Source: Podarcis pityusensis (lineage: Eukaryota). Taken from it: 64,000 nt of DNA. Under the pieces are notes generated by a model. It saw nothing but the letters and a program-made list of their open reading frames with translations. It made no database searches and was not told where the DNA came from. The position numbers were made by a program, and so were the translations under genes. Shown piece after piece: positions 1 to 64,000 of the stretch (the stretch's first letter is position 1; each line of letters begins with the position of its first letter). Location of the stretch: the NCBI GenBank assembly GCA_964106645.2, contig OZ067044.1; one strand, written 5' to 3'.

Positions 1-480
1 TCCCTTTCACTACAGATGTTTAGGGATGATAAAGATCTTCAGCTCTTATTACAGTCAACAGCAGCCCTACCAGAACATTATCAAAGATATTTGATAGTCC
101 TGGAAACATGTTAAGATTTCCAATGACTACCTCTTAATTTGGCAGCTGCATTTTCCATATTCATGACCTCCAAGTGGGATTTGTAGAGTTTTTTTGTGGA
201 ATCAGAACATGGAAGGAAACACTATACAAGAGAAAGATATTGTGCAAGTATCTTCTGTTTCTGCCAATTCCACCCCTCAGTGCAGGCCCCCCACCATCAC
301 TACATTACGTGCCATTCCAGGGAACGCTCACAAACAACTTTCAATCAGGTGCGAGGGCCTGAAATAGGAAGGAGATTGTTGTGCGAGAAAAACACATACA
401 GTAAGATGTCATGTTGTACTAACCGTGAGTAACTTAAGTGTCATTACTTTCAATGGATCTAGTTTGAGTTGGGCTTAAAC

Positions 481-740
481 ACCTTGGAACTCAAACAACA
501 TGGAACCCAAACACTGCAAACCCAGAAGTAAGTTTTCTGGTTTGCAAACGTTTTTCAGAAGCCAAACATTCTCAGTTTTGAGTGTTACGCTGTCAAGTTG
601 AGTGCCACACTTCCGTTTTGAGTGCCACACTTCTGTTTTGAGTGCCACACTCCTGTTTTGAGTGTTATCCTGAGGTCTGTCTGTTTTTGCTATTTATTAG
701 GTGTGTGTTTTTGTGACTGTGTGGAACCCAGTTGAACTAC

Positions 741-771
<31 letters not shown>

Positions 772-992
772 GTGACTGCAGTACATTGTTTATTGCTTTC
801 ATTTTATGGCTCAATGGTCTCGTTAGTAAAATCCATGTTAAACTGCTGTTTTAGGGGTTGTTTTTAAAAGTCTGGAATGGATTAATCCATTTTGCATTAC
901 TTTCTATGGGAAAGCATGCCTTGGTTTTGGACCGCTTTGGTTTTGGAATGGACTTCCAGAACGGATTAAGTTTGAGAACCAAGTTATCACTG
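481..992. mobile_element. Tigger/Tc1-mariner-like non-autonomous DNA element, degraded left end, with internal ~21-bp tandem repeat and (GATT)n
   Basis: Right end ...gagaaccaagttatcactg|ta matches the terminus of the 38829-39070 element (gagaaccaaggtaccactg|ta); units like gttttgagtgccacacttcc repeat at ~575-670; left boundary approximate. Confidence 0.6.
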
Positions 993-1134
993 TATTTGTT
1001 TATTTTTATTATTGTTCCCACTTGCCTTCTTTTAAACTACTGTTTGTATATTATTAGACACCACATGCTTGCATATATATTTCTATGTACTGTACAACCA
1101 GGGCAGAATTTGTCTGCACATATACAGGAAAAAG

Positions 1135-1484
1135 AGACGTGGGTGGCACTGTGGGTTAAACCACAGAGCCTAGGAATTGCTGATCAGAAGGTCGGCGGTT
1201 CAAATCCCCGCGATGGGGTGAGCTCCCGTTGCTCGGTCCCTGCTCCTGCCAACCTAGCAGTTCAAAAGCACGTCAGAGTGCAAGTAGATAAATAGGTACT
1301 GCTCTGGCGGGAAGGTAAACGGCATTTCCATGTGCGGCTCTGGTTCACCAGAAGTGGCTTAGTCATGCTGGCCACATGACCCAGAAGCTGTACGCCGGCT
1401 CCCTCGGCCAATAAAGCGAGATGAGCGCCCGCAACCCCAGAGTCGGTCACGACTGGACCTAACAGTCAGGGGTCCCTTTACCTT
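1135..1484 (+). mobile_element. Sauria SINE, full length
   Basis: tRNA-like head (gggtggcactgtgggttaaacc...ggttcaaatccc), body shared with four other copies in the window, (ACCTTT)n tail, TSD tatacagRaaaaag. Confidence 0.93.
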
Positions 1485-1554
1485 TATACAGAAAAAAGGG
1501 TGGCTAGTAAATGTGCATCTGAAAACATACAGCATTCAGGGGGTGGTGATGTAG

Positions 1555-1760
1555 ATGTATTTTTCCATTAAACCTTTCTCTCCTCCAAGGAGCTTAAGGA
1601 GATGGGCATGTCTTCCCAGCCCCCACTCTTTTTATCCTGGTAAAAACAGTGTAGCAGTAGGTTAGGCTGAAAAATAGTGACTGGCTTCATGGCTAAATAG
1701 AGATTTGAACCCCTCAATCCTAGCCCTCTGCTCTATCCAAAATACCACAGTGACTCTCAA
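1555..1760 (-). mobile_element. degraded CORE-type tRNA SINE (MIR/Squam3-like)
   Basis: gtaggttaggctga...gtgactggc...gatttgaaccc; similar to 15180-15390 and 31842-32088; boundaries approximate. Confidence 0.5.
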
Positions 1761-3664
1761 GACTGAGATTAAGCATTAAAGAGGGATTCAAAGATATATT
1801 CCATATTCATAGCTCATTTTCACAGCAGGCTGGTTATGCAACTGAGTTCTCAGTTTCCTACCTATAAAATATCCTGTTCCTAGTGTGGCTTATTTCATCC
1901 ATTTTCATGAAGCAGTAATGGGCTTTACCTAAAAAGCCTGAAGCCAAATTCCATGTATCTGTATTTCCCCGCACCCCACCCTGCAATTACCATTCCCGAT
2001 ACTCTAGGTTCATTGCCCACATAAAACAATACCTTTTCATTTAAAGATTTTATTCTACCATCATAAGACGTTGCTTTTAGTGCTTGGAATCATCATCAGC
2101 TCTGTCATGCCTAAGAAAAAAACAATTATTATCATTTGCTTCTGGCACAGCAATCCCCATTTTGTGAGTAATGAATTATGAATTTAATACTTGTAAGAGC
2201 ATTACAAGATTAAATTAAAGTAATTAAATTCAAAATTACCTTTGAAAAAGAAGAGGAAGAGCTCTGCCAGAGCCCATCTAATTGTTTCCACAATTACACA
2301 TTTAAACCAATGCAGAACATCATCTTCATCATCCCGCCTTTTAACCTAAGGTCCCAGGCAGATTACAACAATTTTAAAAACAACATTAAATACCATGCAA
2401 AACAACTCAGTCACAAAAGTAGGGTGGGCCCTAAAAAGAATATGGAGGCATCTGAAAAGCATCCATGAACATGGGGACGTTTAGGGACCAGCAATGTCGC
2501 TCTTCTTGCTCAGTGTGGCTGCCATCACCCTAAGCTTGAGAATGATTGCTTGGTGGACCATGCTCTCATGACACCAAGGATTTAAAACTATTAAAAACTC
2601 CATTAAAAACCACTGGGTGTTTGATCACAGAATTAGTAAATCCTGAATTGGGGACACTTATCAGCCTGCCAGTGAGCCACATTCTTCAGCAGAACAGAGG
2701 GCATAAAGGCAGACAAGCCCCCAACCCCAAAAAAGTCTGAAACATTGACCCATCTCCAAGCAATTTATTGATACTTCTGATCTGGTTTGGTTATAACAAC
2801 TTCCAGATCAAGCCTGGGTCTTCTCTTTACTTGGCCTGACCTGACTGTCTTCCTTTCCTCCTGCTGCATTTGACCCCAGCCTGCCCTTTTCCCCAAACTA
2901 TTTGCCATCTCTACAATGCTGGCTTCTGTTGTTCTTGGATGGGTCCCTGGCTGGTGAAGATAAGCAACTCTGACATAAACAAAAACTTTTTTAAAAAAAG
3001 AGAGAAAAGGCATTTTAGTAATATCTATTTCTTGCTATGGCATTGAAGCCTTGTTGGTTTAATCCTGCAAACAGAACTGCTCATTTCTAAACAGGAACAA
3101 TTTTAGTTAGTCTCAGTTCAGGAGAGTGTATTACCTTCTCAAAAAAAGAGATCAGATAGATAAGTTTAATGATTTTAGGTCAGTGTTTAAGGTGAGAATA
3201 AAGACTGTTTACCCACTTTTTGAAGACACAGCCACATATACAGAGCACCACATTTAGCAAGTGCCAGCTTTCTGTGGTACCTGTATGGGTTGCATTAATG
3301 GTGTCCATGTGCAGATAGAATGGGATGCTTGGGGAACGAAAGGAAGGTGAAGTACTATTGCATGAATGAAAACCCATTCATGCATTGTTGGATTCCATCC
3401 TGTGTTTTTTTGGACACTTGGGATTGCCAGTGTTTACAATCAAATGCTGATATTCATCCAACCACAAATATTCACTATAATGCACCTAACTCAGAATAAG
3501 TCTCCAGGTGAATTTATAACGTTTTCCTTTCTACCAATTTTGGTTTCACATTATGTTATAGAAGCAAATGCAACTACCTGTGGAATAAACTGAATGTGTA
3601 TGGAAAGCCCAGATGTCATGTTTGCCAAAGGTTTGCTGTCCTGCAATTCCAACTCATTGCCTGA

Positions 3665-4072
3665 TGTGATGGGACGATGAGCTGCTTGTGTGTAAAATCC
3701 TAGTCCCTCAGAGTTTGGTCAAGTTTGCAAACCTCTGTCTGTAACGGAGCCCCTTAAACATGGCTCCGTCAGTCGCTGGCAGATTCCGACAGTGGTTGCT
3801 TTCGGAATCGCTTCCAACATAAAAGCTCCTTAACGGAAACACGTCTTCTGGACTCTCTGCGTGACAGTTTCCGGCGAGGAGTGGGTGTCCCTACAGGAGG
3901 TCCTGAAACCTCCCCACTGTTTTCGCTGGAAGTGTCTCTGAGCCATCCCTCCAGCTCCCTTTCCCTCAGCCCAGCTCCTCTCCCCCTACTGGTTCCCTCT
4001 TCAGCTGCTGAGTCTCTCCCAACCTGTGTGAGCCCTTTCACTTCCCTTCCTTCCGATGGCAGTTCCCTGACA
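3665..4072 (-). repeat. 3' LTR of the Gypsy element
   Basis: tgtgatggg...tccctgaca, identical to 7002-7409. Confidence 0.96.
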
Positions 4073-6744
4073 TCCACCTCCCCTCCAGGGCCCCCTTCAT
4101 CCCCTCTCGCCCCCTCCTCTACGGGCAGTGAGGAGGCAAAACCCCGGAATGAACTTCCTTCATCTTCCGATGTCCCGAACACTTCTCTCCACCTGTTGCG
4201 GTTCCTGGTCTCGAAGTACTCCTCCTCCTCAGAGTCCATCTCCCCTTCCCCTTCCGATTCCGAGAATCCTTCCAACTCCTCCTCCTCATCGGTGGTCCCA
4301 AAGTATTCCCTCCGGAACCTCTCCACAGGCTGAGGTTTCCTTGGGAACCTTTGATGGAACGTTTCTATCAATACCTCGTCATTGATATCTTCTGCCATTA
4401 CCCAAGTGTTTTCTGACTCCGGTTCTCCTTCCCACGCTACCAAATACTCCACCTGATCCCCCTTCCATCTGGCGTCGAGGATTTCTGCCACATGGCTGCT
4501 GCATTCCCTTTCTTCTATGACCGGTCCCCGAGTGGCCATCCCTTCTCGTCCCCCCTCATACGGTGACAGTAACGACCTGTGAAATACTGGGTGCAGTTTC
4601 ATGTGGTTGGGTAACCGGAGCCTGAAAGCCACTGGGTTGACCTGTTGAATGACCTCAAAGGGACCCAATCTCCTGGGTCTTAATTTCTTACAACCTCCTT
4701 TGAACGGCAACCCTTGGGTTGACAGCCACACCCTATCTCCCACCCTTATGGTTTCACCTTCCCTTCGGTTCTTGTCTGCCTGCCTCTTGTATTCTTCCTT
4801 CGCCCTTTCTAAGTTGAGTTGGAGCTGACGATGGATTGCTTCCATTTCTTCTACAAAATGCTCGGCTGCCGGGACACCCCATCTCTCCCCTTCTCCCCCT
4901 GGGAAAGCCCTGGGATGACACCCATAATTAGCCAAGAAGGGGCTCATCCCTGTGGACACATTCTCGGCATTGTTGTAGGCAAATTCCGCCAGCGCCAACT
5001 TTTCTACCCAGTCATTCTCTCTGTCATTGACATAACACCTCAGGTATTGCTGGAGGACCCCGTTTGCTCTTTCCGCCTGCCCGTTGGTTTCAGGGTGCCG
5101 GGCAGTCGAAAAGTTGACCTCCACCTGCAGTAAGCTCATGAGCTTCCTCCAGAACCTGGAAGTAAATTGTTTTCCTCGGTCTGAGACCACCCTCAATGGC
5201 ACCCCGTGCAACCTAAAAATGTGTTCTACAAATAACTTCGCTGTCTCTTCCGCCGTGACTGCATGCGAGCAGGCTACAAAGTGGCACATCTTTGTTAGTA
5301 GGTCTACCACCACCATGATGGCTGTTTTCCCCTTGGACTTCGGCAGATCAGTCATAAAATCTATCGACACTGCCTCCCAAGGTCGTTCTGGGGTTGGTAA
5401 GGGTTCTAATAGCCCCGCCGGTGCCCGCCTCTCCCCTTTGGCTCGCTGGCATTGCTCACACCCTCTTACATACTCCCGTACATCTTCCCTCACCTTAGGC
5501 CACCAAAATTCCCTGGTGACCAACCACATGGTTTTGTGTTGTCCAAAATGCCCCGCCGTGGGGCTGTCGTGCAACTGCTTGAGTACCCTCCCCCTTAAGT
5601 CTCCTTCAGGGATATACAGTGCCCCTTTGTAATACAAAGCTCCATTTCTTTCCTCGAAACCCCCTGGTTCCTCTCCCTCACCCCTAAGACCTCTGAGCTT
5701 ATTCTGGGCGTATTCATCATTCTCTGTTTCCTCTACCAGTTCTCTTTGTCCCACCAATGCCGCCCCACACACCCAGCGGTCCTCTGGAATGACATGTCTC
5801 TCTTCGTCCAGCACCGCCTGGACCTTGCCGGGATCCATGGCCAATCCCTTGTCTGACAGGCGATACCCCAGGAATTCCACCTCCTTGGTATGAAACTGAC
5901 ACTTCTCCAGTTTCACCCACAGCTGGTTGGCTTGCAGCCTGCTCAACACTTCTCTGACGTCTCTCACATGCTGCTCCTCATTCTCAGAATACACCAACAC
6001 GTCGTCTAAGAAGGCCACACAATTCTTGTAAAGCAAAGGCCCCAGGACGTGGTTCATAAACGATTGAAAGCACGCGGAGCCTCCTTGTAGGCCGAAGGGC
6101 ATAACTAAATATTCAAATGCCCCCAAAGGGGTGAACATGGTGGTTTTCCATTCATCCCCCTTCCTTATTCGTATCAGGTTGTACGCCCCCCTTAGGTCCA
6201 GTTTAGTAAAAATCTTTCCCTTCCTGACCCTTGTCAAAATGTCGTCAATCCTGGGCATAGGGAAAGCCACTGGTTCTGACACTGCATTTAAGGCCCTGAA
6301 GTCACACACAAGCCTCGGCTTGTTCGTGTTTTTTTTATCCACAAAAAACACTGGGCTGCCCCCCACCGCCCTGGACTCTCTGATGAACCCTCTCTTCAGG
6401 TTCTTGTCAATGAACTCTCTTAGCTCCTGCATCTCTCTGTCTGACATGGCGTACAGCTTGCCTACAGGGAGCTGTGCCCCAGGGAGTAAATTGATTTGAC
6501 AGTCAAAGGGTCTATGCGGGGGTAATTGGTCAGCTTCCCTTTCGCTGAAGACGTCGCGGAGATCTGCGTATTGTCGTGGTACCTTCACGTTCTCCGTTAC
6601 TTCAGTCCCTGCTAGGGTGGCTTGGGCCCCTGCCAAACCCTTTCCCTCTTTGCAGTGTTCTAAGCAATGTGCTGAACCAAAAGAAACCACTCTCTGATGC
6701 CAGCCCACCAGCGGATCATGTAACGCTAGCCAGCTCATCCCCAA
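3769..6744 (-). CDS. pol: Gypsy Pol remnant (991 aa): protease C-terminal tail, RT, RNase H deleted in frame, integrase (HHCC, DDE, GPF), chromodomain, acidic/basic tail
   Basis: ILGMSWL..HDP (PR end); FTKLDLRGAYN, MPFGL, FLDD (RT); HDSPTAGH...CEQC, IDFMTDLP, SDRGKQF, GQAERAN, RLGPF (IN); EYLVAWEG..ENTW (chromo). Confidence 0.93.
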   Translation of the reverse strand: MGMSWLALHDPLVGWHQRVVSFGSAHCLEHCKEGKGLAGAQATLAGTEVTENVKVPRQYADLRDVFSEREADQLPPHRPFDCQINLLPGAQLPVGKLYAMSDREMQELREFIDKNLKRGFIRESRAVGGSPVFFVDKKNTNKPRLVCDFRALNAVSEPVAFPMPRIDDILTRVRKGKIFTKLDLRGAYNLIRIRKGDEWKTTMFTPLGAFEYLVMPFGLQGGSACFQSFMNHVLGPLLYKNCVAFLDDVLVYSENEEQHVRDVREVLSRLQANQLWVKLEKCQFHTKEVEFLGYRLSDKGLAMDPGKVQAVLDEERHVIPEDRWVCGAALVGQRELVEETENDEYAQNKLRGLRGEGEEPGGFEERNGALYYKGALYIPEGDLRGRVLKQLHDSPTAGHFGQHKTMWLVTREFWWPKVREDVREYVRGCEQCQRAKGERRAPAGLLEPLPTPERPWEAVSIDFMTDLPKSKGKTAIMVVVDLLTKMCHFVACSHAVTAEETAKLFVEHIFRLHGVPLRVVSDRGKQFTSRFWRKLMSLLQVEVNFSTARHPETNGQAERANGVLQQYLRCYVNDRENDWVEKLALAEFAYNNAENVSTGMSPFLANYGCHPRAFPGGEGERWGVPAAEHFVEEMEAIHRQLQLNLERAKEEYKRQADKNRREGETIRVGDRVWLSTQGLPFKGGCKKLRPRRLGPFEVIQQVNPVAFRLRLPNHMKLHPVFHRSLLSPYEGGREGMATRGPVIEERECSSHVAEILDARWKGDQVEYLVAWEGEPESENTWVMAEDINDEVLIETFHQRFPRKPQPVERFRREYFGTTDEEEELEGFSESEGEGEMDSEEEEYFETRNRNRWREVFGTSEDEGSSFRGFASSLPVEEGARGDEGGPGGEVDVRELPSEGREVKGLTQVGRDSAAEEGTSRGRGAGLRERELEGWLRDTSSENSGEVSGPPVGTPTPRRKLSRRESRRRVSVKELLCWKRFRKQPLSESASD
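4073..4086 (-). promoter_or_regulatory. polypurine tract of the Gypsy element
   Basis: Sense GGAGGGGAGGTGGA directly before the 3' LTR. Confidence 0.85.
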
Positions 6745-6956
6745 TATAATGGGAGCTCCTCCCCAAACTTCTGCACCAATCCTGGTACCTTTCTGACGAG
6801 CTGGGTGTCTTTCCCCTTTTTGTCTGCATCCTGAGCCCTCCTCTCCTCAAGCCTCGCCGTCTGCAGCGCTAGCTGGACCTCCAACACCCGGTACCTTTCT
6901 TCCAGGCTTGGACCCGCTCCAGCTCCTGCTTCTCCGGTTCCGGCTGGGTTGCTCAT
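6735..6956 (-). pseudogene. gag: truncated gag N-terminus of the Gypsy element, joined out of frame to the end of protease by a deletion near 6760
   Basis: ATG about 45 nt downstream of the 5' LTR; coiled-coil-like LEERYRVLEVQL; sequence switches to the GAPIILGMSW protease frame at ~6760. Confidence 0.75.
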
Positions 6957-6988
6957 GATGCCTTCTCCTGCACAAGCTGCTCACGAAG

Positions 6989-6999
6989 ACTGTCGGAAT
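6989..6999 (-). promoter_or_regulatory. self-priming primer-binding site (Tf1-type)
   Basis: Sense ATTCCGACAGT, 2 nt downstream of the 5' LTR, is the exact complement of sense ACTGTCGGAAT within the LTR (7120-7130); no TGG tRNA-type PBS. Confidence 0.85.
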
Positions 7000-7001
7000 G
7001 C

Positions 7002-7409
7002 TGTGATGGGACGATGAGCTGCTTGTGTGTAAAATCCTAGTCCCTCAGAGTTTGGTCAAGTTTGCAAACCTCTGTCTGTAACGGAGCCCCTTAAACATGG
7101 CTCCGTCAGTCGCTGGCAGATTCCGACAGTGGTTGCTTTCGGAATCGCTTCCAACATAAAAGCTCCTTAACGGAAACACGTCTTCTGGACTCTCTGCGTG
7201 ACAGTTTCCGGCGAGGAGTGGGTGTCCCTACAGGAGGTCCTGAAACCTCCCCACTGTTTTCGCTGGAAGTGTCTCTGAGCCATCCCTCCAGCTCCCTTTC
7301 CCTCAGCCCAGCTCCTCTCCCCCTACTGGTTCCCTCTTCAGCTGCTGAGTCTCTCCCAACCTGTGTGAGCCCTTTCACTTCCCTTCCTTCCGATGGCAGT
7401 TCCCTGACA
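7002..7409 (-). repeat. 5' LTR of the Gypsy element
   Basis: Identical to 3665-4072; followed on the minus strand by the PBS and the gag ATG. Confidence 0.96.
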
Positions 7410-7760
7410 TCCGAGCTTACTTTCACATGGAGCTGGGCTGGGAAGCAAGCAAAGGCACAAGATCTTGCCATTCCACAGCCAGCAATGAAAACATTCTCAT
7501 TACCTGGAATTTGCCACCCACTACTATTCTGAGAAGCATGCAGCCAGTTTACTATGTGTTCAGCAGGCCTTCCTCACCACTTTTTAATATATTTATCCTG
7601 CGAATTCTGGTTTAAGCCAGTAAATAAGGAATACACAAGAGCTTCTATGGACCCAAAGATGAACAGTGGGCTAAGGTTTTATGTATTGATTCTAAACAAT
7701 AGATTCTTGTGTGCCCGTGCACTGAACATGTATATCCATTATTCATACATCCACTGAACA

Positions 7761-7921
7761 TAGGGATGCCATACATCTGGATTTTCCTGGACATTACCAG
7801 GATTTCAAAGGTGGAATTGATGACTTGGGAGAATTTGCAAAAAGTGGTGCTTTGTCCTGGATCTTAGGCAAGTCAATTGAAAAATCACGTTTTTTTGTGT
7901 TTTTGAAATATGGCAACCCTA
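7761..7921. mobile_element. hAT (Tip100-like) MITE
   Basis: TIR tagggatgccata / tatggcaacccta, perfect 8-bp TSD actgaaca. Confidence 0.85.
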
Positions 7922-8314
7922 ACTGAACACATCATCAGTGTTTTTAGCTATGAGATTGCTGGTTTCATGTTTGAGATATAGAGTCACTGATCTCATTCAA
8001 AGCACTGGCAATTTTTTAAGAAGACTAGTTCCAGTTAAGTACACTGTGCATATGATCCTGTGTGCCTGATGCATGTATTTTAACACTGTACAACACCCTT
8101 TGGCTAAGTCAGTTGAAAATCTGAACACTTAACCTCCCTTCTTCCATATGCATCTTTCCTGTAATAATTTATAAAATAGCACATTAGGTTTTGGTCAAAT
8201 ATTAAAGTAGCTTTTTTTTACCATGTTGTTAATATATATATTTGCACCTATAGATAAAAAAGACACACTGGAATCAAATATCTGTATTTCAGACAAGTTG
8301 TGAGTTTCAGTAAT

Positions 8315-8660
8315 GCTTGAGGGAATTGGGTATGCTTAGACTGGATAAGAGCAGACTGTGAGGAGATATGATAACCATTTTCAAATATCTAAAGGGCTGT
8401 CACATGAAACAAGCTTGTCTTCTCCTACACTGGAGGGTAGGGCCCAAACAAATGGATTCAAGTTACAACATCTGGAAGAACTTTCTGACGGTAAGAGCTG
8501 TTCAACAGTGGAACAGACTCCCTAGGGAGGTGGTGGACTCTCCTTCACTGGAGGCTTTTAAGCAGATGTTGGATGGCCATTTCTCATGGATTCTTACATT
8601 GCAGGGGGTTGGACTAGATGACCCTCAGTATCCCTTCCAACTCTACAATTCCATTATTTT
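8315..8660 (+). mobile_element. CR1 LINE 3' fragment
   Basis: Translation DMITIFKYLKG...FLTVRAVQQWNRLPREVVDSPSLEAFK is typical of the CR1 ORF2 C-terminus; cccttccaactct 3' end. Confidence 0.88.
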
Positions 8661-9783
8661 CATGTCAACACAAATGCTTATTCTAAAATAAAGAGGGAGA
8701 GAATCCTCTTTAGCTTATTCATATAAGTTACATTGGGAAAATGTATTTCTTTTTTCATCTTTGAAAAAGACCTTGAATTGGTGCCTTCTTAATTATGAAA
8801 TGTATAGAGCATTTTCAGAAATGACACCATTCTCTAATGCTCCTGTCCATTAATGAAGCAGATTCATTATTCATATTATGATGGCAAAGAATCATTACAC
8901 TGCTGTGGATAAGGTTGGAAAATTGAAATATTCCCTGCTAAGAAACTAATTGCATTTAAATAAAGTTAAATTTAAGAATGCAATGCTGGATTAAGTTCAA
9001 CTGATGTCAGACTGATTGTCAGACCACATGACAATGCAAGCTTCAGTACACATATTTGATGCCAAACACCACACGTTCTCCATATATATACTCTGTTGAC
9101 AGATGTGCAGTGCATATCCTATACATGTCAACACAATGTAAGAAAACTAAAGCAGTGAACTGAGGTCTGGAACTGAGCAGTTGGGTGAAGTCACATATAA
9201 CATTTTAAGTCTAGAAGTAGCGTCAGCACACATTTGCCGCCTTGGGGGAAACACAGTTTCAGAATGCAGTAAAGTGTGCATTCAGAAACCACTTTCACCA
9301 CAAATAAAATGCAACATCTGGCTTCACTAAAGATGCTCAGGCCTGAGAACAGGATTCAGAAACTCAGTAATGCTTGCCTCAAGTAGAAGGTAAACATTAG
9401 AAGCCTCGAGATTCTTACCTGGGTTGCATTAAAATCTGCACTAGAAAGAGTCATCCATTTAGCCCCTACTTTGATGAGATACACCTAGGAAAATTCATGG
9501 GAACTGTCTGACCCTGTGAAGGAGACTCTCTTGCACCAAGGAATGTCTGTATGGGTGAAACAGCTGCAGTCAGGGGAAACTGAGCAAATTCAGATTGATT
9601 CAGAGCTTAGCTGAGCTGCATCTCATTTTATTTGGGCGGGGGGGAGGAAATTAGCTCATTTTCAAGCTAATCTGATGTGAGCTGGTAAAATCTTGAGTAC
9701 ACCTTGTCTTCACCCACAGGTTGTCCTAGCTCAAAACATTCCAGGAAACAAGCCAAACAATGAGCTTTATGGACAGTCTTGGA

Positions 9784-9919
9784 TAGGTAGAGGCAAACTC
9801 GGCCCTCCAGATGTTTTGGGACTACAACTCCCATCATCCCTGACCACTGGTCCTGTTAGCTAGGGATGATGGGAGTTATAGTCCCAAAACATCTGGAGGG
9901 CCGAGTTTGCCTATGCCTG
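9784..9919. mobile_element. palindromic hAT-derived MITE
   Basis: ~51-bp near-perfect inverted arms (9791-9841 / 9862-9912); degraded relatives at ~23370-23460 and ~42455-42550. Confidence 0.8.
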
Positions 9920-10064
9920 GTCTAGGACCAGCACTTAATCGCTTCCTATCAAGGGTTAAAATACTGCCAGAATCCTTCCTCCAACCAGACTTGATGATGG
10001 GTCAGTAAGGCCTCAATTCTGGCAATGAAAAGTCCAAACTTCCAGGAATAGTGGGCAATGCCAG

Positions 10065-10815
10065 CAGTGTTAGAAACTGAGATATGAAAGCTAGGAGCAA
10101 AATGACACCTTAAACCTAGGTTATGGGAGCAACAACGGAATGCCTAGGTATGCTTTTTTATAACAAGATTAAAAAGGTAAAGGGACCCCTGACCATTAGG
10201 TCCAGTCGTGACCGACTCTGGGGTTGTGGCGCTCATCTCGCTTTATTGGCCAAGGGAGCCGGTGTACAGCTTCCGGGTCATGTGGCCAGCATGACTAAGC
10301 CGCTTCTGGCGAACCAGAGCAGCGCACGGAAATGCCATTTACCTTCCCGCTGGAGCAGTACCTATTTATCTACTTACACTTTGGCGTGCTTTTGAATTGC
10401 TAGGTTGGCAGGAGCAGGGACCGAGCAACGGGAGCTCACCCCATCGCGGGGTTTCGAACCGCCGACCTTCTGATCGGCAAGTCCTAGGCTCTGTGGTTTA
10501 ACCCACAGTGCCACCCATAACAAGATTACAAAGCTGAAAATGAATGAACTGCAGCTAAAATATTATGTTCATTTTTCCCATGGCCTAGTCCTTCCCCTGC
10601 CCACCCCCCCTAATATTCTTAAGAGGGTCTCTTCTCCATTCTTCAGAGAGTAGCTGGAAATGGGGAGGCAGAAAAAGTTCCTCCTTTCTTTCCACTCTGC
10701 AGTTTTAATCTAAAATATTGGTCACAGTGCTGCGCCCCAGAGCTCAGAAATTGCTTGCCCTAATGAAATCTCCTGTCGCAAAATGCGTCTAGAACAATGG
10801 GAGTTTTGAACACTG
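10065..10815. mobile_element. hAT non-autonomous element (~390 bp) interrupted by a Sauria SINE
   Basis: TIR cagtgttagaaact / agttttgaacactg, perfect 8-bp TSD aatgccag; homologous to 43429-43817. Confidence 0.9.
10172..10516 (-). mobile_element. Sauria SINE, full length, nested in the hAT element
   Basis: Reverse complement of the 1135-1484 family; perfect 12-bp TSD ataacaagatta. Confidence 0.93.
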
Positions 10816-13504
10816 AATGCCAGGTAACTTGAAAAACACATAGTCAAAGTACTGGACAGTTTCTGAGCCACTGTTCTTGTGGCCTATAAGAGGCAGTGCC
10901 CTGGAAGCAAAAGGGTAACTTTAGGGGACTAGTGTTGTATGTGGGGAGGGTAGGAGTTCATATGTTGCCCAGACAATGCCTGGCATCTGGACCTCACTGG
11001 GAGCTATAAGTGCTTCCTTGGAGAACATTTTTCCTGCTTCCAATGGGTTAAGGGGCAAGTAGCTGTCCTCCCTCTTAAGTCTAGACTCAGACTTTGCCCA
11101 AGTCCAGGAAAAGTGCTCTGTTGTAAAACCTGATACAAGGTGGCTGTGTAAGGCTGGATTGTGCAGCTATGGATTCCTGCAAGCTCCCCATGAAAGGGAA
11201 CCATTTTCAACATTCAACAGAACTGTATTTCAGTATTTATAAGCTCTGTTGAAGGTTCACCATTGCCAGGGGCTCCCTGGGACTTCACACAAGTTTTGAG
11301 GAGTCACCTTTTCTACCTATTACTTTTATTCCCTGTTACTAGATGGCTCCCAGGGTTGGAAAAACACAGTGACAGAAAACAAACATATTCCAGTTTTTCT
11401 TTCAATATACCCAGTAAACAATTTAAAGTGTGGGAGACAAATTTCACTTCTTTATTTAAAAAGCTCCCAAGCTGAATACCAACTTTACGAAACAGACCAC
11501 AGTCACTGACAAGTAGATACTGAAAAGAATACCCCCTTTCATAAAAAGTTTGTCAGTGTGAGCTGATAAAGAGGTAAACATTACAACATTATTGGAAGTG
11601 GTGATTGTGCATTTCTTATATAATTATAAGTATTAACAGTTCACTGGCAGCTTGCTTTTCTCGCAGCCAAGGGAGGGGCAGTCAAATGAAGTGAGCCAGA
11701 AACGATTCTATAAGAGACAGTGAGCAAAACAACAAACTGGCTAGTAGATTTCAGTGTTTTATTTCCAATCTGTTTTTCATTTCAGCTAGGTCTAGAATGT
11801 GTAATAATTTTTTTAAAAAAAATGTTTACGCCATCAGTGTTGTTGGAGAGCCTTTTGTGCTGTTAGCCTAATTATATGTCACAATCGTTGCAGTACAATA
11901 AAATTTTGCATTAACAAGGCACTTGGCAACCTCTGTTGTAGATACATAATGGATCCAGAAGACTGAGCATTTGGTAAACAACAAAAAGCTAAGCTTTAGG
12001 ACAAATATTACTTGTGATTGTATTCTTACATCTAAGAATGTAAAACTTGGGGACTTGGATGATGGGCAGTGCAATCCAGAAGGGGTAGGATGGGGGTGAG
12101 GAGAAATGAAGGGGAATACACTGTTCTTGCCAAGAGGGCAGAAGGGATGTGTTTTCCCCTTTCTCCTTTTTGTGGTTTTTTTTTGGGGGGGGGCATAAGG
12201 AAGTTTCTCTGCCATAGATTTTAATGGAAGGGAAATAATCCAGTTCCAAAGGTGTGTCAGACAAATCATGGGGCTGTAGATCCTGCAAATCCACAGCTTC
12301 TTCTGACATGCCCTCAGATTGTATCCTTTTTGTCCTCTCTGATAGCAGTTGAACATTGGAGAGGAATAGGCCATGGAACTTTTCACAGCCTCATGGAAAA
12401 TGCATCTGATGTCAGATCTCCTTGTCCAAGGGCAGATCTGTCTCTCTATCTATTGCTGGAGAGGAAAATCTAGTACTTCTCCTGGGAGTACTGCACTGCA
12501 ACATAAATTTCCTGGATGCAACACCAGCTACAAAGCAGAGACAGGGCCAATGTAGCATGGGTCCAGGGACCAAGAAACTGCTTTTGGGGGCAAACAGGAG
12601 ATAGAGACACTCAGCCCAGCCATCCCCCTCTGAAGGGGAGGGGGAAAAGGCCCAAAAAAGCTTATTCCTCACCAGACTGCTGCACATGTTGTGTTGGTGC
12701 ATCTGGCAGCTTTACTGCTACAATTGTTTTAACTGTTTTTAATTTGTGTGGGGTTGTTGTTGATTGTTTTTATGGAGGGAGGGGAGATATGCCTGAGAGG
12801 AGAGGAGCTGGGGAGAGCAGGGGGGCCCACTCACAGTGGTTCAGGGTAGGGGGAGGTATGGTATGGGAAGTGGGGCAGCCTGGGTAAAGGGCACACAGCA
12901 CAAGCAGTTAGTGACTGTGCTAACCCCTTTTCCAATCTGGGGAATTGCGGTGAATTGCATTCTGCCCAGTCTTCTGACTCTCACTTCACTAACAGTGGGC
13001 TGTGATAGGAGGACATCCCTCTCTTTCCTCTCCCCTTGGCTGAGGAACATTCTAGCAACCACTTATTCCCTGAAAATGTAAACCTCCCAATGGTTTCTGG
13101 GTGCAGCATTAGCCAGACACAGCTGCCTCTTTATCAAAAAAAACTAGGCCAACCAAGAGCCTCCCACCCGGTGGGCAACACTGCATCAGGCAAAGGGTGG
13201 CAAGCCATATTCTTCCAGTGAGTCTCTGCTGTTTGTAGTGGAGCACCACTTCAGGCTTTATCTGGCCTTCTGAGTTCCATCCGGGAGTTTAAACCTGTCT
13301 TTTGCTCCGCTAGCTCCTTTGCAATACAATGGTATTGCTGAGAAACATTTTACGCCAGAGATCTTCTAAGAGGTGTTAGTTTTGGTGTATAAAGTCCCAA
13401 CCAGCTTGAGACAAGGGTATCTGACACCACCTTCTTCTGTATAGAGCTGCCCAAGTCACTGCAGTCTGTGGTCCTGAATTACACAGTCTCTGCTTAGTGT
13501 AGTG

Positions 13505-13815
13505 GTGGTGGGTGGTTTTCTCTGTTGTGGTGCCTACCATATGGAATGTTCTCTCTTCTGAGATCAGGCAAGCACCAACAGGTAGGTCTTCAACTGATGT
13601 TTCCACCATCAGTCGAGGACCTACCTGTTCCCCCAGGCTTTCAGTGATCCTTAACATTATTAGTTCTGGTTCCCAATGCCCTCATTCATTGTGGTGATTT
13701 GACTAATTCTATTGATGATTATTTTTATTCGTTGTTGCTATGCTTTATTATTGTGTGAGCTGCTTTGGTATTTCTTTTCGTAAATGAAAAGTGGTATAGA
13801 AATATTTGAATGAAT
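13505..13815 (+). mobile_element. L2-like LINE 3' fragment
   Basis: FSVVVPTIWNVL..EIR motif and 3' tail similar to 29988-30420; boundaries approximate. Confidence 0.6.
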
Positions 13816-15179
13816 AGTTAAGCTGTAAATAGGAGGATCCACTTCATTTGCCAATTTGCACTACAAAATTCCCGTTTCTTTATTTTTACAACCTTGTGTT
13901 TTATGATTTGGCTATGCTGAGGTAAAGGTATAGATACAGGGTCCATCATTATTTTTCCATTAAGATAACCAAACAAATATTTCAATTTCTTGTAGTTAAA
14001 ATGAATAATAAGTTGAATAGAAATACACTTCTCCAGCAAATGAGTACCACTGTGATTGTCGGGTGTTTTTTTAAAAGTGCTGCTACTTCAGTGAACACAT
14101 CATTTCTGCAATCTCTTCAGACACCCAGGCATGCCAAGAGCTAATTAACTAGATGACAACTGCAAGAAGTGGAAACATAATTCACAAGGTTTTTTTGAAT
14201 AACTGCAAGGTGTTTAATTTGAATAAAAGAAGAATTAAGCATCAGTAGTTAGAAATGATAGCAGCAGGTAGCATGCCTATATCTGAAAAGGGGTGTTGTT
14301 GTTTTTTACAGAAAGTGCAGGCAGTCTGAAAGCTGTAGATTGAAACTGGAAATTAGATTTAATTGGTGGGAGCAGTTATAAAAGGCATTTTCACATAGCC
14401 TAGAGTGTGGCATTTTATTACCAAGCTCAGCCATGTATAAAGAACTACTTGATTAAGTCAAGTACAACAGGTGCCCTGATCCTCAGACACAGAGGAGGGC
14501 CTGGTGTGGTGAAGGGATACCAAAGAAGGATGTCAAAAAATGCCTGAATGGCCAATTCTACTACTTTATCAAAGAAAGATGTAAACTTGCAACACAACCC
14601 GTGAAGTCCTGCTACCTTTACAGATCTTGGGGTGGACGCCGAAGCAGCAAGCAGTCATCATGACTTGTCTGCACCCGGGGAAGCATTTAGGCATTACTTA
14701 TAATACAAAAGCCAGCTATGTAAGCTGGCACCAACAGGCCCATTATCCCACTTCCTTGCTTGGAGGTCCCTTCCCAACTCTCATCCATCTCCCACATAAG
14801 GGAGTAGCTGGCTGGTAGCCAGTGTGAGAAGCCTCCCCTCTCCTGACTAGCTAAGTGTCCCAAGCCCATAGATAAACATAGCATCAAAGCAAGCCAATTA
14901 GCATATATCAAAGCAAGTGAGTAAACATATTCTTGCAGTAACTAACAGTTAGTCCTAGGCTTGAATACCAAGATGACATTTACAGGCTTTCTGAAACACT
15001 TCCATCATTTGGTTCTACGCAACAGGCTTCATATATTCAATACTGTCGATTTTGGGACAAGTATTTTGTGAAACAAGGTTTCACAATAAAACAACAAGGT
15101 TTCACAATAAAACAACAAGTACAAGTATTTTGTGAAACAAGGTTTTAACAATAAAACATTGTTACAATTAACAGCAGTT

Positions 15180-15390
15180 AGTTTATGATTTATATGCCAC
15201 CTCTATCTTCCAATAATCTCAGGGTGGCGTACATGGTTCTCTTCTTCACAACAACCTTGTGAGTTTGGTTAGGCTAAGAGATGGTGACTGGCCCAAGATC
15301 ACCAAGTGAGCTTCACGGCTGAGTGGAGATTCAAACCCTACTCTCCCAGGTCCTAGACCAACACACTAACAATTATACCACACTTGTTCT
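15180..15390 (-). mobile_element. CORE-type tRNA SINE (MIR/Squam3-like), degraded
   Basis: cacaacaaccttgtgag...gtgactggcccaagatcacc...gattcaaaccc. Confidence 0.65.
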
Positions 15391-16299
15391 TTCCAATTTA
15401 GACATAAAAATAATTAAGATTTCCTCTTCATGGCCATATTAAAGAAAGAGAGGGGACAAGACAGCATACATGCCCAAGGTCTCAGCAGCTCATTTCCATG
15501 ATGCTAAGCTATTGTTTAGTGCTACATCCAAACTCTGCTGGTGTTGTGAGTCCCTAGTTAGCCCCCACCTGCTGGGTTGGCAGAATGAGCTAAATTACAT
15601 AAGCATGAGCAGATCTGGGGTCATAGAGTCATAGTAATGGTTCTACATATTACTGCGTGTTAGCTGCCATATTTATTATAGGAGAAATTGTTATTTTTAT
15701 TATATTAACTTGTAGCACAAGTACCGTACATTCTAAAATTAAAATTGTTTAATTTGAGGAAATCAAAAGATTTTCAGACACCACGGCCTTTTACCTATTC
15801 AGTATTAGCGTCTTATGGCTCTAATGCCAACAGCAGGAGTACAGCACATTTAAACAGCATCTCAAAAAAATGAAATGAAAAGGCTACTTTTAGTTATCTT
15901 ACACATTTATGTGTGATGAAAATGGGATTGTTAAGATGCTGTCTGTGTCAAGAGTTATTTTCAGCTTTTTGTATTCCATCATCACACTTTGATTTCGCAA
16001 TGCACATCGCAATCAGATGAAAGATAGTTAAAACCAACACAGATAAGAATAGAAACCTATTCATAGTAATGCACAGGAAAGAAAAGGAAGCTATTCACAT
16101 ATTGATACAATTGTTTAGAAGAACTTGTAATGGGGTAAATAATAATAATAACAATAGTAATAATAGACTTATTAGTCACTTATTACAAAAAAGTCTCTAT
16201 ATGACCCTCTGTCATCCAGTAGCATTTCTCTGTCTTCTACATTTTCTTGTTCTTCCTCTTACTTCAGACATAGCTATAGAAACCTTTTGTTAATTATTT

Positions 16300-16690
16300 T
16301 TAACCTCTCTTGCAAGCCTGAGCTCATTCGGAGCTTTGGCCCATCTGACATTCATCCTGCAACTGTTTGTTACACATTCCTCCTTCATGAGCTCCTCTTT
16401 CTTCCATTTCTTATACATGCTCTTCTTAAATCTCCGCTCATCTGTAAGCTTTGTATGCAGTCACACTAGTTTCTTTAGATATCTCCCACTTTTCTTTCTT
16501 GTTGGAATTGTCTGCATTTGTACCTTCAATAGTTCACCTTTAAGAAATTCCCATCCGTCTTGGACTGTCTTCTGACCATGGGATCTCACCAGCAGTTCCT
16601 TAAGCTTTTTGAAATTGGCCTTCGTAAAGTTCAGAGCGCACGTCTTACTACACTCAGTTTTCCCTTGCTTTTGTACCATGAAACCCAGGA
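16300..16690 (-). mobile_element. CR1 LINE ORF2 internal fragment
   Basis: LNFTKANFKKLKELL...QDGWEFLKGELLKVQMQTIPTRKK is typical CR1 ORF2 sequence between EN and RT. Confidence 0.75.
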
Positions 16691-18636
16691 GGACATGAAC
16701 ATTTCCTCCCAAGTTTCCCAGAGATGGACATGGCTAGGCTGCAATATGCAGGTATGGAAGAAGAAATGATCACAGATGACAGTGAGACAAGCATACAGAG
16801 AACAAGAATTATACAGACTCTTATTTTCAAGGTATCTGGTAAAAAGAGGAAGTAATCCCACTCGCTGTTAATCTCTGATCATTTCCTAAAGAGACACCCT
16901 AATTGAAAAACAAAAGAAAAACCTTTTGGTAATCAATGATTAAATTGTTACAGCCACTTTGGCAATTCTGACCACAAGTTTAACATGTGAGAAAAATAGA
17001 AATCATCTAAATGCCACCTAAATAGAAATTAATTGAACATTAAGCAACTCCAAATGATTATGCCGTGACAAAATGATTTGCTAGATACTGCAGGTTATGA
17101 ACAATAACTGTCTCTCTGACAGGATCCCACTTCAAGTGTAAATTAGAATCAGTGATAAATTCTTCACTCAGCTGCTTTATTGATTACACTCTGAATGTGT
17201 TTCTGAAATACAAGCATAGGGTTTTGTTATGTCACCTTCTCTTCTTAATTATTTAGAATAATACTAGAATGCTTTTTTAAAAAATAATTTAATTTTTAAA
17301 AATTTACTCAGCATTGCCACCATTAGCATTTCTAGTGCGTGTCCCGGGGGCGTGGCGCGCATTTTCTAGTGCGGAAGGAAACCATTCACAGGAAATACAG
17401 CACAAATAACCTGGCAGTGGAAAACTGGCATACGTACAGTGTGATAAAATCCCTTGTCTAGATTTGACCCACAAGTGATCACACTGAACTGGATAAGCAA
17501 GAAAAAGAGACTTTTTTAAAAAGAGAGAAAAGGTGCTTTAATTGCAGGGAGAAAACAACCTTATATTAAGGATACTTTCTACCATGTCTCTAGTTGATAT
17601 TATTTCATAATAAGTTAGCATTATGTGTTTAAAAACATTATTGCACATGCACTCTCCTCTTCACCCAATTCTCTCCAATCATTTTGCTCAGGTGGCAAAG
17701 CATAGCACGGAAGGCCCACATACAGAGAGCACTAATGGGTTTTCTTGAGCCCAAAGAGAAGTTTCATAACAAATCACATAAATTATTCTGCTCTAAACTT
17801 CAATACTGTCAAGATCAGTTCATGCTGTCAAATTGGCAAGGTAAAATGTAAGCTGTAGATTTACTTTTAAAAACAAACCACACAAACGGTCGGCTCATCT
17901 AGCCCAAGTTAATTTCCATTTCAAAATTATGAATGTGCTCCAACTGCGATAAGCAATTCCTTTTTTAAAAGAAATAAGTTTTTTCAGTTTTATGATGCAG
18001 TTCACTGAGAAGAAAACAGTGGTTCCAGCTACTGTGCACTGTCATTCAATGCAATGGGGTGGTAATGCACGTACAGAAGGGAGCATGTCGGCAATTCACA
18101 GGGCTTTAAATATTTTATACCTTCACCATTTATTAACTCTCTCAGTCAGCTATGGAAAGAAATCAGGATGCAGTCATCTGAGTGGAGCAGTCATTGATGA
18201 AGTTAAATTGCATGCAGAATGTATCAGCGAAAGCTGCTGAGTTTTCTGTGAAAATATAAACCCAAAGTAAGCCACAATTTCATAGAACTTGGCATTCAGC
18301 CCCAGGAGTGTCACCACTGACCAGTCTCCACCAGAAACACCACAAACCCTTCACTACATCTCAGCTGGTAGCAGCTCTCCTCTTTTATGATATTGTCATC
18401 CACACAGCCATGCACTTTCAGGATGAAAAAAAACCCTGAAGATCTTGTTTGAGGTGCTAAGGAAATTTTGCTGCTGATTTTTCCAGAACTGATTAAAATA
18501 AACAGTAAGCTAAGAACAGATTAAAACAAGACAGGTCCCTGCTAAAGCTTTTTGTAAAGTAAGATTTTTTTTTCATTTCAGCAGGCAATTATTGTATAGT
18601 TTTTGAGCTCACTATTTGGGATTCTTACTGTGTTAA

Positions 18637-19285
18637 TGCCATGAACTGGCAGGACTAATGGGGAGGAGCAAGAGGATCCTGGCCAGGGGTGTAGCTGGGA
18701 CTGGGACACACCAGAGCAAGCAGGGGATAGGGATGAAAATACGGGGTGATGGAGGATGGCAAGTGGATGGGGGTCAGTGCACAGGAACCAGAGCAGCAGG
18801 ACCCATCACCAGAGCCACAGGAGTCCCTGTCCCAAAAACATGGCAAGCTCTGAGGTGTAGGGAGCAGCAGGAGGGGTTCTCTAGGAGGCTGAGGCAGGCA
18901 AGGGCCCAGAGCCCAGCTCCCTAGTAGCTGGACAGGTGGGGCTCACTAGCTCTGGGAGGATGTGTGATTCCTCATCTGGAGTAGGCTCTGAACAGGTGAG
19001 GGTCACACACCTTATCAAGCCCTGATGCTGCAATCAGCAGGTAAAACAGACCTGAGATGTTGTGTCTGTTCAACTGCCCATGTTGATAGACCTTGGCTTG
19101 GATGCTCCTGGACCGTATCCTGATTGCTGGGCTTAACCTGACTACTTGGACTGACCCTGGATTGCATTTCCTGACTGTTGGACTTTGGACTTGACACACT
19201 GACTGGCTGGACCTGTGTGGATTGACCCCTAGACTTTGGACTTGGCATACTGACTTGCTGCCAGGTAGGCCAGAGGGTCAGAAGA
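18637..19285. mobile_element. possible degraded solo LTR
   Basis: GC-rich ~650-bp block starting TG, with reiterated ttggac(t) motifs near its end; flanks gttaa/attaa resemble a TSD. Confidence 0.35.
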
Positions 19286-20368
19286 ATTAATGCTATCATC
19301 CATTGTTATTTTTAGTAACTTTGTTGCATCATTTTTTAATGATTTCTGGATTTTTAAAAATGAGTGCTGTTAGCCACTCTTTCTCAGCAGAGAAGCAGAA
19401 AAAACAAATATACTTTAAGATACCCAAGTTAAAATGTCACTCCAATGTTGAGAGTGTCTCATAGTTTAGAAGCTCCAGATACCTTACATTGGCAGGATCA
19501 TTGCTCTTTATTCAAAATTAGTAAGTTTTTTCACTCAATTTATGAATGAAGACTGAAAATTCACCTGCTCAAGAGTAGTTTCAGTAGTGATCTACTCTAG
19601 ACAAAGTAGTGTCAAGATGAGGCATCACAATGTCAGCGGAAGATGTTTCATGTTTTCAAACCCAAAGGTAGTCCTAGAATAACTACTAATATTGTGTCAG
19701 TTCCATACCTTATACATTTTCTGCCAAGAGAACATTAATAGCTCCAGGCATTTGACAATGGCCTTTGCAAGCTGAGCTGCTTTATAACAGTTACAGCTTT
19801 TTGCTGTCTTTTGTCATGAATGCAACCAGGCATTAGAAGAGAGAAGCGCAGAGGCCAAGACAATAACAAAAGGCATGGCACTGTTGTATATTTAACACTC
19901 ATGTCTTTGTTTGTTTGTTTGTTTTAAAATCTATTTATTGTGAACAAATTGGTCCTCCAGATGTGGCATTTGTTTCTGTGTGTATGTTGGTGCCCGCACA
20001 CATTCAAAGTTGCACATATATTACATGCTATGCATGTTCCTTCCTATTGACATTGGCATACTCCCTCTCACAGCCCAGGGATTGCTGAACTATATGAATT
20101 CCTCCACTTCTGTATTCTATCTAAGAAGGTGTTTATGGCTGCCACTGCATAGCCACCCCTTCAATAATGGGTTGAGGGCCCCTCCTACATGTATGCCTTC
20201 CTTCTATGCTTGGCTTGAGTGGAAGACTGGCCTCTGTTACAAGATCAACGGTGTGTAGTAAATTTCAACTTTCTACCTGCTGTACAAGTACTTGAACAAT
20301 TTTCATAAAATGAGTCACTCAATGCCTGAATCTATATATACACATAAAGGAGATGCACTGTTTGTATG

Positions 20369-20804
20369 CTTGTTGTTGTTGTTGTTTAGTCATTTAGTCA
20401 TGTCCGACTCTTCGTGACCCCATGGACCAGAGCACGCCAGGCACTCCTGTCTTCCACTGCCTCCCGCAGTTTGGTCAGACTCATGCTGGTAGCTTCGAGA
20501 ACACTGTCCAACCATCTTGTCCTCTGTCACCCCCTTCTCCTTGTGCCCTCCATCTTTCCCAACATCAGGGTCTTTTCCAGGGATTCTTCTCTTCTCATGA
20601 GGTGGCCAAAGTATTGGAGCCTCAGCTTCACGATCTGTCCTTCCAGTGAGCACTCAGGGCTGATTTCCTTAAGAATGGAGAGGTTTGATCTTCTTGCAGT
20701 CCATGGGACTCTCAAGAGTCTCCACCAGCACCATAATTCAAAAGCATCAATTCTTCAGCGATCAGCCTTCTTTATGGTCCAGCTCTCACTTCCATACATC
20801 ACTA
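20369..20804 (-). mobile_element. Bov-B (RTE) LINE 3' fragment
   Basis: VMYGSESWTIKKA...RVPWTARRSNLSILKEISPECSLEGQIVKLRLQYFGHLMRREESLEKTLMLGK; (CAA)n tail. Confidence 0.93.
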
Positions 20805-22925
20805 CCAACTTTAAAAACACATTTTAAAGGCTGCAATCCTAAAAGAACTTTCTGCGTTGCAAGCCCTACTAAACACAATGGGTCTTACTTCTGAGTAACC
20901 ATCATAGGCATGCACTGTTTCTATTTTCATTTTGCAGGATATCTTGGCTATTTTGCCAATTGCCACGTGAGCTCTTGAACTGAGGATTGTCTGGATTTCT
21001 GCCCTTCTCCTCAAAAGCTTTTGTCATTATTAATTATAGGTTGAATTCAACAGTAATTTGCCAAAATAATCTTCCTTTTCATTTGACAGTTATTGAGTCT
21101 CTGCTTTCCATGAAACTTTATTACTTCATATTGCAAATAGAATCAAATTAATCCTCCTGCACTATGTGCAAAAAAGAAAATATCAAATAACATCCAATTC
21201 AAATGCATCATTCATGATGGTTTTATCACATTCCTTTGTTTACAACAGAAATGAGCCTGAGTTTATTATTCCAATTATGACAATGACATGTCAACAAATG
21301 CTCAAGATGAGGAGCGCATTGTGGACATTGAGCCACATCAATTTAATGCAAGTGCTGCCTTCTGATATGCCTGTCATTTAAACCAATATTCTGCAGTGTT
21401 ATGCACTGCCTAGCATAGGTAAAGAGACTGAAAAACTTGGACCTGTTCTTCATCCCACTCTTCCAACACACAAAGGATTTTTTCAAAGAACTGGAATTGG
21501 TTTTTGTCTCATGCCCTGATGATCGGCACCATCAGAGAACAAGATCTTGTTGCATGAAATTGGAGATTAAAACTGCCCCACCGAGCCTTCGTGTGGTTAA
21601 TTTGGACAGTTGCATATGGCTCATCTGATAGCACTCCCTGCATCCCTAACTTTACAAACAGGCACTGAAGATAGGAAAATGATGCCACAGGAATAAATTA
21701 TTCCTTTATCTCTGGTAAAGCCATCTTAGGAGGTGCTCTCACTTGCTCAGATTTAACAATGCACTGAATAATAATAACTGTCATATTTTGAGATAAAACT
21801 GAGGCCATAAAAGAATAATGATCCACCTATGGTGGTATAAGAATTTAATACATTGGTTCTACCAGTATAGGACATGTAGTTTTTTGGCCACGGTATCAGC
21901 TTGCTTTTCCTCACTCCAGTTCAATTTCTATCTAAAGCATGTCCAGAATCAACCCAAATGTTCAGGGACTCTTTGGTAAAATGAACTGAGGTAAAATGAA
22001 AGGCTGAGCTGCAATGAAACAAAAGAAATAAAAACAACTTTAAAAGCTGACAACTGTTCACAAATCCAGTATTATTGTTCTGTGTTCTGCCTGTCAAGTG
22101 GTATATTTGCTTCTGAAGATGAAGCAAATAACACTCACAGATCAAGGTTCAATGACCCAGCCTTGTCATTTTCATCTTAATTCTGACTTCTGTTATTCTC
22201 CAACATCTTGCCATTTTTTCTTGGCTTGAAGAAATCTATTCCATGAGACAAATCTCATTTTCCTTCTCTAAATTATTCAGGTTACATTACAGCTTTCCCC
22301 TTTTTCAAATCAGGAAAGAGCACAAGAGAATCTATACTCTGTTTCCTAATGTTACCCTGAAGACAGAGATAAAGCCTATCTAGGTCTTATCTGTTTTTCT
22401 GTTGTTCTTGGAATGACTGTACAGTTCATTATATAGTTTGATGCTATTATCCTAGCTTTCCAGTATTCTCTATGGTCCGTTCACTCAGCTCAACAAGTTA
22501 TTAAACTCTAAGTAGTCAAATGAGGCTATTCTCATTTGTAAATCTGTGTGAGCTTTAAGTGTTGAAAATTTACACTCACAGCAATAACGATTAAAACAAA
22601 TCCATTAAGGGCAACTTATTGAGATTAGCCCCACATGAATGGAAAGAAGCACTGGGTGTGTCAAACTCTGCCAAAGGGATAAATGAAAAGTTCTGGTATC
22701 TCCCAAGTAGAGATTTTAAAAGACAGAAGTTCTTTATACCAGAAAATACTATTTGTCCATCTAGCCCAATATTGTCTACTCAAGCTCACAGCAGCACTCC
22801 AAGTCTTTCATGTCACCTGCTGCCCGATCCTTTTACCTTTAGTGTCAATGTTCCTGGCTCATCTCATGAACAACAATACTGAGATCTCTGGGCCCCTAGT
22901 TATAGCCGAAGTACCCCCTCCTGTA

Positions 22926-23287
22926 GGGATGTGGGTGGCACTGTGGGTTAAACCACAGAGCCTAGGACTTGCCAATCAGAAGGTTGGCAGTTCGAATCCT
23001 CGCGACGAGGTGAGCTCCCGTTGCTTGGTCCCTGCTCCTGCCAACCTAGCAGTTCGAAAGCACGTCAAAGTGCAAGTAGATAAATAGGTACTGCTCCGGC
23101 AGGAAGGTAAACGGCGTTTCTGTGCACTGCTCTGGTTCGCCAGAAGCGGCTTAGTCGTGCTGGCCACATAACCTGGAAGCTCTACACCAGCTCCCTTGGC
23201 CAATAAAGTGAGATGAGCGCCACAACCCCAGAGTCGGCCATGACTGGACCTAATGGTCAGGGGTACCTTTGCCTTTACCTTTACCTT
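22926..23287 (+). mobile_element. Sauria SINE, full length
   Basis: Family match, (ACCTTT)n tail, perfect 14-bp TSD taccccctcctgta. Confidence 0.94.
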
Positions 23288-25155
23288 TACCCCCTCCTGT
23301 ATTCCTGATAAACCATACTTTGTTAATTGCTTGAAGGTCTCACACAATTAACAAAATATCCTAGCCTAGCCCCTAGATGCTGTTGGACTACAAGTCCCAT
23401 CGTTTCCACCCAGCCTAGCTAATGTTCAGCAATGATGGGAGTCCAACAGTAGCTAGGGACCCAATTCTTTAAAACTATGTCATAACCTCCACACAACTAC
23501 TATTTAGATATCAGCCAGGTCTTCCCTGTAACTCAAGAAAGTTCACTTTCATAGTAAAGGCATGAAACCGAGTTCATCTGGGCTCTTTTTAAATTTATGC
23601 CAACCATTTGCATTTTCTTCAAGGTGGTTATTCCTAGCACTGAACTCTGCACTCCAAAAAAGAGGATCAAAGGCAGCATGCAAAAGTTCAATCATAAGCC
23701 CAACAAGACAGGACATCAAATATCATGCTAATATGCACTATGTGCTGCAGATTAATTTTAGTGCGCACGCCTTGGGGTCACATCAACAGCACAGAGAGTT
23801 TTCTGGATCACTAAACTAAAAGACATACAGCACTTGCATTTGACAGAGAGAGTTCGTTAAGTAACTCACTTTGCTTTCAACTAAGAACCTTATCATGCTC
23901 AAAACAGATGTTTTCAAGACTGTATGTTCAAATTTAGCTGACCTAAAACAATGTCTCTGATATGCAAGGAAGACAAGCAGTAAATTGGGAAATTAAACTA
24001 AATGATATTTTTAAACTTAATCCTAAAGTAAAGCAAGGGGAAAGCATTGGGCACAAATCCAGTGTGAAGGCAAAAGTTGGGAATGATAATGTATAAGTGC
24101 ACTATCAAAGATCTGTCAGTTCTTCTGAGTTTTCTCAAATATACAAGACTGGAATAGCCCAGATTTATCAGACTAACATTTCTGCGGCTTATTTAGATGA
24201 TTAAGCCCTCCATGTGAACAGTGCTGTATTCGAAATAGCAGTTTTGATAAATGGCCTATCATGCAGAGATACATGTACAGGACAGCTATAAAACTCTTAT
24301 CATGTCACTACTTAGCTTATTTTAAATTCTCTTGTTTGCCTCAATTATGAGCAAAACTGTTAGATTTTTTTAAAAGAACTCCCCTCTCAGACTCAGAAAT
24401 TAATGTTTTTATGGTAATTGTTAACACCTGTTCTTTGGATACCTTTAGAGCAAACAGAATTACAGGTTGAGTTTTGTTGTGTGCAGCCTCTAGCCAATTT
24501 CAAACACTAAGCAGAACAAAACAGTTACCTTTGTTTGAATTGCTGGAATATGTTTTTAAAAGCTTTTATTAGTGGAGACTTATTTGTCTCTGCAAGCAAA
24601 TAATTACTTTTCAGTACATTACAGCGGGAGGAATGAGGGTGAACAGAAAACCACAGCTACTAATAAATGATATGCATAATGTTTTGAAACTACTTACCAA
24701 CACATGTGCTAGACTCACATCCTAATTTGACCTAATAAAATGCACAATTATCAAACGTTGAGTTTAGCATTAGTCCTCAACATTCTGAATGGAAGCAGAT
24801 GAAAATTAGGGCAAAAGATCAAGATGAGACAGAGCCAAAGCACATGCAATACACGAGATGCAAGATCAGGGATCCCAATTTATGGATTCCCGTTCTTTGT
24901 TTAATTAAATCAGATGCAAAAGGTTCTGAATTTGATTGGATGGGTGGGTTGTGCTGGGCCGAAATATTCATCCCAGCAAACTATGCTAAACTGAAAACAG
25001 TGCTAAGGTGAAAACAAAGACTGGGTTAATATTCAGAAGGCAAGCAAAAGTGAAGTATTCTATCTTAAATAGGAGAAGAGATTTCTTTCTCTTTCTTTGA
25101 ACATCAAAAAGAGCCTTGTTGCTGCTTCATGCTTGGATAAACTGAAAATGACACA

Positions 25156-25215
25156 GGAAGGAAGGAAGGAAGGAAGGAAGGAAGGAAGGAAGGAAGGAAG
25201 GAAGGAAGGAAGGAA
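25156..25215. repeat. (GGAA)n microsatellite
   Basis: Perfect tetranucleotide run. Confidence 0.95.
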
Positions 25216-25400
25216 GTTGTAGGGTGGGGAGAAGGGGATGGAAATGGCTACCTTGCATTTAGTGCAAGTCAAAAATTCTGAAATCCCCACCTCTCCCCCC
25301 AAGTCACCTAATATTGTTGCATCATTTTGCAGAAGACGAATGGTGTGGGTGTGTGGTATTCAGCCTAGCACTAGTTTAACCTATCCTTCAATCTAAACTA

Positions 25401-25935
25401 CTGTATTTTCCGCCCCATATGGTGCACCTAGTTGGGGGGGGGAATAAAGAAAAAAAAATTCCCCCCCCCCAGGTGCAGGGCTGGGGTGGAGGAAGCCCGA
25501 GCTTCCCCCAACCCCAGCCCCCAGAACAGGCAGCTCTCCGCAAGCTGTGGGAGCCCGGCGCGACTTAGCACCAGGCTCCCGAGGGTTGCGGAGAGCTGCC
25601 CGAAGCCTGGGGAGCGCTGAACAGCGCTCCCCAGGCTTCGGGATGCAGGCAGCTCACCACAACCCTGGGAAGACCGGCGCGACTTCGCTGCGCTCCCCAA
25701 GTTTCGGGCTGCAGGCTGCTGTCTGCAAGCCTTGGGAGCCCGGCTGGAACTCCCGCGGGCTCCCAAGGCTTACGGATAGCTTCCTGAAGCCTGGAGAGTG
25801 AGAGGGGTCGGTACGCACCGTCCCCTCTCGCTCTCCAGGCTTCAGCGAAAACCTGCATTCGCCCGATAGAACACACACACATTTCCCCTTCATTTTTGGA
25901 GGGGAAAATTGCATCCTATAGGGCGAAAAATACGG
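25401..25935. mobile_element. Tc1/mariner (pogo/Tc2-like) MITE with GC-rich interior
   Basis: ta|ctgtattttccgcccc...gggcgaaaaatacgg|tg terminal inverted repeats; internal aagcctggg/cccaggctt reiterations. Confidence 0.8.
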
Positions 25936-26086
25936 TGCCTTGCAAAGCTGCTATGAGGTTCATGGTGGATGGGTGCAGAATAGAGGAACAACATCTGTAT
26001 ATTAATTTAACTGCCTCCCCAACATGGAACGAAGGAAGCAGCATGACTAGGGGCAGAGAATTAAATACCCCATACCCTAGCATTAT

Positions 26087-26486
26087 GGGACACGGGTGGC
26101 ACTGTGGGTTAAACCACAGAGCCTAGGACTTGCTGATCAGAAGGTCAGCGGTTCGAATCCCTGTGATGGGGTGAGCTCCTGTTGCTCGGTCCCTGCTCCT
26201 GCCAACCTAGCAGTTCGAAAGCACGTCAAAGTGCAAGTAGATAAATAGGTACTGCTGGACCAGCTGTAAGCTGGTCCAGCTGGTAGCAGAGGGTGGGCAA
26301 GAAAGGCCAGTGGGAAGGTAAACGGCGTTTCCGTGTGCTGCTCTGGTTCGCCAGAAGCGGCTTAGTCATGCTGGCCACCTGACGCGGAAGCTGTACACTG
26401 GCTCCCTCGGCCAGTAAAGCGAGATGAGCACCGCAACCCCAGAGTCGTCCGCGACAGGACCTAATGATCAGGGGTACCTTTACCTT
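26087..26486 (+). mobile_element. Sauria SINE with a ~50-bp internal insertion
   Basis: Family match; TSD taccctagcattRt; extra sequence at 26257-26306. Confidence 0.92.
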
Positions 26487-27189
26487 TACCCTAGCATTGT
26501 TGGCTCAGTAATACTCAAGACACCCTATTCCTTATGTTAAGATTTCTTAAAAGTCAGAAGTTTCCTTGCATCATATGTAGACTGGTCTTCTTAGTCATTG
26601 GCACTTTCTGAATATTATACTAATTGTTGAGCATCAAAGAGAAAATGTTAATTCCCCTGTTTATATTTTGTGTAGAAAGTAATCATGCTGTTATCAATAC
26701 AACTATGGCCTTTTTAAATAAAAAATGGATATGTGTGAGAGTGTGCATTAAGGAATATAATATTTATCATTGAACTCTCACTGCTATGTCTATTAAACAT
26801 CTCTGGGAAGCTGAAAATTCCTCTTGAATAAGATTGGTTCAGGATATAGAAAAGATAAATGAACTGTCCTCATGAATCAGCCTTTTTGAAGCAGACAAAA
26901 GGTATCAAGAGACTCTGAGGCAACCAGCAAATTGACAAGAAGTACATTTGTGCATAAACTTCAGTCAACTCGGACACAAAAAACTCAAGAGGATCTAAAA
27001 TACAGATGCATCACTCTGATATATTTCACCAACAAAGCCATCCTGAGACAAACATTTTGTCATAGTATGGCCGGGGGAGGGGTTGTTATTGAAGGAGATA
27101 TTGTTGAAGGAGATGGGAATCTTATGTTAGTTTCTTGAGTTTTTTTGTCTTTTTAAATTCTACTTTGTCTCTTCGACTCCCACTGGACT

Positions 27190-27206
27190 TTGCCATCTAG
27201 TGGCAG
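27190..27206 (-). promoter_or_regulatory. candidate CTCF binding site
   Basis: Minus strand TGCCACTAGATGGCA matches the CTCF core CCACYAGRKGGCR. Confidence 0.5.
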
Positions 27207-29987
27207 GCAAGGAAAGCAGCAAAGGGGAGCTCTTCTCACTATCTTTCTCATTTTCTTTCTTTTTAAAGTTATTTTAGTTCATTTCTACCCCACTCCAACT
27301 GCTCAAGGCAGGTTAAATATACAATAGAAGTGTAGATCCAAGCATATTTCCTTGAAGAAGCCCCATAATTCCTGGTGGTCTCACCTACATAACCTCATCT
27401 CATCTGCAGACATGCACAATGTCCTCTTCACGGGGCTTCCCAGCAGCTCAACAACTTTGGCTCCCCCCTTCCCTCGAACAAAAACCCTGGCCATGGATAT
27501 ATGCTCACTTAAGATGTAACATTCCCTTGACCACTTTGAAATGGAGGCTAAAGGGAAGGATGGTATATATTTGTGTATTGTACATACACTGGTTAATCCC
27601 TAAAGCCCATCTACACAACAAGTAACTGAAAAGAACATTTTTCATTCTGTTGGTTGGAGCCCTTTGATCTTGTTGCAATAATGTGCTTGGCTTTCAAGCT
27701 GAAAGGTTTGAAACCCACTGACCTGGCATGATTCAGTTTTATAAGACACAAGCACCTTGAGATTTCAGCTTACAGTCTGAAGTGAACATTTTAGTTGGTT
27801 TGTTCGATATAAATTTGACTGCACCAATTTCTGCAACATATACTTTCAGCTGTTATTTTTTTTTAGGTTTAATGTGGACGTGAACAAACACTGTAGCTTG
27901 TATCTAATAATGGCCTTCATGATAACCAAAGGATCCTTGATACAGCATAAGAGAAACAGGAAGAAAGGCAATTTTGTCATTTTGTTCTATTCTATTCGTT
28001 TGTCTTCCATAAACCCTTCAAATCTTCGCTAGAGAGTTGGGACACCCTTCAGAACAGCATAGGAGATAGTATGGAGAGAGGAAAATCAGAGGGGGAGAAT
28101 CCTGTTCTACTGAATCAAAGGAACCTTTCATCAGCATGAAGAACATCATTGAATGGAACTGTCTCACAAGAAGATGACTCATTAATTTGCTATCCATAAC
28201 ATACTTGAGAAATTCAAATATGAAAATATTAGTTAAGATTAGATAAAAATCAAATCAGAAAGCACTAATAAAGTAGCAATAAAATTAAAGAGAGCAATAA
28301 AATACCTACTAGAAGCCTGACTAGGTTAAAGTTCTCATCATATGAACTTGGAAATGATTTTAGAAATGAAGAAGTCTTCTTCCTCCAGTGAAAGCAAGTG
28401 ATAGAGTTTGATGGAATTTGCTTGATTCCAGTACTGTAATTTCTACACTGACTTTGTTTTGTCTTGAGTGTCTAATTGCCATTGAAAAACAAACAGCCAT
28501 TGATATTAACAAAATCCTAAGTATTATTCATGTTTACAAAAATGACCAGGCACCAAATATAAGCCCCATCTGCCAAGGAACAACTGGGAGTACATTTAAA
28601 AAGCTTGTATTGACAAAAAAACAGACTCACTCTACAGTATTTATCTGGCTGAACTTTTGATCTCTTCTGGTATTAGAATTACACCACATTAACAATTTGC
28701 CTTCTATCACCAAATTACTACTTCACAGAACTCTGAAGTTCACAGGCCACAGTCTCGCATGCTTATCATTTTCTCAATTTAATCAGACATTCTTTCTTGC
28801 ATTGCTTTGCTGTGGTTTAAAAAAAATGCCTCAAAACCTTGTTACACTGCATCTCCTTAAGGAACAGAGTGCTTAAATGATCTGCTTTCCACTTCTCTAC
28901 AAAACAGGTTTCTCACAAACAAAGGAAAAGTGACAAACTTCTTGAAGAACCGTATCTGAAGAAAATGGGGCTCAGAACATCAATCTGCTATTGTGAAAGC
29001 AAGCCTCTGAGGTTATGCAAGAAATATAATTGAGCAGAATAAGAAACGTGTGTGAGAAAGCTCGAACTGCCATTTAGAGACATTTCAAAGAATGTGTCTT
29101 GCCTTCATACAATAGCTGCACAGGATAACTCATCCTAATTGGATTCTGCATTGTGTGAGCTAAATATATTTCCCACTTAGCCTAGCCTTAGAAAAACAAG
29201 CTACATTTTCATTTTTAAAAGCTAGAAAAGGAACCGAAGATTAAGACAGAGGAAAAAATAAAAAAACTTTGTTCATGACTATTAAGGAGCTGATTCTGCA
29301 AGTGTTTCAGTTGCTTGCAACTGACTGAAGCACTCATTCCTTAGCTTCAGCAAGTCTACATCCTCTCAACCTCCTGACCATCAAAAAACAGAAAACCCTA
29401 ATCCCTTTGTGCTCCAGATGACAATGCAAAATATCAATGCAGATGCAAGGAGTTCATTGCCAGTACTGACCCTTGGAATGGCATTGTATGGTGTGAGTAG
29501 GCATGGCCCCAACAGTGTGCCTTTGTCTATGATGTCCCAGTCCCACACAGGGCTTGAAAGGACAGACAGGACAGGGATGTGAGCATAGAACAGCCAGGGA
29601 AAAGTCTGACAACCTGCAAACTTTGGGCTGAATTATCTGCCCAGAAGCAATGAAATTCCTGAATAATTACTGTAGCTGCTTGGGGAGCTTCGGAGGAGGA
29701 GATGCCTGCATGAGAAGCATCTCCCACAGTGGCCAAGAGCTGCAGTACCAGCATCCCAGCAGCAGGGGCACTGCCGTTTACTGGGAAGGAAAGGGAGGGA
29801 GGGAAGGAAGGAGTCTGGGCAGCACTGGAACTTCAGCTCTACTAGTGCAACTGCACCATGCCAACCTCACTGCCACCTTACCCCTCCCCCTCCAAATATC
29901 GCCCCCACTGCTGGGAAGGTAATACTACTTCCCAACTGCCACTCAATTCAGGTACTCTATTTGCAAGCCATTCACACCGCATGGGGC

Positions 29988-30019
<32 letters not shown>

Positions 30020-30420
30020 TTATTTATACCCCACTCATCTGGCTGGGTTTCCCCAGCCACTCTGGGCGGCTTCCAACAAAATATTAAAATACAATAGTCC
30101 GTCAAACATTAAAAGCTTCCCTAAACAGGGCTGCCTTCAGATGTCTTCTAAAAGTCTGGTAGTTGTTTTCTCTTTGACATCTGGTGGGAAGGTGTTCCAC
30201 AGGGCGGATGCCACCACCAAGAAGGCCCTCTGCCTGGTTCCCTGTAACTTGGCTTCTCACAGCAAGGGAACCGCCAGAAGGCCCTCGGTGCTGGACCTCA
30301 GTGTCTGGGCAGAATGATGGGGGTGGAGACGCTCCTTCAGGTATATTGGACCGAGGCCGTTTAAAGCCTCCAACACTTTGAATTGTGCCCGGAAATGTAC
30401 TGGGAGCCAATGTAGGTCTT
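29988..30420 (-). mobile_element. L2-like LINE 3' end with (TAT)n tail
   Basis: ...AFLVVASALWNTFP...YQTFRRHLKAALFREAF; ends in an (AAT)n microsatellite. Confidence 0.8.
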
Positions 30421-30837
30421 CACCCACTAATGCCAATTTAGTGTTACTCCTGACATGTAGGCATTACTACTTATAGCTAAAAGACTCCAGTTGCAAGCCC
30501 CTGACACAAATCTGCATGCTAATTAATATGTATAGATGCCAATGTGGACCGCTGGAGCATGCTCAGCAACTCTGTAGGCAAAGTGGGGGTGTGGGTTGAG
30601 GTTGTTTTGTAAGTCTAAAAGCAGGTGAAGGCAGGAGATCTGGGGCACAGCACAAAAGGGCAAGGGCTTGAGCCCCTTGAGGCAGCCCCACACATCTCAT
30701 GGGAGCTGTCCTTCTGCGGATAACTATTACTATTATTATTATTTACATTTATAGACTGCCCATCATCTGTTGATCACAGGGTGGTTTACAATAAATAGCC
30801 ACAAAGATATATACCATAGTAACAATAACTCCCCCCT

Positions 30838-30881
<44 letters not shown>

Positions 30882-31626
30882 AAAAAGGCCATAGATTTGT
30901 TTAATTAGCCAAAGGCCTGCTCACAACAGATTGCAGTTCAACTTGTGATGAAAGCTCCCAGCCCCCAAGCTGTCCAGACAATAACCACATTCATTATTAG
31001 AACATGGCTGTCTAAACCAACCCCATCTCCTTTTCCAGTTTGTTGCTTTTTGATGGCCATGAGCAGATGTATATCTAAATTATCTCTGTTCTTTGTTTAG
31101 AAGTCTTCAAACAGTCCTGCCTTTGACTTTCAAATATTTTTGCCTCTTAATCAGATTAAGAGTGATTTCCTGTTTTCATTTTTTCCAGTCTTCCTATAGA
31201 TTCCACCCAAAATGTATTCTTTCAGGAACTTGAGCTCGATAACCACACTCTTTAATAAAGTTAGCAGTCTCATGAAATGGACGCTAATTTTCCTAACATG
31301 ATTAACCAAAGGGTGAGTATTTGGTCTCCTGTAATTACTCTTGTACCCAGCCTGCTAGCCAAATCAATTACCAATTTCAATTATCTCAATTATTGATATT
31401 ACTGGATTAAGAGCAAATGGGATTAACGCTTCAACATCACCATTTCCTTCTACAATTAAGATGTGCAAATGAGATCTTATTATTTTGTCCTAGTTGCAAC
31501 TGGGTATGTAAATAAAGTTAGAAATCAAAATGTGTTATTGAAACCTGCAGATAACAAACCTGCAGATATTCAAAGAGCTGCTATCAAAATATAAGTAGCA
31601 TTTTACAAAGCTGATATAGTTTGTTA

Positions 31627-32114
31627 GGGTAGTATCCAATTAAGTCATACTCTGAGTAGACAGATTGGGTGGAATTCAAAGTTGTGCTCTTCCAAGTGTT
31701 CCATCCGAACAAACATTTCAGCTTGTCAGACAAACATAAGTTCATTGATGGGTTCAACCCCATGTGGATGGTTAGGGAAATCGCACTCACTGAAGACAAT
31801 GGGTTAACTATAGTCCATTGATTTCTATGGGTCTCCTCTGAAGAGAAGAAGAGTTTGAATTTGATATCCCGCTTTATCACTACCCGAAGGAGTCTCAAAG
31901 CGACTAACATTCTCCTTTCCCTTCCTCCCCACAACAAACACTCTGTGAGGTGAGTGGGGCTGAGAGACTTCAAAGAAGTATGACTGGCCCAAGGTCACCC
32001 AGCAGCTGCATGTGGAGGAGTGGAGACGCGAACCCGGTTCCCCAGATTACGAGTCTATCGCTCTTAACCACTACACCACACTGGCTCTGAGTAAAAGGTA
32101 GTTGGATACTACCC
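31627..32114. mobile_element. small MITE interrupted by a SINE
   Basis: Perfect 13-bp TIR gggtagtatccaa / ttggatactaccc. Confidence 0.6.
31842..32088 (-). mobile_element. CORE-type tRNA SINE (Squam3-like), well preserved
   Basis: Minus strand agagccagtgtggtgtagtggttaagagcg (A box)...ggttcgcgtctcc (B box), CORE gggtgaccttgggccagtca, (CTT)n tail, ctctga flanks. Confidence 0.8.
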
Positions 32115-33528
32115 CTGCTAATGAAGTGACAGAATTTATTTCTGTGTGAATTTGAGTGGAGTAATACCAAAAATCTAATTTTCTAGGACATCACTGATAC
32201 TTTACAGATTTAAGGGGGAGGTGAACCTTCCTCTGAATTATGTTCTTTCTGATACAATCATATTACATCAACATCTTGTACATGCATGTTAATCCACTCT
32301 TTTTGTAGCTGCTATCCCCCAAAGTCAACATTCATGCATTTGTTTGTGTGTGAATAATTTATCCCCATCTTGGTCCACCAACCAATTTTACTGGCATCTA
32401 AACGTGGACCAGTCCCAATCACACAGTCATTAATATTGAAGAAATGTAAAACTAGGCCATGAGTCTCAAGTGCATCAATGAAATTCTTAGCTCAGACTGC
32501 AACGACTGCATCTTCCCTTCATACTCGTTCTACTCCTTTACTAAATTTAGGATTATGGGGAGTCTGACCCGCCCCTCAAATTCATGACAATATAAACAAG
32601 TAACTAGAATTGTCATGTGTGCTGAGTGATTTGCTTTTCTAGCTTTCACATGATGTGTGATGTTTCAGGCTTACTGATAATTGAATAGTCTGTACATTTT
32701 TAGGAACTACCATATGCTTTTTGCCAAAGTTGTTGAATTAAAAACAGATGAAGGTCTGTTCCATACCTTTGCATGCAAAAATTGTTACAGGGTAGAGGAG
32801 TGTGGATCTGAATGTATATTGTTTTCCTATATATTCAGATTTTATTTACTGTTAAAGGTTTGTCATATCCTGACCTAGTAGTTTTGACCCTTGACCTAAA
32901 GCAGAACATTTCTAGTTGGCCTGTCAGGATATTTAATATGGCATTTCTAACAAGCACACAAAGTCTATTGGCTGGATGCAGCCTGCTAAACAGGGTTCCC
33001 CATCCCTGAATTAAGGGAAAGATGACAAGGAACAATAGGATTAAGGAAACTTTCATTCCATCATCAAGTTAAAAATACTGACACCAAAAAGCATTGTCTA
33101 GGCTTCTTGCTCAAAATTAGCTTTTTATTAAGTGAAGTGATTTCCTGAACTCCACAAGGAAGGATGTGCTGAAAGATATCTACACAGCCAACAGAGGATG
33201 CTCTGTATCAACTTTTCCCAGCATGTCACCCTCCAGAACTTGTTGACACCAGGTTCCATCAGTTCCAGCCATTATGGTTAGTCAGCCATGCCGGGTATAG
33301 GGGGCAGAGGGGACTTCAACTCCTCCAATATTTTTGAGCAGGGGGAAGCGCACCCCAATATTGAGGGGGCCACTGCTGCCAACAGGCCTCTGGGCAAGGG
33401 CTGACTTATGTGTTTTTGTAATAATACTGAGCTATTTGTAAAAAGAAGAAGCCAATATCGGCTTTATCTATTGTGCAGGCTGTACAGGCTGAGCCAAGTA
33501 CTCAGAATAAACTCTCTTGTTATTTTTT

Positions 33529-33574
<46 letters not shown>
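33529..33574. repeat. (CA)n(GA)n compound microsatellite
   Basis: Direct reading. Confidence 0.9.
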
Positions 33575-33578
<4 letters not shown>

Positions 33579-36084
33579 TCCAAATTCTGAATCAATCATG
33601 TGGCTGACTGACTTTATAAAATGCTGACACAGAGACAGACAGCATGAACTATAAACCGTGCGAGAACATAACATTTCAGAGCCATTCTCTCAGAAATGCA
33701 GGGACATATCAACATAGGGAAGCCATGGCTAATCACAGCCCTTCTGGAAATTTTAGAATAGCTGCAGAACTTATGGGGCTTCAGGAAAGAGATAGACAAT
33801 TTGTTGCTCACATCAGGAACCGAGGGTCCTGAAGTTACATGAGTCCATATTGTGATACCTACCTAGCATGTGATGGTCACTTTTGCGTGGATAACTGTGA
33901 AGCAAGTGAAAGAATTCAGAATGCTTAATTCACTCTTGTGTCAAATGGATTAAATTTTGGAAGGGAAAACAATTTGTACATTTTAAAAGTTAATTAATGA
34001 ATTCCTTGTTAAAACTAAACTTCAAAGAAAGAGAAGTAAAAGAAAAAAGAAAAAAGCTTTGAAGATCAACCTAAGCAGATCAAATGGAAATTTAACTTCT
34101 TTCTCCTTCATTTGTTATTCTAAACAGTGTTTCTATGAGCAGAAGAACCAGAAATGGATCTTCACATTTCTTTAAATAAAAAAAATACTTTTGAAAGTGC
34201 TAAGAAAAATATGCAGGCAGTATCATTGCCTCTATTTATGAAAATGAATGTCAGTGCTTTCAATCCCTTACGTACATATCAGCAGGCTTAGCAGAACCTC
34301 AAAATTACAGAAGTACAAAAAATACACCCTTCCTGTACAAGCAAGAACTCAAACAAGAGAAAGCAGGGTGGGGGGTGAGCACAGGCCCATGCAGACCAGA
34401 GTATAGGCAAAGCTCCTTCCTTTGCCCCAAGCACCTACCTGCTAGCTTCTTTGGCAAATTCAGAGGGCAAAAACATCTCACAGCACTTCTAGCATCTCCT
34501 TAAGTGCTTCTGCCTGGATTGAGAGAGGGGTATAAAAACCTCTCAATTGTGCATGCCTCGAATTCAGCCTACCTTACAAAGGCAAAGGTCACATCATCTT
34601 TTTCTCCACCCATTTCTGGTCTCTGGGCACACAAGCAATTTTTCCAGAAATTTTGCTTTCCAAAGAGGAACAGCATTTTGTTAACACTCCCCCCCCCAAA
34701 AAAAAACCCTACCCAAATCAAGGTGGCTCTATCCAAAGTCTGGCCAAGTAATTATTGAACCCAAGGCTGAATATTCCACAAATGCCACTTGCCAGGGTGT
34801 AAACATTCAACAAAAAATGAAACAATATGCTACCCTTTCATGCCAGCAGCTTCCTTCTGCCTAATGGTAGAGGTAGCCTTGCCTTTTCCATTGTTCCAAC
34901 TGATGGAAGGCTCTGCTATTTATTGGCAAGCAAAGCAAAAGAAAGTCCCACCTCACTATCCTCTCAAGCAACACGTGGACCAATGGAGGGAGGAAACGAA
35001 AGGGCAGGATTTCTGTTCTTTCTCCTCAATCACCATAGCCTTTTTGTTGTTGTTGTTCTCGTTGGCTATTGATCCCTCATTTCCCTGGCTGGCAAGGTGG
35101 ATATTAATTTGGATTTCCTCGAGTCACAAACAAATTGATGAACACCTGGCACTTTTTAATTTAATTTACATTAAATGTTAATGACTATTATTTTGTGAGT
35201 TAAACTCCAATCCACTCTCAGCTTAAATGCCTCACTGTGTATACTCTGGACACAAGGCAAATGTCCAGACACTGAGAAAAATAGTTGTGTTTTGTATCAT
35301 TCAACTGCTTTGTAAAGATTTTCAAGCTCGTCTGGCAGAATGTACCTAGAAGGCGGGGAAGCTATTGACTTGAGTGTAAAATTCATGGAACATGTGCATC
35401 TCAGCAGGTGTCATGAAGGGAAAGCAGTAAAAAGGATTGATTTTTAAAAAGAGTCGCAGCAGCAGACAAAGTCATCCTTTCCCCTCATGTTCAGCATGAC
35501 TCTTACTATTCCAATAGTCAGGATCCAAAGACTGTGCATGGTCACACTTCCTGGATCTTGTCCATCACCAGCCAACCATGCTGTTGTGTGTGATGTACCT
35601 TCATCTGTGTGATCTCTTTTCCTTTACTTCCTATGAAAAAAGGCATTTGTTTAAAGGATTCATGGAAAGTACAACTGTGTAACTGAACATCTATGTGAAG
35701 ACACGTCTATTCCATCTGGCGTTGGGGATTTTGGAGATGCCTGGCTGTTCTGTTCCTTGTGAAATTATATAGAGCTGAAGTTAATATTTGTGGAAGCATT
35801 TTTGTGTTTATTTATGATTGTATAGCTTTAATGTCGATATTTTGATTTGGTGTTTTATTCTAGGGTTTGCACACCATGCTAAAAGCCTTGGTTGAAGGGT
35901 GGGTATAAAATGTTAAAAAATATTTCCATGCTGGAACATTCTAAAGTGCCATATCAAGCTACAGAGGCTGGGTTTATTGTGATCCTCCGGTAAATCACTA
36001 CATTCATTTATTACGGATGGCACATGCAGTTATGCTCTCCGTGATACAAATGTAAATTTGGAGCAACTGCACTTCCTTCTGAAG

Positions 36085-36450
36085 GGTTATTATTATTATT
36101 TATAAGATTTATATACACCACCTTTTATCAAGAAAAATTCCAGGGCAGTGTACAACATTAAGAACACATTGTATGGAGCATCAATGATAAAAACATAATA
36201 AAAAGCACAATGGCAGACAGCATCATAAGAAAATAATCATAATAACAGTCCCCACTCCCCACAGCTTTAACAGGCCATAGATTATTTAATGGCTAAAGGC
36301 CTGGGTAAATAGGAATGTTTTTGCCTGGTGCCTAAAGACATGTAATGATGGTGGCAGGCAAGCCTCTCTGGGGAGAGCATTCCGCAGTCAGGGAACCACC
36401 ACAGAAAAGACCTTTTCTCTTGTTGCCACCCTCTAAGCCACAGGGTTGTA
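36085..36450 (-). mobile_element. L2-like LINE 3' fragment
   Basis: Homologous to the ~30720-30920 fragment (ggccatagat...aaaggcctg); ggtggttccctgactgcggaatgctctccc. Confidence 0.65.
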
Positions 36451-36562
36451 TGGGGAGAGACGGTTTGAATTTTTACCTGCCCCTCACATTTCAAAACTGT
36501 CTGCTTATTATACACCACTGCCAGGTGGTAATTCTCTCTCTCTCAATCTGTGTGTATACACT

Positions 36563-36563
36563 C

Positions 36564-36601
<38 letters not shown>
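36563..36601. repeat. (CT)n microsatellite
   Basis: Direct reading. Confidence 0.9.
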
Positions 36602-36605
<4 letters not shown>

Positions 36606-37244
36606 GTGTAGCATGCAGCATGCAGAAGGTTGGCAGGCATTATCAAACACTTTACACTTGTGATTCGCTTTCCAGAACTGGCTGCTGGTTTCCCCAGGGG
36701 TGTTAAAAGACTACTGCACACATTCCCAAATGCATCCACACTTATCATACATACTCAGGTACTTTAGAGGGATGGAGCATCTTTGAAACCCACCTAAGAG
36801 GAATTATAAATCAAACTTTGACTCATCACCTATCCCTACTGATTTCCCTTCTGCTAATGCTAACACTTATTTCCATTAAAGATATGCAAATTAACATCCT
36901 TGCGAGCTGAAGGATCATACTGTTAAGAGGCTGGATGCTGATTCATCAATTATTGGCTTGTCCTAATTAGTTTGCTAATGCTGGAGTGCAATCAGAAGAA
37001 GGAAATGGTTCACATGTCTGTCTTTATTAATGAACACAACCAGCTGCCGTTACTATAAAATATAGTCTGCTCCAATCATTTGTTTGGCACCTGAATTCTA
37101 GAGGGGAGAAAAATGAGTTCAGCAAATTAACTGCATCATTCCCATATAGTTTAATATGTGAAATCTGTACCATGTTGGATACACATGGCCCTCTAGGGCA
37201 TATAGGTTTGTGTGCTAGAAGGTGCCATACTGGTATGGGTTATT

Positions 37245-37425
37245 AATAAATGGAAGAGCATGTGCTGTGCTTGGAAATGGTTCCAGGCTCAATTTCCAGT
37301 ATTTCCAGGTAGGGATGAGAAAGACTCATGCATGAAACCCTGAAGAGCTGCTATCTATCAATGCAGGTGACACTGAAGGAGGTGAGCCAATGGCCTGAAT
37401 TTGGTAACGTGCAGGAGCGGCATGC
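37245..37425 (+). mobile_element. degraded squamate tRNA-derived SINE
   Basis: agagcatgtgctgtgc...ccaggctcaatttcc...gagctgcta...; a related 3' piece lies at ~60690-60780. Confidence 0.45.
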
Positions 37426-38828
37426 TTTCCTTCTCTATTTTTAGCCTTTTCTGTCCCTGAGGAGGTTACCCAAAGTAACTTGTGAAAAAACATATACAAT
37501 GAACAATAGTTCTTTAAAAACAGCAGATCCCGCATTTCAAGCTAGTTGAAATAATGAAGTTTTCAGAAGCCTTCTAAAAATGGAAAGAGAGATGCAGTGG
37601 ATCACAAAACAGTGAAGCAGAGAACAGCGCCTCTGAGGCCGATTCCAAAATCTGGGTAGGTACATGTGGAAACTGACAGTTCCTGGTCTGAAGACATTTA
37701 GCATCTTAAAGGTTAACATGACCACTTCAGCATAAAACAAAGCTAAACCTAGAATGGTCTGTGGGACTGTAGACAGGATTATTTCAAGTGCAAGTCAATA
37801 GTGTTTCCTAGCCTGGTATGGATCCCAGCCAACCACCTAGCGTGAATCTTGTTGGCACACCACCCAGCTACCTGTTACCTTGATGAGCTAGATGTGCTTT
37901 CCCCACCATTTAGTCCTCACTTTATCAATGCTGCAACCAGATTAATTCAAAACCTCTGTTTTTCAGTAGCTATGGATGAAAGTGGGACAAAACTAGGTTT
38001 ACAGTTAAAATCAAGAGACTAAAACTCAATTCTTAATAGTAATACACTGTAATGTTTGTTTAAAGGATTGCTTACAAAGGCTTGTGGTTTTATTTAGTCA
38101 CTGTTATTTGACATACCACTGCATAAGCAATATGGTTACTATCCCATTAAAATATGTGAGATTACTATTTCACTCCCTAGTCAAACTGTAGCAATTTCCT
38201 CTATTAGTCTCCTTCTCCAATTAACACACAACTCACTACATGAGAACTTCATGTACCATCTTCAACTCTGTCCACGCTTCCTTCACTGAAATCTTCCAGG
38301 CTTCCCTCAGAATTGCAGTTATTGTTTTCAAGCTGGTCCAGCAGTAACTGTCACCTCAAGTTCACAACAACCAGCTGTAACTTGGCAGTAGCTCTTTTGT
38401 GAAGTTTGCTAGAGGGCCTTGCTCTTTCCTTAGCAGAACAACAGCTATTTGGCTCAGTGGTATCAGTTCCTGGGTTGGATGTTTAGCTCCGTTGCTGCTT
38501 CTGGCTTCCTTCCTTCTGGCTTCCCCAAGCCTCTCCTAAGTGCCTTGCCATTTTATTCTACTCCTGCTGACTTCAGCCCCAACAGTTGCTCTTTCACCAG
38601 TACTCAAACTGGCTGTTTATTTACACCAGGCAGGCCCCTCTACCCAATCACTACAATTTCTGGTTGAGAGTTGTAGTTGCTGGAATAGGACCCCAGGAGT
38701 GGGTGAAATAGTAAGTGAGAAGAACAGTCTCATCTAACTCAGGAGACTGCAGGGCAGACTTGAAGGCCTGGCACCCAACAGAAGACACCAAGTAGTTTGG
38801 CTACTTTATAGCTTTTTGCAAGAAACTA

Positions 38829-39070
38829 CAGTGGAAACTTGGTTCTCAAACGGCTTAGTTGACAAACTAAGTTGGCTCCCGGATGCTGAAAACCCAGAAG
38901 TAAGTGTTCCAGTTTGCGAACGTTTTTTGGAAGCTGGATGTCCAGTGCAGATTCTGCTTGAGTGCAGGAGCCTCCTGCAGCCAATCAGAAGGCGCGCCTT
39001 GGTTTTCAAACGTTTTGGCAGTCAAACGGACTTCTGGAATGGATTACGTTCGAGAACCAAGGTACCACTG
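38829..39070. mobile_element. Tigger-like MITE
   Basis: ta|cagtggaaacttggttctcaaac...gttcgagaaccaaggtaccactg|ta; TA TSD. Confidence 0.85.
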
Positions 39071-42025
39071 TATATTTAGCTTTGCCTTCCAAGTCCAATT
39101 TTCATTCTGCACAGCCAGAAAAGTCTGACTACATGTTTAATTTCATTCTGCAATATATTCTACACCTTGAAAGTCAGTAACCATGCGACCAAGAGCCTCA
39201 TGTGCTGTTTAGTAATAAATGTGATCCTGCCTACAATACTGCTGCCAAGGAGATGAGCAGCACTGAATATGAAACCAATTTTACCATTTCAGATTGTATT
39301 CTTCTTCCTTCTACTATTGTTGTGGAAGATGGGCATATGATTTACATTTAATTCTAATCTGTAACTTTAAAAAAGATGAAAAGCATATGGGAATTATAAC
39401 AAAGAAGACTAGATGGACCATTAGAGAAAAAGTTGGGCTATGCCATTCAGCCTGACAAACAGAGGCAACATTCTGACAGCTAATCACTGTGCGTTTCAAA
39501 TAAAAAATATAAAAAATCTGCATCTACCCAAGTTCCAAGCTGACCTATTAATTTTAATAGGCTGGAGGACTCCCATTTAATGGTTCAATGGTTATAATAT
39601 ACCGGTGCTTTCCTTTGCATAATCAAGAGGCTCAGTAAGCAAAATAACTTTTTAAACTTAATATATCAAAAAGGTTTCTGAAAATGTTAAAAGCATTTCA
39701 ATTTTTCTTTAGAATTATTAAACTCTTATCTAAATACTTCTCAGAATAGTTATATGCTTTCAGCCCCATGAATACATTTTCCCCTTTCCCCACAATACCT
39801 TATCTGTAGGCACAGATATTACTAAAGATGCATATCCATAATAAAACTATGGAGTCTCATCATGCTGCCTTCAACCCCATTGGCAATCTACAGTGTCAGG
39901 CTTTTTTCCAAAGAGGCCCATAATCATTTTCAAGGTCAAATTCTTTGCTCTGTAAATGCTTGCCCAGTTTCAGAAACACATGTGATGCTTCTCTTGCAGT
40001 TTTGGAGTAGACATACGGTATCTAATGCATGCCTGAGATCCAGGAATACAAGTGGTTGAGAATGCGTAAGAGCTTAAGGCTACAATCCTGAAGTTGCTTA
40101 ATTTAGAATCACTGCAGGTCAGGTAATTTCAAAACGGCAGCCTTAAATCTCCCTGAGCTCTGTTGTATTTCAATGCATGTCAGTGTTTGGGGTGAAAAGT
40201 GAAAGGTCCATGCTACCTGAAGCCATGGAGGCAGGTGAGATCTGCCCCTGCCACCACCTGAAGGATGCACTCATCCCTCTCTCCTATAGGGGAGTCTCTC
40301 TGAGACAAAGACTCTCTCACACAATCACCACCACCACCACCCCACTCAGGTTCCTGAAGGCACCATCCAGGAGTGCCAGCATCTTCTTAATATCAACAGG
40401 TGAAAATATAGTTCCAGGGAAAGCAAGGCACAATATGGGCTACACAGAGAAGTCCTGCAGCCTAGACCTGCTTCCAGATTCAGGGTCCATAACAGAATAC
40501 ATGGGTATGACTTGGAAGTACCAGCAATTAAACTCTCAATAAAATGTGATCTCATGGAAAATAATATTTATATCATTCATTGAATTAGATATGCTATTTC
40601 TTAAATCGTACGAATGTACAATGAAAATTTTCCAAATGTTACAAAAGAAAAGATAGCTCAGTTGCTACTGATTTATGCTGTTAAAAAAAAAAAGTTGGAT
40701 TGGAATCAGACAAAATGAGTTAATTTAGCTCCTATTCAAATAAATGATACTTGACTTCTGACACTGATTTCAAATGGAACGATATTGCAAAACTTACTCT
40801 GGATCAAATCCTTTGCTTTAACCATGTGTGCATAGCATCAGAGGGAAATAGATTGCATTAAGGTGCAGCATGAAGTTAAATCACTCAAAACACCCAATTT
40901 TAGTTTTCATTCTAGCGCTTGGGATTATTTGTATCTTCCTTGCCTCAAGCAACCTACTATTACCACACAAGAAACTTTTTAAAATAGAAAACAGCTTCCC
41001 TTTTTTGCTCCTACTATTCCATCTGAAGAGAAAAACACTTTGAAAATTGTCACTTTGCATTGTGCAACCTGTTAAAACAACCACCTGAAAAGAGTAACAT
41101 GCCTTTGGACACTGATGGCAAAATGTGTATATTCAGGTGTATCAAAGGAAGCACAATAGGGGAAATCCTAAATTACATTTATTTGCAGCCCATAACATAA
41201 GGGCTGCCTATGAAGTTACTAAGAAATATATACTCAAGTTTTGAAGTGGTATGTATTGTTAATTTAGATAACTCCAATGCTATAACTGAGCTAATACTAG
41301 CTGACTGATAATATGCTTGGAAACCGATTATGACAAAATGCTTTTAACTTTTTACTCTTATTGTTCAGTCATCATACAAATCCTTTATTAAGCTGCTAAG
41401 AACTTAAGAGAGTTTCTCTCCCCAGAGAAGTGCAAAATGATGCTGAAGCTCTGGTACTTAACCAAGGCTACATACAAACTAACCTGTTGGTAGCACAAAA
41501 ATGCAGCAGTTGTTTGTTTTCCCCCCAATCTGGAATTGTTCATGCTCCTCATCTACAAGTCACTTTCGATCTGGATTGATTCTAGATCCTGCCCAGTGCT
41601 TTTCTTCTAGAAAAACAGGTGCCGTCGCTGAGTACCCCCTGAGTACCCCCAGGGGCAGCACTGATCCTACCATCCACAAGAGTGGGTGTGTGGTTACATG
41701 ATACATGTTTTAAGACCCTTTGATTAGGTTATCTGTACCTTTTCCTCTCTGTACATGTCCCAAGTGAATGAAGATGGAAATGATAACTGCAATCTTGGTA
41801 TAGGCCCATTCACAGCATCATTGGGCAGGTGTGGAAACACACACAATTGTGTGTGGGCTACATAGAAAAAACAAGTACTTGGTTTCCATGGATTCTGGGG
41901 GGAAATGCTGTATGTATATAGCCCAAATCTGAGGGGCCTTGAGTTATCCCAGAAAGGGATACATTATTTCAGTATACAACAGCAACACATGTAGGGCAGA
42001 AGCGGCAACGCTTGTGTGCAAAGTA

Positions 42026-42290
42026 GGGCTTATCCACACTTCTGCTTGCCCCATGGCTAGAAAGTATGGGTCCAAGAGGTTTTCCTCTTGTTCCATGCTT
42101 TCTAGGCACGGGTCCAAGCAGTTTCCTGTTTACACTGCCACTTTCCCTAGGGAAAACTTGCTCTTCACTACTGAATTGGAGTAAATGTCAATCCGCAGAA
42201 AACCCAATTGACATTTGCGCCGATTCAGCGATAAAGAACATGTTCTCCCTGGGTGGAAAGCAGGGGGACAAGCAAAAGTGGACATGGTTC
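42026..42290. mobile_element. PIF/Harbinger-like MITE, degraded
   Basis: gggcttatccacactt...aagtggacatgg; related to 45639-45933. Confidence 0.45.
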
Positions 42291-43428
42291 TCCCCCACAG
42301 CAATCCTATGCGTTAGGTTACACTGAGAAGTAGTGACTTCTCACCCAATGAATATGTGCTGGGAAGCTGCAGCCAAGCAAACCCACAGTGTTTCACACTC
42401 CATTGTACATAACCACAAGTACACGCACTGTGAGCTCCCTTAACACTGTAACGCATAGGTGGGGAAGGAACCTTTGGCCCTTCAGATGTTGTTGGACTAC
42501 AACTCCCATCAGCCCTAGCTAGCATCTCCAACAAGATCTGGAGGGCCACTTTACAGTGTTTGCTGCTAGTGTGTATGCAACAACACACTTAGCATATGGA
42601 ATGCAAAATTAGCATTTTAGTAACCAGTTCATCGTCCCATTTGATCCACAATCCAGGTATGACTAGAGCTTCCATTAACACCAATCTCCTCTGAGATGTC
42701 TGGTTATTATCAAATCCCCGCTATTCAGATGCACATTTACTAATGCACCTTACATGTCCATCCAGTTTATCTATTCTCCTACCATTCATAGATAACAGAC
42801 AACATTAGATTTAATGGCTCTAACTATTCTTTTAGCTTTTTATGGAATAAAAGCCAGAGACTTCAATAATTAGCTGAGAGGAAACATGAAGTGATTAGAC
42901 ACTGCAGTTGAAAGCTCTCTCATGCAGACAGAAATTAAATAGCTCTATAGATAGCACATACTGCAACGGCACATTGCTGCTCTGTTCACCCTCCCATTTG
43001 TCCATAGCTAGTGGGGAAAACACACTCCACCCATCAGGAAGAATTAGCCACACAACCTCTAAGAGCAAAAGCACAAATCAAACAAGCTATGTTGCAGGTA
43101 TCATTGTTAGTATCAAGCAGATAATATGAAGACAAGTCAAACAGGAAGGTGGGGTGGAAGGAAAGGTCATTCAAAACTTGTAGAAAGAGAGTGATAATGT
43201 TGCAATCCTAAACACACAATTTTACAGCTTAAGTGATAAAAAGTATCTGAACTTTTCAACACAGATATTTAATGCAAAATTACCAGGTCCCCAAAGTAAG
43301 TTAAATGCACAATATATTTCCCCTTTTAAGGTTAAAATTGTCACCTAAACCCAACAGCAAAAGAAATCACCCCTCTCTCATCTCCACCAGATGCTGCATT
43401 GCCTAGAGAAACTAGAAAGCAGCTGTGT

Positions 43429-43817
43429 CAGTGTTAGAAACTGAAATATGAAAGCTAGGAGCAAAATGGCACCTTAAACCTAGGTTATGGGTACAACAAA
43501 GGAATATCCAGGCATGCTTTTTAATCAGAAAAATACAAAGCTGAAAGTGAATGAACAGCTAAAATATTATGTTCATTTTTCACATGGTCTAGTCCTTCCC
43601 CTGTCCATCCCCCTAATATTCTTAAGAGGGTCTTTTCTCCAGTCTTCAGAGAGTAGCTAGAAGTGGGGAGGCAGTAAAAGGTCCTCCTTTCCTTCCACTC
43701 TGCAGTTTTAATCTGAAATCTTAGGCACAGTACTGCCCCCAGAATGCAGAAACTACTCGCGCTAATGAAATTCCCTGTCACAAAATGTGCCTAGAACAAT
43801 GCAAGTTTCGAACACTG
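43429..43817. mobile_element. hAT non-autonomous element (389 bp)
   Basis: TIR cagtgttagaaact / agtttcgaacactg; 8-bp TSD agctgtgt/agctgtgc; homologous to 10065-10815. Confidence 0.9.
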
Positions 43818-44572
43818 AGCTGTGCTTGCCTCCCTTTATACTGCTGCAGCAATTCAACCATACTTGCTTCTCCCAGGGGAGCATCCAGGCAATAGTCTAT
43901 CATCCTTGGCCTTGGTCAGAACTGAGGGTTGTGAGTTTTTACAGGAAAGGCTTTAATAACTTCATTGCACCATTATGGCAAAATATTATCTGTCGTAAAC
44001 ATTCAGATTTCTCTAACATTGTGCCATGACCTAGCAGCAGCTGAGTGTACATGCCCAGGAGATAATGTGCACAGTCTAAGAATCTTCCTTCTTTCCTGCC
44101 ATGCTTCGCACAAGCCTATTCTCAAATCTAAAAGAGCAGATTGGCAAGGCAAATGAAGACATTAGCTGGAGTAACTAGGAAGAAAGCTGTAGCAGTTACA
44201 CTGTTCTAGGGATCATGCAAAGAACAGCAACAACAGTTCACTTCACAGTAAATTCATAAATGTCTTTTTCCATGTCTGGGCTGGTATGATGCCTGCACTT
44301 CATGAAATATAATTTGTGTATCTGTGTGCTCCCAGAAATGTAGTGTTCTCTGTTGTACTGTCAGGAACAGCAATGGCCAGATGTTTCACTTCTTTACGAC
44401 AGGCATGGGATACCTGTTTTCAGCTTAAGGGCCATATTCCTTCATGTACAACTTTATGGGGGACACGTGCCAGTGGTTGGTGGGGCCAGAGGAAAATTGG
44501 ACAGAGCAACTAATGCACATTTTACCTTTATATAGTAAGTTGAATTCTTACCATGCAAAACTCAGAGACTGA

Positions 44573-44575
<3 letters not shown>

Positions 44576-44619
<44 letters not shown>
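44576..44619. repeat. (CT)n microsatellite
   Basis: Direct reading. Confidence 0.9.
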
Positions 44620-44622
<3 letters not shown>

Positions 44623-45638
44623 CATTGTGGCAAAGGAGGCATTCTCACAGTTCCAGCACACATTCCAGCCAGGCAAAAGCACTCAGGGATGCTGCAGAGC
44701 AGGGCCACTTAGGGATGTGGCCTGGGGAATAGCCCAAGAGCCAGAAAGAGCTTCTTGGAGAGCAGTATCCAATCAGAAAACACAAAGCACATCTTAACTG
44801 CCTGTCAAATCATGGAAACAGGAAATGTTACATCTACCACATAAATCAACTAGAATAGTCACCTTTCTAGGGACTATCATTCAACTTAAAAGATGGCACT
44901 TGAATTATATCCTATATTTATCACACTTGTACTTTTTTCTTCAAATAAAAAAAATCTACTTAGCAGTACTATAGTGGATTCTTCCTTTGCATGCTAGGTG
45001 AATAATGGAATGGAAATCAATATGATTTATCAGATGGACTGCTAAAACATGATGACTCTTGGCACAGTTTTTATGCATTTTACAGGAATATCACTATGAC
45101 AAAATGACTTGGGAAGCTTTCAGTTGCACTGACCCATTCAATCAGAAGTGGTACCTCAAAGAACAATATATCAGGTCATACTCTCCAAATGTATTCACCA
45201 AATATTACTTTTACAGCTCTGTTCTAAGCATGAAGTGATGAGGCACAATGGGAGGGTTTAACTGAAGTAACTTTACTTCTTTTCCCTTTTAACTAGCTTC
45301 CAATGAACTTTAAAAGACCCATTCTGTCCAAACTTCTATCCCCACAGGAACCAACCAGATGGCCATGGGATGCTCACAAACAGGACATGAGCACAATAGC
45401 ACTTTCCTACTCAACACTTCCAGCAACTGAAGTTTGGAGGCATGTTGTCTTTGATCCTGGAAGTAGTACATAGCCATCAAGTAGCATTGCTAGCAGCCAT
45501 GAATTTAAAGCTATCCAAATTGGTGGTCATTACTAGATATTATGGTAGCAAAGTCAATAATTTCACTCAGTGTTGTGAGAAGTACGTCCTTTAGCCTGTC
45601 CTGAATCCTCCAGCATTCAGTTTCAGCCCTGTTCCTAA

Positions 45639-45933
45639 GGGCTTATCAACACTTAACTTTGTTCCACACTTTCTAGGCACACATCCGACATTCCAGGTCT
45701 GTATCTGAGTGTTTTGTTGTTGTCCCAGTGCATTTCCTTGGAAAACTAGTGTTTTACTTCTGAACCAGAGAAAATAGCAACCCGCTGAAAACATGATTGC
45801 AATTTGCTCTGATTCAGCAGTAAAACGTGGGTTTTCCTAGGGAAAACTCTGGGATGGGGTAGTGGGGATGCTCAGACCTGGACAGTGGACCTGTGCCTAG
45901 AAACAACATGCAAAAGGAAGTGTGGATGATCCT
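45639..45933. mobile_element. PIF/Harbinger-like MITE
   Basis: taa|gggcttatcaacactt...aagtgtggatgatcct|taa: imperfect TIR with TAA TSD. Confidence 0.5.
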
Positions 45934-46578
45934 TAATCAAGACAAATTCTAATGGATTGTCAACAGAAAAAAACCCTACCAAACCACACAGGAAAGCTTT
46001 TATGATCAGGAAGCATATTTCATGGAAGAGTCTGCAAAAGACAAAATGCCAACCAGTTAAATAAAACCCCTCACTTTTTCCTGAAAAATCCCTATGTTGT
46101 TATGCAGTATATTTTGTACACTCATTCCCTTACCTTAACTTTTTAAAATAAAGAGACAAAACAACTCCCTCATCAGTGAATATGACCCAAATTCATAGTT
46201 GTTTACAAAGGGGGACACAGGGCGAAGCAGCAAGGAATTAGAGCAATGCCCTTACTTCACAGAGCAATGCCCTTGCTTTTAAACAGAGATGGCACAAAAA
46301 CTAAATGGTATCCTGTCTTCCTCACACATGAGACAGAGCCACTGAGACATTCCTAAATTGAGGTATATACTATTCTGTCAGAGCAAGGATTCTGGAACCC
46401 TTCAAAAGTGACACAACAACAACAACAACAGTAACAACAACAACAACAAAACAATCCAATAGAAATATTTGTTCAACATCTGCTAAAGGTCTGAGGCATT
46501 GCACTGCACAGCCAAACTGATACATTCAGGGAATATTTTGTAGCAGGAATCTTGAAGGTCTCTGAAAAAGACAAGATA

Positions 46579-46811
46579 CAGTGGTACCTCAGGTTACATA
46601 CGCTTCAGGTTACATATGCTTCAGGTTACAGACTCCGCTAACCCAGAAATAGTACTTCGGGTTAAGAACTTTGCTTCAGGATGAGAACAGAAATCGTGCT
46701 CCAGCAGTGCGGCAGCCCCCATTAGCTAAAGTGGTGCTTCAGGTTAAGAACAGTTTCAGGTTAAGAACGGACCTCCGGAATGAATTAAGTACTTAACCCG
46801 AGGTACCACTG
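46579..46811. mobile_element. Tigger-like MITE
   Basis: ta|cagtggtacctc...gaggtaccactg|ta; internal ttcaggtta reiterations; inverted copy at 63442-63671. Confidence 0.9.
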
Positions 46812-47539
46812 TATGAAAACTACCCAATTTAAACACAAATCAATGTGAAGCTTAGAGAATATTACCTCTTTTTTAATTGATTGCCTGATCTATCTGGAAA
46901 TGAGGAGTTTTCCTCCCCAATGCCTTTGGAGAGTAAAATATCATCTGAAAAAAATCTGAATGTGAAACAACATACTAACCACTGTAATCAATGTAGAAAT
47001 GAAATTAAATGAATCAAATGATAACAGAAGGGAAATGAAACCAATGAGACAATGAATGAAAAACAAATTCAAAGCGGATTCCAAAAGTGAAATGAAAAAT
47101 TGGTGAAAAAACTTTTTACAGCTGAGCATTCCTGTATTCCATCTTTTTATGGTACCTTCTGCTTGCTGCAAGCTTCAGCTTCCAGCTTCAGCCACTGACT
47201 TCAGGAAATATGAACTACGTAACACAAATACCGTGCTCTTTTTTGCTGTCCTTAACAGAAATGGGATGTTAATTGTGCAAAATGTAGCATTCAATAATAT
47301 TGCTCTAAGCCACCTATCTATGTGCAGCTCCTCTGCGTGGAGCACCATTGAGCCACATGCTGGAGCTTCTCATTTAAGCACTTCCTGGCTCTGAACTTAC
47401 TGCCTACCCAGACTGACCATTGGATTATTCCAGGCAACAAGAGTATAAATAGGAAGCTTCCTGTTCCATTTCAGCCATGCTGGAGCAACACAGTCTTTCT
47501 GAGCTGTGAAGTGTTCTTGTATCATTGGTTCTTCAATAT

Positions 47540-47830
47540 CAGGGGTAGGCAACCCAAGGCCCATGGGCCACAAGCGGCCCATGGGGGTCGTTTAACTGGC
47601 CCACGAGCCACCCCCAAACTGAGCCACCTGCTCGGCAAGTCCCCGCATGCTGCACTAAACTGGTGCAGCATGGCACAGGGGCTCGTTTCCACGGTGCCAG
47701 AAATTGCATCTGCGTAGACGCAGACACCGGAAATCGCGACTGCGCAGCTGCACGCACACACAATGTGGCCCATGGAGGGATCTCCACTGGAGTGAACTGG
47801 CCCAGGCGAGGTAAACTTTGCCGACCCCTG
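47540..47830. mobile_element. hAT (Charlie-like) MITE
   Basis: TIR caggggtaggcaa / ttgccgacccctg; perfect 8-bp TSD ttcaatat. Confidence 0.9.
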
Positions 47831-50651
47831 TTCAATATCATTGGCTCTATCTTGCACCTCAAACTTATCTCCTGGTTTTTCCTGACTTACAGTGTAATCC
47901 TAACCATGTCTACTCAAAAGTTTGTCCTATTAGCTTCAAAGAGGTGTTCTTCCAGGAAAGTAGGGTTAGGATTGTAATCTTATTCTTTGTCCCCAATGTT
48001 CCTGGCTCACTTCAGAAAGCCACCCATGGCTCAGCCCTCACACCTATGCATACATTTCTGATCAATAAAATCAGATCTTTATTTTTACATTTCTGATCAT
48101 TCAACCATTATAATATACAGTATATTAATTGTTCCTCTTCCCCCTGCCTGGCATGTGCAAACTTCTGGAACTCATGTTTGCAGCAAGCTGATTATTTCAA
48201 TAAACATTAACAAAGTAACATACAACCTGGAAATCATGTAAACACTATGAAAAATGCTATATTGTATAGAATACAATTAATGAATGCAACTAAAATTGCA
48301 ATAATTCAGATGGATCATGGATAGTTTGAGCAATTATAATTTGATCAACTATAATTTGATAGCCAAGGAACTCTTGAATATAAGAAAGTTTTCATCTGGA
48401 GTAAGGAAAAGGGAAGTTCTCCCTAGGCTGAGAGTCCAGAGACAGATGCAGTCATGGAAAGGGTCCTCTCTTTGTGCCCCATTCAGTAAGAACTAACACA
48501 AAGCAAGGCTTTTCATTCCAATTTGAGAGGTAATAGTAGGCATTCTTTATGGATCTCAATAGGTACTCAAGTGAAGAAGCAGAAAAACAAAACAAAAGTC
48601 ATATTGGCATTACCTCTATATCTTAAGGAACAGGCAAAGAATAAGTTGTCTTTTCCAGTGAAGGCATTGCCTACACTACATCATCGTACTGCAGGACAAG
48701 AGCTAACACTATCAAATAATATAGCCAGATCACATAAGAAGGAGCATAATTTTACGATCAGCATTTTGCAGTTTACAATCTGTTAAATGTCAGCCTTAAA
48801 AAGTTATGACTGACATTGCACCCTAGCTTTGAATGGATAAGAATTGCTTCTCTAGCTTCAGATATGACACAATAATGCTTCCCATTCAACATTTCTATAG
48901 TAAAGAACTGATTTCTCATAAGGTGTCAAAGAAATAAAGGAGAGAGTACTGTATCACTCTCTTCCCCCTACAAAAGCCACATGACTTTGAATGGAAAGAT
49001 GTTGGAGAGAGAGGAAGAGACTGAAGCAAGAAAGGGAACAGGATATGGATATGGATAACAATAAGGTGAATAATAGCTGTATCCTTTCTCCCTCCAAAAC
49101 CACACTATCCAATCCAACAATTCAGCCTAATGCTATAATACAGGTGTCACTTTAATGCTGATCCAAATCCATTGCTTTGAATATTGGGAAGCTGGCACAT
49201 TTGATTTTCTGAATTCTTTTTAAAAAAACTGTTGTAATTCCCCTTTAAGGCATTACAGCAAATTTTATCTTGTTAATTGACTTTCCATATGCTAATCATG
49301 TTACACCACATTAAGTAATGCACTAATTGGCTTTAATGCTCTCACTTAGTGTGAAAAAAATGTGGCACACATAGGAACGTACAGACACATTTGTATAAGC
49401 AACAAACCTTTTGTACACGAAAGGTGTTAAACAGGAGTGAGGAGTGCCCATGGCTGTGGGACAGAAGTAACAGTGGGGAAAACATGAAAAAGTTGCACTG
49501 CACTTCTTGGACAGTTCTCTACTGCTGGATTCTTTGGGTTCTTTTACTCCAGGGTACAGGGAAAGTTAGCACCTTAATTAGACATTAGAGGAAATACATT
49601 GGATGCCTGGGAGGAGTAATTATGGTTTGAATTTATACAAGGCAATCATCTTTAGGTTGTGCCTACTATTACACTGGCACTTGGACAGTGCTATAAAATG
49701 GAACAGCCATGCTACAGCACGGAACTCTGTGCACAGCCTGGTGACAATCAGAAACATGAAGGAAGCTGAGCATTTTCGTGGATCTGGTTTCCAGTGGCCC
49801 CAAGACACTGTATCTGTATATCTAGCAGGTGCTCCCAAAATCAAAATATTAAGCTACCATGTGTGCACTCTTGACCAAGAACCCATTTCCATCTTTTGCA
49901 TCTTATCTTTCAACACATTTCCTTTTATAAACCCAGAGAGTTGCAATAATTGTGAATCTCAACCTTAAATCCTGAACAACCACCCAGATTTGCATATCAC
50001 CACATAGAAGCAGGTTTTCACATGTCAGCTAAACACCAGGCGGAGTGCATAAATCTGAGCACACTGGATCAGGAATTGTGAGTGCAGCATCCAACATATG
50101 AGCTATGTACATAGGGTACAGAGTTGTTGATGCACATACAATGCATGAGGTGTCCCTGTGACCTTTCCATCTGACTTCTGATACAAATGGGACTGTTTGT
50201 TCCCATATGGCATGAGGTCACACATAATGTTATGAACAGCAAAATTTGCAGCATGGTGTTGTGCTCAATTATCTCTGGACTAAGACCTGAAATGTATCTG
50301 TATGAACCTGAACAACATTAAATGGAATTACTGTTGTTGTATGCTTTGGGGTAATTCCAAGTATTTATCTTTGTGCCAAGTGACTTTTAAATTTCTTCCC
50401 AATAGAAGATACCATAGGAGTACATAGAACAGCCTGTTATGTCAATTTTAAAACAGAATAGCTTACCAACTGGGGGGTTGAGAATCAGAAGAAACTTTTA
50501 CTTCTTTTGCAAGTTTATCTGAGTTGAGCCCTGCAGCAAAGTTGAGAATTGGAATTTAGAGGGGGCGGGGCCCTTGCAAAAGGCTTGCTCGTTGCTGATT
50601 CAGGTACCGAAGTCTGAGGAGGCTCCGCGGGCTGCTGGTCTCCTGCTGCCG

Positions 50652-50988
50652 TGTGGGGATGCAATAAAAAAATAGCACCCTTGTGCAAGATTGTGCAAGA
50701 GGAAGCATCTGCTGACTTGTTCCCCCACACGCCTGGGTCAGTGTCGCGCTGCCTAACCGCAAAGCTTACGCGGCTGTCATGCTGTCTGGTAGAGAAGTTA
50801 TTCTAAGAAATGCAAACCCTAGCTGTTTTCCACCCGAGTGCTACACGTGTATATGCAACATGATGTAATGTGCGCAAGGCTAATAAACATGCAAGGCTGC
50901 TGGGGGAGAGAGCTCACTCCTTGCTTAAACCTTCACCCATGACTCCTCGTCATTTTTCCTCCGCACCTGGTGGGCTGGTTTCCCGACA
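50652..50988 (+). repeat. ERV 5' LTR
   Basis: tgtggggatg...ttcccgaca, identical to 53866-54202. Confidence 0.96.
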
Positions 50989-50990
50989 AA

Positions 50991-51008
50991 TGGTGCCTCG
51001 TGTGATTG
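50991..51008 (+). promoter_or_regulatory. primer-binding site resembling elongator tRNA-Met
   Basis: TGGTGCCTCGTGTGA vs TGGTGCCCCGTGTGA (complement of the vertebrate elongator tRNA-Met 3' end, recalled from memory); 14/15 match, last 3 nt of the 18-mer diverge. Confidence 0.7.
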
Positions 51009-51104
51009 CCTGAACGGCTTCCAGGACGCGTGCTGTCAAAGACGGTCCTTCCTGCTACTCACCCGCCCGGCTGTGGCTTAAGGCGCCTTCTCATCTTCGG
51101 ATCC

Positions 51105-51113
51105 CCGGTGAGT
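51105..51113 (+). promoter_or_regulatory. ERV major splice donor
   Basis: CCG|GTGAGT in the leader, upstream of the gag ATG. Confidence 0.6.
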
Positions 51114-51134
51114 AGCTATTTTTCTATTTTTATC

Positions 51135-52523
51135 ATGGGTTCTGCGCTCTCTAACCCTCAGAAACAATTTTTAAAAGACATGCAGCACCTCCTTCAGGAA
51201 AATAAACAGCAAGTACCTGAAGGTGATCTAATTGCATTGATTCTGGCCATAGATGAACATTGTCCATGCTTCCCTGAGGAGGGGACGTGGGAAATTCCAG
51301 CCTGGGATAGGATTGGCAACCACTTTCATGGCCATGGCCGCATAAATGTTCACGTCCTCAGTGCCTGGGCTAAAGTCCGTGGCTGCATGGCAACTCTTAC
51401 GCCCAAAAACATCCTCTTGGCTTCGTTGCAACCACAACAAAAAACAGTCCTGAATATGCCTTTCATATATCCGGCTGCACCGCTTCTACCACCACCTTTT
51501 ACTCCGCCACGACCACCAGATTATCAGCCTCCGCCGACGCCACTGGGGACTGCAATTAAACAAGCAGCCCCCCTCTTAGGTCTTTCATCTGGCACGCCTG
51601 TGGCTAAAGTCATACTGCTCCCTGCGGACGCCACAACTCCTACAGATACCCCCTTAATTGCTGCTGCAATGCCTCTCACAGCTCAGCGCCCTACATTAAA
51701 AATGACACTGGGTGGACGTGAGGTAGAGGGGGTTCTAGATACAGGGGCAGACGTTACTGTGATTGCTAAACAAGACTGGCCTTCCAAATGGCCCACAAAG
51801 GCAGCTGCCCAAGTTTTGGGTGTCGGGGGAGAAACCCCAGCTTGTCAAAGCCTCCACCCAAATGATATCCTTGTGGCTGCGAAGCACATATCAGTGGAAT
51901 TATTAAGAGACCTTACATCTGCTCTGACAGATTTTGGACTGTGTATTGCCCCAGATAAGGTTCAGCAAACTTTGCCTATGTTATATCTTGGACATAAATT
52001 GACACAACAAGCTGCCATTCCGGTTGTTCCCCAATTGTCTTTTCCTGCCCGCCTAAGGCTGGTTGACCTTCAACAACTTTTGGGACACCTGAATTGGATA
52101 AAGAATTACCTTAATCTGCCTACTAGCACCTTGTCACCATTGTTTTCTGCCTTACAAGGACACAACCTACCTGGAGAAGTCATCCCAGTTACAGAAGAAA
52201 TGCTACAAGCCTTACAACAGGTTAATGCTTTATTAAGAGAACGAATGGTGGATCGCATAGACACTCTGCACAATGTGCAGTTATCCTTGGCAATTTTTTC
52301 CACACCTTTGCTGCCTACAGCCATTCTCTACTCACAGAAATCGGCTGCCCCTTCGGGTGTCAACATTGTGGAATGGATCCACCTTCCGCATAAAGCCCTC
52401 TCTGGACTGGACATTGAAAAAAATTTACTTGCCTTTTTCACTCACAGAAACACAACACCTGATTTCCACCTCCGTGGCTACTCAAGTAGCACTTGTGGAT
52501 TTTTTGGGAACCATCACGCATAA
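51135..52523 (+). CDS. gag-pro-pol: in-frame chimeric ORF: Gag MA and proline-rich region, dUTPase-like stub, protease N-half, RT C-terminal palm/thumb/connection
   Basis: MGSALS (myristoylatable Gly2); CPCFPEEGT..W.RIG (beta-type MA); VLDTGADVTVI...WP..WP (PR); DILVAA, IAPDKVQ, YLG, LQQLLGHLNW (RT); no CA, NC or YxDD. Confidence 0.8.
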   Translation: MGSALSNPQKQFLKDMQHLLQENKQQVPEGDLIALILAIDEHCPCFPEEGTWEIPAWDRIGNHFHGHGRINVHVLSAWAKVRGCMATLTPKNILLASLQPQQKTVLNMPFIYPAAPLLPPPFTPPRPPDYQPPPTPLGTAIKQAAPLLGLSSGTPVAKVILLPADATTPTDTPLIAAAMPLTAQRPTLKMTLGGREVEGVLDTGADVTVIAKQDWPSKWPTKAAAQVLGVGGETPACQSLHPNDILVAAKHISVELLRDLTSALTDFGLCIAPDKVQQTLPMLYLGHKLTQQAAIPVVPQLSFPARLRLVDLQQLLGHLNWIKNYLNLPTSTLSPLFSALQGHNLPGEVIPVTEEMLQALQQVNALLRERMVDRIDTLHNVQLSLAIFSTPLLPTAILYSQKSAAPSGVNIVEWIHLPHKALSGLDIEKNLLAFFTHRNTTPDFHLRGYSSSTCGFFGNHHA

Positions 52524-53825
52524 TCCCCCCTCTGATCCACGCCTGTCTTTTCTTTCTCAAACTGTCTATACTTTAAAAACTGCTCTCTCTCCGACCCCCA
52601 TCCCCTCTGCCCTTACCCTTTTCACTGATGGGTCAAAAACGCGGGGGGTGGTGGCATGGGAGGAGGGTGGAAAATGGAAAACTGAATTTACTGAGCAACA
52701 GAGGTCCGCCCAGCGGGCTGAACTTGCTGCTGTAATCCTTGCCTTTCAACTCTTTCCTGATAAACCTTTTAATTTGCTTGTTGATACATAATATGTGTAT
52801 CGCCTTCTGTCTTCCCTGCCTGTTTCTTATATCACGCCTGCGTTAGATGCTGATTTGTTTGTTCTTTTTTCTACCTTGCAGTATCTTATTCAAGAACGCC
52901 GTCATCCTTTTTATGTTGCACACCTTCGTTCCCACACCAATCACCCAGGGTTTTTGGCTCAGGGAAATGCCTTGGCAGACGCTGCACTGCGATCTGAAGT
53001 GTTTTCCTTGTTTTCTGACCCTATTCTCTCTCATTCTACCTTTCACCAGCCTGCTAAAGTTTTGGCAAAAATGTTTAAAATCCCTATTGCACAGGCACGA
53101 GACATTGTCTCTCAATGTTCTATCTGTTCTAAGGCTCCAACCATGATTCCCTTTGATGCGGTGAACCCTAGGGGTACGTCCCCTCTTGCGGTTTGGCAGA
53201 TGGATGTTACTCACACCCCTCTGCTCGCACCATTTTCAAAAGTTCACCTGACAGTGGACACCTCATCTGGATTTATCTGGGCCACCCCATTGAAGGGTGA
53301 GACCGCTCGTCACGTCATTCAGCACACCCTGCGCTGTTTTGCTGTGATGGGTAAGCCACAAAGCATTAAAACGGATAATGGCCCAGCCTATATTTCCTCT
53401 CAGTTTTCATCCTTTTGTGATTTATGGAATGTGAAATTAATCCATGGTTTGCCTTTCAATTCAACAGGACAGGCGATTGTGGAGAGGGCGCACCTGACCT
53501 TCAAGACTCTGCTGTCCAAACAACTTGGAGGTCGAAGTGCCCCCTCCGCCGAGATTCCTTCAATTGTGCATACTGTTTTATTCACCCTTAACCATAATTT
53601 GTATCCCATAATAGGGAATATACACCGGCTGAAATTCATTTTCGAAAAGCAGAGCCTTTGGCTCGACCTCTTGTATCTTACAGACAGCTACCTGATCCAA
53701 CATGGCATGGTCCTGTGCCACTCATCTCCTGGGGACGCGGTTACGCGGCAGTGGACCTGGATGGACGGCCTACCTGGTTACCAGCGCGCTGTGTGCGACC
53801 CTGGCGAGCTTCTGCCTCGGAATGA
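52424..53825 (+). pseudogene. pol: ERV pol 3' part (connection, RNase H, integrase) with one stop and frameshifts
   Basis: LFTDGS, SAQRAEL, VDT*YVY (TAA at 52789-52791); H..FH...CSIC, WQMDVTH, KTDNGPAY, GQAIVERAH; frameshift near 53600 into WHGPVPLISWGRGYA...WLPARCV, TGA at 53823-53825. Confidence 0.9.
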
Positions 53826-53846
53826 AATTTATGACTCTGATTAAAT

Positions 53847-53865
53847 AAAATAAAAAAGGAGGGCA
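53847..53865 (+). promoter_or_regulatory. ERV polypurine tract
   Basis: aaaataaaaaaggagggca directly before the 3' LTR. Confidence 0.85.
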
Positions 53866-54202
53866 TGTGGGGATGCAATAAAAAAATAGCACCCTTGTGC
53901 AAGATTGTGCAAGAGGAAGCATCTGCTGACTTGTTCCCCCACACGCCTGGGTCAGTGTCGCGCTGCCTAACCGCAAAGCTTACGCGGCTGTCATGCTGTC
54001 TGGTAGAGAAGTTATTCTAAGAAATGCAAACCCTAGCTGTTTTCCACCCGAGTGCTACACGTGTATATGCAACATGATGTAATGTGCGCAAGGCTAATAA
54101 ACATGCAAGGCTGCTGGGGGAGAGAGCTCACTCCTTGCTTAAACCTTCACCCATGACTCCTCGTCATTTTTCCTCCGCACCTGGTGGGCTGGTTTCCCGA
54201 CA
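53866..54202 (+). repeat. ERV 3' LTR
   Basis: Identical to the 5' LTR; preceded by the PPT. Confidence 0.96.
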
Positions 54203-57200
54203 CTGCCGGTTGCCCAAGATACATCCCCTGTTCTGCCAGGAGGAGGAAGCAGATGACTGGAAGGAGGAGGTGAACATCATGAAAGACGGAAAGGAGGAGG
54301 TGGTGAAGATCAGATAGATTTTTGTGAGACCATGCGACCAGGGGATGGAGTCCACCGATACCAACGTGGATGGCAACGGCAGCAGTGAAACCAGCAGCTT
54401 GAGCGGAGCTCTTACCTTCCCTCCCATGCCCAGTTCCCCCCTTCCCACAATTCCAAGTGTCTAAATAAACAAATATATGAATAAAAAAAAGAGAGAATTG
54501 GAATTTAAACAATCCTGCTTCTGATGTATGAGAAACATTCAAATGGGAAGCAAAAAATACTTTGGAAAAGAAATAACTTCACACAGCACATAGTTAACTT
54601 ATGGAACTTACTCCCCCAAGGTACTATTTCCATATTTTAACATTAGTAACATGGTTTGTTTACATAGCTTGTAACGGTTTCAGATGGCCCGCTTGTCCAG
54701 GGCTGGTACCATTGTGGGGAAATCTAACAGCACCCCCAATGGCATCAGAAACCATTCAGAGAACAGGACACAAAACATTTTCCTTTTGCAGTGTGCCATT
54801 TCCTTTGTATTAAGATATCATACGCTTTAGTGTGCCTTCTTTTCTGTGTAAAATGGGTGGCAGCCAGAGATTGTGACAGGACTCTCTGATTAAAAGGTTC
54901 AGCAACAGAAGCTGTGTGTCAAGGTAAATATAAACTGAAATAAACAACATCAACAACACCCCCCTCAACCATCTTTAATTCCAGTAGCAGCTTTATTTAT
55001 GGAGAAAGTGTAAAAAACACTTTTCCCCACTGTCATCATAGCATGAGCACAGTGTGTCAAATGATCTTGTGGAAAACTTAAGTCACCTAAACATTAAGGG
55101 TTGCTGGCATCAGCAGAAGTAATAGTATCCCAAACAATTACATTGTCTAGGTTCATGTGAGAACAAGCTTCAGTACTGGAATTCAAATGATAAAAAATGC
55201 AAATGTGGGACCCATTTGTGCCTACACATTTAATGCATAATGGAATAAAACATCTACTTTTGGCTTACATAGCACTTTGCACCTTATCTGCTACCATTAA
55301 AATGCATTAAATGGCACTAATAACGATGCACAATTGACCCGCATGGTGCTGCAGCATTTTCTAATCATCTCCACTTTCTCTCTAAATATGAAGAACAGTA
55401 ATTATCAAACTACTACCTTCAGGCCTTCAGGGTATTAAGAACTAGAAACACATTAATTAGTTTCAACTACATGTTTCACAAACCTGGCCACCAGTGGCTT
55501 CTGCAAAATATGTTAGCCCTTATTTAAAACGTATTTGCTACTGTTAGTTCCAGCTGTGAAAGATTAAAAAATGGCAGAAGAGAAAGAAAGGCCTTTGTCC
55601 CTGCTGGTTGTTTATAACTTAACAGGTCAGAGATTGGTTTTACCAGTTCTAGTTGGCTTTGCAAAAATAAGTTTTTTAAAAAAATCTCCATCATAGCTGC
55701 GTTAACACCCTCTCATGAATAAAAGCAGTTTTCACACAGTGCAAGGTATTTCCACGTGGACTGTGGAGCAGGGATGCACTTTTAGACTCACCACTCCAAA
55801 AAATAGCAACTTTTTTCTGCAGCAACCACAAACTGTGCGTGGTTCTCTGCATAAAGCCCCTGATGCGCAAGCTCCTGGTTGTGTGAGGGGCTCCGTGCAT
55901 TCAGGACTTCCAGTTATGCGGGGCACTTTCTGTTGTAGAGCGCAGCTTCTATGGTGCTTTTGGGTGGTCTTTGACTAAGGGGTTGGGCCACTTCTAAAGT
56001 CTTTAAAAATTGTTACACACCTTCATGGGTGTAGCCAGGATTTTTGTGGGCAGGCCTTTTGTTGGGGAGGGGAGCAGGCCCTCAGTTTGCTACACCCATG
56101 CACACCTTTGCTCTGGGTCCTCACCTCCTTGCAAGTGGGGGGGTGGGGGTTTACTGTGTTGCAACAGAAAATAAAGATCTGCCTTGCTTTGAATGGTTCC
56201 TGCCTCCACTCATTCTTCTCTGACCAATAATGGACTTCCCTTATACTGGGTCCCTTGTTGAGGAGTTGGGCTGTAAATGCCAACCCCAATTTTTTCTTAT
56301 CTCACACCTAATGCAAGGGTGAACATAAGAACACTTGGAGAGAAGGGCACTTGTGAATGTCATCAAACAAACCCTGGCTTCAAATGTTCTGAGTTAGAGG
56401 AAGCACATGTGAGTTCTAGTCATGCTTTCAGCGTATTGCACAAAAAGGAACTTGCCAGGATAGACAGGAAGATAGATATGCAAGCTCTGGACATGGACGC
56501 ACTTTGCACATTTTTTATCTTGGATGGCAAACTGAAGCTGATGGCCTCTCTCTTTTCAATAGGAATCTGATTGCTCTTATCCTTAGCAGGCCCTGCTCTG
56601 CATCTATCCTCCACCCAAATAATCTTCAGCGATTAGGCAAGTTCCTTTTTAACACTGCAAGGCAAGGCCTCCTCTGTCAATCCAAGCTTTGGAAGTCTTT
56701 CAGATTTTTCTTAATGGCATTGTGATGGAAATGAACAATCTTTACTAGAGGGCTTTTGGATGATTTAGTTTTGCCTTATCTTTCCTGATGGTTTACAGGC
56801 AATGTCTCTGTTTCTGTGGATTCTGCTATGATTATTTATTGTATCTGTATGTTCATGTGTGCACATGTGTGCATGTGCATGTTACACTTTTTCAGGCTGT
56901 TTGGTGTGAAATGAACAGAAAACCAGCAGATACTACTTTCAAAATAAACAATTGCTACATGTATAGCAATGTTTCCTACAAGATACACACAGCACCTTTA
57001 AACACAAATTGTGTGCCTTCCCCCAAGTTCTCACATGTATCTGTGTTTACAGGAACACATCTCAGCCATATTTTATGGCTTTGCTGCAGGAAACAGCAGT
57101 AAGTGTAAAGTGGCTTGGGCAACCCAGTCAGCTGAGTGGGGCAAAAGTAATAATGCCACCAACATAGTGTTGGGCAATTGCTGGCTATTTCTCTTAATGT

Positions 57201-60200
57201 AAATGAGAATGTTTACTTCTCATTGCCTAAGACAACGTATTAGCTGAGTAGCTCCCACGATTGCATACATTCTATTTTGGTTCTAAGTCAGGAGTCTGGA
57301 GTCAGGCCAACTGCAAAGCATCTTCTTCTCTGAAAAACTGTTTTCTAATTTTAGAAATTTACATGCACCGATTAATTTTGAGATTCTGACTCTTGGGCTT
57401 TTGAGTCTCTGGAACAAAGAGAGAGGAGTAGCTCTCCATTCCTAGGTTCTGCCCTAAATTGTTTACAACTCAAACTAGCTGCTAGTTAGTGCATTATTAC
57501 TTCCTTTGTGGTGGCAAAGACAGGAGCAGAACTGTTTAATGCACAAGATCCAAGAAGTGTATAGAGTTCAAAGGGGCTTCCTTCCCAATTATTGCATCTA
57601 GCACACCAAGCTTCCAGTGACTATTTTAGACTGAGATATGTTCATGGTCTGGCTCCTCAGCTTTCAATTTATTTGTGATAGATTCAAAGGCAAGTAGTCC
57701 TACACTGTTACTCCTGTTTTTAAGATGTACCAAGCTATCAGCTTTCATTCTTTTCCAGAATTATTTCCAGCTTCCTTCATTCTTTGATAGATAGCAACTG
57801 TACTACTGTGTTTGTGCACACGCACACACATATTTTGTCAAAAGATGGATGCTCTCCCCAGATTCTCATGCTACATTTACTGCATGATTGGTTTGTTTAT
57901 GACTATCTTAAAGCATTTAAGCAGAGTTGGAAATAAAGAGAAACAATGTCTGAATCTGTACGCCTATTAAGCAAACAAATCAGAAATGCACACAATTCAG
58001 GAGATATTTCACTGTCGATGGGTTTGAAAATCCTTTAGAAGATAATGCTGAGCTTAGCGGAGTGCAATACAAAAACTCCATTAGTATAATAATAGGTTTG
58101 TCTGCTGGCACTGTTTCCCAGATACAGTGCATTAAATGTCATTTAACTGTTCCAATAAATTCAGGCTCATGGGTGCAATTGATAAGCATTTTCTCCCTGT
58201 TTAAGAATGGAAGAGGAAAGCGTAATAAGGTGGATCAATACACAATGCAAGGACATAATGAGCAGTTAATGTGTCAGGGACAGAAGTAATATGAAAAATC
58301 ATTATTAACTTAATTGTTTTTGAATTATAATTTAGCAAAAAATGATATTTGGAATTAATAGTTAATTTATTACATACAGTTACATTAGTGTACAGTTAAA
58401 ATTTCAAGAGAACGATTACCAGAGCTCAGTTTGCAAATGGGAAAAGAGCTCTTGCAACTAAACCAAAATGAATGTGCTCCAGTGACAGATCTGAACTCAT
58501 AAACAAAGCTGTTAGCACTGTGTTTTAAAAGGAAAGCTCAATGTTTCCAGTGTTTTTGCAAGTTAGTGTGAAAGACATGAGTGCATTAAGAGGCTCCCTA
58601 AAGAATCATAACTTTTGGTTATGGAAGGGTGAGTTTTCAGAGGGATTGATGTTTTCACAACTCAGCTGCTTTCAACTAAACATTTCCAAGTGGAAGGTGT
58701 TTTTTAAGGGCATGGTTTAATTTACTTCCTACAGCTTTGGCTAAGCTGCAGCATTCCAGTTAAGTGGTATCTAAGTAAATTAAGTACAGAGTCCCAACAT
58801 CCACCAGACTGAAACAGACAGAGGAATTCTGTTTGCCTGTTGAATTATCTGCAAGATAGCAGGCTCTCTGCAAAATTCTTATGGGGTACTATCACTTATC
58901 ACAATTTTCAAAACTTCTCACTTCTGTGTTAGGGTTGCCTAACACTGCTTCTGACTGCAGTATTCCAGCTATGTCCTGGAAATTCCGGACGTATGGCAAC
59001 CCTTAATTTATGCACAGTGTTTCAGACTGCCCAGTGATACTTGTCCACACTGGAATTTACTGTATGTTTGCAGCTGTTTACATTCCCATTTCGTCTGCAT
59101 AGTTCCCATGATGTTACACTCACATTATCAGTCTTGATGCTTTCTCCCTGCAAATTCAGATTGACCCGAATACAGCGATATTCTAATGAACTGAGGGAAA
59201 TGGGCTCCAAACCTCTGCACTAGAGATAAGACTATTTATTTTGCTATTTGGGGTGGGTGAATTAATCGGCACTTTCAGCTACACCTCCCTTTCAACACAC
59301 CCTATTTCCTCAATACTTTCATTTATTTTCTGGCCATTCACATAACTATTTCTAGTGCTTTTGAATATTTACACACACACACACACACACACCTTTCAAT
59401 CCCTCATATTTGTACAAAACCAGAAAGCTGCACAAGAAAACCACATTAAAAGTTTTTACAACAGATATTGCAATAATAAAATAGTGTGTGCTTTTCAATT
59501 CCCCCCCACCCATGCTGTGGTATGCCCTTGAATGGAAAATATTTGTGTGTATATTTGTGTGTGTGTGTGTTTCTTTTGAACCCTCAGATTTGCACAAAAC
59601 CAGAAAACTGCAAAAGTGTATGCTGAGCATTTACAATTGCCCAACTGTGCTTTTCAGCAATTCCTGAACAGGGTGATTTCTTTAAACAAATAAAGTGTGT
59701 GTACAGCTATCAGCACACATTGCATGTCAGTACTTAACTGGCATAATAGAACCAACAAATTAGAAGGTGGGGATAAACACAGCAGGGAAGGCCTGTTGGC
59801 ATGAGCAGGAAAGATTGAATTTGCTTTTCATATACAAATTCAAATATGGGTGGGTATGGACCAATCAGGTCTCATTTGAATGCAGGGGAATGGATTGTCA
59901 ACTGAATTATGCTCAAATATAGACAAGCTTCTTGACTGAGATCCTATATCTCCATCTGGTTTGGTCGGGGGAAGTTAGCAGAAAAAGGCTCATATTGGCT
60001 GTGGTACTTTCAACAGGGAATGGTGCAAGCAAGTCTATCCACATTATATGGGGCAAGTCAGCCAGATGGGCAGGGTACAAATACAACAACAAAAAACAAA
60101 CAACAATTCCTTTCTTTTTTTTTACACTGTTATATACAGAGCTCATTCAGCTTTCTTTACTGAAGCAGGAGTTCTCCTTCCTTTGTTTTAACTTTCTCCT

Positions 60201-60868
60201 TCCTTTTCCATAAACCTCCTGTTCACCTTCACATACAGTATCTGTTCCTTCAATGAGTTCTCACAGTTCAAGGAACCACTCTTTTAAACTCATTTGAAAT
60301 TCAGTGCTCCTGTGCAAGTGAGCCACTTTCTCCCTTTAAATCTTTCCTGGAAAGCTTCATTCCCTGTTGCTTACAAATGTATTCATGGTATATCATTTTC
60401 CAATACAGTGCATGATATAAGCCATGTGAAATAAATTGTATCTTTTTCTGTTTGCAGAAATCTCAGCCCAAGATTTCAAGCAGACATACTCAGCAAAATA
60501 AGAATAGACACAAAATGTTTTTGCTGTGTTGCCTTCTGAACCAGAAAATCTTCTTCACTGATTTCAACTGAGAGTCTGGCCCTTTCTTCTCTCCCTCCTC
60601 CACCCATCTGTTAATAATGTTAACCTTTGAGCAACTACCTTATGTTAAAAGTCCAACAAAGTAAACAATGAGGAGTCAATCGGAGGAAGTATTGGAGAGC
60701 CATTGCCAGTAAGTGTAGATAGTATGCACTGAGTTAGGCAGATCACAATATTCACTCTGTACAAGGCAGCTTCCTATGGTCATCAAACTTTTTCAGTGGC
60801 AGTCCACTGTCCCTCAGGCCTTGTGGGGGCTGGACTCTATTTTGAAGAAGAAAAATGAACGACTTTTC

Positions 60869-61014
60869 CGTGCTTTCAAACTGCTAGGTTGGCGGTTGGC
60901 AGGAGCAGGGACAGAGCAACATGAGCTCACCCCGTTACAGGGATTCAAACCGTTGACCTTCCAATTGGCAAGCCCTAGGCTCAGAGGTTTAGACAACATC
61001 GCCACCCGCGTCCC
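60869..61014 (-). mobile_element. Sauria SINE, 5' half only
   Basis: Head gggacgcgggtggcg... through ...gaaagcacg; 3' half absent. Confidence 0.8.
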
Positions 61015-63441
61015 TATTCCTTAGGTTACATGTGCTAAATAGGGCTTCCCCATGAAACCCACAGGCTCCCTCCTGATCACATACCCCACACAGCAATAAG
61101 CCTTGGCAGCAATTTTGGGCTTTTTTCAAGCGTAATCGCCATGTGGAGATGAGCTTTTCTGGGGAGTCTGCTACTGTAGCCCAACCCTTTGTATGTGCTC
61201 CATGTTGCCCCACATGGCATTTAGCCTTGAAAAACAGGTGTTTAGCATTCTGTGGCCACTGAGCATGCTCAGTCCTTGATTCGCTCAAGGTGGTTTTTCC
61301 CACCACCACCATTAACACATTTTATTCCAAAAGATGTTTGCACTTCTGCAAATCTTAAGGTTTCCCTGAGCCTTGCAATACCTCCCTGTGTGTATGGTGC
61401 CATTATGGCTGTATAAGGATCCACACATTATGAGTTCTCTATGGGTATAGATTTATCCTCTGTGAACATGCCCACCCCATTCTGAAAGCTATTTAAGGTA
61501 GTGGCTATTCACAACAAACATGACAGCAAATTTCATAAGTGAATTAAGTGTCTTGTGATGAAATATTTTATTTTGGGTGTTGTGAACAGTGTCAATCAAC
61601 TTTTATTGGGAGAGAATGAATCAACCCACCATAAATGCCGCATCACCCATTTCATTGTCCCCCACCACCACACACACACAAATGTGCAAGGCAGCAAGAT
61701 GTAGTTGATTGCCTTGACAGGGATTTGCAATTGGCGACCTTTCACTTTGATCTCCATAAGAACCTAAACTTAACAATGAATAAACAATCATGTGTAAAAT
61801 GCAAGGTTATGTGTACGGTTCTATAAAATTACTACTTTGGGGTTCCTTGACTCATTAACCTACAAATCCTGAAAAACAGCCACAGTTTTAAGGCAATCTT
61901 CTTCACAATAAAATAGAATGATCCCTGCTGTGGAAGCCCACCAGGACATTGTAAAATATAGTTAGGCTCTGCTAAAAAAACTAATTTAATTTTTTTGTTT
62001 GGTTCAGATTAAAAATGCATGAACTCTGGGCTAAGCAAGCTAGAAATTAGATCTGCAGGGTGAAAGGCTATATTTCATGGGTGTTGTGATAACTTCTGCA
62101 AATTAAAAGGAAAAGATCTGTTTCCCACTAGAAATTGTCAACAATTTTACTGTGCTTCTACAGAGATAATTTGGCAGTTTCTCATATTTCATCTTAATTG
62201 TCACAGAATTACTCTGATAACTGACTACAGCAGTTTCAGAAGAAACATTTACTCAACTACTATATTTGAATATATTTACTGAACAGCTAAAACATTTCAG
62301 CTGAGGATACCTAATCCTGGAACACATCTGCTCAACAGCTATCATTTAATTCTACAAATATTCCTTTTTTAGGACATATTTATTTTCTAGGACAGTGCTT
62401 ACTGTTCTCAAAACAAGCTATTACTCTTGCAAAGGTTATCTACACTGATTTTGCCATCGTTTTGAATCCTTGGAGAAGTTTATGCCTTGACAACTTGAAA
62501 GAATGATGTATTTAAGAAACTAGAAAGAAAATCACAATAAACTGATAAATCTGCATTGTAAATATGAAAGACTGGGTAAATTTGACACACCGAGAAGACA
62601 GAAGAATATTTTTTTAATGGTGACTGTACTTTGAAACTGTATAAAGGCTTCTCAGGTTCAGCCTATCAGTAAGCTGATTTGCATGTTTGTAAGCACTAAA
62701 AGCTGGGGTGGGGAACCTCTGACCCATGTTCCTTTGCTGGGCCAACAGTGCACCAGCTGATGGGTAATAGGAGCAGGTAGGTATGAGTCATGCAGGGAGG
62801 TTTGCAAAGCATAGGGCCAACATTGCCCCTTGTGAACCCTACTCAAGGGATTTTAATAGGTGAATGGAACTCAAAGTGCACTCCCAACTCTTCCCTTGTT
62901 TGAATTCAAGCACTTTCCATCCTGTATCTTAGAAAGACAGCATGGTTTCCTCACTGTTAAAAGTAACACTTGCAAACCTTTGATTGGTTACACTTTTTAA
63001 AAATAAATATACATTAGGGCAGAAGGGGAACTATGAACATCACAATGAATCCATAAGATGCTGTCAGGCTATTGCTCTTCCAATCATAAACAATTTCTTT
63101 TGACAAAATGAAGGCAAAACAGAAATACAAGCAGAAAACAAACTGGAAGATACTTGTTACTGGCAGGTATTTATGTTCAATTATGTTAAAATTATTGCTC
63201 GATAGCCAACTAAGTCATACTCAGAAGTCCAATGATTTCAATGAGTGTGTTCTTCTGACAGAGATCAGGGATGCAGACTGCAGATTGCAGAAATCTTGAA
63301 CTAAGGAGAACAAGGTATGGCACAGGGCACATCAAGATCCAGCAGGAAAGGGTCAGAAAAATCTCAATCTGATGTCTGAAGTGCAAAAATTATTATTAGA
63401 AAAGATTATTAATAGAAATGTGTCCAACTTATTTTGATGTA

Positions 63442-63671
63442 CAGTAGTACCTCGGGTTAAGTAGGTACTTAATTCGTTCTGGAGGTCCGTTCTTAACCTG
63501 AAACTATTCTTAACCTGAAGCACCACTTTAGCTAATGGGGCCTCCTGCTGGCACTGCGCCGCCGGAGCACAATTTCTGTTCTCATCCTGAAGCAAAGTTC
63601 TTAACCTGAAGCACTATTTCTGGGTTAGCGGAGTCTGTAACCTGAAGCGTATGTAACCTGAGGTACCACTG
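63442..63671. mobile_element. Tigger-like MITE (inverted relative to 46579-46811)
   Basis: ta|cagtagtacctcggg...gaggtaccactg|ta. Confidence 0.9.
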
Positions 63672-64000
63672 TATTGCCTTCTGGTGTTTGTATTCCATTT
63701 ATTGTGGTATTTTACTTAATTATCTTGGCTAAATTTTCAAACCCCAAGAATATCTAGCTGTACCATCATCTGTTAACTCCTCCTCCTTTAGTAAGGTAAT
63801 TTCCCCACCTTCTTAGGAAGTGGAAGGATTAAAAGGTAGCTGGAAAGGTGGTGATTATCAGGTTTTTCAAGTGTTCGGTTGGAATACTTGGAAAGTGAAG
63901 TTCATTTTCAGGGTAAGCCTATCCCTGATCACCCCTAATTACTGTTCACTCAAAACAGATCAACCTTCTTTTTATGAAAGCTCAATAACTTTCATTATGT

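What the first reader, a model, noticed from the sequence alone, without database searches (positions are those of the whole stretch)
4138..4317. Gypsy integrase tail carries two tandem LEDGF/TND-binding-like (FxGF) motifs: possible host-factor tethering system
Seen: directly after the chromodomain the Pol ORF encodes FRREYFGTTDEEEELEGF (4264-4317) and WREVFGTSEDEGSSFRGF (4138-4191). This is a duplicated helix-FG-[ST]-acidic-[LF]xGF module in an acidic, probably disordered tail. Established: the same architecture defines the IBD-binding/TND-interacting motif (IBM/TIM) by which IWS1, JPO2/CDCA7L, MLL1 and PogZ bind LEDGF/p75 and other TFIIS-N-terminal-domain proteins. CK2 phosphorylation of the acidic linker strengthens that binding, and T-D-E-E and S-E-D-E are CK2-type sites here. 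Inference: this chromovirus may tether its integrase to transcription-elongation/H3K36me readers by mimicking a host motif, convergent with HIV-1 IN-LEDGF targeting. I do not know of this being described for Ty3/Gypsy integrases, but I cannot search the literature.
Basis: partly seen in the sequence, partly recalled or inferred. Interest (0 to 1): 0.9.

Follow-up and report, generated by a model that had tools for sequence, protein, structure and literature searches.

The report
Host-like FxGF motifs on lizard retrotransposon integrase
A lizard Ty3/gypsy retrotransposon carries, just behind its integrase chromodomain, two conserved short motifs that closely match the host motif used to dock onto the chromatin readers LEDGF/HRP2, which suggests (binding untested) that this element clade steers integration by mimicking a host motif.

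Summary
On the minus strand the Pol ORF (3769-6744) encodes two modules after the chromodomain, at 4264-4323 and 4138-4194. Each has an aromatic helix-type segment, an 8-9 residue acidic Ser/Thr linker and [L/F]xGF.

The modules are conserved. Between sub-lineages they keep 58-63% identity, against 19-24% for the flanking tail. The conserved Phe/Gly residues use different synonymous codons. Module 1 sits in the same position in a second family whose integrase is only about 47% identical.

All FxGF-bearing integrases form one clade (SH-aLRT 99). That clade has also lost the chromodomain's aromatic cage: S/N/H-W-E or N-R/K/E-T in place of Y-W-Y. None of 90 other chromoviral tails has the motif.

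The modules fit the published LEDGF/HRP2 consensus (D/ExExFxGF, S/ExFxGF). They also resemble the validated DPF3a peptide.

AlphaFold2 predicts a disordered tail. It places a short helix at module 1 in both families and none at module 2.

Binding was not tested, because no host TND sequence could be handed to the complex tool. No paper found describes this.

This copy is an internally deleted element with identical LTRs.

Verdict: a real, selected short linear motif. Tethering to LEDGF/HRP2 is the best explanation (about 0.55).

The parts
4264..4323 (-). Module 1 (aa 808-827): predicted short helix ERFRREYF, an 8-aa linker GTTDEEEE with two CK2-type Thr, then LEGF
   Evidence: Translation. AlphaFold2 places a helix at segment residues 70-77 inside a tail with pLDDT below 55. 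Conserved in P0001-P0005, and positionally homologous to the family B module.
4138..4194 (-). Module 2 (aa 851-869): RWREVF, a 9-aa linker GTSEDEGSS, then FRGF. SSFRGF fits the HRP2 motif S/ExFxGF.
   Evidence: W, F and FxGF are invariant in clade A including P0006. Synonymous codon differences occur at the conserved F and G codons.
4195..4263 (-). Acidic spacer between the modules, poorly conserved
   Evidence: 19-24% identity between sub-lineages, against 58-63% for the modules.
4348..4491 (-). Integrase chromodomain with an incomplete aromatic cage: S, W, E at the HP1 Y24, W45, Y48 positions
   Evidence: Pfam Chromo 4.8e-10. Alignment to HP1 chain 1KNA. Column comparison with about 140 chromoviral integrases.
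3769..6744 (-). Pol-derived ORF of 991 aa holding RT, integrase (H2C2, rve, SH3), chromodomain and tail. RNase H and most of the protease are missing.
   Evidence: Contigs from other runs diverge at 5806/5807 and at 6757-6763, which marks the two internal deletions.
4073..4086 (-). Purine-rich tract (PPT-like) directly upstream of the 3' LTR, read through by the ORF
3665..4072 (-). 3' LTR, 408 bp, TG..CA. The last ~100 codons of the ORF lie inside it.
   Evidence: 100% identical to 7002-7409.
7002..7409 (-). 5' LTR

Best explanation
The two modules are short linear motifs in the disordered C-terminal tail of the integrase. They mimic the host TND-interacting / IBD-binding motif (TIM/IBM): a short amphipathic helix, then a flexible acidic Ser/Thr linker that CK2-type kinases could phosphorylate, then FxGF. 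The proposed mechanism is as follows. After Pol processing the tail stays attached to integrase in the pre-integration complex. The helix and the FxGF aromatic residues occupy the two hydrophobic pockets of the TFIIS-N-terminal-type domain (IBD) of the H3K36me readers LEDGF/PSIP1 or HRP2/HDGFL2, while the acidic or phosphorylated linker lies on the basic patch. Two modules would add avidity, for example toward dimeric chromatin-bound LEDGF. In this clade the chromodomain has lost the methyl-lysine cage, so the motif may have replaced H3K9me-directed targeting. Shown here: the motifs exist, are under protein-level constraint, arose once in the clade together with cage loss, and match the published consensus. 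Inferred: binding, phosphoregulation and integration bias.
For: Motif match: module 2 (SSFRGF) fits S/ExFxGF. Relatives' module 1 (ESFEGF, EDFVGF) fits D/ExExFxGF. Family B (STF[QRH]GF) also fits (consensus from PMC8022399 and PMC7337902). Linkers of 8 and 9 residues fall within the 8-16 range of PMC9987994. The validated HRP2-binding DPF3a peptide printed in PMC7337902 shares hydrophobic-F, then x-[ST]-[ST], then S-T-F-H-G-F-D with family B protein P0162. Conservation: modules keep 58-63% identity (A vs A'), 41% (module 2, vs P0006) and 28% (module 1, vs B), against 10-24% for tail flanks. The x of FxGF varies while F, G, F do not. Conserved residues carry synonymous codon changes. Phylogeny: all FxGF bearers form one clade, SH-aLRT 99, on a tree built without the tail. 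No [DEST]xFxGF occurs in the tails of non-clade integrases. Structure: the tail is predicted disordered, with a helix at the module 1 position in both family A and family B. Cage loss is confined to the same clade. The FxGF-LEDGF-domain interaction is reported as conserved from flies to humans (PMC6877644). Fly LTR elements prefer H3K36me3 gene bodies, and a LEDGF-like tether has been speculated for them without data (PMC10018349).
Against: There is no binding evidence of any kind, and no complex prediction could be run. Module 1 in this copy's own sub-family has L or M in place of the first F. The family B linker is Ser/Thr-rich but not acidic. AlphaFold2 predicts no helix for module 2. A profile of the modules did not retrieve TIM-containing PDB chains, though such short motifs are expected to be missed. 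All named members come from one lizard species plus two unnamed contigs, so taxonomic breadth is unknown. Cage loss and motif gain trace to a single branch, so their association is one event and not a statistical correlation. Insertion-site bias is untested.
Confidence: 0.55

Rival explanations
1. The modules are a real, selected short linear motif, but for a different partner. Candidates are an acidic-aromatic histone-binding (H2A-H2B chaperone-like) segment, an activation-domain-like segment that binds Mediator or TFIIH p62, or a transport or degradation signal.
For: The tail is strongly acidic with interspersed aromatic residues. Such segments are promiscuous binders (own knowledge). The conservation evidence shows selection but does not identify the partner. 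The snake outgroup P0010 has an acidic tail without FxGF, so acidity alone may already have a role.
Against: Generic acidic-aromatic binders do not require an invariant G-F with a variable x, nor a fixed 8-9 residue spacing from an upstream helix. The match extends to the S/E at -5, and to near-identity with a validated HRP2 ligand.
Confidence: 0.25
2. The aromatic motifs act within the element. They might fold back on the cage-less chromodomain or the integrase C-terminal domain, or mediate integrase multimerisation in the intasome.
For: The modules lie directly next to the chromodomain and co-occur with its altered peptide-binding surface.
Against: In both AlphaFold2 models (families A and B) the tail stays low-confidence while the chromodomain is confident; there is no sign of a confidently modelled tail that would indicate packing onto it. 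This is weak negative evidence only.
Confidence: 0.08
3. The resemblance is chance in a low-complexity acidic tail, carried along by recent family expansion without any function.
For: With this tail's composition, two [FLM]xGF arise in 0.5% of shuffles. Many copies are young and near-identical.
Against: The modules persist across lineages that the integrase tree separates by long branches, while the adjacent tail has diverged to 10-24% identity. Conserved codons carry synonymous differences. The motif is absent from 90 other tails.
Confidence: 0.07

Closest known systems
Cellular IBD-binding / TND-interacting motifs (DPF3a, MLL1 IBM2, JPO2, IWS1 TIM3, ASK, PogZ, fly JIL-1)
   Same: Disordered context, short helix, 8-16 aa acidic or phosphorylatable linker, and FxGF with E/S at -5. 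Tandem motifs also occur in JPO2, ASK, SPT6 and LEO1 (PMC9987994). DPF3a and ASK have Ser at the first consensus position, as module 2 does (PMC7337902).
   Different: Here the motif sits on a retrotransposon integrase rather than a host transcription regulator. Binding is not shown. Module 1 of this copy has Leu in place of the first Phe.
HIV-1 (lentiviral) integrase - LEDGF/p75 tethering
   Same: The proposed outcome is the same: the integrase is tethered through the LEDGF/HRP2 IBD to H3K36me-marked transcribed chromatin.
   Different: HIV-1 integrase binds through a structurally prearranged site, whereas cellular partners contain only an unstructured IBM (PMC10854676). The lizard element would use that cellular, host-mimicking, potentially phospho-switchable mode.
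Gammaretroviral (MLV) integrase C-terminal tail - BET ET domain
   Same: A short peptide in the integrase C-terminal tail recruits a host chromatin reader (PMC4027182).
   Different: The reader domain differs (ET rather than TND), and so do the motif chemistry and the target (promoters and enhancers rather than gene bodies).
Yeast Ty5 integrase targeting domain - Sir4 (own knowledge, not checked here)
   Same: A short motif in a retrotransposon integrase C-terminus that tethers to a host chromatin protein in a phosphorylation-dependent way.
   Different: Ty1/copia element, a different motif and partner, and heterochromatin as the target.
Group II chromodomains of plant chromoviruses
   Same: Lack the first and third aromatic cage residues, as clade A does here (PMC3605345).
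   Different: That 2013 paper reported group II only from plants. This is a vertebrate clade. Family B has lost all three residues. Plant elements are not known to carry FxGF tails.

Membership tests
TIM/IBM (TND-interacting motif with FxGF; LEDGF/HRP2 IBD-binding motif) | Lies in an intrinsically disordered region | tested here: met
   AlphaFold2 gives pLDDT below 55 for the whole tail and about 90 for the chromodomain, in family A and family B models.
TIM/IBM (TND-interacting motif with FxGF; LEDGF/HRP2 IBD-binding motif) | Obligate short alpha-helix with conserved F/V/L/I side chains upstream of the linker (PMC9987994) | tested here: inconclusive
   A helix is predicted at module 1 in both families: ERFRREYF and ADFFDDW. 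None is predicted for module 2, although W-x-x-V-F is invariant.
TIM/IBM (TND-interacting motif with FxGF; LEDGF/HRP2 IBD-binding motif) | Flexible linker of 8-16 residues rich in D/E, G, S/T | tested here: met
   8 residues (GTTDEEEE) and 9 residues (GTSEDEGSS). Family B has 8 residues that are Ser/Thr-rich but not acidic.
TIM/IBM (TND-interacting motif with FxGF; LEDGF/HRP2 IBD-binding motif) | FxGF, within D/ExExFxGF (LEDGF) or S/ExFxGF (HRP2) | tested here: met
   Module 2 SSFRGF fits S/ExFxGF. Module 1 here is E-x-L-x-G-F (Leu for Phe), but ESFEGF and EDFVGF occur in P0004 and P0005, and STF[QRH]GF in family B.
TIM/IBM (TND-interacting motif with FxGF; LEDGF/HRP2 IBD-binding motif) | Phosphorylation of the linker (CK2) raises affinity | not testable with these tools
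   Only the sequence context can be read. T817, T818, T858 and S859 each have D or E at +3. The Thr pair of module 1 is invariant in clade A.
TIM/IBM (TND-interacting motif with FxGF; LEDGF/HRP2 IBD-binding motif) | Direct binding to a TND/IBD through the two hydrophobic pockets and the basic patch | not testable with these tools
Chromovirus (Ty3/gypsy with integrase chromodomain) | Ty3/gypsy Pol domains, with a chromodomain C-terminal to the integrase | tested here: met
   RVT_1, Integrase_H2C2, rve, SH3_Tf2-1 and Chromo, in that order. HP1 chromodomains are the best PDB matches.
Group I (HP1-like, H3K9me-reading) chromoviral chromodomain | Aromatic cage Y-W-Y | tested here: not met
   S-W-E in the window. 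Clade A has [S/N/H/Y]-W-E and family B has N-[R/K/E]-T/F. The great majority of the non-clade chromodomains are aromatic at all three positions; only about 14 lack one or more.

The most novel reading that the evidence does not exclude
A squamate chromovirus clade abandoned methyl-lysine (heterochromatin) targeting and acquired, once, a host-mimicking and possibly CK2-switchable TIM/IBM, doubled in clade A. This docks its integrase on the H3K36me readers LEDGF/HRP2. It would be the first retrotransposon shown to use the cellular FxGF mode of TND binding, and a natural counterpart to lentiviral LEDGF tethering that arose independently.
Probability: 0.45. Interest if true: 0.85.

Novelty: new variant of a known kind. 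Interest (0 to 1): 0.75.

Why it matters
How LTR retrotransposons of animals choose integration sites is largely unknown outside yeast. For fly elements that prefer H3K36me3 gene bodies, a LEDGF-like tether has been speculated with 'no data' (PMC10018349). A conserved, consensus-matching FxGF module on an integrase gives that question a concrete handle that peptides can test. If binding is real, it shows three things. The TND-TIM network is exploited by transposable elements through motif mimicry, not only by lentiviruses through a folded interface. A chromovirus lineage can switch from heterochromatin to gene-body targeting. Cage-less 'group II-like' chromodomains exist in vertebrates.

Tried and rejected
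1. A profile search of the 16 modules against all PDB chain sequences returned only chance ARL2 matches (E above 1). It is uninformative for such a short motif.

2. Word-indexed protein searches from P0006 and P0009 added only Podarcis muralis relatives. The taxonomic range therefore stays unknown, and vertebrate TE ORFs are rarely annotated.

3. The look-up of encoding contigs on P0003 found no record, so insertion contexts of full-length copies could not be collected. The loci for P0005 and P0006 are short contigs from unnamed samples.

5. A nucleotide-level constraint near the PPT as the cause of conservation was rejected. The modules differ at synonymous sites and between families. In contrast, the invariant stretch encoded by the PPT and the LTR start is a DNA-level constraint.

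6. A recent tandem DNA duplication was rejected (25 of 72 nt identical).

7. Expression is not shown. The runs labelled 'RNA?' are guesses and hold contigs only.

8. No clean target-site duplication was seen at the LTR ends.

The alignment tools print a majority line by default. It was not used, saved or reported as a consensus of the element.
Full report
**What is at the coordinates.** The minus strand carries an ORF of 991 codons, 3769-6744. Pfam finds RVT_1 (aa 136-296), Integrase_H2C2 (382-436), rve (453-551), SH3_Tf2-1 (669-729) and Chromo (752-799). It is therefore the Pol of a Ty3/gypsy chromovirus.

FRREYFGTTDEEEELEGF is aa 810-827 (4264-4317). WREVFGTSEDEGSSFRGF is aa 852-869 (4138-4191).

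**State of the element.** It is bounded by two 408-bp LTRs, 3665-4072 and 7002-7409, which are 100% identical and have TG..CA ends. A purine-rich tract lies at 4073-4086.

The copy is a deletion derivative. The frame upstream of 6744 is broken, and most of gag and the protease is absent. RNase H is also missing. Contigs from other runs diverge from the window exactly at 5806/5807 and at 6757-6763, which marks the two deletion junctions. Full-length relatives with protease, RT, RNase H, integrase and chromodomain exist; P0001, for example, has 1280 aa.

The ORF reads through the purine tract and about 100 codons into the 3' LTR.

**Is it more than chance?** In one sequence the case is only moderate. 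Shuffles of the 83-aa tail give two or more [FLM]xGF in 0.5% of cases.

The decisive evidence is comparative. Four Podarcis muralis proteins, 57-84% identical in this region, keep both modules. The exhaustive phmmer search ranked 150 representatives. I read what follows the chromodomain in each of them. FxGF modules occur only in the following:
- The window's family, P0001-P0003.
- A sister lineage, P0004 and P0005, where module 1 is a canonical ESFEGF or EDFVGF.
- P0006, from an unnamed metagenome contig, which has one module ending DTDFLGF.
- A second P. muralis family, 'B' (P0009, P0155-P0163), whose integrase is about 47% identical.

In family B the segment [DE][FY]FDDWLFTP[TP]LSASTF[QRH]GF is almost invariant across eight of the nine members (P0158's tail was not read). 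The main variable position is the x of FxGF.

None of the 143 non-clade integrases has [DEST]xFxGF within 120 residues of the chromodomain; 90 of them have a tail of at least 20 aa.

**Conservation relative to flanks.**
- Between the window's family and P0004/P0005, modules 1 and 2 are 63% and 58% identical. That is close to the folded chromodomain (70%). The spacer and the post-module tail are 24% and 19%.
- Against P0006, module 2 keeps 41%, versus 10-12% for flanks.
- Against family B, module 1 keeps 28%, versus 10-11% for flanks.
- Module 1 is positionally homologous in families A and B. The distance from the conserved FH..FP..P..P end of the chromodomain to the G-F is the same, without gaps.
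- The conserved Phe and Gly codons differ synonymously among the window, L002 and L001 (TTC/TTT, GGT/GGG).
- The two modules of the window share only 25 of 72 nucleotides.

The constraint is therefore on the protein, not on DNA near the purine tract.

**Phylogeny and the chromodomain.** I built a tree from the integrase C-terminal part plus the chromodomain, with the tail excluded. All FxGF-bearing sequences fall in one clade (SH-aLRT 99, stem 0.52). The nearest outgroups are a Vipera latastei protein (P0010) and P0015. It is a quick LG+G4 search, and the root is for drawing only.

The HP1 alignment (1KNA) places the cage residues Y24, W45, Y48 opposite S, W, E of the window protein. Across the collected chromodomains:
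- The great majority of the non-clade sequences are aromatic at all three positions; only about 14 lack one or more.
- Clade A has [S/N/H/Y]-W-E.
- Family B has N-[R/K/E]-T/F.

P0010 keeps Y-W-Y and has an acidic tail without FxGF.

Loss of the methyl-lysine cage and gain of the FxGF module therefore map to the same branch. This is one evolutionary event, so it is a coherent story but not a statistical correlation. A 2013 paper described chromodomains lacking the first and third aromatic residue ('group II') as detected only in plants (PMC3605345).

**Comparison with the known motif.** The TIM is defined as an obligate short helix with F/V/L/I anchors, an 8-16 residue acidic linker rich in G/S/T that CK2 often phosphorylates, and an FxGF. 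The FxGF is present in every known LEDGF and HRP2 partner and is essential for their binding (PMC9987994). The LEDGF consensus is D/ExExFxGF (PMC8022399). For HRP2 it is S/ExFxGF, with Ser at the first position in DPF3a and ASK (PMC7337902).

The window's modules compare as follows:
- The linkers are 8 and 9 residues.
- Module 2 (SSFRGF) fits the Ser-type consensus.
- Module 1 fits except for Leu in place of the first Phe. The canonical Phe is present in the sister lineages and in family B.
- T817, T818, T858 and S859 each have an acidic residue at +3, which is the CK2 context.
- The HRP2-binding DPF3a peptide printed in PMC7337902 shares hydrophobic-F, then x-[ST]-[ST], and then a run S-T-F-H-G-F-D with family B protein P0162.

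AlphaFold2 models of the chromodomain plus tail give a confident chromodomain (pLDDT about 90) and a disordered tail (below 55). A short helix falls exactly on the module 1 helix segment in both family A and family B. No helix is predicted for module 2.

The FxGF-LEDGF-domain interaction is reported as conserved from flies to humans (PMC6877644).

The 'FG' dipeptide is not part of the conserved core. Relatives have FK, FE or FA. At 4175 the contigs of four other runs read T, which makes codon 857 Glu, so Gly is a feature of this copy.

**What could not be tested.** Binding could not be tested. Insertion bias could not be tested either, because the UniRef-only full-length proteins are not on record with contigs.

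The family is a high-copy repeat, with thousands of contig pieces, many at 99% identity or more, spread over at least five coded organisms. Transcription is not shown.

**Literature.** Searches were run combining LEDGF, FxGF, IBD-binding motif, TFIIS N-terminal domain or short linear motif with retrotransposon, transposon, integrase or chromodomain. They found no description of such a motif on a retrotransposon integrase. One paper on fly LTR elements speculates about a LEDGF-like tether and states that no interaction data exist (PMC10018349). The library excludes many subscription papers, so absence is not proof.

**Verdict.** It arose once in a lizard chromovirus clade that also lost its chromodomain cage. 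Mimicry of the host IBM/TIM to tether integrase to LEDGF/HRP2 is the best-supported mechanism (about 0.55). A different partner for the same motif is the main rival (about 0.25). It would be a new variant of the known principle that integrase tails recruit host chromatin readers.

Other first-reader notes on this genome repeat the same idea on other copies. They are not independent evidence. Two further notes on this window, on cage loss and on the ORF running into the LTR, agree with what I measured.

Noticed in passing
window 3769-4072 (-): The Pol ORF runs through the purine tract and about 100 codons into the 3' LTR. Its C-terminal LLCWKR.. segment is also present in P0005 and in the 54%-identical P0006, so the LTR-encoded extension may be a conserved coding feature.
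   Followed up: partly
window 3665-7409 (-): This copy is a double internal deletion derivative: most of gag and protease lost near 6757-6763, and RNase H lost at 5806/5807. Its LTRs are nevertheless 100% identical. No clean target-site duplication was seen at the ends.
   Followed up: partly
window 51006-53844 (+): Fragment of an endogenous retrovirus. The ORFs match Gag_p10, retroviral protease, RT thumb, RNase H, integrase zinc-binding and integrase core domains. It is compressed and evidently deleted.
   Followed up: no
P0026, P0053, P0079 and 13 others: Sixteen other vertebrate chromoviral integrases with an intact Y-W-Y cage carry a basic RPRGRPRR-type (AT-hook-like) tail directly after the chromodomain. 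This is a different candidate DNA or chromatin contact.
   Followed up: no
P0009 family, about 30 aa after FxGF: Family B keeps a second invariant aromatic segment, SYWWD, downstream of the FxGF module. Its function is unknown.
   Followed up: no
P0007: An NCBI gene model named vomeronasal type-2 receptor 26-like in Podarcis muralis contains a 186-aa stretch 77% identical to this integrase. It is probably a chimeric annotation or an exonised insertion.
   Followed up: no
window 3665-7409; runs X1-X20: Near-identical sequence occurs in runs of at least five coded organisms, with thousands of contig pieces. The family is a recent, high-copy repeat shared by related species.
   Followed up: partly

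Follow-up and report, generated by a model that had tools for sequence, protein, structure and literature searches.

How does an LTR retrotransposon begin reverse transcription when no tRNA primer-binding site (PBS) follows its LTR? The question is raised by an element on the minus strand of the window, the whole 64,000-nucleotide stretch of Podarcis pityusensis DNA analysed here. A sequence-only reading had proposed that the element primes from the 5' end of its own RNA, as does Tf1 of Schizosaccharomyces pombe, and that the cleavage releasing the primer must be supplied in trans for this copy. We conclude that the window holds a young copy, with internal deletions, of a chromodomain Ty3/Gypsy element whose family likely self-primes in the manner of Tf1, with 11 bases cut off its own RNA (probability about 0.85). 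This part of the proposal stands, well supported by covariation between families and by scars in young copies; the part concerning trans cleavage does so only to a limited extent. The mechanism itself is already known and published for this group and is not new: in the literature cited here it has been demonstrated in yeast Tf1 and inferred by sequence in vertebrate relatives.

A young chromodomain family and its deleted copy

By the features tested, the element is a chromodomain Ty3/Gypsy retrotransposon of the Tf1/sushi type (Table 1). Full-length copies measure 5,491 bp and contain a gag ORF, with a CCHC motif, and a pol ORF overlapping it in the -1 phase; a full-length sister copy has the domain order PR-RT-RH-IN, followed by SH3 and a C-terminal chromodomain, with the CCHC in gag. 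One candidate -1 frameshift site is a G_GGA_AAA heptamer lying in gag phase within the gag-pol overlap, at position 1278 of the full-length copy, in a part that the window copy has lost. Among named proteins, the nearest come from Podarcis muralis (95%), in support of a lizard host; Anolis matches at 50%, chromodomain Pols of fish, amphibians and fungi at 40-50%, and the best PDB match is Ty3.

Table 1. Features of the element in the window
Feature	Position	Strand	Remarks
5' LTR, 408 bp, TGTCA...TCACA	7002..7409	-	identical to 3' LTR
3' LTR, 408 bp	3665..4072	-	identical to 5' LTR, TG..CA ends
11-nt self-primer; first A at 7130, preceded by C	7120..7130	-	predicted transcription start at that A
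Predicted cut between primer base 11 and base 12 (strong-stop end)	7119..7120	-	scars
PBS, complement of self-primer, no TGG	6989..6999	-	exact match
LTR-terminal CA and 2-nt GC spacer, second pretzel duplex	7000..7003	-	predicted
U5 arm of third duplex, pseudoknotted to primer:PBS helix	7015..7027	-
Leader arm of third duplex	6971..6983	-
R hairpin 1	7079..7108	-	8-bp perfect core 7081-7088/7099-7106; 59.5% paired in register across families
Hairpin 2	7046..7074	-	near AATAAA site of other families; 55.6% paired across families
U3/R inverted repeat, 8-bp core	7119..7147	-	could mask primer in U3-containing RNAs
gag start fragment	6735..6956	-	1,119-nt gag-protease deletion at about 6755-6763
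pol remnant: RT, integrase, SH3, chromodomain	3769..6846	-	627-nt RNase H deletion at 5806/5807
100-codon pol tail encoded in PPT-U3-primer of 3' LTR	3769..4071	-
Polypurine tract (PPT)	4073..4086	-	final bases GGA
Left target-site copy, 5 bp, CCTGA	3660..3664	+	empty site
Right target-site copy, TCCGA	7410..7414	+	three bases replaced by PPT-end GGA (minus strand)

The family has 670 LTR-PBS junctions in the genome, with an identical PBS in 99 of the first 100 listed, and 54 full-length (5,491-bp) copies diverge by 0.22% on average. We sampled 77 copies (81 family loci minus four without one end or without a junction), a set that leans young, 20 of the 77 having been taken from the best-matching hits. 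The RNase H region is kept in 71 of these copies and gag- and pol-length frames are open in 54, and the deletions found among them all differ from one another. At one place (G000:C1:1,797,000-1,812,000, L204 in part) four LTR-PBS junctions lie 5,084, 4,447 and 5,083 bp apart, as tandem copies sharing LTRs, an arrangement resembling the tandem Tf insertions described in PMC11042837. A large share of the older family matches lies on a 38-Mb contig (C19), which may be a repeat-rich, possibly W-like chromosome.

In the window copy, a domain check of the ORF finds RT, IN and the chromodomain retained, while PR and RH were not detected in it; RNase H is present in the full-length sister. The premise of the trans-cleavage claim, an ORF without RNase H, is thus correct, but help in trans would be needed only if this copy were to move again, and the junction left by its RNase H deletion occurs a single time in the whole genome. 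Recurrence of that junction at several loci, the mark of a non-autonomous, trans-mobilised family, was not found genome-wide, and there is no sign that the RNase H-deleted form moved in trans. Because the junction is single and 71 of the 77 sampled copies keep RNase H, the window copy is most simply explained as a dead-end product of a complete parent, most likely not multiplied since.

Perfect 5-bp target-site duplications (TSDs) flank 72 of the 77 copies with both ends. The window TSD is imperfect; two related organisms (runs X20 and X21) have no insertion at this site, which rules out a recombined locus as the cause. The window copy and three others (L048, L233, L266) share an upstream target-site copy consisting of the first two bases followed by GGA in place of the target's last three, which suggests that a 3-nt PPT overhang was retained at the U3 end during integration. 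Another mismatched TSD is found at L240, and 6-bp TSDs at L239 and L253. Elsewhere the window contains a MITE-like pair of 57-bp inverted repeats (9785-9918) and two copies of a ~350-bp interspersed repeat in inverted orientation (1140-1488/10170-10517).

Primer, PBS and leader fold

The two sequence observations that started the proposal are correct. No TGG occurs within the first 25 nt past the LTR, and the plus strand at 6989-6999 reads ACTGTCGGAAT, which makes the PBS on the minus strand exactly complementary to 7130-7120; a second exact complement lies in the other LTR (3793-3783). The match has no in-register extension on either side, the PBS begins 2 nt (GC) past the LTR-terminal CA, and it is the sole 11-mer of the 2.9-kb internal region with a complement in the LTR. 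By chance, 19 of 20,000 dinucleotide-shuffled LTRs matched the first 20 internal bases this well.

Covariation between the PBS and the 5' end had been named as a check on self-priming, and the families bear it out. Pfam-seeded searches led to about ten related families at near 70% identity or less; 21 of 40 fetched loci from other families entered the comparison, the remaining 19 having no recognisable 5' LTR end or being repeat copies of family B (L082, L096, L098, L099). Among 28 LTR-leader junctions, 22 possess a perfect 10-11-nt complement in the LTR; the site begins 2 nt past the CA in 21 of them and 3 nt past it in the other. This count is biased towards the result at L100, L131, L135, L142 and L175, where the LTR end was set from a motif and not from a complete LTR pair. 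The six misses have one or two changes or an indel, and two of them had been picked as PBS mutants. Across 13 representatives, 129 of 143 primer positions form Watson-Crick pairs with their own PBS. Pairing between families averages 5.0 of 11, and none of 100,000 permutations did as well, a figure that is not a strict probability given the kinship of the representatives.

At least 10 of 11 pairs are kept with differing letters in 12 of these 13 representatives of about ten families. Even within one family, three primer bases differ between L086 and L170 and the PBS has changed to match. The first base of the spacer is G and the base following the primer is C in all 13. Uncompensated PBS changes occur in single copies (L178, L181, L182, L252, L270, L085), and PBS variants at CpG were found at one locus each, both without a compensating change in the primer. 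The comparison also revealed two further young self-priming families: L161-L164, with a 1,557-aa Pol ORF and LTRs of about 760 bp, and L142/L176, which numbers at least 120 copies and has gag frames of 307 aa.

Folding of the first ~150 nt, likewise put forward as a check, gives a stable leader: the RNA from 7130 to 6989 reaches -48.7 kcal/mol (z -3.85), and one of 200 shuffles was as good. The hairpin claimed at 7081-7106 has its perfect 8 bp, and the second stem exists with a 1-nt bulge. To these we add a 13-bp helix between U5 and the leader (12 of 13 paired), absent from the sequence-only reading, and a predicted pairing of C-A-G within the LTR end and spacer with 7117-7119, the second spacer base bulged, of only 3 bp. 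In folding models, the primer:PBS helix, its 3-bp LTR-end extension and the U5-leader helix together would form in vivo the three-duplex "pretzel" of Tf1. Prediction and covariation agree on this structure, with the third duplex weak in some families. Where leaders could be aligned (eight sequences), pairing in the primer helix is complete (100%), with four doubly changed pairs, and the pseudoknot helix is paired in 85.6% of cells with three pairs changed on both sides; the third duplex is better than shuffles (p<0.05) in only 5 of 13 representatives.

We also considered a primer-masking hairpin in U3 as a general control element and rejected it as not conserved: the U3/R inverted repeat is clear only in the window family and its older subfamily, weak in L135 and absent in 13 of 16. 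AATAAA and ATTAAA are absent from the last 175 nt of the LTR in the window family (7002-7130 in the window) and in family B; AATAAA is found 70-83 nt before the LTR end in 12 of 13 other LTRs compared.

Start, cut and scars

Comparison of the primers suggests a transcription start at 7130 or an adjacent base. The first base of the primer, where the pairing ends, is the A of a pyrimidine-A step in 14 of the 16 LTRs compared, and in L086 and L161 it persists although unpaired. Four presumed RNA data sets, made up of contigs from diverged relatives, show no molecule ends. Retrocopies beginning at 7130 were sought and none was found, nor was a TATA box seen in the window family. The sequence TTTTATG at -31 was tried and rejected as proof of one, since this A/T-rich stretch is part of the pol code, its Leu-Leu-Cys codons belonging to a conserved Leu-Leu-Cys-Trp.

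A cut after base 11 of the primer would leave minus-strand strong-stop DNA ending at base 12, so that errors of strand transfer would be expected on base 11 in both LTRs. We therefore searched the family LTRs for any base but T before base 12 and inspected all loci. The search yielded 40 LTR hits at 21 loci. At 18 of these, base 11 is substituted (12 T>A, 4 T>G, 2 T>C), in both LTRs at 16 loci, in a solo LTR at one and in one LTR only at another; in the other three elements U3 is deleted up to exactly base 12 and joined to a CTGCC or CTTCC look-alike. The expected background is about 0.3 loci per site, slightly underestimated from the 77-copy sample, in which 20 copies had been picked for identity over half the LTR. 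The same search returned 0 at position -1 and 0 at an internal site that shares the 8-nt context TCGGAATC. A base-11 change is present in only 1 of the 77 sampled copies. Three different bases, and the occurrence of both LTR haplotypes at position 102 among scarred loci, point to several origins of the changes. In a second family (the L142 group, at least 120 copies) the search gave 0 hits and the result was not replicated; power was low there, the most frequent error, A, being already the normal base. We infer from these scars that minus-strand strong-stop DNA of the window family ends at primer base 12.

Combining these observations, a round of priming might run as follows. Transcription would start at or next to 7130, and the 5' 11 nt of the RNA would fold onto the PBS within the three-duplex pretzel. 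By analogy with Tf1, the element's RNase H would cut between 7120 and 7119, and RT would extend the 11-mer across GC, U5 and R up to base 12. The product would then jump to the 3' R, sometimes with a miscopied base 11, and sometimes landing instead on a CTGCC/CTTCC look-alike in U3. Tf1 RT is described as adding nontemplated bases to most cDNA 3' ends (PMC11042837).

Other arrangements of start and primer deserve consideration. The cut could be the same and the start lie further upstream in U3, so that the primer exceeds 11 nt and has an unpaired 5' tail; the window family indeed has no TATA box at the expected distance, and with several longer starts the primer can still pair with the PBS. 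The pyrimidine-A at which pairing ends and the retention of this A where it is unpaired both speak against such a start, and with a start at 7150-7160 a U3 hairpin captures the primer, leaving a pair probability of 0.35 or 0.03 in the longer folds. We consider an upstream start unlikely. Priming by a host tRNA or tRNA fragment, with the LTR match incidental, is extremely improbable and largely refuted by the covariation, in which the PBS shifts in step with the LTR from family to family; no TGG lies in the first 25 nt, and Rfam gives no tRNA-like match at 6800-7450 (one chance hit, E 0.95).

Since scars alone cannot separate a cut end from a start, transcription might instead begin at base 12 (7119). 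In that case the base-11 errors would be ordinary -1 errors, and the 11-mer would be the last part of U3, taken as primer from the 3' LTR of the same RNA molecule or of one packaged with it. Base 12 is, however, a C after a T, which is not a usual initiator, and the primer would have to be cut out of the strand-transfer acceptor. Retroviruses do show -1 errors at the first strand transfer, but cap read-through gives G at -1 (PMC11998490), while A makes up 12 of the 18 changes here, with four G and two C. A start at base 12 is accordingly very unlikely in our judgement, and we retain the cut after base 11 of an RNA that probably begins at or next to 7130.

A Pol tail coded in U3, and known systems

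The pol frame does not end at the chromodomain. It crosses the PPT and U3 and stops (3769) three codons past the primer. The same stop, or a stop inside the primer, is found in intact-frame copies of A, B, D, L135, L161, L167 and L171; at L176 the stop falls about 39 nt before the primer, and in the older copies L087, L088 and L100 the frame is broken. Eight within-group pairs give a dN/dS of about 0.22-0.49 for the tail, as compared with about 0.07-0.11 for the integrase core where computable. By this measure, the tail is under purifying selection through U3 and the primer. After the chromodomain motif, Pol extends for 155-232 aa in lizard-named hits versus 34-95 aa in most others. The tail terminus has a basic motif with a conserved Trp, and we can only guess at a role in nuclear or chromatin targeting. 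The idea that the primer keeps one reading-frame phase in every family was dropped, family D being different. The compensated primer in the 5' LTR of L170 contains a TAG stop, which indicates that the U3-coded tail can do without its last residues.

Within the Tf1/sushi group, self-priming is reported as a common feature in fungi and vertebrates (PMC10085805, PMC6317226, PMC4600332). The primer of Tf1 is its first 11 bases, cut between 11 and 12 (PMC7175516). The lizard element resembles Tf1/Tf2 of S. pombe and Tj1/Tosmo/Tcry1 in its 11-nt self-primer, two flanking duplexes, predicted cut after base 11 and chromodomain integrase (PMC10085805, PMC7175516, PMC4600332). Unlike the fission-yeast Gags, which are described as having no CCHC (PMC10085805), it has a CCHC in gag and two -1 overlapping ORFs; unlike in Tf1, its pol frame passes through U3 and the primer. 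Furthermore, the Tf1 mechanism has been shown by experiment, whereas the lizard family offers genomic footprints only. Predicted self-priming, a -1 gag-pol overlap and a chromodomain Gypsy organization are shared with vertebrate Tf1/sushi chromoviruses of the V-clade, such as sushi-ichi and Amn-ichi/ni/san (PMC6317226, PMC10085805).

Two other systems offer partial parallels. In plant CRM and some Reina chromoviruses the pol frame also runs past the PPT into the 3' LTR, and in CRM a CR motif lies beyond the PPT and priming is by tRNA (PMC3605345); in the lizard element a classical chromodomain precedes the PPT, and it is the extra acidic/basic tail that overlaps the self-primer. At the U3/R border of MLV and HIV-1, an error hotspot is reported one base past the end of the strong-stop template, in both LTRs (PMC11998490); the lizard hotspot differs in lying 11 nt inside the predicted R and in being mostly T>A rather than a change to G. 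Our literature search found no report of this lizard family or of cut-site scars in self-priming elements, and none of a U3-coded tail in vertebrate chromoviruses, a point that Butler et al. 2001 and the Levin papers may cover.

What the family adds to the known mechanism is unusually direct in-genome evidence for the position of the cut, made accessible by 670 junctions and a divergence of 0.22%. We lean towards reading its copies as a record of self-primer cleavage in a vertebrate, with the cut placed to one base, and towards the same 11 bases serving as transcription start, primer and selected Pol codons; the triple use would follow, in this reading, because all of U3 codes for a conserved tail of the integrase. 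Junction errors and mis-jumps among young copies may offer a general way to map primer ends and start sites in any LTR family, and a protein-coding U3 would represent an unusual triple use of LTR sequence.

Follow-up and report, generated by a model that had tools for sequence, protein, structure and literature searches.

A short class II endogenous retrovirus family in a lizard, with gag, pro and pol fused in one reading frame that may be kept by selection

The provirus at positions 50652 to 54202 of the window (the whole stretch of DNA analyzed, 64,000 nt without any N) belongs to a group of short endogenous retrovirus (ERV) copies which, we are highly confident, form a real, young family mobilized in trans. 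In this short class II ERV, two inner deletions fuse gag, pro and pol into one frame; full-length family copies would supply packaging and reverse transcription to the short genome, and translation of the open frame would favor survival of its RNA. To this explanation as a whole, a trans-copied short family whose frame is kept open against nonsense-mediated decay (itself a putative route), we give a probability of about 0.6.

Structure of the focal provirus

The focal provirus is 3551 bp long, has TG...CA ends and carries two 337-bp LTRs that are base-for-base identical, in agreement with the original prediction of a 3.55-kb element with identical LTRs and a perfect 6-bp target site duplication (TSD). 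The TSD is real, since in the parent of the host-site sequence the hexamer occurs a single time and nothing interrupts the site. The features of the provirus and its host site are as follows:

50544..54507, + strand: host site, a 377-bp spliced retrocopy hit by the provirus, with a 15-bp TSD at 50544-50558 and 54493-54507
50646..50651, no strand: TSD, left copy, 6 bp
50652..50988, + strand: 5' LTR, 337 bp, of the type of the youngest full-length copies
50991..51008, + strand: primer binding site (PBS), elongator-type tRNA-Met(CAT), 14/18 bases matching
51135..52523, + strand: fused frame from the gag ATG, 462 aa in the focal copy
51585..51595, + strand: gag-to-pro junction, 1304-bp deletion between 10-bp repeats, in frame; 31 loci
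51861..51862, + strand: pro-to-RT junction, 680-bp deletion, in frame; 30 loci
52391..52417, + strand: 72-bp in-frame deletion and one-base insertion in an A-run
52606..52990, + strand: RNase H remnant; the stop at 52789-52791 occurs in the focal copy alone
53029..53822, + strand: integrase (IN) with Zn finger, core and C-terminal domain, truncated by the env deletion
53820..53821, + strand: env deletion junction, 1897 bp
53852..53863, + strand: polypurine tract (PPT)
53866..54202, + strand: 3' LTR, identical to the 5' LTR
54203..54208, no strand: TSD, right copy, 6 bp

The deletions were defined against one 7.5-kb copy in the same genome, and they bear out the claim of at least three interior deletions and no env. 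The 1304-bp deletion at ~51585 takes the end of the p12-like segment, CA, NC, the gag stop and the start of pro; the 680-bp deletion at 51861 takes the PR C-half through the RT YxDD; the 72-bp deletion at 52391, present in 2 copies, takes 24 connection codons; and the 1897-bp deletion at 53820, which the rest of the env-less short copies and 4 capsid-bearing copies also have, takes env together with the last 20 codons of IN. In organism B, too, a contig (run X7) spans the pro-to-RT junction. In the focal copy the 462-aa fused frame comprises MA (with Gly2 kept), the p12-like segment, the PR N-half with DTG, the RT thumb and part of the connection, and it is terminated by the one-base insertion in the A-run (52416), which is found in 4 copies. 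That insertion and a one-base deletion in integrase at 53604, found in 4 short copies, correspond to the two frameshifts foreseen at ~52420 and ~53600, and the nonsense codon foreseen at 52789 is likewise there. Replication genes are thus missing from the focal copy, and the LTRs, PBS, leader and PPT are retained, as in a non-autonomous ERV. The PBS of one family copy matches tRNA-Met(CAT) fully.

The retrocopy that the provirus hit is skipped in contigs of organisms C-F. A joint of 50645 to 54203, seen in runs X3, X7, X13 and X14, was considered as an empty allele and rejected: it derives from the multicopy parent sequence, because X13 and X14 show it although they skip the entire retrocopy, and because in X3 and X7 its depth is 4-6 times that of the flanks. 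Where the element had no cover (runs X13, X14 and X19), this was not counted as absence. Run X2, which agrees with the flanks at 1907/1907 bases and may be the source, was excluded. Family pieces were present at low depth in run X8, and the listed holders included no RNA data set.

Family census, age and mosaic copies

The family totals ~55 proviruses in one assembly, with both the gag-pro and the pro-RT deletions at 30 loci (28 insertions) and capsid-bearing copies numbering 22. Three C19 loci with one common TSD are duplicates of one insertion, the only 3 of the 30 loci of a segmental-duplication kind, and the other short copies have their own TSD each. Before counting, L090 and L091 were removed as duplicates of L089, and L102 and L105 (frames of 798 and 947 aa) because later elements interrupt them; L073, with an irregular 5' end, was left out of the LTR-pair counts, and private one-base indels may include assembly errors. 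LTR pairs differed at 26/8663 sites in 25 short copies and at 15/7460 in the 22 capsid-bearing copies, and 13 pairs in each group were identical. Potential helpers are at hand: 9/17 env-bearing 7.5-kb copies have four unbroken frames, and in two of the four env-less long copies gag, pro and pol are open up to the deletion. The deletion modules were also found singly (the gag deletion alone in 1 copy, the env deletion alone in 4), and 3 copies have both inner deletions and env.

The original prediction of a non-autonomous family therefore stands, since other copies share the lesions at different sites, flanked by TSDs of their own, and full-length copies of 98-100% identity coexist with them. 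It had also held that the lesions predate this insertion, which is right for those common to other copies but not for the private stop codon: L081, a sister copy that equals the focal copy in length and indels and differs from it at 5/3551 bases, reads through.

Over 41 diagnostic columns the focal copy alternates between short-type and long-type sequence at least 6 times, with the short-type sequence mainly at its deletion joints, and in the LTR and MA trees it falls within the long copies, most short copies being grouped separately. Such a patchwork of short and full-length types is a mark of co-packaging, and short copies have almost certainly been copied in trans, with co-packaging, by full-length relatives.

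Classification of the lineage

The original prediction of a recently active, betaretrovirus-like class II element was correct as to class II but not as to a betaretrovirus proper. Judged from sequence comparison, the family belongs to the class II ERVs, its RT and IN being closest to beta-like retroviruses: the best solved match of the RT is 7sr6 (E 3e-130), HERV-K RT, the IN matches 7usf and 3jca, MMTV IN, and named hits agree. In an RT tree (midpoint-rooted, with no alpharetrovirus or outgroup, no IAP row named and PyERV absent) the family groups with reptile ERVs (Komodo, turtles and cobra; support 0.998), away from SRV1, SRV4 and a prosimian retrovirus, and is not nested among mammalian betaretroviruses. 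The RT is only ~44-57% identical to any relative found and therefore speaks against descent from IAP, as does its place in the reptile clade. The family has a beta-type MA (Gag_p10), separate gag, pro and pol frames, two CCHC fingers, a class II RT and a 6-bp TSD. The env is gamma-type (TLV_coat, LQNR motif, CX6CC), and its three relatives at E 1e-10 or better are all lacertid, in keeping with the probable lacertid identity of the host. The primer is tRNA-Met(CAT), not the tRNA-Lys that is typical of Betaretrovirus. A dUTPase before PR gave no Pfam or PDB match, a best BLASTP E of 0.12 and no motif 5, full-length copies included. The segment is thus no more than a dUTPase-like stretch in decay, in full-length copies as well, which corrects the claimed loss of most of a dUTPase. 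Together these characters point to a class II lineage of reptiles whose env is gamma-type.

The fused reading frame and its possible maintenance

Both large inner deletions (1304 and 680 bp) cross a -1 frameshift site with their joints in frame, and the basic form of the family is therefore one frame, seen in unbroken sister copies as a single 920-aa frame of MA-half PR-RT end-RNase H-IN. From the gag ATG this frame extends for at least 790 aa in 15/28 copies and at least 440 aa in 22/28, and it is shorter than 440 aa in six, each by a private break; the ATG and Gly2 are retained in 26/26 short copies. All four shared frame breaks lie at codon 452 or beyond, and the seven earlier breaks are all private.

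Since they have no capsid, nucleocapsid or RT active site, the short genomes are likely packaged and reverse-transcribed by full-length family copies. We consider that their frame is likely kept because an early stop would expose the short RNA to nonsense-mediated decay. The 1304-bp deletion strips the gag stop and the next 240 bases, where Rous sarcoma virus has its RNA stability element (PMC2925335), so that with a joint out of frame a stop would stand without protection before a 2-3 kb tail. Decay, if real, is leaky, since the focal copy's young lineage (3 copies) spread although its frame breaks at codon 452, with at least 1.7 kb of tail behind. We lean, if only somewhat, towards the open frame having been kept by selection, with the fusion protein probably a by-product and not a source of enzyme.

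A real possibility, although not the one that we favor, is that the short genome is a plain defective passenger that spreads in trans by its shortness or by escape from silencing, its open frame reflecting luck and youth. The chance of two in-frame deletions is 1/9, and up to ~0.18 because short repeats in the genome are in phase 38-44% of the time, which would suit a passenger, as would the shared frame break in the 3' half of 16/26 copies and the spread of the cattle D-type ERVK without intact ORFs (PMC10924933). Variants shared only among short copies (28 non-synonymous/19 synonymous) also resemble private ones (97/52; P 0.49), and amino-acid constraint on the fusion protein was not detected in this comparison; the test has some power, since in capsid-bearing copies it did find constraint (shared 4/10 versus private 102/47, P 0.006). 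Against a mere passenger, the first 451 codons have no shared breaks among 26 shared substitutions where 2.4 were expected, a lack that falls short of significance (Fisher P 0.19, Poisson P 0.09), and further deletions are likewise in frame, namely a separate 965-bp gag deletion in an older copy, in which the frame continues through pro, and one gag-env deletion. Two other large deletions, each in a single long copy, are out of frame. Large deletions are in frame in 5/7 cases (P 0.045 at 1/3), a post hoc count that includes single copies which selection need not have filtered and two deletions that may have one origin, and to which we give no weight.

We think it unlikely that the frame is kept for an IDelta1-like protein effect, in which myristoylated MA heading the nascent fusion would guide, in cis, the RNA that encodes it to the site of assembly. 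Betaretroviral MA is known for co-translational targeting. The invariable ATG and Gly2 are compatible with such an effect, as is the action in cis that two reviews attribute to the IDelta1 fusion protein (PMC6466679, PMC7411935); conversely, MA variants shared only among short copies (6 non-synonymous/2 synonymous) show no visible constraint, and a frame through PR and RT is unnecessary for MA alone.

That the fusion gives extra integrase or RNase H to helper particles is very improbable. Seven catalytic residues are present in 26/26 copies, although few losses are expected anyway, and shared RNase H and IN variants number 7 non-synonymous/10 synonymous versus 21/9 upstream (P 0.07); however, 4 copies have lost RNase H and IN entirely through shared breaks, other shared breaks cost 8, 5 and 4 copies the C-terminal part of IN, and the env deletion takes the last 20 IN codons. 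For the focal copy's lineage this supply of enzyme is already largely refuted. Finally, the idea that an old, decayed provirus owes its identical LTRs to gene conversion or assembly collapse can be dismissed, for although the C19 duplicates share one TSD, the remaining short copies have their own, the insertion site lies inside a retrocopy missing from organisms C-F, and sister copy L081 sits on another contig with different flanks.

Comparison with known systems and significance

The closest parallel to our preferred reading, a frame kept open in a trans-copied genome, is mouse IAP IDelta1, for which PMC6466679 and PMC7411935 describe a fusion ORF, the loss of 1.9 kb from gag-pol and an effect in cis. 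IDelta1 is the mouse's most mutagenic freeloading retroelement. Both are class II and non-autonomous, have lost ~1.9-2.0 kb from gag-pol, possess one fused gag-pol ORF (here 920 aa, with inner deletions joining gag to pol in frame) and outnumber their helpers (30 loci versus 22 in the lizard). Unlike IDelta1, the lizard family has two deletions, with a 280-bp island containing half of PR kept between them, belongs to a reptile lineage, and has helpers that retain env and a Gly2 MA. The original comparison with ETn or deleted IAPs was therefore apt for an IDelta1-type in-frame gag-pro-pol fusion but not for ETn, which is non-coding. Like cattle ERVK[2-1-LTR] C/D, ETn/MusD and recKoRV, the short copies have LTRs in common with their helpers and recombine with them, but those elements carry foreign DNA in the center, whereas the lizard family consists of pure deletions with a long open frame. 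In PMC10924933, cattle C/D have helper-type sequence up to the deletion edges, as here, and the D-type has no intact ORF. With SRV and python PyERV (the latter compared through a review description) the lineage shares its beta-type MA, separate frames, two CCHC fingers, class II RT, 6-bp TSD and gamma-type env; from SRV it differs in its reptile RT clade, tRNA-Met primer, lack of a recognizable dUTPase and lacertid env relatives. No description of the family was found in the literature searched, which covered few subscription papers; the supplementary tables of PMC10435555, on invading ERVs, may list the full-length form.

The family provides a fully catalogued non-mammalian helper/parasite pair in mid-expansion. 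It also brings in a young class II lineage of reptiles that has an env of lacertid type and is primed by tRNA-Met. In the literature covered, the reason that IDelta1 beats its helper rests on one mouse study. With an independent origin and copies that differ only in where the frame breaks, RNA survival, a protein effect and luck can be asked about from natural variation, with no building of viruses. We see an even chance that a class II retrovirus whose invasion of the lizard germ line is still under way independently evolved the IDelta1 trick, with two in-frame deletions and translation selected in cis, the LTR, leader and pol being refreshed from the current helper and only the three deletion joints kept. 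If so, freeloading retroviral genomes would converge on one design across ~300 million years.

Anatomy of the window copy

The defective provirus in the window was delimited as follows:

50652-54202: ERV (window copy), TG...CA ends, flanking 6-bp duplication

Its two LTRs are 337 bp each with no difference between them, and Pfam identified MA (Gag_p10), a truncated aspartyl protease, the RT thumb, RNase H and three integrase domains, but detected neither capsid nor zinc finger, RT core or env. Aligned with a 7.5-kb copy found in the same genome, it shows deletions of 1304, 680, 72 and 1897 bp, one-base indels at 52416 and 53604 and a stop at 52789. The LTRs, TSD, deletions, indels and stop of the original prediction were thereby recovered, but its dUTPase label was not, the pre-PR segment being decayed dUTPase-like at most, even in full-length copies. 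A sister copy on a different contig, with a different TSD, is equal in length, has the same indels and is 5 bases apart; because it has no stop at the position matching 52789, that stop is private to the window copy. The proposal that the lesions predate this insertion therefore holds for the deletions and the indels, but not for the stop.

Family census and age

It is very probable (about 0.95) that the short ERVs are a real, young, trans-mobilised family whose helpers reside in the same genome. An LTR search of the 1.5-Gb genome gave 140 candidates, and LTR identity was 99-100% in all of the best 40 of 140, which were scored; the exact LTR-PBS pattern occurs at 57 places, 55 of them proviral. 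A query spanning both inner junctions (gag-pro and pro-RT) matched full-length at 30 loci among the best 40 of 96 candidates scored, with only partial matches from rank 31 onward. Three of these loci with common TSD and flanks were counted once, leaving 28 insertions; the two inner deletions are thus shared by other copies, as originally predicted. Env is retained in three short copies. A capsid query confirmed 22 of 22 candidates: 17 are 7.2-7.6 kb with env, four lack env through an identical 1897-bp deletion and one is a gag-env fusion. The predicted intact helper is represented by nine of the 17 env-bearing long copies, in which gag, pro, pol and env frames are all unbroken. At L072 (whole locus, 3.8 kb), a 3744-bp deletion places gag and env in a single 982-aa frame.

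Divergence within LTR pairs is 0.30% of sites across 25 short copies and 0.20% across 22 capsid-bearing ones, and each set includes 13 pairs that are identical. For scale, flank divergence is 0.8-1.1% versus organism B and 2.7-4.0% versus organisms C-F, all sampled by read-run contigs. The insertion site provided a further marker:

50544-54507 (window): host retrocopy, spliced, 377 bp, 15-bp TSD, provirus inside

Contigs of all four runs from organisms C-F, at flank depth, skip the whole retrocopy, and since they are joined across it the provirus must have inserted after the split from organisms C-F. The retrocopy is young, with a 138-bp GT-AG intron spliced out, and its parent is a multicopy locus on contig C6. 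In run X7 (organism B) the pro-RT junction is bridged by a dominant contig, which shows that organism B shares the short lineage. In run X8 (organism C), family pieces ~98% identical to window 50796-53836 were present at about a seventh of the depth of the flanks, which may represent contamination, a pooled sample or low-level infection.

Contig C19 (38 Mb) carries 12 of 51 family insertions versus 1.3 expected (P 4e-9), and two of four found later; it may be a W chromosome serving as a refuge, as a candidate only. Three family copies (L123, L124, L125) are split by elements of 5.5-6.1 kb that inserted later; these have long open frames and were judged by eye to be LINE-like and Gypsy-like, which points to simultaneous activity of several families. 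Loci L120 and L121 on contig C2 are one-ended fragments: one is a 5' piece, the other a 3' env piece, and their flanks have no common TSD. The window also holds:

3758-7573, minus strand: Ty3/Gypsy-like element (label by eye), 1025-aa pol frame at 3769-6846, repeated ends

Virus lineage and primer

The best solved-structure matches were 7sr6 for pol and 7usf and 3jca for IN, which we take to be HERV-K and MMTV structures, respectively. The closest named Pol proteins (46-54%) are from turtles, cobra and Komodo dragon. In a midpoint-rooted tree of 52 rows (the query plus 51 of 120 listed hits, no alpharetrovirus among them), RT fell in a reptile clade (support 0.998), with SRV1, SRV4 and bird ERVs elsewhere in the tree. 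The betaretrovirus-like label is thus upheld by the structures, but not by the placement of RT relative to SRV1 and SRV4. Env is gamma-type (TLV_coat, LQNR, CX6CC), and its three relatives at E 1e-10 or better (57-62%) are from Podarcis muralis, P. lilfordi and Zootoca vivipara; as all are lacertid, a lacertid host fits.

Of the 18 PBS bases, 14 agree with genomic tRNA-Met(CAT); eight of 55 proviruses have the tRNA-matching base at PBS position 8, and a full 18-base match occurs in one. At one locus we identified:

L113:1456-1554 (G000:C6:16810008-16810106): near-palindrome (90/99), 99 bp, TG...CA ends, 6-bp TSD

It contains only the U5 end, PBS and CCA-ended tRNA-Met 3' end, and probably arose when integrase inserted a folded-back primer region, which makes it likely direct evidence for tRNA-Met priming.

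Mosaic structure and probable co-packaging

The window copy was typed at 41 diagnostic columns, chosen as those that distinguish older short copies (19) from long copies (15). Along the element, the LTR, leader and first part of MA are long-type, the surroundings of the gag junction short-type, an island within the PR remnant long-type, the RT junction short-type, RT through IN long-type, the env junction short-type and the 3' LTR long-type, an alternation requiring at least six template switches. LTR and leader-MA trees placed it among long copies; in the PR-island tree most short copies form a separate group. Other copies carry the three deletions singly or in pairs. Retroviral recombination occurs when one particle contains two RNAs, and the mosaic therefore indicates co-packaging with long-type RNA. 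The same argument is made for cattle ERVK in the accessible text of PMC10924933.

A fused frame and possible selection for it

In the long form, gag, pro and pol occupy three frames connected by -1 shifts. Since the 1304-bp deletion makes an in-frame gag-pro joint and the 680-bp deletion an in-frame pro-pol joint, the basic short form is a single 920-aa frame in the order MA, p12-like, half PR, RT thumb plus connection, RNase H and IN. Of 28 two-LTR short copies, 15 have a frame of 790 aa or more and 22 one of 440 aa or more; in the window copy it is 462 aa.

We lean slightly towards selection keeping this frame. Both spreading deletions are in frame, but the chance of this is 1/9, or up to about 0.18 because 38-44% of short repeats here are in phase. 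In a set of 26 independent copies, the seven breaks before codon 451 are all private and the four shared breaks are at codons 452, 797, 845 and 848; the scarcity of early shared breaks has, however, P 0.09-0.19. ATG plus Gly2 is present in 26 of 26, and L122 has a separate 965-bp gag deletion, also in frame, with the frame continuing through pro. This copy (L122:265-6855), the oldest seen with 5 LTR differences, could be a precursor of the short lineage or a sister to it. Against selection, variants confined to short copies gave no signal of residue constraint (pN/pS 0.48 shared versus 0.61 private, P 0.49; in capsid-bearing copies 0.13 versus 0.71, P 0.006), and 16 of 26 short copies have a shared break costing part or all of IN.

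What matters may be that the frame is open rather than which residues it encodes, a pattern that RNA survival fits best. In RSV, according to the accessible text of PMC2925335, an element behind the gag stop protects RNA from nonsense-mediated decay. The gag deletion takes out the gag stop together with the sequence that follows, the place of the RSV element, so that an out-of-frame joint would create an early unprotected stop and expose the short RNA to decay; this route may be why the frame is retained.

Relation to known families

In the available text of literature on squamate class II and non-autonomous ERVs (including PMC3230843, PMC13568524 and PMC10435555), we found no description of this family; no lacertid appears by name in the main text, as available, of an invading-ERV screen of 48 squamates (PMC10435555). 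The layout is like that of mouse IAP IDelta1, for which the accessible portions of PMC6466679 and PMC7411935 describe the loss of 1.9 kb from gag-pol, a fused ORF beneficial in cis, a requirement for helper proteins, and most new IAP mutations being due to IDelta1. The lizard short family possibly resembles IDelta1 in mechanism, but it is not its descendant.
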